From the NCBI RefSeq assembly GCF_016433145.1, contig NC_058131.1, positions 291,075,486-291,139,485 of the forward strand: a stretch of 64,000 nt of DNA, given 5' to 3'. Positions 1 through 64,000 of this stretch are shown here, piece by piece. The translations under genes and the position numbers were made by a program. Source of the DNA: Gracilinanus agilis (taxonomy: Eukaryota). The notes under the pieces were generated by a model. That model ran no database searches and had not been told where the DNA came from. It was given only the letters and a program-made list of their open reading frames with translations. Every line of letters starts with the position of its first letter. Within the stretch, counting starts at the first letter, position 1.

Positions 1-894
1 ATAGCTATCCCCCTGACCAGTGAAGGACCTGGAAGGATAGAATAGAACAGGGCTCTAAGTTATCTCTGGAAGGGATAGTACTGGGAAAGGATCAACCTCC
101 AACTGGAAAGAGGCATCCAGAATTTGGTGGAAAATAGGCTATAGGGACTAGAACTGGGAGAGAGAAAGTTCCTAAAGGCTTTCCAAAGAGTTTGCTCCTT
201 CTGAGTCCTGATCTAGTAAGATAAGATCTGCCTTCAGATAAGAAGACCTGGGCTTGAAAGCTATTGTTTTACTTAATAGCTAATGAAATGTGAGCTCACA
301 TGATCAGGGACAATTATATTTTTAATCTTTGAATCCCTAGAACCTTGACCAGTTCTTTGCATGTGGTAGACATTTAATAACTCTCCACTGGACTGATTTG
401 AATTGTATAACCTTGAGCAAGTCCCTTCCCCAGACTTTCCTTGTCTGTAAAGTAGGGAGTAGACTAGATAATTCTTAATATCTCTTCTAGTTCTGACACT
501 GTAGTTCTTGGTATCATTCTGTGAATTAATTTCAGAATATTTTCAGAGAAGTGGACATTTTTCTTCCTCTGTGTATGTATTTTGGGGATGGGAGGTGTGG
601 AGAGGTTTTTATTGCTGCATGTCTGAAAAGACGAAAGTAGCATATCAAATAGGAAGTAGGAAGGCTAGGCAACTCCAGGTGATTGATAGCAGTGGCTAAG
701 TGAAACAAAAAAGACTTCAACTTTGTTTCAGTGACTGGTTTCAAATTTCATTCCTGCCAAGCTTTTTGTCTTTTTATGTTTTAGCTCTTTTCTTTACCAC
801 TGTACACCCTCTAGTGGGAGTATTGAAAATTAAGTGGAATTAGTGAAGGGTCATTTGTTGGGTAAGGAAAGCATTTGCTATTTCTATTTTTGAG

Positions 895-1125
895 TCATTT
901 CAGTTGTGTCTGACCCATTTGAGGTTTTCTTGGCAAAGATACTGGAGGAGTTTGCCATTTCCTGTTCCAGATCATTTGACAGATGAGGAAATGAGGCAAA
1001 CAGGGTTAAGTGACTTGCCCAGGGACAAATAGCTAGTAAGTATCTGAGGTCAGATTTAAACTCAAGAAAAGCGAGTATTCCTGATTCTCAGCCCAGCACA
1101 CTCTATCCACTATACCACCTTGCTG
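895..1125 (-). mobile_element. MAR1/MIR-type CORE SINE (representative of many copies)
   Basis: TTTTCTTGGCAAAGATACTGGAG...ACAGATGAGGAAA..GAGGCAAACAGGGTTAAGTGACTTGCCC. Confidence 0.8.
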
Positions 1126-1619
1126 ACCAAGAAAAGTGGTGGGTGCCCTCCATTTATCATAAGATGGATGATCAGTATTTCTAATTTTTTTGTCCCTATC
1201 ATACCAAATTTGTCACCAATGAAATTTTGCAGTCCCCAGCCTATAAGAAAATTATGAATGATATAATTTAATGTGAGTTTTCCTTCCATGAGTTAATAAT
1301 AACAATGAAGATAATAGTACTTGCTTTCAGTGAGTCTAGATGAATTTATATCCTAATTTTTTATTTCATTCCAAACACCCCAGTTATTTTATCTTTCTGT
1401 GCAATAGTCCATGAAATATCAAACATAAAAGAATAAAAGCAAAGAAGGAATTGTCCTAGTATTCTGACAAAACTCAATAAAACAGAGATGAAAATGAGAC
1501 AAAAATAACACATTGAGAGCTTTAAAATTTGCAAAGTGCTTTTCATAAATCAGCTCATTTAAGCCTTTCAGAAGCTCTGTGAGGTAGATATCATTGGCTG
1601 TTATTATTTGTTTGTTTTA

Positions 1620-1763
1620 AAAAAAATTTTTTTTTATAGGCAATGGGGGTCAAGTGACTTGGCCAGGGTCACACAGCTGGGAAGTGTCTGAGGTCAGATT
1701 TGAACCTAGGACCTCCCATCTCTAAGCCTGTCTCTCAATTCACTGAGCTACCCAGCTGCCCCC
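1620..1763 (-). mobile_element. SINE1_Mdo-type SINE (representative; others at ~2636-2830, 6758-6934, 24140-24260, 29660-29850, 38670-38760, 43500-43690, 43800-43940, 61020-61215)
   Basis: Shared GGCAATGGGGGTCAAGTGACTT..CAGGGTCACACAGCTGGGAAGTGTCTGAGG core. Confidence 0.85.
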
Positions 1764-3559
1764 AGCTGTTATTATTATCATTCCATTGTTGAGGAAAAGT
1801 AGGGCTCTGGCCCATTTAAGTGACTTGACTAAGGTCCCACAGCTAGTAGGTCCTACGAAGAATTGGAACTGAGGCTTTCATGTTTCAATCCATTTATACC
1901 TTTTTACTCTGGGCAATTCTTGCCTGTGATTTTCTCTAAATCCAATATAAAGGATCTATATAAGGTGCAAGAGTCTTCCTCTAGATCTTTTGGATAGTCC
2001 ATCTGTTATCTATTGCTCTTCCTACATGACTGTGTCCAACCTCTATTCCAGGATGTCTCTTTTATAGCCTCTCATGACTAGATACTTGGCATTACTTTAT
2101 TTTTTAAAGAAGAACTATATATTTAGCAATGTATATGACAATAATGATTTCTCATTTCCTATTCCTTTAATGATCATCTCCTTATCCTAGCATTCAAGGA
2201 CTTCCAGAATCAATTCTACCCTATCTTTCTAGCTAGATCTTGTCCTTTCATAGATCTTACTCTCTCTAGCCAGAATGGAATGTTTACCATTCCCCAATCT
2301 TGTCTAGGCCTCTCTGTCCTTTATGTGTTTGATTATGCTTTCCCCATGAGAAAGGTACTTTATCCTATGTGCCTTTTTACCTTATCTTGACTCCTTAAAA
2401 CCTTTCTCTTCCTTCAAAGTCCAGAAAAGAATAAAAGAAAGTTCAAAAATAAATACAACCAGGGTAAACTTGAAAGTAAACTTGAAAGTACTTGTTTATT
2501 ATGTATGCATATTTTTTAAAATGACATAATTGGTTGGAAGTTTCACATAAAATTCCATTTTTCTGTTTGATTTTGCATATGGAAATAAATGTTCCTTTTT
2601 GGGGGCGGGGTGTGCTAAAGTTATAATATATATATTTTAAGCCCTTACCTTCCATCTTAGAGTCAACACTATGTGTTGAATCTAAGGCAGAAGAGTGGCA
2701 AGGGCTAGTAATAGGGGTTAAATGACTTGCCCAGAGTCACATAGCTAAGAAATATTTGAGGCTATGTTTGAATCCAGGACTTCCCATCTTTAGGCCTAGA
2801 TCTCAATCCACTGAGCTACCTAGGTGTCTCTTAAACTTATAATTTAAAAAAAATCTAGATTTTGTAGGGGAAAAAAGAACCAGTTGTTCTGAGATGACTT
2901 TGATCAGGTCTCCTGTGACTGAGGGCAACAGGGGTCCTGGAGCCAGCTTCTCCTTCTTTGGCATCCTTCCTACTTGAAAATATAGAACAAAACAAATCCT
3001 TTATGTTTGCTTTCTGTGAACAGCCTGACTAAACTCAACAGAACACATTGGCCACTGAGTGATAAATTTGGCAGTCATTACAACTTATGAAAGAAAGAAA
3101 AATACAAAACAAACTTCAGTCCTATGTGACCTCCTTTTGCTTCTGGTAAATCAGTGGTGGCACAGTAAATGAATGAATAAATGAAAAAGTATTTACATAT
3201 TTGATGCTTACTATTTGCCAACAACTCTACTAAATGCTGGGGATACAAATAGAAAAGCAAGGTAATCATTGCTTTGAGGTAGTCACATTCTCACAGTATG
3301 AGAAGAAACATAGATATAGGAAGTTGCACCTGCAAGTCAAATGGCAAAGTCCCATGGTTCTTAGGGAATAACAGCAAAGAAAATGTTAATCCATATTTTA
3401 AATTTTTATTTGCACTGATAAAACCATAGTCATTTCTGATCCTGAAATTTTGGTAGGATTTTGATAGTAAGCACTAGATATACAAAAAACAAAACAAAAT
3501 GTAAAAAAATCCCTGTTCTAAAGGAGCTCACTGTCTAAAGAGGGAAACAACTCTTGGCC

Positions 3560-4110
3560 ATCTCTTGTTTCAGTACTTAAACTTAGCATTTGTAAAAAAA
3601 AAAACCAAACTACTAAGGCTCTTGTATGCCAATATCTGTTGCAGAAGATGAAGAAGTAGAGAAATTTAATGAAGACCTGAACAAGGCCTTTCAAATTAAA
3701 TCTATGTATGCCTTAATGCTCAGTGGGCTTCAATACTGTTAGGCAAAGTAGAAGGTAGTATAAAATAATGAGAGAATATGAAAGAAGTCAAAAGACCTAT
3801 AAAATGCACAGAAGCCCAATACCTACAGATAATGAATGCTTTCTTTAAGAAGTGAGTCGGGAAGTGCTGGACATGGAAAGGAACAGACATCATAAAGAAT
3901 AAAATAGATTAAATCTCAGCAAACAAGAAACTTCAGTTTATGATCCGAGAGTCATATCTGAACTGTCTGTCTCTGTACAGGAAGATCATTAACTTGTTGG
4001 AACTAATATTTGAATCAATATCAGATTAGATGGGGGGGGGGGAAGACGAAGATATGCCTACAATTAAAATAAAGCAAACTTAGTCTATTTAAATAGCTAT
4101 TGCTTGATCT
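3560..4110 (+). mobile_element. Old RTE-clade LINE, endonuclease-domain fragment
   Basis: Degraded translation AEDEEVEKFNEDLNKAFQIKS... and ...CVQEDH*LVGTNI matches the RTE APE domain. Confidence 0.75.
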
Positions 4111-5486
4111 GAGACAATTCTGAAAGACTCATGATGGGGAATGATATTGATACCTCCAGAGAAAGAACTGTTGAGTCATATGGATGCAAATCAAAGTATG
4201 CAACCTTTCACATCAGTGTATTTATGGCTTTTTTTCCCCTGCATTTTGGTTTCCTACAAGCGTGCTCTTAGAACAATGTCCAATATGGAAGTATGTTTTG
4301 CATGATAATACATGCATGGCCCAGATCAAATTGCTTATCATCTCCAAATCAAGGGAAGAGAGGGAGGAAAGGAACCAGTTTGGATCTGATAATTTTGGAA
4401 AACTATATGTTGAAAATTATTGTTACATATAATTGGAAAAATAAAATATCTTTGATTAAACAAATAAATAAATAAGCTATTGCTGTCAAAAATGGGAGGA
4501 GCGGGGAATAAACAGGTATTAACACATGCCATTGTCAATTTCTAAGGAACTTTAACCAATAACTATCAGCACTGAAATGATATGACCAACAAGATGGAGG
4601 ACTAAAATCCTCACAACTCTCAAACTTCTTCAAAACAAGAATTATGCACAAGAAATAAAGTAATTGCATCTGTCTCCACAGCCTAAGACACAAAGAATTC
4701 TAACAAAGTAACAACCTGGATGAACTGGCAGAAAAGAAGGCTGATCTCTTATCCCTAATGCTTTCATCACCGACCTTGTTAACAAATCCCATACTCTGGC
4801 ACAGAGGCAAAACTTCTGGATAATTTCCTTGCAACAGTTGTAAGTCCTGTCAGCACATGGCACTGCCCTTGTCTTTGCCCACAATTCTGTGGCAATAAGC
4901 AACAGAACTTAAATCTGTCCACCTCTACCCTTAGTATAGGATAGCAGAAATGTACTCTCCTTGAGGGACAGTGCTTAGTCAAAGACCTAAAGAATAGGGA
5001 TTTATCGATTCATATATGTGGGGCTCCATGGGCCAGAAGAAAAGGAGACTGGCACCTTGCTAAGGCTAGTCTTATTCCCATTCCCTCCTAGAAGTCACCT
5101 GGCCATAGACTAAAGCTAATTAGTGAAAAGTAAATTCCCTAGCATGGGAAGAAACAGACAATCTTGAGGTCTAGCCCTTGGGGAACCCCCAGAAAGTGAG
5201 AGAAAAGTGAATTTTAATGAAAAAAACCCCAAAAGACTAAAATTACTAAAGTTTTCAGGAGGAAGAAAACTCAATTAAAACCTTAAGCATGGCAAGATAT
5301 TAATAATAGAAGGCAATATATCCTTCAGATAATCTAAACGAATCTAAACATCTCTGAATAAATACTGAAAGATCAAGGGAAATGAATCAACAACCTGATG
5401 AGGAGTCCCTATGGACTTCTAAGAAGGATAGCTAAGAGAGCAAGATGTTCCTGAATGGTTCAGTAGTGGAAGAGGGAAATTTTAGG

Positions 5487-6126
5487 TATTATAGATATAT
5501 AATATTTAAAGTGTGGCCGCCAGGAATCAACAATTTAGGTTGATTCCGTAATTAAATCAGACCCAAGTCAGCATCGGGTTGAGGAGTTTATTTACAATCT
5601 GGTAGGTAAAGAGTAGGAATAAAGAGAAAGGGAGAGGCTAGTCCAGGCCAAAGGCCTGGATGGAGAGAGAAGGTTAAAAGGCTAAATAAATGAAGCTGCA
5701 AGCCGCAAGGCCCAACAGCCAGATAGGCAGAGTTTGGAAGCGGCCCAGCTAGGCCAAGGAAGTCAGCCTAACTTACCCACGTGACAATACAGAGTAGAAG
5801 TTGTCTGTGGTCTCAGGAGATCCTTCAGCACCGAGTTCGAATCGGGAACTGCCTCAACAGGAAGTAAGTAACATACTTGAAGAGATAGTGTCTTTTCACT
5901 TTGTCACTTCCTGTGGTCCACCTCTAATTCAAATGGACAAATGGCAGTCTCTACATTGATTTGGACTGCCCAAAGGGCAGTCCCTTGTTCTTGATTTGCT
6001 ACTCATTGTCATGTGTGGGTAACTCGTCTCCCCTCCCCACTAAGGGAGGTGAGAGTGACATCATTTCTATGCCTAGGATGGGTAGATTTTTTGACTATGA
6101 ATGGACTTGAGCTGATTCCATTTACA
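5487..6126 (-). mobile_element. Solo LTR
   Basis: Abrupt compositional change; ends ...TTTACA at 6126, degenerate TG (TATTATA) at 5487; minus-strand AATAAA at 5587-5592; no clean TSD seen. Confidence 0.55.
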
Positions 6127-6959
6127 CAGTAGAGAAATGAGTGAAAACAGAATATGTCTTGCACAGCAGAAATCATTAGCAAAATAGAAAAACTTGATTT
6201 ACAATACTAAATCTCACCAAAGAAACAAAAGAGAGAACAACTCATTTGGAATTCAAATATATTGAAGCATCAGGCAATCTGAAAGAAGAGAAGCAGAAAG
6301 TGATAATGTTAAAAAGAAAAGGATTCTCCATATAAAGAAAAGATTGAGGAAAGCAGATAGTTGATCTCTTTGTAATGCAGACACATGGCAGTGAAATAAT
6401 AATGATCCTAAATGCAAGGACAACACTAGTTTAGAATATAGAGTAATTTGTAAATTTTGTTATAGATTAAGAGACAGCTAAGTACTGAGCCTGCAGTCAA
6501 AAAGATCTGAGTTCAAATCACTTCTGCCTCAGACATTTACTAATTGGATGGTCCTGAGCAAGTCTCTTAACTTCATTTGCCTCATTTTCTTCAAATGTAA
6601 TATGCCTTGTAGGATTATTGTCAAGATTAAATGAGATAAATGAGATTATATCTGTAAAGCACTTAGCACAATACCTGACCCATAGTAGATGTTATAGAAA
6701 TGCTTATTCCCTCCCCTTTATGAGCAATATTTCCTTACTGAAAAATCAGAAACGAAGGGTGACTAGGTAGAATGATGGATAAAGTGCTAAGTCTGGAGTT
6801 GGGAGGACGTGGGTTCAAAAGTGGTTTCAGATACTGCTTGGATGTGTGGCCCTGGACAAGTCGCTTAACCCAAATAACCTAGCTCTTACTGCTCTTCTGC
6901 ATTGATTCCAAGACAGAAGGTAAGAGTTAAAAAAAAATTCTTTAAGGAAAAGAAAAATG

Positions 6960-7530
6960 AGAAATGATGGGAAAATATGTTTGTAGAAGAGCCATAGTTT
7001 ATTCCAAATAATTTAGAGAACATTTAGGAATGAAACTGAAAGAAGAATAATCAAAACAAACAAACAAAAGATCTTTCAAGGTTACTATGACAAATTCTTT
7101 TCTCCATTAATGACTCTAAAATCACAATCCCTAGAGTGCTACATGAAGATGAGAAGAGAAGCTGGACTGGACCAAAGATGTTCAAAGACTGTCTAATGCT
7201 AGTGACAATATAGGTTTGAGAGTATTAAGGAGTTGGTTTGAGGGACTCTGAGAGAAAGGAAGACATCGAACACCTAGAAAAGAAAAATCATGCTATCACA
7301 AAAATACAATTAAGAAAATATCAGTAAGGATCTATATGCTTATTTTCCTGTCTCTATAGAATAGTTATGAGAATAATCTTACACTAGAGGATATCCTTGA
7401 TGAAAGTATAAGGAAGGTATAAGAAAGCTTCTGTAAATATATTCAGAGAATAAACTGCATCCTTGTCATACAATTGAATGAATCTTAACTAGAATATGAA
7501 ATTCCACTGTGGTTGATTACACAAGTAGTG
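6960..7530 (+). mobile_element. Old RTE LINE, reverse-transcriptase N-terminal fragment
   Basis: Degraded RPICLLSCLYRIVMRII...EDILDES-like sequence at ~7315-7410. Confidence 0.65.
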
Positions 7531-8344
7531 GCTGTAGTTGGATATTGGAAACAAGTGGGATAAAAGATCATTAGTACTTTTCAGTCTTCAACATTTAAAC
7601 TCTGTGATTTGCGTAGATCACAAACAGAAAGGAGTTAATTGGATTTTTTTTCATTTTAAGGCAAATAAGAATTTAAGATGAGAGACTAATACCACTCCCT
7701 CACTTTCCAGAGGCAGCAGGAGAGAGTTTAAAGGACAGACTCAAGGACCTAAGATACCTGGCTGGGTATGAATGGCTTGAAAAAAACTTCAAATGAGCAG
7801 AAATAACCTGAGGATATGAGATTTTGAGAGTTAAGGCATTAGAAAGTGCTTAGCAAGGGAGTCATATTGCAGCAAAAAAAAAGAAAAAAAAAGAAAAAAA
7901 TTAGAAGTGTCAATAGTGGTTTTACTGAAGGGGTCACGTTGAAGCTGAAGACTGTCATGTGGACACAGAGAGTAGCAGTATCAACTTAGCAAAGATAATC
8001 AGCAGAATGTGATGACATTATCAGAAACATGCAGCATCAAAGGAAGTACAGGAGTTACTCTGGATATATATGTTTCCTGAGTGTGACTTCTCTCCTACTG
8101 CCATTGTGGTAAGTTCTCTTTGTTTGGGGTGAATGGGGGTAAAGGAATATCTTTCTTGTCACTTATTTTTTTCTGATGTTTGGTTAAGTGTCTTTTTTTT
8201 GAAATTATGTGTCTTCTGGTTGTCTTAGTAAAAGAAAATCCATCAGTAGGGGCTTATGACCTATGAATAGATGCTGAGCTATAATGAGCCTTGAAATGGG
8301 ATAGTTTGCCAGTGTCCCTTTAGTGATGGGGTCCCTTGATACTA

Positions 8345-8600
8345 CATATAACAAAGCATTTGATTCAGTAGATCAATTTGTGACCCTAAAGTTTCTCCTT
8401 ATAGGAAGTCTCCCATAGATATGTTAAAATCATAGTATATTCCTTGAAAAATGCAAACCAAAGATAACTTTGATAGATGATACTCTAATTATAAATACAA
8501 AGTGAGGCATAACAGAAAGAGATACTATATGCTCACTGTTAAAGTGGAAGTCCAAAATAGAATTAAAATGAAAGAAATTTGGTTGAGTCCTCCAAATTGC
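8345..8600 (+). mobile_element. Old RTE LINE, RT fragment (continuation)
   Basis: YNKAFDSVDQ (DYxKAFDSV motif) at ~8349 and INTK*GITERDTI (degenerate GxxQGD motif). Confidence 0.7.
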
Positions 8601-9236
8601 TTTTGAATTTATATATTAGAGCTTGTTTTTCTTTTCTAAAATTTTATAATTGAAAATTAATGCAACTAAGTAAATCTACTTATAACTATTCACATCTAAA
8701 TTAACTTCCCAGAAGAGAGGGAGTATGGCATAGTGGGGAGAGAGCTAACCTTAGGCCCCCAAAACCTCAGTTCACATACCTGCTCAGATACAGACTGACT
8801 AATCCTGAACAACTTACTTCTTCTTAGTATTGAAAGAAATTCTCTAAGATTAAAAGCCATAGAGAAGGTGCTGACCTTTATTAATAGAAGGAATTTCTTC
8901 AAATGGAGTTCCCTCTGCCAATTAAGTCACAGGTCTACTTGTTATCCTGATCAATAAATAAAATATAATTTTTTTATCACTTGGAGTTCTTAGGATATTT
9001 ATTTGGACCATTTGTTTTCAGAGACTTTTCCTGTTATATAGTGACCAGGAGCATAGCCTCCATTCTTCTAGCAATGCTTTTTTGCTTTGCAGTATTCTAT
9101 AAACTTGGGTAGCACAGTGGATAAATTGCCAGGCCTGGAGTCAGAAGAACCTGGAGTCAAATTTGACCTCAGACATTTTCTAGCTGCATGAGCCTGGCAA
9201 GTCACTTAATACTGATTGCCTGATTGCAAAAGAAAA

Positions 9237-9703
9237 GGAGAGGAGAGGAGAAGAGAGGAGAGGAGAGGAGAGGAGAGGAGAGGAGAGGAGAGGAGAGGAG
9301 AGGAGAGGAGAGGAGANNNNNNNNNNNNNNNNNNNNNNNNNNNNNNNNNNNNNNNNNNNNNNNNNNNNNNNNNNNNNNNNNNNNNNNNNNNNNNNNNNNN
9401 NNNNNNNNNNNNNNNNNNNNNNNNNNNNNNNNNNNNNNNNNNNNNNNNNNNNNNNNNNNNNNNNNNNNNNNNNNNNNNNNNNNNNNNNNNNNNNNNNNNN
9501 NNNNNNNNNNNNNNNNNNNNNNNNNNNNNNNNNNNNNNNNNNNNNNNNNNNNNNNNNNNNNNNNNNNNNNNNNNNNNNNNNNNNNNNNNNNNNNNNNNNN
9601 NNNNNNNNNNNNNNNNNNNNNNNNNNNNGGAGGGGAGGGGAGGAGAGGGGAGGGGAGGAGAGGGGAGGGAGGGGAGGGGAGGGGAGGAGAGGGGAGGGGA
9701 GGA
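9237..9703. repeat. (AGGAG)n/(AGGGG)n polypurine microsatellite spanning an assembly gap
   Basis: Pentamer arrays on both sides of the N run. Confidence 0.95.
9317..9628. other. Assembly gap (312 N)
   Basis: Run of N characters. Confidence 1.
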
Positions 9704-12700
9704 GTGCTTAGCATTATATTCCATTATATTAATGTACCAAAATATATTTACTCATTCCACTATTGTTGGACATTCAGGTTGTTTCCTTCTCCCCCCACCC
9801 CCAAATGCCAATAGCTCTTTAAAATATAACACTTTCAAGCCATATTCCAAGCAATGACATTGCTGGACCAAAGTGAAGAATTATTTTTTGGAATTTTATT
9901 TTATGCTGTCGTATTTCTCTTCAAAAAAATTATACAGGTTTGAAATTCCAGCAGCAGTGAATAAGTAAACCTGTTTCTCTATATAACTTACTTGCACTGA
10001 GTTACTTTTCATTATTTTTGCCAACTTGAATATATGAAATGGTACTTGAGGATGAACATTTTTTCAAGTGATTATTAATCTGTTTTTCTTTTTCCTGAAA
10101 ATTATTTGTTCATATACTTTGACCAATACTTGGAAATAACCACAGTGACTTTTTAAAACTGCTCAATATTTTTTAGATATCAAATTTATATCAGTTGTAT
10201 TTACTATAAATATTTCCCCATTCTATTGTATTTCTTTTGATATTATTTTTGTTGAAATTATTTTTATGTAAGCAAACATCTTTTCCAATAGTTTTTAATT
10301 TATTAAATTTGAAGAAAATAATTTCTCCTCTACAATGGAGAAAAATGCTTTATTTGATTTTTAAAATTTTGCATTGTGTTGATGCTTCATGCTTCCAAAC
10401 CTTTCTAATCTTCTTAAATGAGATATATAATCATAAGCTCACTAGTGAAGATTTGAAAGGGATTGTAAAGGACGGAAAATCCAATTTTTTCACTATCTCT
10501 TTATCCATTCATTTATTTGTTTGTTCATTGGTTGGTTGATTGATTTAGAGCCAGGGCCACTGCCTGATCCCAGTGCTAATCAGTAGGAAGCTTTAACCAG
10601 CTCTCATTTTCCAAACTGGGCTAGTTCACCCCTCCTTAGGCACCCCTTCTTAGGCTCATCATATTGATACTAAACTTAGTATAAAAACTCAATAAATTTA
10701 GCATTACTATAGTTCAGATCCCTAAGCTTTGCACATAGCAGAGATCACAGGCACAGCTGACCCTCTTAGCAACTTATTCATTTTCCACAGGTGAGGAAAC
10801 AGATAAGGCCCAGAGAGTTTAAGGAACCAGTACAGATTATACAGATAGCTAATGACAAAGCCAAGATTTAATTACACTTCTTGTAATTCCAAATCTAGGA
10901 CTCTCTTCACTGCAATATGTTGTAATAGTTGGCCAAATTTTCCACATAGGAAAAGCTAAATGGAATTTGAATACCTATTATTCAGACCACAGGAATATAG
11001 TTGATTGAGTATCTTGAGTTATAGAGGTGTGCAAATTACTAAGGACAATCACTATTTTTTGATGCGACTTCATTTTGTGATATCAATAGGCATGTGAATG
11101 TACTTCTAGAGATATTGAGCTGAACCAGAACTTTTGACCTTGACCAGATGAAACTGGACTGATTTTATTTCCTGTCATTAGCTAGTTCTTAATTAGTTGA
11201 GTGCTAGAATTTCTGTTAGGCATTCTTGTATCATTTTTCTCTGTGATGTTTTTAATTCTGTGGTTTTTTTAGGAATAAATATTATTCCAAGGAGATGTGA
11301 AAAAAATTATAGCTCTCAGAAAGCACTTCAGTGACTGTTAGAAATCTTGCAACATCTGTTGGTGCAAGAAAATGAAGTATTTATAGGTTCATTCAAGCTG
11401 ATATAAATAAAAAGGGAGTTAGGAGACTACTGGAGTGAGTTTGAAGAATTGCCAGACAATAACCAACACAAGGCGATCACACCCACTCCCACAAAGAAAA
11501 GACTGAACTTGGGGAAGGAGTAGTGACAGAAAACATAGAACTGGGTGAATGGCAGTTGGGGCTCACTGCCCTTCTAACTAACCAGAGATTTCCAATTACT
11601 TTACTATGGGTTCTTTGGGTTGTAGAGGAGGAACAACAAGAAGTGTTATAAAACAGTTTAATGAATTAAAGTAAAAGGGAAATGGGTGAAGTTTGTCTAT
11701 TCTATCAGGGAAAACTCAACCAATTGTCATTTAGAATGGAGGAGTTAAGTTGATTTCCCTCTATCCCTAACACAGACATTCAGGCACTTTGGCTGGGATA
11801 GGAGAGACTGCAAAGGGCTTGGAGATAAGGGGTTTCTCACGACACTGGTGACACTGATCCAAGTTGACCTAGATAGATAAAGGTAATAGGAACAAAATCC
11901 TTGGTCAGCCAATAAATCCAATGGGCTAGAGAAAGGCTATCTGTAATTTTGTCCACCAAATTGCAGAGATTTAACCTTCTCTCAACCTAGGCTCTCGATT
12001 GCTGGTCACTCCCAAGATCTCCAGAAGTTTCACTGGTTGTAGAAAACTGGCAGGCAGGATAACTGCTGCAAACCCTCCTCCTTTCCGCCCAGTCAGTTTA
12101 CACTCTCCCCAACTCTCTTCTTCTGCATTCTATATAGAATGTCCATGACTGCCAGCCAAGATTTTGCCTTTAGCTGTCTATGTATATGTCCATATCTATC
12201 TTAACTATCTTTATACTCTATCTCATAAATTGCCTATGACAAAGCCCACAATGAAATTACATTAGTCCCTCTGAAGCACAAAAGCAAACAAAACAAGACA
12301 AAACCCCCAACACCTAGACCTGACAAACTGTTGCTTCAAAATAGCCCAGCCTCAGAAAACAAGGAAAGACCTTCAGAGGGACCTAGAAACTAGAGGAATT
12401 GTTATTGATTCCTCTGTAATGAGGAGTTGACTTTGATAAGTTGAAAGAATAGCAAAAAACCTAATTTTTAAAAAGCTACTATGCACTGATATGAAGAAAA
12501 AATGCTTGTCATAGGCAAGATAATACAGACTGAAGCCCTGAAGATTTTTTTTAATGTTAATTTTTGTTGACGAAACTCACCTTTTTATTCAGGTGATTGT
12601 TGTCAGAAGAGGTCCAGGAGATGCTCTAAGATATGGGCATCTTTAATGGACTGTAAAACATTCACCCAAAAATGTCTGGGGAGTTTTTCACTTCTTTGAC

Positions 12701-15157
12701 TAGAAACTTGTCTCTAAAGAAGTATATTAAATTTCTTACAACTATGAAATAAAATTATTCCAGAATTACAAACTTCCCAACTGGAGATGGAATATTACAA
12801 CATGATCTTACCCTATGCCATATATCTCCAAAGCTTAAGAAATTCATCCAAGAGATAGTGATGAATATGCCTCAATGACCAGGAAGTTTACCTAATTTAA
12901 GTCCAATTGTATGTAGGATTTTGTTTTGCTTGACTTTTGTAATTTTTTTGTTTGTTTCTTTTCATTCTGGGGGTAGACAGGAAGGAAGGCTATAGAGAAT
13001 TTTCCCAAAAAGAGAAACAAAAATAAAAATGAGACAATGGGCATGTCACTGAAGCAATTTTTTAGAATGCACAGAAGAGAAAAGAAAGCCAGACAAGCAT
13101 GACAGTTTTGAAAGTTACATGTTATATTTGTTAGTTAGAAGACCAAAATGTTCATGGCACAGATTCATAATTTCATATGCAATTCTCATTTTCTGTTCTA
13201 CTGCATTTATAGAAATACTAACTGGCATTCATTGAGTTCCAAATTTTGAAAATTAAATAAAAATATGAAAGGCATTTATTAAGCAGTTACTATATGCTAT
13301 AAGCTATTGAGAGCACTGAAAATAGAAATACAATTAAAAAAGACAGTCACTGTTTTCAAGTTTACATTGCAATGGAGGAAGTTGTACAGTTATGGCGTAG
13401 CGGCCTGGTTTGGAACAAAGTGAGGTAAAATAATAACTAGCATTTATGAAGATTGACGGATCATCTTACAAAAATTATCTCATGTTATCCAATTGTTTTA
13501 AACCTCAATATTCCTTGGGTCTTGTTAAATGGACATGAATCATTGAATAAATATTATAGTCTCTGAAGAAGTATTTGCAATGGAGAGAAGTATATTTAGC
13601 ATCAGTGGGCTATAGCTTATTGTCAGCAAGACTTATATAGAAGTGGAATAACATATAATTAGGCAGATATGTAACTAGGAAAGGAGATGGGTAGGTTATG
13701 CCCTAAGAGTATGCAACAAATCAATAACTCCAAGATGATATTACTTTCCTTTGGAAATCATTTGGAAATAAAGGCTGCTTTCCAGTTCTGAGCCTCTTTT
13801 TTTCAAAGGTGATTAAACTTTATACTAGAGAGAGATATTAATACTTCTGTCTCCTGGCTTTCCTGCTTTACTTCAAGTCCCATCTTAAATTCCACCTTCT
13901 AAAAGAATCCTTTCCCAATTTCTCTTAATTCAAGTGCTTCCCTTATGTTGATTATCCTTATTATATCGTATATAGATTGACTGTACATCTACTTGCATGT
14001 TGTCTTCTCTAGGATGTGAATTTCTCAAGAGCAGGGGCTGTATTTTATTTACCTTTCTTTGTATCACCAGCATCTAGCACAGTGTCTGGAACATAGCAGA
14101 ACCCTTAATAAATGCTTTTTGACTGGCTGACTGAAGAAAACAGAACCGGAACAATATATAAATTTATTAACAACACTAAAAACAATAACAACAACAATAA
14201 AATCTGGAAAAATAAACAAAGAAAAGAGGTTTGAAGGTGGAAAACAGTATTTTTATTATTTTGTAAAATTGATATACATTTAACATTAACTATAAATATT
14301 TGAGTTTATATGATATTTTTAAATTTTAAATTGTTTTTTTGAATATTTTTGTTAATGGTTTAAAATATGGTTTATTAAACTTTTTAAAAAACTAGTACAT
14401 GCTAAATTTCGATGAAGTTAGAAAAAAGGCTTCACAGGCTCTTCTCGAAAAGAGAATTCAATCAACACTAATCAAAAGACAGACAAGAAAGTCCATAAAA
14501 GCAATAAACAAGTTTATATTTGAAATTTGGATGTGGATGACATCACTTGCCTTTGAAGACCATCCAGTACTGAGTGTTCTCCAATTCTAAGCTTCTCTTT
14601 TCCCATGAGTAAACCTTTGTAATAAGGAATAAGAACAGTGTCATCTTCGTAACTCAGACTTTTTGGAAGCATAGAATTATGAAATTTTATTGTTGACCTT
14701 CTATAATTTGCCACTGTGCTTGTCATTGTGACCATAGGAGCAGACAGTGGCTATGGATGTATATTTTAAAACTTTACTGAGAAGCAAAAATTGAGGTTTA
14801 AAGAGACCCATTTCTCCCTGTAGATCAGAGAGCCTATTCTTAAAAGGCAGGAGTACTGTTCTTCGGGGTTCAGGACCCTGCTCTGTCTACTATTAGGAAA
14901 ACATTTAAATCTAGGACTTTCTGGAAATATGACACTTGGGAGGGCCTATAGGCATTTAGTCTCTTTGGCAATTCTTTAATTTAGCAAGCATGTACTAAGT
15001 TCCTACTATGTGCCAGTCATTGTTCGAGGTCTTGTGAGAGAAAAAGACCCTGTACCCCCTTTTATGAAGATTAGATTTTAATGTTATCAGTAGTCCTGAG
15101 ATAATCATAATTGTAATTCTAAGATAGTTAGCATATGTCATGAATTTAGTAGGCTTT

Positions 15158-17153
15158 TGTGAATATTCTGGTATAAGTATTGAGGTTTTGGATTAAGGAA
15201 ATAACTGCCTTTGCAAGGCCTTAGTGCCAGACCCACCCTTCAATGTTGCTATATTAGGCACCCTAATTTGTGATCCATTATATATCAGGATGCCTGACCT
15301 TTAGTTCAGCACCTGGTACCACTCATCACCACCCTCTCTTGGCCCAGAGAACATCCTTCTTCCCCCAGATAACCATCAAGTGACTCTTAGGTAATGGTCA
15401 AAAGATGATCAGACATGACCTAATATATGGACAAATATGGGTTTTTTCCTAGATGAACTGACCAATGAGGGTTGTTATTGGGTGACTGATCTTTGAAGGC
15501 ATGATCAATCTTGTGATAATTTTGATTGGGATTTTTTAGGAATTTGGTATTTGATTGGGAAAATAAGAATCTTATTCTAAGGGTATATAAGGCAGTTCCT
15601 CCCAATGCTCTGAGTCTTCTGTTCTTAGAACAGGGATCCAGCTTTGTTGGAGGATTTAGCCTGCTTCCAATAAAACCGAAATAATTACCTAGCTTGGAAA
15701 ATTTGACTTTATTTATACAAAATGATTATTCTTTTTTTAAACATTTATTAATATTTATATTTTAGAAAAGTTAACATGTTTACATGATTATGCTCTTACT
15801 TTCCCCTTCACCCCCCTGACTAACCCCCCTCCCCTGGCCAATATGCATTTCCACTGGTTTTAACATGTGTCATTAATCAAGACCTATTTCCAAATTGTTG
15901 ATAGTTGCATTGGTGTGGTACTTTTGATCCCCAATCATGTCCTCATCAACCCATGTATTCAAGCAGTTGATTTTCTTCTGTGTTTCCTCTCCTGCAGTTC
16001 TTCCTCTGAATGTGGGTAGCATTCTTTACCATACGTCCCTTAGAATAGTCCTGGGTCATTGCATTGTTGCCAGTACAGAAGTCTATTACATTCTATTTTA
16101 CCACAGTATATCAGTCTCTGTGTACAATGTTCTCCTGGTTCTGCTCCTTTCGCTCTGCATCAGTTCCTGGAGGTCTTTCCAATTCATATGGAATTCCTCC
16201 AGTTTATTATTCCTTTGAGCACAATAGTATTCCATCACCCGCATATACCACAATTTGTTCAGCCATTCCCCAATTGAAGGGCATTCCCTCCTTTTCCAGT
16301 TTTTTGCCACCACAAAAAGCACAGCTATAAATATTTTCATACAAGTCTGTTTATCTATGATCTCTTTGGGGTACAATCCCAACAATGGTATGGCTGGATA
16401 AGGGCAGGCATTCTTTTATAGCCCTTTGAGCATGATTCCAAATTGCCATCCAGAATGGTTGGATCAGTTCACAACTCCACCAGCAATGCATTAATGTTCC
16501 AATTTGGCCACATCCCCTCCAACATTCATTACTCACCCCTTCTTTCATTTTAGCCATTCTGCTAGGTGTGAGGTGATACCTCAGAGTTGTTTTGATTTGC
16601 ATTTCTCTAATTATTAGAGATTTAGAACACTTTCTCATGTGCTTATTGATAGTTTTGATTTCTTTTTCTGAAAATTGCCTATTCATGTCCCTTGCCCATT
16701 TATCAATTGGGGAATGGCTTGATTTTTTATACAATTGATTTAACTCCTTGTATATTTGAGTAATTAGATCCTTGTCAGAGTTTTTTGTTATAAAGATTTT
16801 TTTCCCAATTTGTTGTTTCCCTTCTGATCTTGGCTACATTGTTTTGGTTTGTACAAAAGCTTTTTAGTTTAATATAATCAAAACCATTAAATTTACATTT
16901 TGTAATTTTCTCTAACTCTTGCTTGGTTTTAAAATCTTTCCTTTCCCAGAGATCTGACAAGTATACTATTCTGTGTTCACTTAACTGATTTATAGTTTCC
17001 CTCTTTATACTCAAGTCATTCACCCATTCTGAATTTATCTTAGTATAGGGTGTGAGATGTTGATCTAAACCTAATCTCTCCCATATTGTTTTCCAAATTT
17101 CCCAACAGTTTTTGTCAAACAAAATGATTATTCTTAAGAAAATTTTTACCACA
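15158..17153 (+). mobile_element. Solo LTR interrupted in its 3' part by an L1
   Basis: Starts TGTGAAT; TATATAA at 15584-15590; AATAAA at 15669-15674; resumes after the L1 and ends ...TTTACCACA at 17153. Confidence 0.6.
15734..17118 (-). mobile_element. 5'-truncated young L1 (ORF2 C-terminus + 3' UTR)
   Basis: Frameshifted ORF2 pieces (LTPYTKINS, KTTLRYHLTP, LLGLYPKE); 17-bp TSD ACAAAATGATTATTCTT at 15717-15733 and 17119-17135. Confidence 0.95.
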
Positions 17154-19619
17154 GTTCTGAGGACACAAAGCAGAAATGAAACTCCCTGTCCTCAAGGAAC
17201 TCATATCCTACTTCAGGGAAATTATATTTATGTAGACAATAAATATAAAATATAGTGTTCTTTGTTATTGGAAATTTTGGAGTCCTTGAACTACATTTCC
17301 TATGAGCCCACTGGCTTCCCGTCGTTATGCAATGATGTAGACAGAGGGATAAAACTGAGGGGCTGGTGTTTCACTTCCTCTTTGCTTCCAATCCACCATG
17401 GTGAGAGCTGGGAACATCAGGGCTTTTGAACTGACTAAGCTAGCATGACATGTGGCTTTATTTTCTAGAGGCTATTAATAAACCTTATAAAACAATAATA
17501 TTTTTGAAGTTATCATTTTTATATTCATTTTATTTTTTACAGAGGAACAGCATATGGTTTCTAAAAGGTTCTAAAAGGTTCACCATCACTGTTCTATACT
17601 GTGATACTTCTTATCAAGTGAGAATACCTGTTTAATTGAGTAATAAAATCCATTAATCAATCAAAGGTATAAACAAGGACTAGATACTTCTATTAGATCA
17701 ATCAATTAAAGGTACAAGTTAGATATAAACAAATCTTTAATTAGGAAGAATTGAAGTGTTTTGAGTCATTAATGTCAGGTGATACAATATAAGAGCTGTA
17801 TTAATATTGGTCGAAAGATTAGACATATTTTTGGAACTATTTATATCAGAGAAGGGATTACAGCAGGGGGACAGTCAATTAGGTCAGGTGAGTGGCTCCA
17901 GGATAGATACATTGAAGAGACATTCCCTTATATCTATTCCAAAAGGTTAAAAGGAATGGAGAAAGTGAACCCAAAGGAAATATCATACTCTTCTCCCCTT
18001 ACCTGCTTCCCCTTTCCCATTATATATGTCTATAGGAAAGTATAGACTATTAAAAAATAATGCAGTCAGGATTTGAGAGAAGACAAATTAGACACACTGA
18101 GGAAAGACAACTTCAAGACCATGACATTTTGTGAGTAGAGAAAAGGAAAGCATTCACCTCTGAAGCCCAGCAAAGAGCTCTACCTCAGGGAGAATTCAAT
18201 AACAATACCCGATCTTAGCCAAAAGGCTGAGAAGTGATTAAAAAAAAACAAAACTTCTAATATTCAGAAACCATTAGTTACCCTTTTGTTATATTTGTGG
18301 GAAAGTATATCCCAGACTTGGAAGGAGAACATTTTGTATTGACTATTTTTACCACCTTAGTAAATACCTTTTTCTAAAAGTTAATTAACTCTGGCTGGCT
18401 AATTGATAATTGGTGGTAAATACTCTGGAAGTGGGGTTTATGAGCAATAGTACTAGAAAAACTTCAGCTCCTCAGAGTCACCCCTAGGTTCCTAAAGGGA
18501 AAATTAGTCACTGAACTCTAAGGATCCCTCCTACAAGTGTTGGTAGGGGTTTGGAAAAGTAACCCTGGAGGGAGTGCTATACTATGGGACCTCATCTGGG
18601 AAAGGACAAGAGATTCTCCTCAAACCCTTCAGGATTACCCCTAGTGGAGAGATAATCAGTTACCCTCTGGGAGAACCAACTTGCTTGTAGTATAGGCGGT
18701 ATGAGGAGCTACATATACAAGGTATATGTAGAAAGCATATGTAAATATATGTAAGTATATGTAAGATGAAAGTATATGTAAAAAAAAGGGAGCTACATAT
18801 ACAAAGTAAACACAAAGTACCTTTTTTTTTTTTTGATTGGGGAAATAAATACTCATACCTAGACCTTGGGTTACAAGCTGCACCTTGAAGGAAACTGGGA
18901 CATCCTATGCAAAGGCACACAGACAGTCTATCATGTGCAGGAAACAGCAATTTGGTCAGTATAGCTGGAATGTACATGTATGTGAGGAACAATGATTAAG
19001 TTAGTTGACTATGAGCAGATATGGATCTGTTTCACTCTTTAGGATCTATTGGTAATTTTTCTCATTTCTGGCAGAGAGGTGTTTATAGGAAAGAAACTAT
19101 TTTCCTAATACTTTGCTTTGGGAGCAAAGGCTCTACTTTAAGGAAACTATACCCAGGAGGGAAGAACATTAGGTAATGACAAGGTCAAAGCTATCCTTAG
19201 AAGTAGCTTCCTTGCCACAGTGACAGAAGTTACCTTTAGAGAATTGATTTTTTTGGACTAAGTCCAATGACGTAATAGAAAATGTTTTGGGCTAGGAGTC
19301 AGAAGATCAGAATTCAAGCCTTAACTCACTTAATAACTGTATATCCCAGGGGAAAGTCCCAACTTTCTGAGACTCATTTTCCTCACATATAAAAAAAGAG
19401 AGTTGGAATAGATGATCTATAAGGTCTTTTCTAGCTTGAAGTACTTCTCCAGGAGACCTCTCTTAAGATAAAAACATTCCTGGAGAAGGTAAAACATAAA
19501 TCAGTTGTTATCTGGGAACATTAGAGAATGAATTTGTTTAACTGGCTTACCTAACTAGGCCTAGAGCAGTGAGTGTGAGGCCCAGCCCTCCCCTCCCCAC
19601 AGCTAAGGTAAAGGCAAGC

Positions 19620-20460
19620 TGCTGAGTGTGTGCTTTCCTCGAAGGGGCGGCAGTTTGGGGGTCATGGAGTAGGAATGTGAGTTTGACTGCCTGGGAGCCG
19701 GAGAGGAAGAATGGAGGTTCAGGGTCCGGAAGACAGAGACAACTCTGGCTCAGGAGGAAGCGGACATTCTCCCCACCTGCTGTGAGGATAAGTAGCAGAA
19801 AATGAAGAAGTCTACAAGGGGACCAGACAGAGGCAGAGGGTGGGGCTAAGACGGAGGCGGAGGCATGGCAGTCGAAGGGGCGGGGCGTAGGCTAAGGCGG
19901 TTAGAAGTGAGGGGCGTGGTTGTCGCAAAAGTAGAGGAAGAACAGAAGAGGGCGGTGCCATTAGGCCTGGGAGGAGGCAGGACAAAATAGAGACGGAAGC
20001 CTGGCAGGCCAGAAGCGAGGGCGGGGCCGAGGGAGAATGGGGCGGAGATAAGTCCGGAGCTGAGACGGAGGGGTAGGTCCAGGCTAAGGCCGCGGATGGA
20101 GTACTGGGTCCGCCCCGCGTGGTTTCCTGCCCGTGGCGGACCCTCCTAGAGCCCGGCTAGGCCCAGTCACCCTCCCGACCCATCCCAGCGGGAGAGCTCT
20201 GCTGGGGCCAGAGGAGTGGCTGCCGGCGTTATCATGCTACTGCCAGTGTTCACTCTGAAGCTGCGCCACAAAATCAGCCCGCGCATGGTGGCCGTGGGTC
20301 GCTACGACGGAACCCACACGTGCCTGGCGGCCGCCACCCAAGCCGGCAAGGTAAAGGGGCACAGCCTTCCGCGACCTACGGTGGGATGGAGGATGAGCAC
20401 CTCTTCCCCTTGTCCTCCCCGCCCTGATGCTCCTCCCCTCTGAGCCTTTATGCGACTCTC
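19620..20460 (+). promoter_or_regulatory. BBS2: BBS2 CpG-rich, TATA-less promoter/5' region
   Basis: The only CpG-dense stretch in the window. GC boxes GGGGCGGGGC at 19877-19886 and GGGCGGGGCC at 20019-20028; ETS-like CCGGAAG near 19726; spans exon 1. Confidence 0.85.
20234..20350 (+). CDS. BBS2: BBS2 exon 1 (coding part)
   Basis: ATG at 20234; [39 protein letters not shown]; donor AAG|GTAAAG. Confidence 0.97.
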
Positions 20461-20484
20461 CCTGCCTCACCCTCCTCAGGCATA

Positions 20485-20497
20485 GTTGCCAGGCAAC
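20485..20497. promoter_or_regulatory. RFX X-box (palindromic GTTGCC-A-GGCAAC) in BBS2 intron 1
   Basis: Perfect match to the X-box consensus GTNRCC(N0-3)RGYAAC, 135 nt after the exon 1 donor of a ciliary gene. Confidence 0.75.
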
Positions 20498-23400
20498 CCC
20501 AGCTACAGCAGTATGGAGCTAGAGGGCTCATACTATCATTATTATTATTAATAATTATAATTCCCCAGCGCACACCTCCATTGCTTCCTTCACAGCTCAC
20601 CGCCCCCTCACTTTCCCCTCCCGGATGCTGGATATATATTGTTACATAATACGTGTATATATTATATAACACAAGTATATAACAAGGAAATATTACTTGA
20701 GTACCTCAGGTTTTCAAAGGGTTGCCAGACCTGGCTTCAAATACCATCTGTTTTACTAACTGAAATGGGCAGGTTACCTGGGCCTGTTTTCCTATTTGTA
20801 AAATGAAGGATGAACTAAGGTGATATCCCAGGTTTTTCCAGGTTGAAATTCTTTCACCTAGGTATATTGTTTTCCATGATAATAGTACTTGATCTTGAAG
20901 AGTTGCTGTGACCAAAAAATTCTCACCTTGCTTCCATCCTGATGTGCAACCTCCCTGACTACAGGTAGAGGGACTTTAGATAACAGACAAGCTGTTCACT
21001 GGATTCTCCACCAAAAAGGGGCCTTGATTGCTATTAATACAATATTTCAGTATTTCATAGAATCTTAAGATTTCGAAAAAGGAAAGGACCTTAGAGATTG
21101 TATCATCATTTTACCAAGGAGGGAACTGACGTCCAGAGAAATGATTTGTCCAAGGTCACATAGGTTAAAAACAGCTGAACCAGGATTTGTCCGGACCCTC
21201 CAGTTCCTAATTCCAAATCCACTTGTAATTTCTCACTCTGCCATATTGCCTGCAGGCATCAATTCAATTCACTGTGATTCATTTAAATTAAGCCAGCATT
21301 TATTAAGTACCTCCATGGTGCCAGGCACTGTGCTTCAGTTTTTAGCATGAAAACTAGGTATAAACTTTCTTGCTTACTCCAGAACAAGGCAAAGCACTCT
21401 AGGCTTGTTATCATATATTTTAAGGGACATTCAAAAGTTAAGGCCACTAACTTGCACTCACATCTTTGGAACTCATTTGCCTACTAGTTCTTAAAAAAGG
21501 AATCTTTCCAATAATCTTTTCATATTCAACTATATTGTCTCCATATCCATGATATTGGCAGGTGAAGAATTTCATCTTCTTAAGTCAGGAATCAGTGAAG
21601 GGACTTGGCTATAGTCATAAATTAGGTTAAATAGTAGAGAAGGCACTGGAATACAGATCTTAACTTTTGGGCTTCTGACATTAATAGTTAGATTCTACCC
21701 ATTACAAATTGTAGCACAAGTGAAATGGAATAGAGTTGAGGGTTAATTCAATTCAACAAACACTTATTAAGTCCCTGTTATGTGCTGGGGATATAAAGAC
21801 AAAAATCAAGAGTCCCTGACCTGAAGTAGCTGACCTTGGGGAAGGAGGGAGAGGGGGAATGTAAAAGAAACAACATATACATAGATAAATATAAAGTTTT
21901 GGGGGGGGAATGGGTGGTAGATATGTATGAAGTACAGCAGTTAGGGACATCAGGAAAGATTTCCTTTAGGGAGAAGGCAATAAAGATTTATGTAGTCCCT
22001 ACTGTGTGCTAGATACCATACTAAGTGTTTTTGTTTGTTTTTACTGCAAAGTAGGTGCTGCTATTATCCCCATTTTACAGTTGAGGCAAACAGAGGCAAA
22101 GTGACTTGGCAAGGATCACATAGCTAATAAGTATCTGAGTCTGGATTTGAACTGAGGTCTTCCTGACTCCAGGCCTAGTATTGTATCCACTTCATTATGC
22201 CTCGGTAGGAAATGTTATTTGAGCTAAAGTTTGAAAGGAACAAGAGATGTGGAGAAACAGAGGTGAAAAGGGAGGCCATGGAGGTAGGAGGTGGAATGTA
22301 ATATTATATGGGAAACTGCAAGTAGGCCAGTTTAGATGACATGTAACATAATGGAATAATGTGAGATAAGTTTGGAAAGATATAGGAGGTAGTATAGTAT
22401 ATAGTATATAGTATATAGTATAGTAGTATAGCACTGGACTTGTAATGAAGAAGTTCTACAAGTTATTTAACTTCACCTAAGATGAGAAGGTTGAACTTGC
22501 TGGCCTCTTTGGCTTCTCTAGATATAAAACCATGATCTTTAAATCCCAAACAATGGAATTTGTATTTTGTCCCAGATGCAGTAGAGAACCATTGAAGTTT
22601 CTGGACCGCAGGAATGACATGGTCAGACCTGTACTTTAGAAATAGCAATTTTGTGGATTATAGGTAGAATAGGTAGAATATAGACTGGAGAGTGCATACA
22701 TGATATTCAGCAAGACCAATTAGGAGGTATTGTCAGATGAGAGGTAATGAGGGCCTGGGCAAAGGTGATGACCTTGTGAGTAAGAAGAAGTAGATGGATG
22801 TGAAATATGTTTCTGGGATAGAGTAAAATAAGACTTGGCAATTGAATGGATACTGGGAGTGAGGGAAATGGAAGAATTGAGAATGATTCCAAGGCTACAA
22901 ACCTTTGTCACTGGAAGAATGGTGGTTCTCAAGAAATTAATAAGAGCAGTTTGTTTGGAGGACAGTAATGAGCTCCTTTTTGAGTTTAAGGTAGCTTTAG
23001 GTGTCTAGATGGAGATGGCCAATAGGTACCTGGCCTGCAGGACTAGAGCTCAAGATTTGCTAAAGACACCAGTCTTTGAGAAGAAAGCAGTGGTTCAGTC
23101 CTGACTTCCAATCTTTGAATGTTTTCACCACTTTCTTCTGCCAGATAACTGGTTAACTTCATTTAGTTGAAAAGTGAAATATTCAAATAGAACTAACTTA
23201 ATCTCTAATCCTAATAATAAAATGTTTGGATTGCTGAGTTTTAATTCTTTTTCAGATATCAGTGGGATAATTTTCTGATAGAGATCTGGCCTTAAAATTC
23301 TACTGTAGTTTACACACCTTTGTTACTAGGAAAATAAATCAGAGATTTAAATACGTAGATGTTTGTAGCTTTCCGTCAAATAATTCAAGTCATTCAATTC

Positions 23401-24559
23401 AATCAAAGATTTATTAAATGTCTATTTCTTAGAAGAATGTGTAAAACACTGCCAGGGAATGAAATTGGATTGTCTTCTTTTTCTTTTTAACATTGTTATT
23501 TATTTCATTAAATATTTCCCAATTCCATGTAAACATTTTTTAACATTCATTTAAAAAAATTTGAGTTCAAAATTCACTCCCTCCTTCCTGCCCCTCCTCC
23601 ATCATTGAGAAGGCTAAAACTCTTTGCTAAGTATCTTAATTGTTTCCTTTTTAGGAAGTATGGTATGATAATAATAGGTCCTAAAAATACCTGTCATTTT
23701 CAGAAGTTTCTCACATCAGATGCTTTTTGGATTTTGGCACCTCACCATTCACATTTATAATGACCAGAGTAATGGCTATTGATTTTATTTACCAAATCAG
23801 CCATCAGCATCTTGAGCCCCTATACCTGATCTGTAGAGGAAAGAGAAATTAGTTGGGAATTTGATTTAAGTTTTATTCCCCAGTTTTGCCACTAATTAGT
23901 GATGTGACTTTGAGCAAGTCATTTATTCTTTTTAGGTCTCAGTTTTCTCTGCTGTAAAATTAGGAGATTTGATTAGATGACCTCTAAGATTCCTTCTAGC
24001 TTTAAGAATCTATGATTAATTTCTAAATTCCTCATAATTCTCTCTAAGATAGATGGACACACAGTATTTGTTACATAGCATATAGAATGGAATATAGTAC
24101 ATGTGCACATGCAGAGAGTGATGACAAAGAACCTATTACTTCCTAGCTGTGTGACGCTGGGCAAGTCACTTAACCGCCCTTGCCTAACCCTTACTGCTCT
24201 TTTGCCTTGGAACCAAAACACAGTATTGATTCTAAGACAGAAAGTAAGGGTTTAGAAAAAAAGAACCTATGAGAAGTCTGTTGTCATATAATTAAAGATT
24301 ATTTCCATTGGATCAGGTGACCTATCTATGTTAAATGGTCAGGGGCAGATGAACTACTTCTGCTGTCTACATTGGCCATATCCAATTTGTTTCATTCTGC
24401 ACTGTGTCCTTCACTTCTCTCTCAAGAGATGGATAGCTTGTTTTATTAGTAGTCCTCTGAAATCCTGTTTGATCAAATTGCTGATAAGAATTCAGGACAG
24501 TAGTTTCCATCATATTTATATACCATACCTTATTCATCCATTTCCCAGTTTATGAACAT

Positions 24560-27480
24560 CCCCTTGGATTCCCATTCTTTGACACCTAAAAAAGAACAAT
24601 AATCATTTTTTTACCTTCTTAGAATTTGTTTCACTTAGGACTAATCCTTCCTTTAATCTGCCCACCCTCTAATTTCTCCTTTCCTAATTCTTCCTGTTCC
24701 CTCCTATTTTTCTATTGAGTAAAATATATTTGTTCCCAAATGTGTGTGTATTCTTCCTTCATTTGACCAGTTAAGATGAGAGTGAAGTTTAAGTGTTAGC
24801 TACTGTCCCCCAAATCCCTTTTCCTTATTTATGTAGTAGATGTTTACCCTATATACCTTAATTACATGAGATAATTTTCCTCCAACTTTCCTTCTACCCC
24901 GTGGCCACCCCTCCCCCATGTCTTCCTCTTCCTATCTCTTTCCATTCTCTTCTTAATATCATCAAGGTATAACAATCATTCCCAGGTCTTATCTAATTGG
25001 ACTCCCTCTATGAACCCTGATGATTATAGGGTTCAGAGTGGACACATATATCATCTCTCCCATATTTGAATGTAAGTAGTTTATATTTATTTATTACTTT
25101 ATTATTATTCATTCATATTTACCTTTTAATGTTTCCCTTCATTTCTGTCTTTGAATTTCAAAGTTTCTCCACAACTCAGGAATGGTTGGAAATCCTCTGT
25201 TTCATTAAAGTTCAATTTCTCCCCTGTAGCTTTATATTCAGTTTTGTTAGGTATTCTTGTCCATAAGCCTAATATAGCCTTCTAGAATATAGCATTCAGA
25301 GCTCTTTGCTTCTTCATAGTGATAATAATCAAAATAATGATACTAATAATGTTTAGAATTTATATAGTGCTTACAATGGGCCAGACATGGTGCTAAACAC
25401 TATATATTATCTCATTTGATCCTCACAACAACACAGCTAACTAGGTGTTATTATTATCCTCATTTTACATTTGAGAAAACTCAGACAGTGGATAAATGAC
25501 TTACCTAAGGTAAAAACAGCTAGTAAGTGTCTGGGGCGGGATTTGAACTCAATCTTAATGACTCAAAACCCACTGCTCTATCCATTGTTCCATCTAGCTG
25601 TCTCTAGATGGCTGCTAAATCACATGTGATCCTTACTGTGGCTCCACAGGACTTGAATTCTTTCTTTCTTGCTGCATGCCGTATTTTTACTTTGACCCAG
25701 AAGAGATGGATTTTGGCTCTAATGTTCCTGGACGTATTTTTTTGGTGGTAGGGAGTGTGATTCTTTTAGGATGTGCCTGGTGTATTCTTTTTCCACTTAG
25801 CTTTCTAGTTCTAAAAAATCTGGGCATTTGTCTTAATAGGTTTTTTTGGAAATATAGTCTGGGCCCCTCTTTTGGTCATGATATTCAGATAGTCCTGTTA
25901 TTCTTAATTTTTTCCCCTCCTTGATCTGTTTTCCAGTTCAGTTGTTTTTGTTCTGAGCTACCTTTACATTTTCATCTATTTTTTCAGTCTTTCGACTTTG
26001 TTTTACTATTTCTTGTTGCTTCATTGAGTGTATTTTTCAGTTTGTTGTTTCAGCAAGGTTTTATATCCCTTGTGCCATGCTGTTAATTCCCTTTCTAATT
26101 TTTTCTTCTATTGCCCTTATTTCTTTCCAATTTTTTCCTTAAATGGTCTATTCTATTTGTAAAAGCATCTTTAAATTACTTTTTAAAACTCATTCTTCAT
26201 GTCATTCCAGGGATTCTAATTGAGTTTGTGTTTAAGCTGTTTTTTTTTTTTTGTTTTGTTTTGTTTTTTTTAACCCTTGTACTTCGGTGTATTGTCTCAT
26301 AGGTGGAAGATTGGTAAGGGTGGGCAATGGGGGTCAAGTGACTTGCCCAGGGTCACACAGCTGGGAAGTGGCTGAGGCTGGGTTTGAACCTAGGACCTCC
26401 TGTCTCTAGGCCTGACTCTAAGCTGTTTTTTTCTCTAAGGCATTCATTGATTGTAGAAGTTCTAGAGTTAGTCTCTTCTTGTGCGTTTCTGTCATCATGA
26501 TATCTCATTATGTTGGGTTCTTTTTTTGTTTATTTATTTGCTTATTTTTTGAGCCTATTTCCTGACTTTATATTTTATGTTAGATCTGGACTCTGTGGTA
26601 CTTCTGGAGGGAAGGTCTGGACTAATCCTGTTCCTACTTTCTTAGGACTTTGAGTGTTGTATTTTCTAGGATCTTAAGGACAGGCTGAGGACTTACAAAA
26701 AAGGTCTGATGCAGGGCACAGTCTGATTGCTGCCCATTTAGTCTGAGTTTTTTAAATTTCTGCTGACCTAGGTTTGGGTCTTTGCAGGAGATGACTACTG
26801 CTGAACTCTGCCCGTCAGCCATCTAAAAAGCTCATTCAGAGTGGCAGAAATGTGGATTCCCCTTTGGTCTGGGATTCCTGCTTTGCTTATCTCTCCTCAC
26901 TTCCTCAGTGAGACCCTACTCTGGGCCTGGGGTCTGATCCACTCTGCTGCCACTGGCTTCTGAACTTCTTTTCTTGGGATACTGTCCAAGGCGTCCCTAC
27001 CTGGGTATACCAGCCATCTGACATGCAGGTCCTCTTCTCACTCTGTGTTGGGTTTGTGACCCGGAACTATGTAGCAGGCAACATAACTGCTAATTGGTAC
27101 CTGTCTCTCCATTGTGGTTCCCAGTTATGGGTCTGGTGGAGCCCTATTTTCTGGGTCCTATTCTTGCCCTTGTTTTCCCCTGGGTATTGGAATGTTCTAC
27201 CTTGAGCCAGTGTCTGCAGATCTCTGTCTATCCACCTATTTTCTGCTTGGTTGGGTAAATGACTTGTGATTTTTTTCTGGATTTCCACATCAGGATTTGC
27301 ATTTTCTATATCTGTTTGGAGGAATTTGGACACGGGAGCCTGCCATAGTGCCTCCCTATCACTCCTCTGTCTTGGTTCTTCCTTAAACTATCCTCCTGAG
27401 TCCCTTTCCCTTATTTCTTTTTCCTATTGCCAACTTCAGTCCACCACCTAGGATACTTTCCCCCTTTCTTTCCTGTTTCT
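24560..27480 (-). mobile_element. Old L1 5' portion (5' region + ORF1), interrupted by MIR and SINE
   Basis: Minus-strand LRITGLSEYHDQKRG (ORF1 LRIIGLPE motif) at ~25870-25915; flanking sequence is L1-like; boundaries approximate. Confidence 0.6.
26246..26418 (-). mobile_element. SINE1_Mdo-type SINE with TSD
   Basis: GGCAATGGGGGTCAAGTGACTTGCCCAGGG core; TSD TAAGCTGTTTTTT at 26233-26245 and 26419-26431. Confidence 0.85.
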
Positions 27481-28731
27481 CTCCAGCTGTTTGATTACTC
27501 AGATGAGTAGTCTGAGACTACTCAGGGCTTAGATGAGATAAAAAAAAATTGCATTCCTCCTGATGAGATGGAGTATCACCAGGCCTTTTATCTACTCTGC
27601 CACTTTCTTCTGTGATCCTTTATGTCTTGATGTCTGCCCTAAAGCAGTGTGTACTCTCTCTCCTCAGTTTATGTAACCTAGAGAGTTCTGGGCTTTGCCA
27701 TCTGCCCATGCCACCTTGGGCCTTCTGGGCCTTTATGCCTGCCCTATACTTAAAACTTTTTTTTAATGTGTTACCTTCCTCTTTTAGAGTGTGAGTGTCT
27801 TGAGAACAGGAACTGCCTTGATTTTTCAGTTTGAATCCCCTTCTATTAGTATAGTTTTTGACACAATAAATACTTAGTAATTGCATTTTCATTCATTCAT
27901 TATGTTTCAAGAAACTTTATGCCAAAAAACAAGCTGCCAATCACCATAATATTATTTATTACAATTATTATTTGTTGTAACAAAAATGAAAATTATAAAT
28001 CTTAACAGTAAAACTATTTATTACATTATTTTTATTATTTAAGATTGTTATAAAATTATAATAAATTAGTTCTATTTGAGTAAAACACATGCTAAGATAA
28101 TTATTTGCATAGATTGTTTTTGGAAAAATGAGAGAGAGCAGCAACAATTTCTCCCCCAAAACAAAGGGCATCATTGTAAAATTTGGAAACCACTGTTGTA
28201 ACTCAAAGACATAGTTGGAGACTAAATTCTGACTTGAGTGCTTATCCTCTAAGAATTATTCTAAAGTAGGATCTTTTGGGTGAAATAGCTGGAAAGAAAA
28301 GAAATAATTCTTGAATATAGGAACTTGAGAGTTTAAAAAAGTTTGATTAAAATGTTCTCCCCAATCATTTGACCTGAGAATTCTGCAACATGACTTCTGA
28401 GACTGACAAAACCTTATGACGAGGATGCATAGTTTTGGGACTTACTTGTTTTATATGCTCTGAAGACTGACCTAGTCCTCTGAGTTTCATTCTGTATTCT
28501 AGTCTGAGGAAGGATATTTTAGCATAGTTTATTCCAAACTGAATAGTCATTATATCTTTAATGAAGTTCTTTCCTGGAACTTAGATTTCTAGGACCACCA
28601 AACTATTGGTAAGGGAACTTTTAAAAGAAAAGCAGAAGAATCCAAATTGTGAAGAATATAGAGAACTCTTCAGAAAGGCCTAAATAATACTGAATACTTT
28701 TTATTTCCTTAGGTGCAGGGGCAGGATAATA

Positions 28732-29545
28732 ATGTAAACTAAGGCATTAATTCTATGGAACTTATGTCTCTCTTTCCCCCAAAGGAGAGCAAATTCTTTG
28801 GGGTGCCAAGACCCTTAGAAACCTTTATTCTACTTTCCCAGAACCAAGAGATGACTGAGAGATATGATGCCTTAAAATCAAGATAATATTTATTAGGAAA
28901 GGACATATATGTGCATGGTAGAAAACTGTTCTAGTATCAATAAGCACTTAATAATTGACCAGTAGCTACTTTTTAATTCTTAGTGAAGGGAGGTGGGAAA
29001 GGGCTAGAAGGGGCTGATCCAAGGAGGGAACTGGAGTGGTATAGGCAGAGAGTTCTCAGGGGACAATGGTAACAGATTGCTATGTGCAAGGGCAAACAAA
29101 AATATCTATGATACATATTTTTTGGGTGCAGTAACATTGTTTAGCATGATATCAAGCATGAACAGATCAGTTCTCATACTTGGGAATACAATGTGGCATA
29201 GAATAGCAACACTCGCAGATGCCTTGTCCAGGTTAAATGTAACAAGGAGTAATACCGAAATAGCTCAATTAGAGATAAAGAGTCTTATATCAGGAATAAA
29301 AGCTCTGTAATCAGAGATACCATGTCTGAAATTAGATATGTTTATTAAAGCACACGGACTTTTGGCTAGCTCCTTCCAGAGAGACTGTGAGAATTGGTAT
29401 GGAATTAGGGATTGGCAGGTGGACTTCAGCCAGGCAGTAATTTTCAGACAGTTTCTTCAGGTTAATCTGGGTCCCAAAGATAGTCAGTTTTTGCAACTCA
29501 CTCTCATGTAAATTGAGTCAGTCTTACACATTTTCATCACACATA
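28732..29545. mobile_element. LTR-like sequence (possibly two nested LTRs)
   Basis: TGTAAAC start, internal TGTAAC start at ~29238, minus-strand AATAAA motifs, ends ...CACACA; boundaries uncertain. Confidence 0.4.
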
Positions 29546-30825
29546 GAAAGTCATCTGTAGCATATCAAGATAACGGACATAGTAGTAATCATTGGTGTGT
29601 CCTTCTTTGGACATCTTCTCTGTCTGTAATAATGAGCTCTTTAAAAAAAATAAACAAAACCCTTCCCTTCCATTTTAGAAACAATATTGTGGATTGGTTC
29701 CAAGGCAGAAGAGCAAATCAAGAGCTAGGCAAAAGGGGGTCAGGTGACTTGCCTAGGGTTACACAGTCACAAAGAATCTGAGGTCAAATTTGAACCCAAG
29801 ACTTCCTGTCTCTAGGCCTAGCTCTCAATCCACTGAATTACCTAGCTACTTCTAGTATGAGCTTTTGATTTGTTCATACATTAAACAGTAGAAAATGAAT
29901 TAAGAGAAGTATTATCCCGTTCTATGGCTTTTATTTAGCATTACTAGGGGAGCAAACCCCAAATTCTTTATAAGTCAATAGCAGATACAGATATAACTCT
30001 CACTTCTTCTCTCATACTTTTTTCATAATTAATGAAATTACCTTACTCAAATACATTTTGAATATATTTATATCTAAATATGTTTTTTCTCCGATAGAAT
30101 AAGCTTCTTGATTTTTGTCTTTGTGTCCCATTGCTTTACACAGTTCTAGGCACGAAGTAGGAACATAATAAATGTTTTTAATTGACTATTTCCAATCTTG
30201 GAGAAAAATTCTTAGAAATGGGTATGTTATATTAAGATTTTTTTAAAGATTAAAATTATTAGCATCTACTCATAAACACTTTAATTATCCCACATATAAG
30301 ATTTACCCCATTATCAACCTACCCTCTCTCTTCCCAGAATGTATAGTCTATTTCTAAAAGAACACTTGGTATAGTTTTTTGATGTGGTACCAGGGTTAGT
30401 TGTTTGAAGACCATATTTGTAAAGGTGAGTACAAGCATTTTCCCCTTTCTTCTAAACAATACTGTTGAAAATTTGTTAAAAACATCTCTTTAGTTTATAA
30501 TACTTAAAATAATCTTGTTTTAAATTATAAGTAGAAAATTTTATTTTATTTGAATATTGGTAAGTTTTTTACCCAATTATATGATTTATTTCCTTATTTA
30601 TTAATTTTGCATGCATTACTGAAAGTCTTAATGAAATTATCCTTGGTTAGTTACATTCTAAAACCAGTGTTTCCTTTATATGGTAAGGAATTTTGTGGTT
30701 GTTAATGCCTTTTTTTGGCCTATTACAATAATCTTAATGGTATCATGAATTCTTGGTAAGGATATTTCCTCCACAATTGCAAATTGGCAATTGCCTTGAA
30801 TTTATAGTTTTAAAGAGCTGCCTGG

Positions 30826-31194
30826 AGAATGTAATGGACTTCTGTACAGAGCAGCAATGCAATGACCCAGGACAATTCTGAGGGATTTATGGAAAAGAAT
30901 GCTACCCACATTCAGAGGAAGAACTGCAGGAGTGGAAACACAAGAAAAGCAACTGTTTGAACACATGGGTTGAGGTGGACATGATTGGGGATGTAGACTC
31001 GAAACTACCACACCAATGCAACTATCAATAATTTGGAAATAGATCTTGATCAATGACACATGATAAAATCAGTGGAAATGCACACCGGCTATGGGGGGGG
31101 GAGGGGAGGTTGGGGGTGAAGAGGAAAGTAAGAGCATGAATCATGTAACCATGTTAACTTTTCTAAAAAATAAATATTAAAAAAAATTTTTTAA
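30826..31194 (+). mobile_element. 5'-truncated young L1 (3' UTR only)
   Basis: Nearly identical to the 3' end of the L1 at 48267-49033; A-rich tail; 14-bp TSD AAAGAGCTGCCTGG at 30812-30825 and 31195-31208. Confidence 0.93.
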
Positions 31195-31505
31195 AAAGAG
31201 CTGCCTGGCAGCCTGGGAAGTTGTACCTGGCCCAGGATTATACAGCCTGTATATGCCAGACTCAGCATTGGGATCTGGATCTTAATGGCTAAGACCATCT
31301 CTTTATGCACTAGACCATGGCACTTCTCATAACTTAGTGCTGATCCCTTTAGTACTTTAGAATCATAGGACTGAGATGTTAGAAGGAGAAGGGACTTTAG
31401 AAGTTATCTGGTCTAATTCCCTCATTTTACAGATGAGAAAATCAAGGCTGAGAATGTGTAAAGTAACTTATTAAAGAGCACAAATTAGTTATATTGGTAA
31501 TGCTT

Positions 31506-31796
31506 GAGCTTGGGCAGATAGAAATTAATGACTTCACAAGACATCAAGAAATAATAAAACCAAAACAAAAGAATGAAGAAATAGAAGAAAACATAAACTA
31601 TCTCACTGAAAAAACAACTGACCTGGAAAATAGATCTAGGAGAGATAATTTAAGAATTATTGGACTACCTGAAAGTCATGACCAAAAAAAAGCCTAGATG
31701 TCATATTACAAGAAATTATCCAAGAAAACTGCCCCTATATTCTTGAATAAGAGAGTAAAATAGAAATTGAAAGAATCCAAAGATCACCTCCTACAG
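31506..31796 (+). mobile_element. Internal L1 ORF1 fragment flanked by 16-bp direct repeats, no poly(A)
   Basis: TTDLENRSRRDNLRIIGLPESHDQKK...IEIERIQRSPP; TATATTGGTAATGCTT at 31490-31505 and 31797-31812. Confidence 0.9.
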
Positions 31797-31878
31797 TATA
31801 TTGGTAATGCTTAGAATTGGTCACTCTTGGGTAAAGTATTTACTTCTTTATTTCAGTGACATTGACTGTAACTTAAGG

Positions 31879-31988
31879 AAGTTACAGAATTTTTATGACT
31901 CAGAAGTATCCTAATGGTCAGGATGTTTTAAGGAAGATACAGAATTTTTACAACTCAGAAGTATCCTAATGGTCAGGATGTTTTAAGG
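31879..31988. repeat. 55-bp tandem duplication (2 copies)
   Basis: Copies 31879-31933 and 31934-31988 differ at 3 positions. Confidence 0.9.
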
Positions 31989-32791
31989 TTAAGAGACTGA
32001 TTTGTAGATGCCTGGATCAAAGATCTATGGAAGGGCTTCTTATATGATCTTTTGGAATGTACATGAATTATACCAATACAATAGTGGATAGTTGTATATA
32101 AAGCTGATTAATATTGGTGTTCTAGCATCTGGGATGCTTGGACTGCTGATGCCTTGCATATTATTTATACTAGTAAGTAACAACAGAAATGTATTTATTG
32201 AGTCTCTTAAGGAACCAAGAATTGCCAATAGCTAATAGAAAATCCTTCTGTTTCTCAATTCTGGGCAGATTGTCAGTCTAAAGCATCTGTCTAAATGTTT
32301 GTGTAAGTAAGCTTATATATGTATAAATGCACATACATATCTAGTGATAGCTTGGTGACTCAGTGGATAGAGCACTAAACCTATAGTTAGGAAGACCTAA
32401 GTTTAAATCCAGCATTAGACACTTACAAGCTATGTGACTGCTAAAATCACTTAACCTCTGTTTGCCTTAATCCACTGGAGAAGGAAATGGCAATTACTCC
32501 AGTATCCTTCGCTAAGAAAATCTCAGGGATGGTATGGTATATGAGGTCATGAAGAGCTGGGAATGACTGAATGTCTGAACAACACCACATATGATATTGG
32601 TTATGACTAAAAGTTATCTATTTTGGCATTCTGTATTAATGTTTGATTTATGAACTTGGCAGGTAGTTAAAGAGAGTGGCTCCTTTTTTTGGTGAATATT
32701 TTCATGCTTATTAGTTGATACAGAATGGTTAGAATTGTTAGCAATTTAAAATTTTTGGTATTTGGTGAAATAACATAATTTTTTTTTGCAG

Positions 32792-33019
32792 GTTTTTATT
32801 CACAATCCTCATGCACGTAGCCAGCGTCTAAATGTATCTCGTCTTCTCCAAAGCCCCCTTGATTCAGATGTTTCCCTTCTCAACATTAATCAGGCAGTCA
32901 GCTGTCTTACAGCAGGAATCCTGAATCCTGAATTGGGATATGATTCTCTTCTGGTGGGAACCCAGACTAACCTTTTGGCCTATGATGTTTACAACAACTC
33001 AGATTTATTTTACAGAGAG
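32792..33019 (+). CDS. BBS2: BBS2 exon 2
   Basis: Acceptor T-tract-GCAG; [20 protein letters not shown]...NNSDLFYRE (76 aa); non-canonical donor GAG|GCAAGT. Confidence 0.95.
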
Positions 33020-34120
33020 GCAAGTAGTTTATGGTAATTAATTCTCATTACCTATTTATTCACATCACTTTTTAAAATTAAAGATAGAGAGACTGACAAT
33101 AATCTCATTTGTTGTACCCATTCCCTCTTTCATTATCATGTGAATAGAATAGTGAAAGCAGAAGATATGCCAGCAGCAGTGAAAATAACAGATCAAACTG
33201 AGACACTGAGGGAGGAAATAATAAAAATATAAAAAGCAGACTCAAGAACTCAAAAAACCACAGTCCTTAAATGCTAGGGTCAGCAGTCTTATATACCCTC
33301 AGTGGGCCCTGGAGAGCATCGCTCTAGTACTTTGATATCTTGTTTCTTTTAAGGATCTATGATGTCATCAGTGTAATTACTCCCTTCATCTATCAGACTT
33401 TGACCCTCTATACTTCAGTGTAGATAGCATTCATGAATCGTGATGTGTGAGAGATTAGTCAGTCACTCTGAGAGAAACTTAGTGAAGATGCTCTTCCATT
33501 TTAGCTAGGGTTATCCTTGGGCTTATCATAAGGTCTTGTGCTTGAAGCTATTGCAGCCTGGTTGGATTTATTAGACTGTGTTTTATGTTGGCAGAATATT
33601 CCAGAACCCAGGGTTACTTTCATATCACAATGAGGTATTGAAGGAGAATTTGAGTGGATGTTTGCCATAGTATAAAAATTAAAGATCTTAACATCAAGAA
33701 AAGGTTAAATTCTGTTCCTTGTACTCTGTTTAAGAAGGCAGAGAAGTATATAAATACATTTTAGAAAAATTTCCATCCAAAGTGGTTAGATCTTTTTTAA
33801 TTGAATGAATAAAGGAATACAGGCAGCCATCTAGAATGCTTTATTTTCCAGGGGTTCTGATGACCAAGGCTTTACTGTAGCAACCTGTTATAGAGCTTAG
33901 AAAAGAGACTGAGTTTAATCCTGGTGCTATCTTAGGTCTCGAGTAAGCCACTTATTTTCTCTGTCCTGGATTTCCTCATTGACAGTCCTGATCTACACCT
34001 AATACTTTGAACAGCTACTTACTAATAATTATTAGATAATTTGTAGATTGTCCATATAAAATAACGCACATTTAAATGTTGGTTTTGCGTTCAGTGTGAG
34101 TCATTTTACTATTTCTTTAG

Positions 34121-34249
<129 letters not shown>

Positions 34250-34585
34250 TGAAGCTAAAAAAGTTTCCTTTATATACCTATAAGAATTTTGATAAATTAA
34301 AATTTTGGTAAGTTGTCTTCCCTGTGATATTCTTTAAATATTTCATGACTTGTTGGGTTTGGTAGTTACTGGGGAGACTGAGGTTGGGGAATCTTTTGGG
34401 CTCAGGAGTCCTGAGTTGCAATGGACCAAGTCATTTGGGTGTTCACACCAAGTCAGTCCAGTATCAATATAGTGATTCCCCATGAGTGTGGGGCAACTAG
34501 GTTATCTGGGCTAGGTCAGAGATGGAATAAGCCAAAGTTCTTATGCTGCCCCGTGGAACTGGATCTGTGAGTAGCCCCTAGACTC

Positions 34586-34777
34586 CAGTGGTTCCCAAAC
34601 TTTTTTGGCCTACTGCCCCCTTTCCAGAAAAAATATTACTTAGCCCCTTGGAAATTAATTATTAAAAATTTTTAATAGCAATTAATAGGAAAGATAAATG
34701 CACCTGTGGCTATCACTGCTCCCTGGATCGCTGCAGCACCCACCAGGGGGCGGTAGCACACACTTTGGGAATCACTG
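34586..34777 (+). mobile_element. hAT (Charlie-like) MITE
   Basis: TIRs CAGTGGTTCCCAAACT / ACTTTGGGAATCACTG (14/16); 8-bp TSD CCCTAGAC at 34576-34583 and 34778-34785 (2 extra nt on the left). Confidence 0.85.
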
Positions 34778-35404
34778 CCCTAGACTTTTAGCAGGAGGAA
34801 GACAATAAGGAGAATTAGTTTTTATATATGTGTATACTTACATAAAATGTGTGTGTTTACATGTGTGTATATATCTGTATATAAATAAATGTATATGTGT
34901 ATTTGTGCATATATGAAGGTATATTTATGTATCCATAATGTGATGGGATGATAATAACAACACTAGACTTAAGCCAGAAAATTAAATTTTAGTTCTGCCT
35001 CTGCTCTGACCTTGATTTCCTAAGTGGCCATAGGCAAGTCACTTAGCATCATTGAGTCTTAGTTTCTTCACCTATAAAATGGAACCAATAGTAAGTACCT
35101 CTAGTGCCTGCCTCACAGAGTTGTTATGAAAATAAAATGTGTGGGAAATGCTTTTGTAAACCTTAACATTATAAATATCATTGTTGTATGCATCATAATT
35201 GGCCTATTGAGTCAATTGACTCAAACCTGATTACAGTTTATATTTGTTGTTTTCTACATAGAAAAAGAGTCTAACTAGTAACTAGGCTCTTCAGTAAATC
35301 CTCTCATTTCTTTATATAGCAAAAATAGTTTTATTAAATAAGACAAGAAAGAACTGTAATAATCCTTGGTCTTATTTTATAAACAAATATTGGTTTTATT
35401 TTAG

Positions 35405-35467
35405 GTTACTGGAGACAATGTACATTCTTTAGCATTGTGTGACTTTGATGGTGATGGAAAGAAAGAG
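35405..35467 (+). CDS. BBS2: BBS2 exon 4
   Basis: TTTTAG|; [21 protein letters not shown]; |GTATGT. Confidence 0.96.
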
Positions 35468-36176
35468 GTATGTGGGGGAAGAGGCTTTTCTGTGTAGATG
35501 GCTGAAAAATTTTCTTGTAATGTTGACATTAATGTTGTGAGATGAGTATTGTAATTCTGATTTTTTTGTTACCCTGTTAGTAGGTGATAGGCCCCATTTT
35601 ACTTTCTTCCTTATTCTGATCAATTAGATGCCTCGTTATGTCATTTTGAAATATTGGATTAATATATAGTTAAAACCTCAATCACAGAGTTTTATAATGT
35701 GCTTCGATGCCTTGAAAATCAAATTAAAGATTATTCTTAGTTTTGTTCCACTTCTTTTGTCCATCAGAGACTTGAGAAAAACATTAAGATTTATTGTCAG
35801 CCTTTTAAATATCCATGTGTAGAGGAGCCACTTTAGGACTTGAATAATGACCCTCTAACTTGTCCATAGATGTTTAGCTCTGGCTTTGAATGTAGTGATT
35901 CCGTCTATCAGGAGTTGCTGACAAATGAAAAGATCTGACCAGGGATTCTTTTTGGGTGCACATTGTGAGTATGCACCTAAGCTTTTCTTATCCTCCATTT
36001 GTCAGGATTGCTAGGTGGGATTACATGTTTCAGGCCTTGAATTAGAATGGTATTTCGCTTCAGATATGCAGTATGTCATCTTGGAAGGAGTGCCATATGA
36101 AGGGCTATCATAATTTTATTATGTTCCTGTTCCCTGGAAGAATTGAATAAGCCTGTTTTTTTTTTTTTAATTTTAG

Positions 36177-36299
<123 letters not shown>

Positions 36300-38191
36300 T
36301 GAAACAGATGGGCATGACAAAGTCTGATATGGCTTTAAGATGTGCTGTCTTCTTCATTACAGAGAAATAGCAATTTGAGAAACCTATTTAAATTGTTTGC
36401 TCTATAGGTGAAGCAAGCAAAACTAAAGAGCATATGTGAACAAATGTTCAATATTTCTTGTGGGTTTGGGGTATGATAATGAGATAGAATGAAGTTCTTC
36501 AGTGTAAGCTTTTAAATTAGGGATAATAGGAAGTAGTGGAGGGAGGCAGTTTCTTGGGAATATTGTAGAGAAATCCAGTAGGTGCCCAGAGCCAATCTCT
36601 GCTTCTCTCAGTGTCTCCGAGGGGCAGAGGGCCAGGGGCCAGGGCCCAAGCATAGCTCAAACCTCCTGCCTCTTGCTGCTTTATCCCAGAGTGAGAGAGG
36701 AAGAGCAGACCAGAACTCTTAGATAGGGGAACCTAGGCTGTGCCTTCCTCAGCAGCTTCAAGGGCCAGAGGATCCAGACCAAGATTGGACTAGATGACTT
36801 AAGAATTCTTTTCCATTTGAAATTCTTTAAAAGATCTGCTGAAATAAAAAGTACTAAAGACTTAATAAGGAACTAATAGACCTTGTTGTATATGCTATCT
36901 TATAAAGAACACTCTGAATTTGAAGACCAGCCTCTGAAGAGTATGTGATTCTAGACGAGACGATTGACCTCTCTGTGCCTCAATTTCCTCATTTATACAA
37001 TGAGGGGGTTGAATTTGATGACTTTTTGAATTCCCTCCACTTCTCTGAATTTTAGTATGAGATTTTGGAGAAGGTGAGATCTAATTTATTAAAATTTAGA
37101 TTTTATGTAAGTGTTCATCTTTACAGACTATTTCCCCAGTAAAGCTTATTGCTGGCTCAGTTATTGTTAGCATTTTCCACATTAGAAGAATCATAATTCT
37201 TTTGGCAGATGAGCAGTGCCAAAAATTGCCAAAGAATATGCTGAGCTAAGTAATTTTGCTGTCTGACATTAGTGCTTTATGCTCAGAGTTAAGTGAAGTA
37301 GGTGGTTCAGCAGAAATGATGTAGGAGGAAAGGAAGTTATATAATGTAAAAAATAGATTATATAGTTGATTTCTTAATCTATTTTTGTATCAGAGTTAGA
37401 ATTAGAAAGGAAAACTTCAGGATCATTGGGTGCTAGTATTAAGTTTAAAGTTTTAACTTAAAGAGGCAATTCATTTTAGCTCCAAAAGATATCTTTTAAT
37501 GAATTCTTTTCTCACAATAATGTTATTTACATATATGTGATATATGGCATACTGAGTATAAATATCAACATCTACACTTATTCTTTTCACTTTATTTTTT
37601 TATTTAAAATTTTTATTTTATTTTGAATATTTTCCCATAGTTGCATATTTCATGTTCTTTCCCTCTCCCCCAAATCTCTGCCCCCCCCATATTCTTTTCA
37701 CTTTAAAGAACATTTCAGTTCAATTTTTAAAAGAAATAGCCAAGTACACACATGCAAATATGTTAAAGTTAGATTTTTAAATTAGGGTTACTATAAGATA
37801 TCCTTTATTTATTATGGATTATTAAGAGCAATAGGTTTATAAGAACCTCTGAGTATATGTAACATATTGTCCATATTATAAATTTTGTTGTATATGCATT
37901 CATTCTTTTTAATTTCCTTTTTAATTTCACTTACTTTTTAATATTATAGTTTTTACTTCATAATTTGCCAAAACTTTTGCTGCTTACTATTGCTTTAAGG
38001 ACAAAACTTTGTAAAAATTATAGACAAATCTGATCAGTTGTTTCTAAGTTAGAAATACACTAGGAATGCACACTCAAGGCCAATTTTAACATAAATGTAG
38101 CAAAATATGCAATTTTGTATCTTTATTTTATATTAAATAGAATTTCAGTGGCAAATTTATAATATGTTTCTTTCGTGTATCCTTTTTATAG

Positions 38192-38466
<275 letters not shown>

Positions 38467-40028
38467 GTAAGTTTAAATAGTATAATTTAGTTAGAATTCA
38501 ATATAATTTCCCAAAACTTATTGGTTAAGAATCAGCCCTCAACAGGGAGGTAAAACATGTCAGTATAAATTGAGTGGCATGTGCTGTTTCAAGTTCAGCC
38601 AAATGGGGACTTAGAGCAAATGAGAGGTCTATCTAAATGAAATAGTAAGCAATCTTAAAAAGACATTGGGGAGAGCAGCTGGGTAGTTCAGTGGACTGAG
38701 AGACAGGCCTACAGTTGGGGATTCCTGGTTTCAAATCTGGGCTCAGACAGTTACTAATCTTTAGACAAATTATGGCATATAAACGTTTTGGGCTATTGTT
38801 CAGTTGTTCATATGTGTCATATTCTATATGACCCCATGACCATTTTCTTCTCTAGTGTGTCTCCATTTTATAGATGAGGAATTAAAGCAAATACGGGGAA
38901 AGTGATTTGCCCAGGTTCACACAGCTAGTAAGCATCTGAGGTCAAATTTCAAGTCAAATCTTCCTGATTCCAGGGTTGGTGCTCTATCCATTGCACTACA
39001 CTGAAGTATAAAAATTATGAATATAAAGACTTAAGAGAAACATGGAATCATGAACTAATACAGAGTAAAGTAAGCAGAATCAGGGGGATACTAAATAACA
39101 ATGAGTATAATATAAATATATAATATAAATAGAAGAAAAAACTGAACACCATAAGTATATTTGACCAAACTTGACTTTGGAAAAGGGTTGAGAAATTGTG
39201 ATGTAGATAGAATGCTATAGTTGGAGCAAGGAGTTGGGCTCAAATTCTGACTCTGTTAAAGATATTTGTCCTTGGTGACTTTTTTGGGTCTCACTTTCTT
39301 CATCTGTAAAATGAAGGGCTAGAGTAGATGATCCTAATCCCCATTCTGGCTTTTAATTTATAGTCCTGTGATTTTCCTTTATTGTGGAGTTGGAGGACTG
39401 TGGATATGGAATATGTTGTATACTGGAGGATGCAGTTGATCTTGGGGGGATTTTTTTTTATCTTTTTCTTTTTCTATTTTTGTTATGAGGGAAGGCTTGC
39501 CAAGGAATGGGATAGGGAATATGCCTGGAAATGATATAAAAATGACATCAACAAAAAACTAACAATTTTAAAAGAACTCTTAAAAATGGAGCTGGATGTT
39601 ATTGTCAAAGTATTTCTTTTCTCTGAAATAAGTATTAAAGAGTGACTGAATTAGAAACTATGGCTAGCCAAGTACCTTTCACCCTTTACACTGTCCCTGC
39701 CTATTAGTCTTTTAATTATAACCTTGAAAACTAATCATGTTATTTTCTTGCATGCTTCCTGTAAATTCAGAATTAATGGAAAGAATTCTGTTGTAATAAA
39801 TAAAAATAGAGCATATTAAATAAAGCTGAAATGGGCAAGTCATTTTCTCTCCCTAGATTTCAGTTTCCTTGTTTTTAAGATTGGGAGAGTGGGAGATGAA
39901 GGCCAAGATAGATGATTCTTAAATCTTCCCCCTCTCCATTCATATTTGATAATTATGAATTTTTCTAAATATGATTTGAAAATCAATGTATTTTGTTTTG
40001 TACTCCAAGCCAGAATTAGCCTCCAATA

Positions 40029-40633
40029 TGTTGATAAGTCTAAATGTTAGCTGCATAGAGACAGCTGAAATAGCTGCCATATCTCCATGGACACCATTTA
40101 CCAGTTAGAGCCTTCTCACTCTGGGCCAGCTCTCCTGGGGATAATGAGCTATTTCTTCCAGTTTTTCCCCCTGCAGTTTCTTTATTTTAGACCAATAATC
40201 TCTGGCAGGGGAGATATGGTAGTATCTGCCCTGCCAGAGCCTATAAATAAGGACCCTTCCTCTCTAGTTGCTTCCTCTTTGTTGAATTGGAACTGTGTGT
40301 TCTCCATTGGGAACGTGTTTCCATTTTGATGCATTGGTTACACTTAAATGAGAAAGACACAGAGATGAAAAGTTCACTCAGTCATGTTCTTTGTGAGAAG
40401 AACACACATGTGATCTGTGAAAGGCCAGTAGGAATAATGGAGATCATGATCTAGTTAGGCTTTAATTAAAAGGAAATGGGCTAAGCATATTTAGAAGGCT
40501 ATGCTTGTATGCTATTATCTCTGTACAAGATAGTTCATATCCTCATTATAAACTATACCATCTCCAAGGTTCATGCTTGCATAATTCTGCATTGTTAATA
40601 TGTTCAAACAAAGCATTCCATAAAAATGACACA
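40029..40633 (+). mobile_element. Probable solo LTR in intron 7
   Basis: TGTTG start, CCAAT near 40192, TATAAATA near 40230, ends ...GACACA; no TSD seen. Confidence 0.4.
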
Positions 40634-41420
40634 TGCTGTTGATGGTTGGTTTACTTTATTCTTTGGTTATACTATTCCCAAAATGGGAGTTCTCAGCAGT
40701 ATTAGAATTATTGTTTTGGTGATTTGCAGTTGTATTGATTGAACTGATATCCTCCTATCTAGGTCTATTTGGTTATATTTTTGTGCCTTTTATCAATGGA
40801 GATTGTTTGCAACTTACAATTTCACCAAGTTGTCTGAGGCCTTGAGAGATTAGATGACTTGCTCAAAGTCACATAGCCAGGATATATCAGAGGTAGGACT
40901 TGAACACAGGTCTTCCTAATTCTCAGTTTTCTATTCATTATATTTTGTTGCCCCATGAAGATTTTTTTGTAATAAAGAAAGTGTGAATTGTTGCCCAAAA
41001 GATTTCATCCTTTATTATCTCTTTTGTTGTTGACATAGGTTTGTTTCTGTCCATAATCATTGTAATTATTTTATTCATGTGACAAAGGAGTTTGGAGGTT
41101 TTAGGATAGCCATCTTCAAATATGTCAAGGACTATATTAAATGAAAGAGGGGAATGGATTTTTACTGTGCACCGACAGAGGGTCAAGACATATCCAGGAA
41201 GTAGAAGGGAGGCAGGTTTTGGCTAAATGTATAAGTAAAAAATTTTTAATGGTGTGGCCCTGCTATAGTCAAAGAAGTGGCTTTGTGGAGTATTAATCAG
41301 TCTGCTTAAGGGACTCCTTTGTGGGTTGAAAGCTGGGCCAGATGACTACTAAACAAGTACCTCCTTATTCTAAGAATCTATGGTTTATAATGTATAAAAA
41401 GTCCTGCTTTTCTCCTTTAG

Positions 41421-41600
<180 letters not shown>

Positions 41601-41947
41601 TAGAGAACCTCAGAGTTGGGAATCCTGATCTGGGTTCAAGTGTGGACTCTCACATATCCTGGATGTGTGACCTTGGTGAGTTGCCTTAGTGGCAGAGTAA
41701 GCATGGATGTTCACTGGAAACTCCCTTTACTGATGAAATCATAGGACCATTTTAAAAATAATTTCTTTTTTTAAAAAAATGCTCTGTGGATTTTACTGGG
41801 AAAAATGATCGAAAATATCTCCCCAAAGTGCTGCTACTCAGATCTTCTCTCACTTAGTAAACATACTGTTCAGTCTTAGGAGATATTAGCTTCAAGTTTT
41901 AGAAATGGACATACTATAACTCAGTCATATTTCTCCCTCTTTTATAG

Positions 41948-42087
41948 TGCGAGGTTATCTCCCTGGTGGTGCAGAAATGAAGGGGAACCTGATGGATACA
42001 AGTGTGGAGCAGGATCTGATCCGGGAGCTTAGTCAGAAGAAACAGAACCTACTGCTGGAACTGCGCAACTATGAGGAAAACTCCAAG
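41948..42087 (+). CDS. BBS2: BBS2 exon 9
   Basis: TTTATAG|; (V)[46 protein letters not shown]; |GTATTT. Confidence 0.96.
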
Positions 42088-43065
42088 GTATTTCTCAAAA
42101 CAAAGCTGGTCCATGCAAATACTATTTGGTTTGGTCAGTGTAGAGGTAACAGCAGACCACCAGAAGAGACTTGCTTTACTCCAATAGTAACTCTATTATG
42201 GTGACAATTGAAATTTTTTTCCCTAAATTGTTTGTAATTTATTTTGATAGAATTCACTAAGTCACAGAATATCAGATGTGGGAGGACCCTGGGAGATTGG
42301 CTAGTCCACCTTCATTCTATAGGTGAGGAAGCTGAAAGCCAGAGAATAAGTGACCCACCCACATGGGTCACCTAGCTAGGAAGTAGCAGAGCTAGTGCCC
42401 TGAATCAGGGACTTTTGACTCCAATTCCCCTTTCCTTCTGCTCCATGAACCATTCATCCAAAACCCATTCGTTGTATGTTATTTGCAGAGTCCTGTGCTA
42501 GGCAGATTCTAAGGGAAGTGTGAAGACAATTAAAGATATGATCCCTGCCTTCACAGTACTTAGAGCTAGCAGGATGATAGGGGTGTGGAATAGGGTGGGA
42601 GTTAAAATTTGGGCATACACAAATATGCAGAATGGAATGTAAGAGCAAAAGAGAGAGATACAGAGTACTTTGTAGTATGAGGTAAGAAAAATCATTTTCA
42701 AATGATTACTGAAGAGGGGAAGGGAGGAAAATAAGCATTCCTATATATAGCATGTACTGTGTGCCAAATACTTTGCTAAGCATTTTACAATGCTTATTTT
42801 GTTTGATCCTCACAATAACTCTGGGAGGACTATTAGCCCCATTTTATAGTTAAGGAAACTGATATAGACAGAGGTTAAATGACTTGCTCAGGGTCATGCC
42901 ACTGCTAGATGTCTGAGGCTGGATTTTAACTCAAGACTTCCTGATCCCAGGCCCAGAGCTCTATCCACTGCACCACCCAGCTGACAAGAAATCTTTGCTT
43001 AGATGTTGAATTGCCATTTATTTGGAAGGTTGACATAGTGGGTACTGGATGGTGTTTTCCAGCAG

Positions 43066-43210
43066 GCTGAATCAAGTAGTCCATTGAATGAGTCTGATGG
43101 GCAGCGGGGAATTATCCCTGCCAACACAAAGCTGCAGACAGCCCTTTCGGTGAACCTGGGCTCTGACAGTCAAGCTGCACATGTGGAATTACGGATCTCA
43201 ACTTCAAATG
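43066..43210 (+). CDS. BBS2: BBS2 exon 10
   Basis: TTTTCCAGCAG|; [48 protein letters not shown]; |GTAGGA. The start could be 43063 if the proximal CAG is used. Confidence 0.93.
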
Positions 43211-43299
43211 GTAGGAAATGATTTACAGCTGCTCATTGCTGGGGAACAGAATCCTTTTAGTGTAGTTACTGAGCTATTGTTTTCCCTTCCTTCCTGCAG

Positions 43300-43471
43300 A
43301 CACCATTATCCGAGCAGTGCTTATTTTTGCTGAAGGGATTTTTACGGGTGAAAGCCATGTGGTGCATCCCAGCGTTCAGAACCTTTCCAGCTGCATCCGA
43401 ATTCCTATTGCTCCACCCAAGGATGTTCCTGTGGATCTGCACATGAAGACTTTTGTGGGCTATAGAAACAG
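43300..43471 (+). CDS. BBS2: BBS2 exon 11
   Basis: After an 89-nt intron, CCTGCAG|; (D)[23 protein letters not shown]...[19 protein letters not shown]; |GTAGTC. Confidence 0.96.
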
Positions 43472-44853
43472 GTAGTCCAGTTGCTTTCTTTTTTTTTTTT
43501 TTAAACTTGAATGCTTTCTTAGAGTTGACACTAAGTATTGGTTTCAAAGCAGAAGAGTGGGAAGGGCTAGGCATTTGGGGTTAATCGACTTGCCCAAGGT
43601 CATACAGCTAGGAGTATCTGAAACCAGATTTGAACCCAGGAGCTCCTGTCTCTAGCCCTGGCTCTCTATTCATTGAGCCATCTAGCTGCCTCTATATACT
43701 TTCCTAAAAATTTCCACATGTCCTGTTTCAGGAAGAAGAAAAAAAAAATATGACAGTATGTTTACTGACTAAACCTGGATGTATTATTTCTTTCTCTTTT
43801 TTAAGACCTTACCTTCCATCTTAGAATCAATACTGTGTATTGGTTCTTCCCCAGGGTCACATAGATAGGAAGTGTCTGAGGCAAGTTTTGAATCTAGGAC
43901 CTCCCATCTCTAGGCCTGGCTTCTTTTCTATTGAGCTACTGCCTGGATGTGTTATTTCTAAGCTGTGTTACTTTGGACAAGTCATGGAACCTCTTTGAAC
44001 CTGTTTCATCATCTCTAAAATAATAATTATCGTGTCTCTTGTAGGTAGATGCTAGATGCTAGAAGGATCAGATGAGATAATATATGTAACAACACTTTGA
44101 AAATGACAAAGTTCAAGACAAAATCAAATCAATTCAGCAATCATCTTTTAAGTACTCATTTTATTCAAGGTTCTGTGCTGAAAATGTAAAAATGTAAGGT
44201 GGCATTATTATATAATGTCTAGCACATTATAGACTTTCAGTAAATGGTTGAGTTTTTTCTGTAAATGGTGTATGCTATAGAGCAAACAGCCATTTTATGA
44301 ATTTTCCTACTCAGGTTTTTTGAGGCCTTGTTCTTAAATTGTAAAATTATTATCTCCCATATGTTTCCTAGAAAAATTGTGAAATTTTTCCAGAAAATAT
44401 TAACAGAAAATTTGGATTATTTTTTGTTCTCAGATCTAATGTTTGTGAGAATTTTAAAATATATTTTTATGTGTCGTTTTAACTTCTAGTTTGGGTTTTT
44501 GTGACTGTCAGGAATAGAAGGATTACTTTGTGTTTAAGGTTGTTTATTACTTGGCTACTGTTCCCAGAATGCTTAAGATTTCCATTCCCTAACCAATGGC
44601 CAGTAAAAATCTTCAATTTCACCTTTTAAGATTATATTTAGAAGACTATATTATTTCTGTGAGTTGAAGACATCTGTTAACACATTACTAGATTTACTTA
44701 AGTTGTCTTCAGTGATGCCTTCTAAAGTAGCATCTTACTGACTCATTGCCTTGTGATGCATTTTATAAGCCAGGGACCAAATAATATTATGACTTAAGGT
44801 GTTAACATTCAATTTTAACATCTTCTTTTCATTTCCTTTGATCCTTTCCATAG

Positions 44854-44983
44854 CTCTCAGTTTCATGTGTTTGAATTAACACGACAGCTCCCCCGATTTG
44901 CCATGTATGCATTGAGCAACCCTGACCCTGCCAAAGAACCACTCAGCTTTGTTAACTTTACTGTCAATGAACGGGTTCAAAGA
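44854..44983 (+). CDS. BBS2: BBS2 exon 12
   Basis: TTTCCATAG|; (S)[43 protein letters not shown]; |GTAAGT. Confidence 0.96.
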
Positions 44984-45232
44984 GTAAGTGTACTTTTTTA
45001 CATTTTGCTTTTGGGAATTAACTTGAGTGTTTACGTTTGTAGCAGTAACTATCTAAATAGAGGAGAGTTACACAGCCCTTAGGATTCCCCCATTTAAATT
45101 CAGCAGTTATAATGAAAATATTATTGAAATGTCTCTCAATCTCAAGAAAAAAATTTGCCATTTTCCTAAACAGATCCTGCAGCAATCCAAAATTGGAGTG
45201 TTCTGTGCTATACTGTTTCTGACACTCTTTTT

Positions 45233-45234
<2 letters not shown>

Positions 45235-45272
<38 letters not shown>
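45235..45272. repeat. (AC)19 microsatellite
   Basis: Direct reading. Confidence 0.97.
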
Positions 45273-45274
<2 letters not shown>

Positions 45275-45374
45275 ACACTGAGTTTCATTTTAAGGACAGT
45301 TTTCATAGACTAGATTTTATTATTATATTGAAGGGTAGTTATTTGGGTTTCTTGTTCAAGAATGACTACTGTAT

Positions 45375-46205
45375 ATTTCTTTTTTTTTTCTTAAGGATAT
45401 AATTTAAAAAAAATTTATTTTTAGCATTCATTAAAAAAAATTTTAAGTTCCTTATCCTCTCCCTTCCTCTCATCCTCCTCCATTCATTGAAAAAGTGACA
45501 TATGATATCACTTATACATGTGAAGTCATTCAAAACATATTTACATATTACACGTTGAAAAAAATGTTGAAATGAAATGAAAAACATGTTGAAAAAAAAA
45601 GACAAGGAAAATTAAGGGAACAAAGTATGCCTTAGTCTACACTCAGAGTTCATTAGTTTTTTTTTCTCTAGAGGTGGGTAGAATTTTCTTCAAGAGTCCT
45701 TTGGAATTGTCTTGGGTCATTGTATTGATCAGAGTAGCTAAGTCACAGTTAATCATTGTTACAATATTATTGTTATTATGGATAATATTCTTCTTGTTCT
45801 GATCACTTACCTTTGCATTAGTTCATGTAAGATTTCTAGGGTTTTTCTGAAACCATTCTGCTCCACATCTCTAATTGTGCAGTAATATTCTATTACAATC
45901 ATATGCTACAACTTTTTTTTGTCCATTCCCCACTCGATGGATATCCTCTCAGTTTCTAATTTTGTCACCACAAAAAGAGCTGCCTTAAATATTTTTGTAT
46001 ATGTGGATCCTTTTAGCTTTTCTTTGATTTTTTTTTTTTGGATGCAGACCTAATAGTGGTATTGCTGGATCAAAGGGTATGCACAATTTCATAGCCCTTT
46101 GGGCATAATTCCAAATTGTTTTCCAGAATGATTGGACCAGTACGCAGTTCCACCAAAAGTACATTGCTGTCTCTATTTTTCTACATTCTAGCATTTTCAT
46201 TTTCT
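45375..46205 (-). mobile_element. Old L1 3' fragment in intron 12
   Basis: Minus-strand QSFWKTIWNYAQRAMKLCIPFDPAIPLLGLHPK (ORF2 C-terminus) plus T-rich tail. Confidence 0.8.
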
Positions 46206-46273
46206 ATCATGTTAAGAATGGCTACGTATTTCTTTTCTAAAACAAGTATTTCATTTTATTACATGTTTTTAAG

Positions 46274-46405
46274 GTTGTCATGTGGCTGAACCAGAACTTC
46301 CTGTTACCAGAAGATAGTGAGATCCAAAATGCTCCATTTCAAGTCTGTTTCACATCCCTGCGAAATGCTGGCCATCTCTTTATAAAAATAAAGCCCAGTG
46401 GAGAG
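46274..46405 (+). CDS. BBS2: BBS2 exon 13
   Basis: TTTTTAAG|; [44 protein letters not shown]; |GTAAGA. Confidence 0.95.
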
Positions 46406-47500
46406 GTAAGATTGCAACAATGAATGACCTTCTTTCTCCTTATACAGTCTTTATTAGGGTGAGGATAGTGTTTCAGTGAGACACTTAAAGATAGATAAAA
46501 GTACCATAAAGAGAAGTCTCTATGCCATAAACCAGTCATTTCAGCCTTTCCAGTTGCCATTCACTTCTTTGATACCTAGATTAGAATTTAAAACATCTGT
46601 ATGTGGGAGAGCCAGAGGAATAGACTAGAGACCAGCTCTCTCTCCTAGAGGCTGAAGTAGTGAATAGTGACTGATGTGGCAGCTGCTTGATATCATGTCA
46701 AGGAGAAAAAGGTATGTTAGTGGCAAACTGATGGCAGTCACAGAAAATTGCCTTACAAGCCATTGCTGATACAGGTTGCCAAAAGCAATACACTAAAAGT
46801 CTTATTTTTTCATTCATAGCTCTAATGGGAATATAGTCCCTTGCAAAAGATTTTTGGTTCCAGAGGATGACAATTAAAGAAGCTGCCAGTAGGGGAAGAA
46901 TGACAGAGTATGAAAGCGTAGAGGTAGAAAAGATGAAAATAACAGAAATAGAGTTAAAAATGTAAAGGACCATGGCTGTTTTCTTTTAATGATAGAAAAT
47001 TGGCCTATTGGCAATAATGAATAACTATTTATATTTATAATAACTATTTAATTGTGAATAACTGCCACCGGGCAGTTATTAAACATTTGTTAAGTGCCTA
47101 CTATGTGCCACACTCTCTACTGAGTGCTAGGATACAAAGAAAAGCAAAAGCCCATCCCTTCCTCATGGAGCTCTCTATTTAATGGGGGGAAGAGACATAT
47201 AAAGAAGCTGAAAAATAGAGAGTAGATGGGGGTATGGAGAAGAAGAAAAGAGGGAGAAGAGGAAGGTTACCCAGGAATAGGGCATAATGAAATCTTGAGA
47301 TCAAGAGAAAATGATGAGGGAGTTGCCCTCACCCCCCATCTTAAGTAGAAGAATTGGGAGGAGCTCTTTAATGTTCTCCCTCCACCCTCTTTGATACTAG
47401 AATGTGCAATGCTTTTTGTGTCATCTAATACCTATTCACTATATGTATAAGAGTTTTAAGAGTGTAAATGCCAAATCTAATGTCCTTTTTATCTTCTTAG

Positions 47501-47668
<168 letters not shown>

Positions 47669-47777
47669 TAAATGACATAGCTTGTCATTTGGAATGTGTC
47701 AGCTATGAGATCTTCACAGAAGTGAACCTTGTTGAATAAGCAAAAGAGACGTTTGCTTCTTTGGTAGGCTGAGCTGA

Positions 47778-47966
<189 letters not shown>

Positions 47967-48266
47967 TGAGTATCACTCTGGCAAAGAGGATTAGCTTTTT
48001 AGGAAATGTGTGCAATTACTGTTTCCAACTATAATGCTTTATGTTTTCACAAGAAGATTTCATTAATAAAATATTTACCTAGTGATTGTTTAGGTGAGTT
48101 TTTGGAGAGCCAAAATTTCTCTTAGATGGCTACTTGTACTATTCCTAAAAGATTCCAACTTCACAAAATTGAAATAGATGCTTTTAAGTACCTACCAGGA
48201 TTTTATAGGTATTTGGAGAGATCCATGATCATGCTGGTGTATTGCTTTTAAATTCCCTCCACTAGT

Positions 48267-49033
48267 AGTTGTGAAGTGATCCAACCATTCTGGCTGGCAA
48301 TTTGGAACTATGCTCAAAGGGCTATAAAAGAATGCCTGTCCTTTGATCCAGCCATACCATTGTTGGGTTTGTACCCCAAAGAGATCATAGATAAACAGAC
48401 TTGTATGAAAATATTTATAGCTGTGCTTTTTGTGGTGGCAAAAAACTGGAAAATGAGGGTATGCCCTTCAGTTGGGGAATGGCTGAACAAATTGTGGTAT
48501 ATGCTGGTGATGGAATACTATTATGCTCAAAGGAATAATAAACTGGAGGAATTCCATGTGAACTGGAAAGACCTCCAGGAATTGATGCAGAGTGAAAGGA
48601 GCAGAGCCAGAAGAACATTGTACACAGAGACTGATACACTGTGGTAAAATGGAATGTAATGGACCTCTGTACTAGCAGCAATGCAATGACCCAGGACAAT
48701 TCTGAGGGATTTATGGAAAAGAATGCTACCCACATTCAGAGGAAGAACTACAGGAGAGGAAACAGAAGAAAAACAACTGCTTGAACACATGGGTTGAGGC
48801 GGACATGATTGGGGATGTAGACTCGAAAGTACCACACCAATGCAACTATCAACAATTTGAAAATAGGTCTTGATCAACGACACATGTTAAAACCAGTGGA
48901 AATACACATCTGCCATGGGGGGGAGGGGGAAGTCGTGAGGTGAAGGGGAAAGTAAGAGCATGAATTATGTAACTATGTTAACTTTTCAAAAAAAATAATA
49001 ATAAATGCTTAAAAAAAGTAAAAAACAAACAAA
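48267..49033 (+). mobile_element. 5'-truncated young L1, sense in BBS2 intron 15
   Basis: ORF2 C-terminus QPFWLAIWNYAQRAIKECLSFDPAIPLLGLYPKE...; A-tail; 17-bp TSD AAATTCCCTCCACTAGT at 48250-48266 and 49034-49050; TTTT/AAA endonuclease site. Confidence 0.95.
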
Positions 49034-49359
49034 AAAATTCCCTCCACTAGTGCAGGTCATAACCCATGCATGTCCTTCCATCTTGTGTCATTCTTGTTCA
49101 ACTATTTGAATGAATAGAAAAGAGCTGTGAAGTGCTTTGGCAGCCTTCCTTTGAGTGTTACAGTATTTTATGGATATTAGCGGCTTACTTAGCTGTCTAG
49201 ATGTTGTCTGTCACAACATTATCACCTACCTCCTTTTCTAGGCATACATTGGCCAATACTGCATTGGAAGAATGTAACTTGGTGGCAAGAGACTGCTTAA
49301 GATCATGAAAACACTAACAATTTCCTAAATGTAATTCAGTTTATTCTCCTTTTCTTCAG

Positions 49360-49800
49360 TTATGGGTCTAATCCACTGTCCCTCTGTAGTATATGTCAAA
49401 AATATGTTCAGTGATGTATTAACTGCATATCATTACCTGGGCAAGTTGAGTTCTTCATCTTCATCCAGACTAACTGGGTATTCCCCCAAGGCTATGTCTT
49501 AGGTCCCCTTTTTCTTTTCACTCTATATTACCTCCTGTGATCTCATCAGCTTCCCTGAATTTAATTATCATTTCTGGGCAAATGGTTCCCTCTTTCTAGC
49601 CATAAATATGTGTGTATGTATATGTTTATATGTATATATGTCTATACATATCTAATCCTAGTCTCTCTCCTGAGCTCTAGACCTACTTCATCAACTGTCT
49701 TGTGGACAGGGAACATTAAATGTCCCCCATGCATCTCAAACTCAGCATGTCCAAAACAGAACTTAGTATCTGTGCCCAAACCCTTCCCTTCTCCCTGCTC
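49360..49800 (+). mobile_element. L2 LINE fragment
   Basis: Typical L2 RT-region sequence (CCCCAAGGCT..GTCTTAGGTCCCCTT; CATCTCAAACTCAGCATGTCCAAAAC). Confidence 0.6.
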
Positions 49801-50153
49801 TACACTTCTATGTCTTTATGTTTTTGGGGTGCTTTTGCTGAGGTACAGAAGTGCCATCATTCTGTTCTCAGAATCAGAAGGACAAGAACTAACAAAGGTT
49901 GTATTGCCTTTTTCCCATTGTCTTAGAACATATATTTTCTTTGGAATAATTATTTTTGTAAAGAACATTTGTAAAGAATGTTATCAGAGCTTTAGAGTTG
50001 CTGGTCACCAAATACAGTGGACTCATTTTAATGAAACTTTTGCTAAGATTGGTGTTTTTTTACCCTCAGATTTCTAAGAATTTGTCTCCCTCCCAAATCT
50101 GCCATATTAAAGATGAATTGACAGTAATGTTACATTTCTGTTGATTCACACAG

Positions 50154-50302
50154 GAAAACAATGAAGAAACGCTATGTGGAACTTTATGACCTTAATAAGG
50201 ACTTGCTAAATGGTTACAAAATTCGCTGTAACAATCACACGGAGCTTTTAGGAAACCTAAAAGCAGTAAACCAAGCTATACAAAGAGCTGGTCGTCTTCG
50301 AG
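50154..50302 (+). CDS. BBS2: BBS2 exon 16
   Basis: CACACAG|; (M)[49 protein letters not shown]; |GTAAAT. Confidence 0.96.
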
Positions 50303-51347
50303 GTAAATCTAATTTTGTGGCTATCACAAAACAACTGGCCATCCGTTTTTGTAATATCCACCATGAAAAAAAAATCACTTTTACTGATTATGTCACTCTT
50401 CCAGGGCTCAGCCTTGGGCTAGGGGCCAGATAACTTTTAAAAACAATGTTGGCATCATGCAAATGCCCAGTAGTCCAAGTTCTTTTTGATTAGCAAGCCA
50501 AAGTTTAGCACCCAAGCATTTCTTCAGATCATATTGTATATTCCAAAGAAACAATTAGAGAAGTATATTCAACTTCCCTTTTGTTTAGGCCAGTGCTTTT
50601 GCTTTTAAAAACAAAACAAAAAGCCATCCTGAATTCATGGTTCTGCCTGACAATGACCTTTAGGGTAGAAACAGCTCTAGTAACTATTTGGTTGTTTGAA
50701 GTTCTCAATGAAGTCACAGCTTGTTTTGAGATATAGTTGTAGAAGGAACAATGACTTGAATCCTAGCTCAGATACTTCTGTAGACTTTACACATTTAGCA
50801 ATGGTTATAATATTTGTGTCAGCTTTATAGATTCTTATGAGAAAATGCCTCAAAAACATTGAAATAAAATTGATATTATTGTTATTCTGTGACAAATCCC
50901 CCTAAAATTTTGTTACTTTGGCAATGTAAAAATAAGAGACAAGGGCTCAGATCCTTTCTAGTTTTAAGTCCTTTGATAATTGTTAGAGTTTTATATCATG
51001 TAATATTTATTGAGTATTTTGATATAGTGGAAGGAACACTAGACTTGAAGTAAGAAGATGTGAGTTCTAGGCTTGGCCCTGCCATAACTCTGTTACCTTG
51101 TGCAGATTATGTACAGATTTATGTCTCTGGACCTCAGTTTCCTAATCTGTAAAATGATAAAGTTGGACTGTGTATGTTCAAGGAAGGTCCTTTCTGCTGC
51201 TAAATCTTGTGAACTCAGTTTTGCCTTTGCCTTAATATAGGACCTTTTGAGGGCAGCTAGTGGATAGACCACCAGGTCTGGAGGTTCAGATCTGGCCTCA
51301 GACACTTCTAGTTGTGTGAGGTGATGTGAGTCTGTACCTAGTTTTTT

Positions 51348-51544
51348 TTTTTTTAAACCCTTACCTTCCATCTTGAAATCAATATTGTGTATTGGTTCCA
51401 AGGCAAAAAAGTGGTAAGAGCTAGGCAATGGGGGTTAAGTGACTTGCCCAGGGTCACGCAGCTGGGAAGTGTATGAGGCCAGATTTGAACCCAGGACCTC
51501 CTGTTTTTAGGCCTGGCTCTCAATCCACTGAGCTACCCAGCCCT
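51348..51544 (-). mobile_element. SINE1_Mdo inserted into an oppositely oriented SINE1_Mdo (host ~51245-51640)
   Basis: 13-bp TSD TACCTAGTTTTTT at 51335-51347 and 51545-51557; the host SINE resumes afterwards. Confidence 0.8.
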
Positions 51545-51710
51545 TACCTAGTTTTTTAAGTCATTTAATTCCAGATGCCTAGCCCTTGCCATTCTTTTGT
51601 CTTAGAATTGGTACTAGGACAAAAGGTAAGATTAAAAATAAAATAACCTTTTGGTTTAAAGGCTCATGTTATTTCTTAATCATGTTGATGCTTATTTTCT
51701 CTCATTGCAG

Positions 51711-51817
51711 TTGGAAAACCAAAGAACCAGGTGGTTAGTGCTTGTCGAGATGCAATCCGGAGTAACAACCTCAACATGCTATTCAGGATAATGCGTGTGG
51801 GTACAGCTTCATCATAG
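51711..51817 (+). CDS. BBS2: BBS2 exon 17 (coding part, stop TAG)
   Basis: CATTGCAG|; (V)[34 protein letters not shown]. Confidence 0.96.
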
Positions 51818-52180
51818 GAGTGGTCAGAGGTGGTGAAATACTGTCAGCCGCTGGGAGTGGCAGAGTTTTTTCCTTTGGGCCCTTTCAAATTCACCTAAAG
51901 GATTGAACATTTAAGGAGACCTTGACATGCCACAATTATGAAAGGCAGGGTGATTCTGTGCCCAGGTTTCACTTGTAAAGCACTATTACTGAAAAAGTTT
52001 GCATTTCCTGCTTTTAATTCTCTTTTGGATTAATATAAGGTTGGTATATGGGGGTGTTTAAATCTGTAGGAATTAGTGTTTTTAAGCGTAACTGCTGCTT
52101 AAATATATAAAACTTTTTCTTCTTGAAATTGTATCTTTAAAAAACATTTAATAGCTTTTTTATAGTTATATCTAATTTTT

Positions 52181-52186
52181 ATTAAA
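52181..52186 (+). terminator. BBS2: Probable BBS2 polyadenylation signal (ATTAAA)
   Basis: ATTAAA ~365 nt after the stop codon in U-rich context, followed by GU-rich TTTGTGTGTTCTGGTT at ~52205. Confidence 0.55.
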
Positions 52187-52622
52187 ACTTAAAAACATTT
52201 GACCTTTGTGTGTTCTGGTTATTTGAAAATTGTAGTGCCTTTATTTCTAAGACTTAACATACCTTTGCTTCCATTATAGTTATTATTGTATTTTGGTTTG
52301 AACCTGTGATTTCATTGGTTTGGGGAACTCTCAGTGAGTTACCAGAGCAGATCAACAATTTGTCTGCAATTTAGATTCTTGGGGGGGGGGGGAGACATTC
52401 AGAAGCTAAGTGATTTATCCCACACAAACAGAATGTATCAGAGATGGGACTTGAACTCAGGTCTTCTTTCCTCTCTCTCTCCCTCCCTCCCTCCTTTCTT
52501 CTTTTCTTAGAGAGAGCTATATCTGTTACTCCAAGATGCCTTTCCACCCCCATTACCACCATATCTAGATCACTATTACTACTTTGCATCACTATTTCTG
52601 TTTCTTAGAGGAAAACCATATA

Positions 52623-53330
52623 CAGAAGGGTCCCCATATTTGCTGATTCAGTTACCCTTGGTTAACTATGGGGAAAAAATGGATTTAAGTGAGGCAGAGT
52701 TACATGAAGTTGTCATCCTCACTCTCTCTTCCAAAGTCATTCAAATCCAGTGTTAAAAAGGCAGGACAACTAGTGATGGGCCAGGATGCAGTGGATGACC
52801 TTGACTTCTTTGATGTCTGACCCAGCTCTAAGTACTCCATAGCACTTGCTTCAGCCACTTGTTGTTCTCATCCGCCCTTTCCACTGGGGAAGCCTTTATA
52901 TGCTGGATGGGTAGACACCCCACATGCTCACTGATGGGTTATCCTGAACCTGGTTTAGCCCCTCTGCCACCATGTTTACCAGAGTGTGGCCACTGCACAT
53001 GCTGTAGCTTCTTGGAGCCACAAGTGAATTGAATGCAGGTGGACACCAAAGGTAGATGAGCAGCTCTGAAAAGGGCTTGAGTAAGCCCTCACAGCAGAGG
53101 CTGTCCTCCCTGAATACTCATATACCCCGAGAGAGCACAGTACTGCATAATGTACAATGTTACTGTATTTAATTTTGGTAATGCCTTACTGTGCATTAAT
53201 AAGCTTTATTACATGTATATACAAGAATATCACTTCATGTATGGGTCCGGCAGGTATAGAGCCTGTATACATGGTTTCAGTCATCCACAGTAGGTCTTGA
53301 AATATCTCCTACAAATATGGGACCCTACTG
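52623..53330 (+). mobile_element. TcMar/Tigger-like MITE containing an RTE-derived insert (~52672-53118, minus)
   Basis: TIRs CAGAAGGGTCCCCATATTTG (52623-52642) and CAAATATGGGACCCTACTG (53312-53330); TA target at 52621-52622; right-hand TA displaced by the LTR. Confidence 0.7.
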
Positions 53331-53331
53331 T

Positions 53332-53738
53332 TGTGTTGTTTAAAATTATTCTAAGCCCTGGGAGACTGCGTCTCCAAGGACTCCCTGCTACAACTTCCCC
53401 CGACACCTCCCACTTCCTTTGTGGGAGGAATCAGAGAAAGTATAAAAGAGAGTTTTGGCATCGTTTGGGCCCTCAGCTCTTTCGACCCTGGAGACTCTCT
53501 TGGGCCTGAGCTCTCTCTCTCAGCGCCTTTTTCTGAGATCTACCTCCTATCTTCTCTAGATTTTCCTTTTCCTAACTAAATAAAAACCTAGCTATTTTAC
53601 AATAAGTGCTACCTGATCTTCATTGAGCTCTGAAGAGCTCAGGTCAATTTCCCCTACCAGGGCTGGGGGCTACCAACTGGGCTACCTTCCTTCCCCTATC
53701 CTACTTTCCTCCTTTCTCCTCCCTTCTCCCACCTCACA
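53332..53738 (+). mobile_element. Solo LTR (class I ERV type), 407 bp
   Basis: TG...CA ends; 4-bp TSD CTGT at 53328-53331 and 53739-53742; TATAAAA at 53441; AATAAA at 53579-53584. Confidence 0.9.
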
Positions 53739-53748
53739 CTGTATATGC

Positions 53749-54029
53749 CAGTGATGGTGAGCCTATGACACAGGTACCAAAGATGGCTCACAGAGCACTT
53801 TCTGTGGGCACTCAGCCACCCTCCACCTCCCCGCTTCCCCCAGAGTCCATTACTAGAAAGGGAGAGGGACTTGTATGGAGCTGCTCCCCTCCCCATCTCC
53901 ACCTAACCTGATGACATTTTTTTAATACACCCACCCCTCTGCCCAATAGCCCAATGGGAGTGCTTCCTCCCATGTGGGGTAAAGGCAGGGTGTGGCATGG
54001 CACAGTCTCTAAAAGATTTGCCATCACTG
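53749..54029 (+). mobile_element. hAT MITE, 281 bp
   Basis: TIRs CAGTGATGGTGAGCCT / AGATTTGCCATCACTG (12/16, mismatches all transitions); 8-bp TSD GTATATGC (53741-53748) vs GCACATGC (54030-54037). Confidence 0.8.
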
Positions 54030-54086
54030 GCACATGCATAAAGTTGTATATACATCTTTTCAACTGAAATCTGGTTTTAAGTGTAG

Positions 54087-55220
54087 TGTTGGAAATGGAA
54101 GGATAAATTTGGAGCTAGGAAAGAACATGGGATATGGATTACTAATACAGGAAGACCATTGTTACCAAAAGATTTGTATACCTATTCGTGTCAAGCCATC
54201 CACACAAAAGGTCAATTTGGTACACAAGCTGTTGTGTATTCCATCAAGAGACAATGGGTTGTTCCTGGAATAAGTACTGTTGCAAATAAGATCTGTAATA
54301 GTTGTTCAGTCTGCCAAAAGTTCAATCAAAGTGTATTCAGAAAGAAAGGTTTGGGTGGTAGGCCTTTAGCATATTGTCCATTTGAGAGTTTACAGATTGA
54401 TTATATATGTATGCCTAAAGCTGGAAGATACAAGTATTGTCTTGTGATAGTTGATAGACTAACTAAATGGCCTGTAGCTTTTCCATCAAATACCAACACA
54501 GCTAGTTTTGTGATGCAAGTGTTACTCAAGGAAATTGTGCCTAGATTTGGTGTACCTTTAACCATAGATTCGGATAAGGGATCTCTTTTCACTCAGGATA
54601 TCCTTAGAAGAGTCTATGAGAATCTAGGAATAACACCTAAATATCATGTTTCTTATCACCCACAGAGTTCAGGTCAAGTGGAGCGTATGAATAGGGAACT
54701 CAAGACTATGGTTGGGAAACTCTGTGCTGAAACTCATCTTAAATGGCCAGATATTCTTCCCATAGTTTTGTTTTACCTACATATGAGGCCAAGAGCAGAT
54801 CTAAATATATCATCGTATGAGATGCTCTTTGGACATGCTCTGCTACAAGCAAAGACTTGTAAGGCTGTTTATGCATCACTCTTAGGAGGTGATTGCCAAA
54901 TTGCTTCATATTTAAGTGCTTTACAGCAGAGGCTAAGAGAATTACAAGACATGGGAGTATTAACTCAATCTGGTCCATTGGATTATTCTCTTCATAATTT
55001 TCAACCAGGTGATATGGTCTGTGTGAGAAATTTTGCCAAAACATTGGCAACAGAACAAAATTGGGTAGGTCCTTATACAATTGATTTAGTTTCACCATCT
55101 TCTGTAAAAGTTTTAGGTAGAGATTCGTGGTATCATTGTTCACATATTAAATTAGCACATGGAATAGATAATGAAAATGTAGAGATTATTAATAATGAAG
55201 AAGAAGAAGAGATTGTGTAA
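54087..55220 (+). CDS. ERV integrase (open frame of 377 codons plus stop; C-terminal part of Pol)
   Basis: WKDKFGARKEHGIWITNTGRPLLPK...; Zn finger H-(Q for H)-C-C; catalytic QIDY, DSDKG and QVERMN with D(35)E spacing; GPY module WVGPYTI. No native start upstream of the catalytic core. Confidence 0.9.
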   Translation, partial: CWKWKDKFGARKEHGIWITNTGRPLLPKDLYTYSCQAIHTKGQFGTQAVVYSIKRQWVVPGISTVANKICNSCSVCQKFNQSVFRKKGLGGRPLAYCPFESLQIDYICMPKAGRYKYCLVIVDRLTKWPVAFPSNTNTASFVMQVLLKEIVPRFGVPLTIDSDKGSLFTQDILRRVYENLGITPKYHVSYHPQSSGQVERMNRELKTMVGKLCAETHLKWPDILPIVLFYLHMRPRADLNISSYEMLFGHALLQAKTCKAVYASLLGGDCQIASYLSALQQRLRELQDMGVLTQSGPLDYSLHNFQPGDMVCVRNFAKTLATEQNWVGPYTIDLVSPSSVKVLGRDSWYHCSHIKLAHGIDNENVEIINNEEEEEIV

Positions 55221-56647
55221 TTTGAGATCTTCAGTCAATGAGAGTCTGCAGTCAGAAAGTTCAGTAAGGAGAGGACCATTCCAGCAGAAGGGGACGTTCG
55301 GATGGAAGAGGACATGGATGGATAAAGAGGATTCAGGATTCAGGATTTGTGGACTTTGTATTAAGACTGATGAACTTTTGAATTGAACTGATAAAACTTC
55401 ATTTTCAAGGATTTTCTTAAAGAAGAGGATTAATCATGGACAATTTGGATTAAATGGTTTGGAAGTATTTTGGGTAATGTAAATAGTATCACTACAAACT
55501 CATATGCATCCAACATTGCATATAAAACTATCAAGAACTTTGATGGAGAATAGGGGAAGAGGAAAAAAGGAGTGAAGAGAAGATTTCCTTAAGGAATGGA
55601 ACATCACAAGAAGAAAGGAGATCTATCATACATACATCAGTAACATGTTGCAACACAATATAGCAAAGAAACAATATAACAAGTCAGATAAATATGACAC
55701 AAACATGTTATGATACATTGTGTTCCTTATGGGATGGAACAATGTATAATACTAACAAAATTAGAATTAGCTATAGGATAAGTAAGTACTAACAAAAGAT
55801 AGTTACTAACAAAGATTAGCTAGTTATTTAGGTAGATGTAGCTAGACTAACGTACTAATATCACTGGGGTAGTTTAGAATAGTTTAGTGAAATAGATATA
55901 GTATTAGATTAGATTAGAGGATATGATAAGGTACTAATGTACATTAAAGTGCAAATGCAACAAACATAACAAAATTGCATTACATGAAGAACATATACTA
56001 CAGATCACATATGAAATAATGTAAATAGCATGTATATATTATAAATTGTATTATAGTATAAGTATTGTATATATGTAAAGGGCGTAAACATGTATATTTG
56101 ATATGCATATATTATGCACACATATATGTACATGTGTATACCATGCATGTATATATGTCTGTATCATGCATATATGTGTATAACTAAATTCTGTGAATAC
56201 TTTGATATAATTGAGTTGCAAACATTTCGATGTAATTTGCATAAGTGGGTTTGTTGTTTTATTTTTGATGTAAACTTATGCAATGTTGTATTAAAATGTA
56301 TTTTTCAAAATTGTTTGCATTTATTACTTGGTAGGATATTTCTTTATTAGAATAGGAATTGCATTTGATGTTTGTTTTGACTTTTGTGTTATTTCATATT
56401 TGCTATTGATTTTGTTGGAAATTTTGCATTGTTACTTGTTGCTTTGTGCTTTGAGCTATGTAACTGTTCAATGTATTTATCCCTTTACCTTTCCTTGTTG
56501 AAATCTCTAGTGTAGGATAGAATAGGATAGTGTTAGATAGAATAGTTAGTGTAGGTTGTTTGTTTTTTTGGGTTAGAATTTTAGTTTAGTTTGTAGTGCA
56601 CAAATACTAAAATGTTGTTAATTTTGGCTTTGTGCAAAGGGGGGAAC

Positions 56648-57396
56648 TGTTGTGAGGAAGGTTATTATTTAGTTGTTATGTAGGAGACCTAGCAGGAAGG
56701 GCTGGAGAATTCCACATGGAATGGGGAAGCAGGAAGTGGCTTGCACTCTCTGAGAGGGACTCCACAGTGGTTGGGACAAGTAGTAACTGATTCTCTGGGA
56801 GACCTCAGAGCTAGTGGAGTTGTACCCTGATTCCCTGGGATCCTGGAGTGTGGTGAAGGTTGGAAGCAGAGGACATTTATCCTGCACAACAGCACTGAGT
56901 AGGGAGTGATCTGCGAACTGGTGGACAGCTTGTAAACTTCCTCTCCCTACTGGGCTGCTTTGGACCATCAGTTCTGGAGGAGTTGGTTCCTGGCATCCTG
57001 AAAACATCTCTGGACTCTACTGTGAGGATTCCCACTCCAGTCCTGTTATTCTCTGGGCCCTGCCTGGCTTAGATCTTAGATTAGTGTAGATAAGTCCCTC
57101 CCTTGACCCTGTGGTTTGCCCTTAGCGTGTTAGTGTAGAATCCCTTATTCCCATCCTTTATTATTGTTTCCCTCAATTAAACTGTTATAAACCTTGCCGG
57201 CTTCCATAAGCCTAGTCTTGTTACTGCAGAGTGACAGTTGGGCCCAAATGCCACCTCAGTAGTAGTCACCTCCTTGGCAGTAAAACCTGGTCTCCCTACC
57301 TTGTTTTGGTCCTGTCATCTGTCATTCCTGTCTCTCTTACCCCACTGTGAACCCACAAATAATAATAGTTAACATCCCTGGTAACCCTCCATTACA
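56648..57396 (+). mobile_element. 3' LTR of the truncated ERV (749 bp)
   Basis: Begins TG directly after the PPT; ATTAAA at ~57176-57181; ends CA at the direct-repeat junction. Confidence 0.85.
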
Positions 57397-58029
57397 GTAT
57401 GTACATCTTTTCAACTGAAATCTGGTTTTAAGTGTACAATTATGTGCTGTAATACACCAGCAAATTTATATGAAATGAGATTGGAGATGATTTGCCTTAT
57501 TAAATCATTAAGGCATTCAAAAATTGTTCTCTGAATTAAATTTAACAAGTTTAACCTTGAAGTTACATTAAACAGTGGACCTTCATAACTCTCCCTAGCC
57601 TAATGTCTCATTCATAAGCAATTTTGAGGGGAGTCAGTTTGCTACTTATATCAACTTAAATGATTCCAGTTGTTCACATCATCCAGATATTATTCTACTG
57701 CTCAAGCATGAACTTTTGGAGTAAGGACTTTTTATGAGTATACTTATAATTCTCTGAATTTCTGTTGCATATTTTCACTTACAGGTTGAAAGCACTTATT
57801 TTTCTCTCCTCTCTGAAATAGCTATCATCATGCCCATTTTACAGATGGAAAGGCATAGAAAGGTTAATTGATTTGTCTGAGGTTAGAACTTAACAAAATT
57901 AGGTCTTCTAATGTCCAGCCTTCTTTCTTCTTGACCTCATTTTTTTCAGGTTGGTTACTTCCTATCTCTAGTTGTAGCTAGTTTTGAGTGGCCCTGGATT
58001 TGAACTTTGGTTCTGCTACTTACTTCTCC

Positions 58030-59172
58030 TTTTTTCACAAGAAGGGAAGTTTATTAAATACAGTAGATTCAAAACCATGCAGAAACACCCCAACCTCAAA
58101 TGCATGACCATTTATACAAAATGCCTTTTGACTAGAGGTAAAGAAGCTGGAATTATTTATCCCTCCAGAATGAGACTACTTAAAGTGGTGATAGTTCTTG
58201 TACACTCTTCTTCTTCCACAATTCTATCCTGTAAGAATTGTCTTCCAGGCAATTTGAACAAATTTTGTGCAAATAGTGAATGCCTTTTCTGAGGAATCAG
58301 GTATAAATGTGATAGTCTTTTTATTCTCAAATAGTAGCAATTTCGATTTCCCAGTAATCTATATCAAAGAATTTTAAAAATTCATTTACCATGAGATAAG
58401 AAGTATCCATACTTGAAATGAAAGGTTTTAAACTGGGCAAACAAAATTCCTTGGCAATGTTTCTGTAGTATTTCTGGTTTGGATTTCTGACACTTTTCTT
58501 TCAGCTCTGTGATTGTGTTAAAAATCCACTTAGCTTGGCCATCATGGCCTCTCATTTCTTTTGTTCCATTATTTTGTTCCTGGATAACTCTGTCTAAGGA
58601 TAAGCCTCTGATAAAGATCACTGAATTTCTTTCTCATATCTAGAGTAAGTTCCTTCTCCTTTCTTTTCTCCTTCCTCTTTAGGTGTTTATGTATTCCTGG
58701 AATTTTTTTCTCAATTATTTTTCTGGACATATCCTTGGTGGTCAGTCCCAAAGATTTCTCCTCTGTAAATAGAAGTTTCTTCATTTTCTTTTATGTGCCT
58801 GTCCAAGATTTCCAGAAGCAACTTGATTTTCTTCCTGTAGCAAAGAGCAAGCACTGCAATGGGCTATTGTATATTGTACTCAAGTTCCTCTAATTTGGAG
58901 CAGGTCACACTGAGCAAGGTCTTGTTCTTGTTACAGAATAGCTTCTGGTCTTCCCTGTGTTGAGTCACACATGCCTTCTCCTTCTGGGTGCATCACATCA
59001 GCCTGGAGACCTCTCTCTTCTTGGAGAATTTCCAGCATGAAGATGAAGAGGCTTTGTTCATAAAACAAGATAAACAAAAAGTGTGTCCACATTTGATGGT
59101 AATTAGTTTAATGACTTCATTCCAGGAGATAACACAGAGAAGACCCTCTCATTGTTCCATATGAGCAGCCAA
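58030..59172 (-). pseudogene. Intronless TRIM-family (RING-B-box-coiled coil-SPRY) pseudogene
   Basis: Minus strand: MEQ*EGLLCVISWNEVIKLITIKCGHTFCLSCF (RING); CVTQHREDQKLFCNKNKTLLSVTCS (B-box); ITELKEKCQKSKPEILQ (coiled coil); DYWEIEI and EVGVFL (SPRY); multiple stops and frameshifts. Confidence 0.88.
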
Positions 59173-59414
59173 GATCCTTTGAAATCTTTTTCCTGAATGT
59201 CTGCCCCCTCCAGATTTCAGCTTGGGGCAGCAGTAAGCTGTCAGAGTAAGCACATCTTCCTACCCTTTTCAGACTCCCCTGTTTCTGTTGCCACTGTCCT
59301 GATAGTAACCACGGTTTGAGTCTTAGCCTCTTCCTTAATTCTTTTCACTCAATTCAAATGTCAGAGGATATTGCCTGCATCTTGTTCGTATCTCCAGAAC
59401 TTCTCTCGCACTGG

Positions 59415-60430
59415 CCAGTCAGTAAACATTTATTAAGCATCTACTACATACTTCAGTGCTGGGGATACAAAGAAAGGTAAAAATGGTCCCTGCCTTCAAG
59501 GAGCCCACAATTTTAATGAGAAAGATAGCAAGCAAATAACTATAAACAAAAAAGCTATATAGAGGACATATTGCAAATACCAAGCAGAGCGAATACAATA
59601 TGATTAAGAAGGATCAATAAAGGCTTCCTGTAGAAGTTGGAATTTTAGTTGAGATTTGAAGGAAGCTAGGAGGCAGGGATTCCAGGTATGGGTGGAGGGT
59701 GTGTGGAGGGAAGAAGCCAGTAAAAATGCCTAGAGTTGACAGATGAAGTCTCTTGTCCAAGGAACAGGTAAGGAGGCCAATTGATTGAAGAACACATGGT
59801 GGTATTGGGGTGAAAGTATAAGAACCCTGGGAAGTTGGGGTAAGGGCAGATTATGAAGGGCTTTGAAAAGGATTTAATTTTTTATCTTGGAGGCCATAGG
59901 GGGCCACTGGAATTTATTGTGCAAGGGGGGGTGACATTCAGATTTGTGCAGGGAGATCACTTTGACAGCTAACTGAAAGAAGAAATGTATTAGGGAGAGA
60001 CTTATGGCAGGCTGATCAACCAGCAAGAAATCCATAGCCCAGGCCAACAGTGAGGAGGGCCTGGACAAGAATGGTAACAGTGTTAGAAGATAGGGGAGTA
60101 TATGAAATGCTTTAAAGGGAGAATCAACAGGCCTTGACAAAAGATTAGTTATGGGGGTGGGTGGAGTGAATTGAGATTGATGCCTGCTTGCATTGTCAGC
60201 CTTCTGGACTGCCTTGCTAGTAAATGGGAAGTTTGGAATGGTGGAAGAGTCAGAGGCGAAAGGTGAGTTCATTGGACAAGTTGAGTTTTAAGATTTCTAT
60301 AGGACATCCAGTTTGCAATGTCTAATCGGCAGCTGGAAATACGAAACTTAGGAAGTTAGGGATATTGGATAGATTTTAGAATCATCAGCATAAAGAATGC
60401 TGAATCTACAGGAGCTGATATCACCCAAGT
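59415..60430 (-). mobile_element. L2 LINE 3' fragment
   Basis: AAACATTTATTAAGCATCTACTA...CCCTGCCTTCAAGGAGC is the L2 3' terminus in reverse orientation. Confidence 0.7.
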
Positions 60431-61799
60431 GTGGGATACCCGTAGCTAGACCCCTTCTTTTTGCCCAGTTGTTTTCATGTCTACCCAATTCCACTGCTTC
60501 CTCCACACTGCTGCTAAAGTAATTCCCTAATCCTGAGCCTTGAGGTCACTTCTACTCAGTAAATTTCAGTGTTTCCCAATTACCTCCTGGTCTGGTGTTT
60601 ATTAAAGCCTTTCCCAACCTACTTTTTCACTCATTACACATAATGCCCCTTCAGGCATTCTAGATTTTAGCCAAACTGGATCTACTGCTTATCACTGATA
60701 GCACTTAGATCTCCCATGCTTGTCATGCTTGTTCCTCTTCCTGGTCTCAAACACAATCTCTCCTTACTTCTATCTTTCAGAATCCCTAGTATCCTTCCTA
60801 TAGGTCAGGAAATTTTTTGGTTCTGGATCTCCACATACTGCCTGGCACATACATGGAAGGTGCTTAATAAATACATGCTGACTTGGTCAACTTCATCATT
60901 ACTCTCTGGGCCTGTTTTCTCTTGTGGGCAGAGCTGTAAGAGAGGCTCGATGCTATTATTCCATTGCTTGGCTGTAGTCAGATTAACATTCTCCTGAAGC
61001 AGTTAGTTAGGTTTACCTTTTTTTTTTTTTTTTTTTTAACCCTTACCTTTCATTTTAGAATTAATACTGGCAGAAGAGCGGTAAAGGCTAGGCAATAGGG
61101 AGTTAAGTGACTTGTTTAGGGTCACCCAGCTAGGAAGTGCCTGAGGCCAGATTTGAACCCAGGACCTCCAGTCTCTAGGCCTGGCTCTCAATCCACTGAG
61201 CCACCCAACTGCCCCAACAACTTTACCTTATTAATGTGCCCAATCAAATTAGCAAGAGAAGTCCTGGGTCACTCATTAAGCCTTCATAATTTGGCCTTCT
61301 CCTAAATTCATGTTGGGGTTTCCACTAGTTTGATTTCAAGGATACTGGTCTGATTTCAGGTCATTTAAAGTGAATCAGCTCTTTTGGGGGATAAAATACA
61401 TTAAAATTTTTATTTCATTAGATTTTAAAAAATGAGAACAAAACCAGTAGGATCTAAATTCTTTCTTCTGCCCCCAAGGAGAATTTCTCTCAGGAATCTT
61501 TTTCTAGTGACTCTCATGGCCACTGGAGTTCTCATTCTGCCAGGTGTGCTTCAGTCCCGCAAGTCAGGCCTGGAAGCACTGGCTTATAGATACTGTCCCA
61601 CAAAAACACTCTATTTCACAAAAAGTGCCAACCCACCCAGAGTTCTCCAAGTCCAATGAACATAAAAGTAATTTTTAACCTGGGAGAAAAGAGGGAAGAT
61701 ACAGCAAGACAGACTAGGCTTGCAAATCTCATTTCATACCATGACACAAGTACTTAAATATGTAAAAATGTAAACATAGAAACTGAAGCGGTAAATGAT

Positions 61800-61803
61800 C
61801 CAT

Positions 61804-61852
<49 letters not shown>

Positions 61853-62027
61853 AACCCTTAACTTCTGTGCATTGGCTCCTAGGTGGAAGAGCAGTAAGGG
61901 TGGGCAATGGAGGTAAAGTGACTTGCCCAAGGTTACACAGCCGGGAAGTGTCTGAGGCCAGTCTCAAACCCAGGACCTCCTGTCTCTAGGCCTGACTCTT
62001 AATCCACTGAGCTACCCAGCTGCCCCT
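61800..62027 (-). mobile_element. SINE1_Mdo with (TTTA)n tail
   Basis: SINE core; 10-bp TSD GGTAAATGAT at 61790-61799 and 62028-62037. Confidence 0.88.
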
Positions 62028-63619
62028 GGTAAATGATTTTTAACTTGAAAACAAAAATAATATGATGAGGCCGGAGCCTCCCATTCACATTGCAGAGTAT
62101 GACTCGCTGTTCTAGTCAAGAATTACATGTTTTCAACTCTCCTACTACCACTCATACTCCAGAAATCAAAGAACAAGAAACTTTATTTCTATTATATATA
62201 TCCTACAGAAATATTTATATGTGATTTCAATGTCTTTATAAATGCTCCAAATTTTAAGAGTAGCAATTATATATCTGACAATTCAGAGTCCTGTGATCAT
62301 ACACTTATCTCTAATTTTGTTCTGAAATTAAGGCACAAAACAATAGCCTGGTATTCTGCATTTTCCTATCTGGACCCTGACCACACTACTCTTGCCTCTA
62401 AGCTCTTGAATTACAGTGACTCATTTCATTCCTTCGTGCCACGAAGGGCTTTGCTTATCCTGAAAAGAAATGAAGAGAGTTATCAAGTTGTTTGCAAAAT
62501 GGTTTAAGACATCTATCTGAATTCAAATTCATGAAAGTGAAGGAGGCAATTCTTATGAGAAGGTGCAGTTTCAGAGTTTGCTGAAATTTCTTTGAAATCA
62601 CTTTGCTATTACAACATTGTCTTCCCTCTATGCTCTTTTGAAGCATTTATTTCAAGTTTTTCCATCATGGCTATGTATGTAAATTTTATTTTAGAAGAGA
62701 ACACTGGTCTCAAAAAGATTGATTTTTTTCATTTTCTCAGTGATTGGGAGAAAGTTAAAACTACCTGTAGTGAGATTTGATAGCAACAGCAGACCTAGGC
62801 TTTAAGCCTAGTGCTGCCACCCACTAGCTGGTAATTTGTCGATTCTTCTTTGGGACTTTGAGTTTTCTTATCTGTAAGATGAAGGGTGATTTTCGGATTT
62901 AGCTCTAAAATTATATGATGATTATATTAGTAAACTTTGGCATGATGTAGTAGAAAGAGGACTGGGGGTGGGTAGATAGGGTGGAAGGTTAAATATAGGG
63001 CTCTGGAGTCAAAAGCCCTGGGTTGGTCTCCTTGTGTGATTTGCTTACTACCTGCATGATCCTGGACAATTCACTTAACCTCCCAAGGCTTCACTTAATC
63101 TGAAAAAATGAGGATATTAGATTACACTAATAGTTCTCAAAGAGAACACCAAGAGTGAGTTGTACCACAAAGTATAGGAGATTTAGGCTTGTAATCACAG
63201 TTAAAAGATTCCTGACCCTCTTCTCTGCTGCAATTCTTTACAGCAAAGAACACTACACCATGAACAAAAAGTCTGAAAATCAACAGAGTAGATAATCTTT
63301 TCCAGCTCCAAATCCTATGATAATCCTTATTTGAACTTTCTGAACACAGAAACAAAAAGTTAAAAAACCCCAAAACGAAATTTATGTGCTAAGGATAAGC
63401 AATGCTGAGAAATATAACAATTTCCAAAGACAAAAGAAAAAATTTTAGGAAATGGGCCTGTTCTCCTAATTATGCCTCCACAGAAGCAAGATGGGCCATC
63501 TATGAATAAGTATCTACAATCTTTTATTATGGCATAATAACTATTAGAATATTTGAGTCTGGAGCTTTTGTTTACTCATACAAGAATATTAAAGGTAACA
63601 ATTGTGGCCAAACACAATC

Positions 63620-63625
63620 TTTATT
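63620..63625 (-). terminator. Candidate poly(A) signal of a convergent downstream gene (OGFOD1 by human synteny)
   Basis: Minus-strand AATAAA followed by GU-rich GATTGTGTTTGG; second AATAAA at 63523-63528; non-repetitive UTR-like sequence; no coding exon seen. Confidence 0.3.
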
Positions 63626-64000
63626 CAGTGTAGTGAACCTCATTCATAACAATACCAGTTATATAAAAGCCACTAAAAACAGAAACCTGTAGATAAATTC
63701 TAAAAATGAGTGTGCTGGGTATATCCATAATCTCTCTAAAATGAGGCCAGCTGGGGATCGTGATAAAATATGTGGTGTTAATCATTCCCAGAGTAGGGTA
63801 TCTTTTTTAAACTCCAGATTGGAGAGAAGATGAGAATTGTAGAATGAAAACATTTCAGGATCTCTTCATCATAGTAATAATGATGATAATGATGTCCTTA
63901 AGCCAGGACCACCCTCTGCTTTAACCCAATGTTGACCAGTCCATACCTGTAGCACAAAAGGATTTAAATCGTGCCAGAAACCCAACTCAAAGCAGAAAAG

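Follow-up and report, generated by a model that had tools for sequence, protein, structure and literature searches.

Germline insertions of endogenous retroviruses (ERVs) flanked by long duplications of host DNA have already been published for HERV-K(HML-2) (PMC5488345, PMC4422153). Kahyo et al. (2017; PMC5488345) list eight HML-2 sites with duplications of more than 10 bp among 451 putative target-site duplications (TSDs). At HERV-K(HML-2) 6p25.2, a truncated provirus retains a single LTR, carries 7 bp of junction remnant and is flanked by a duplication of 111 bp; its truncation point is the same in human, chimpanzee, gorilla and orangutan, and its pre-integration allele has been sequenced (PMC5488345). 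Other long-TSD HML-2 loci are found at 4q32.1 (206 bp), 7p21.2 (250 bp) and 21q21.1 (450 bp) (PMC5488345), and Macfarlane and Badge (2015; PMC4422153) ascribe such loci to inefficient integration.

Products of one-ended integration are also known from cell culture. Varadarajan et al. (2016; PMC5041404) describe, as a common outcome, products with one normal end, another end that is often truncated, and host DNA that is most often duplicated; they arose with end mutants of ASLV and with HIV-1 under integrase inhibitors or with a weak integrase. Microhomology between virus and host is usual, although not obligatory, at an aberrant junction of this kind. Among 15 XMRV integrations, one (clone C-3) showed damage at its left end together with a duplication of 273 bp (PMC2857682). 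The canid ERV-Fc study (PMC6407205) gives 5-bp TSDs for proviruses and, in the passages covered, offers no precedent for a long duplication. Our literature search returned no marsupial ERV with a long duplication by title or abstract, which is a weak negative, and supplements may hold closer cases.

Here we describe a 5'-truncated, env-less ERV of about 3.3 kb (3,311 bp between the repeat copies) enclosed by a 40-bp direct repeat in a window of 64,000 nucleotides from the opossum Gracilinanus agilis. The locus is not new in kind; it is the mirror image of HML-2 6p25.2, in a marsupial class I-like env-less family. The two share a single LTR, an internal truncation, seven junction bases and a long, near-identical host duplication, and for the long-TSD HML-2 loci, as here, aberrant integration is favoured and later rearrangement is the stated rival. 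They differ in that 6p25.2 is betaretrovirus-like and kept its 5' LTR, whereas the opossum element is class I-like and env-less and kept its 3' LTR, and in that the duplication is 111 bp with a sequenced pre-integration allele in the former but 40 bp with an indirectly supported empty allele in the latter. With the one-ended proviruses from culture (ASLV, HIV-1 and XMRV C-3) the locus shares a correct CA at one end, damage or truncation at the other, and an enlarged duplication. However, the culture cases are somatic, lie at known reference sites and often have duplications of hundreds to thousands of bp, while the opossum locus is an inherited fossil in which the order of events is inferred.

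Results

The features of the element and its surroundings are collected in Table 1. The initial annotation had reported the 40-bp repeat, a right junction exactly at the LTR terminal CA, and a left junction within pol just before the integrase zinc finger with 5' LTR, gag and RT absent. Recomputation gave the same coordinates and the same identity for the repeat, and the data given below agree with it on both junctions.

Table 1. Features of the ERV insertion and of the adjoining host DNA (positions in the window).
Feature	Position	Strand	Remarks
BBS2 gene	20234-51817	+	17 exon matches
BBS2 last coding exon	51704..51817	+	stop codon at 51817
MITE, 281 bp, short terminal inverted repeats	53749..54029	.	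degenerate 8-bp TSD (6/8), hAT-type
Left copy of 40-bp host duplication	54046..54085	+	39/40 vs right copy
7 nt at broken junction, diverged viral sequence or filler	54086..54092	+	best Pol alignments start 54093
3' end of pol, stop-free 377-codon frame	54087..55220	+	integrase zinc finger, core, MLV-type C-terminal domain
AT-rich (30% GC) stretch, ~1.4 kb	55221..56635	+	longest stop-free stretch 82 aa
Polypurine tract	56636..56647	+	sequence
3' LTR, 749 bp, TG...CA	56648..57396	+	imperfect terminal inverted repeat (5/7), ATTAAA at 57176
Right copy of 40-bp host duplication	57397..57436	+	adjoins LTR terminal CA

The two copies of the 40-mer differ at repeat position 5 only (54050 vs 57401), and the repeat cannot be extended by a single base on either side. 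The next best ungapped match of the 40-mer in the window is 23/40 on the forward strand and 24/40 on the reverse strand, which is the level of a control with 200 shuffled 40-mers (mean best match 24.4, maximum 29), and the repeat is therefore far beyond what chance would give. Its exact core of 35 nt is the second longest of the 14 exact direct repeats of at least 20 nt in the window, the other 13 of which fall, by their coordinates, in dispersed repeat families. The 40-mer is host DNA that predates the insertion, since an orthologous piece in sequencing run X1 carries it together with the right flank, from exactly 57397, without the LTR. That the 40-mer might instead belong to the ERV, a possibility that the initial annotation had named as fatal to its reading, is ruled out by this occurrence and by the absence of Pol similarity. 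The translated 40-mer shows a short similarity to the linker of the related Pol protein P0075, taken to be a coincidence because the translation closes with two stops and is not continuous with the integrase frame. At its first four bases the repeat agrees with the MLV target-site consensus VTAB (quoted in PMC2857682), an observation that is post hoc and weak, with roughly a 1 in 20 probability by chance.

At the left junction, the viral end opposite the CA is truncated within pol. Similarity to related Pol proteins starts between 54090 and 54093 (leftmost match 54090), in the linker between RNase H and integrase, at a point equivalent to residue 756 of the Monodelphis protein P0001 (1,116 residues), and the Pfam zinc-finger match begins at residue 27 of the frame that opens at 54087. 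This frame has neither a start codon nor a promoter, and no RT or RNase H lies upstream of it; among the zinc ligands of the HHCC motif, the second is not conserved in the present copy. The element lacks a 5' LTR, gag, RT and RNase H, since none of 83 proteins gave any tblastn match in the window outside 54000-55300 and a blastn search with the LTR found no second copy in the window, the LTR matching only itself. Likewise, the element has no PBS, and the window holds no viral sequence upstream of the pol break. No convincing local template for the seven junction nucleotides was found in the window, and a 10-mer common to the left junction and position 56413 was set aside as being at chance level, given that several starts were tried.

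At the right junction the polypurine tract is followed by the TG of the LTR at 56648, the CA at 57395-57396 and then the 40-mer. About 215 nt of the LTR follow the ATTAAA, presumably the end of R plus U5. The conserved CA stands directly against host DNA, and the duplicated host DNA, which is longer than the 4-6 bp of a normal TSD, begins at this junction; the end of the LTR is fixed independently, since the orthologous X1 piece starts at 57397. The two LTRs and the 4-6-bp TSD of a normal concerted provirus are thus not what is seen here.

The integrase has an MLV-type C-terminal domain (PF18697, E 4.4e-11), as in class I (gamma/epsilon-like) elements. In a tree of 21 integrase sequences the element groups with vertebrate ERV Pol proteins, and it forms with P0075 and three Monodelphis proteins a clade of five rows with support 100/100; the tree contains no named class I reference virus, and the element is here called class I-like. 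The Pol proteins of Monodelphis domestica (K7E2C3 and A0A5F8GG34; P0001 and P0002) belong to this clade and have the same type of C-terminal domain. However, they are only about 60% identical to the element (about 60% for P0001), which makes them a sister family, and P0075, at 81% integrase identity, is nearer. No env remnant was found in 55221-56635; one match (E 0.039), to an unrelated protein, was disregarded. In all four sequencing runs this AT-rich stretch reaches depths of hundreds to tens of thousands, and it is shared with other copies of the family; the env-less state therefore appears to belong to the family. DNA of the family was not confirmed in any of 232 pattern matches in metagenome contigs, nor in any of 38 in viral contigs.

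Four sequencing runs were aligned to 52600-59300 at 82% likeness. Runs X1-X3 come from one organism, here called A (two samples, one study), and X4 from another, B (share 0.72), which may be the source of the assembly itself. The internal sequence of the family (55221-56647) is abundant in both organisms, whereas the LTR type (56648-57396) is nearly absent in A: in X1-X3 pol and the internal sequence occur in many copies, but the LTR has almost no depth (2.7, 0 and 0 at 56856-57079 and 0, 0 and 0 at 57080-57303 for X1, X2 and X3, respectively). The LTR type is lineage-specific, with LTR turnover on a shared env-less backbone. In X4 the summed contig depth is 56,000-174,000 over the LTR versus 34-80 in the right flank, and one contig (record 32) covers 57370-59300 with 0 differences, in which 27 LTR letters are joined to the 40-mer and the flank, fewer than the 31 letters of the bridging rule.

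The alignment of the orthologous X1 piece (record 8) begins exactly at 57397 and ends at 59138, with 148 differing letters (8.5% divergence), and its record coordinates, as we read them, leave 98 further letters to the left of 57397 that are not LTR. These data would fit an empty site whose contig stops within the high-copy MITE on the left, and suggest that the insertion is younger than the split between A and B. Among the joints (15 of 994) and pieces (32 of 81,859) listed, neither an empty allele with a single 40-mer nor a full-length allele was seen directly, and none bridged the left junction (54085/54086). Letters that differ in every X4 contig (e.g. 54475 and 54842) were considered as a sign that this copy is missing from X4, an idea that was rejected because contigs drop rare variants.

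The insertion lies 2.2 kb downstream of the BBS2 stop codon, on the same strand. Over the summed exon alignments, BBS2 shows 93.5-94.9% identity to the proteins of Monodelphis and Gracilinanus and 88.8-91.3% identity to those of five Australian marsupials, which places the host among the didelphid opossums. An older MITE, present at high copy in all four runs, ends 16 nt to the left of the left 40-mer; it is considered hAT-type on account of its degenerate 8-bp TSD, and we take it to resemble the OC1/Charlie elements of opossums. Further left, at about 53330-53660, an LTR-like piece with AATAAA near 53578 reaches a depth of 84,878 in X4 (bin 53272-53495); blastn gives no similarity to the 3' LTR of the element, and the piece is possibly a solo LTR of another family. 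Elsewhere in the window, a dispersed repeat occurs in three copies that are 87-94% alike and lie in both orientations (15732-16476, 30850-31196 and 48267-48973). BBS2 intron 1 carries a 55-bp tandem duplication (31873-31988, 2.1 copies, 95% matches), and an assembly gap of 312 N (9317-9628) separates two AGGAG/GGAGG microsatellite arrays.

Discussion

We regard one-ended integration in the opossum germ line, finished by host repair, as the best reading of the locus, probable rather than secure. The initial annotation had proposed this origin and called the structure its signature. The origin stands as the leading explanation and fits the aberrant proviruses from cell culture, but the structure is not a unique signature, since a normal provirus that was later rearranged would leave the identical sequence. 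On the preferred reading, which follows the model of Varadarajan et al. (2016; PMC5041404), integrase would have attached the processed U5 end to the first base of the 40-mer. The opposite viral end would have been unusable, through either a stall of minus-strand synthesis in pol or the resection of a failed U3 end over several kb; both a stalled minus strand and a resected full-length cDNA would have a finished U5 end and a free 3'-OH in pol. Host polymerase and recombination would then have joined the free 3' end 40 bp further along, with the second join on the side that yields a duplication and not a deletion. One-ended integration explains with one event both oddities of the locus, the broken end and the long duplication. 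Judged by what it lacks (5' LTR, PBS, gag and RT), the element would have been dead on arrival, and it could in principle vanish without a trace if the two 40-bp copies recombined.

The most serious alternative, which we consider unlikely, is that a provirus with a normal 4-5-bp TSD was rearranged later: a break in its 5' half would have been mended with about 36 nt beyond the site, copied from the empty homolog or the sister chromatid, followed by end-joining to pol, or, in an equivalent form, an illegitimate exchange would have taken place between empty and filled alleles. The product is logically equivalent and has the same letters as those observed, and an integrase-made right junction is expected here too, so that this junction does not discriminate. 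A heterozygous insertion would offer many generations of opportunity, and Kahyo et al. (PMC5488345) concede later rearrangement as a source of long putative TSDs. The lone mismatch in the 40-mer could be an allelic difference between haplotypes; however, one mismatch in 40 (95% interval 0.06-13%) is also expected from age, given the X1 divergence of 8.5%. Rearrangement moreover requires two separate events, our literature search on such a route found nothing, and the truncation point of HML-2 6p25.2 is common to four apes (PMC5488345).

A fragment of cDNA may also have been captured at a host break without integrase, its unprocessed U5 end being end-joined and staggered nicks or copying giving rise to the 40-bp duplication. 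The 40-mer opens with two bases that are the reverse complement of the two preceding the TG of the LTR, and a join at 2 nt of microhomology would fit the right junction if the unprocessed U5 end mirrors the U3 end. However, these two bases are host DNA (they are present in the left copy, and the X1 piece starts there), and a coincidence of 1 in 16 is cheap. Terminal bases are usually lost in integrase-free captures, which seldom give a 40-bp duplication, and we find such a capture improbable here.

Slightly less credible still is an assembly artefact, in which a chimeric left junction would have been built from an empty-allele path and pol sequence. The window does contain an assembly gap elsewhere, the left junction is unbridged among the 32 of 81,859 pieces listed, and the X4 contig runs unbroken through the right 40-mer, where a second near-identical copy should branch the 31-mer graph, an observation that also speaks against one-ended integration. 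Assemblers may prune short low-depth links beside high-copy repeats, which can explain the unbranched contig; it could also reflect a different left side in X4. Against a chimera, no N occurs at or near either junction, the two 40-mers differ by one base, and X4 contigs match exactly on both flanks (records 25, 26 and 32).

Very improbable, too, is that the 40-bp duplication existed beforehand and that a provirus landed inside it and later lost its 5' half. Kahyo et al. (PMC5488345) have put forward such pseudo-TSDs for HML-2 loci. Short tandem duplications do occur in the window, as in BBS2 intron 1, but each of the two junctions would need to fall at an end of the repeat (the offset is 0 nt on the right and at most 7 nt on the left). 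Although 5' truncation and TSDs longer than those made by integrase are L1 traits, a 5'-truncated processed copy of ERV RNA made by L1-mediated retrotransposition, which had been excluded at the outset, can be dismissed here as well, as the copy continues past ATTAAA up to the CA of U5, no poly(A) tail is present (within 60 nt of the right junction no run of A exceeds 3), and no TT/AAAA-type endonuclease site is found at either end of the repeat.

The locus extends long-duplication ERV insertions, known from primate HERV-K, to a marsupial class I-like element that kept its 3' LTR. Its importance is modest, and no function is proposed for the element; one locus gives no rate of one-ended integration, which a genome-wide count would give. 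Such insertions escape annotation pipelines that require two LTRs and a TSD of 4-6 bp. A bolder reading, and an improbable one, is that the family routinely inserts unfinished reverse transcripts, with the U5 end joined by integrase and the 3' end of a stalled minus strand priming on host DNA. If true, routine insertion of this kind would leave 5'-truncated copies with long duplications throughout the genome, LINE-like in shape but made by integrase, and such a series would give an in vivo germline rate of one-ended integration outside primates.
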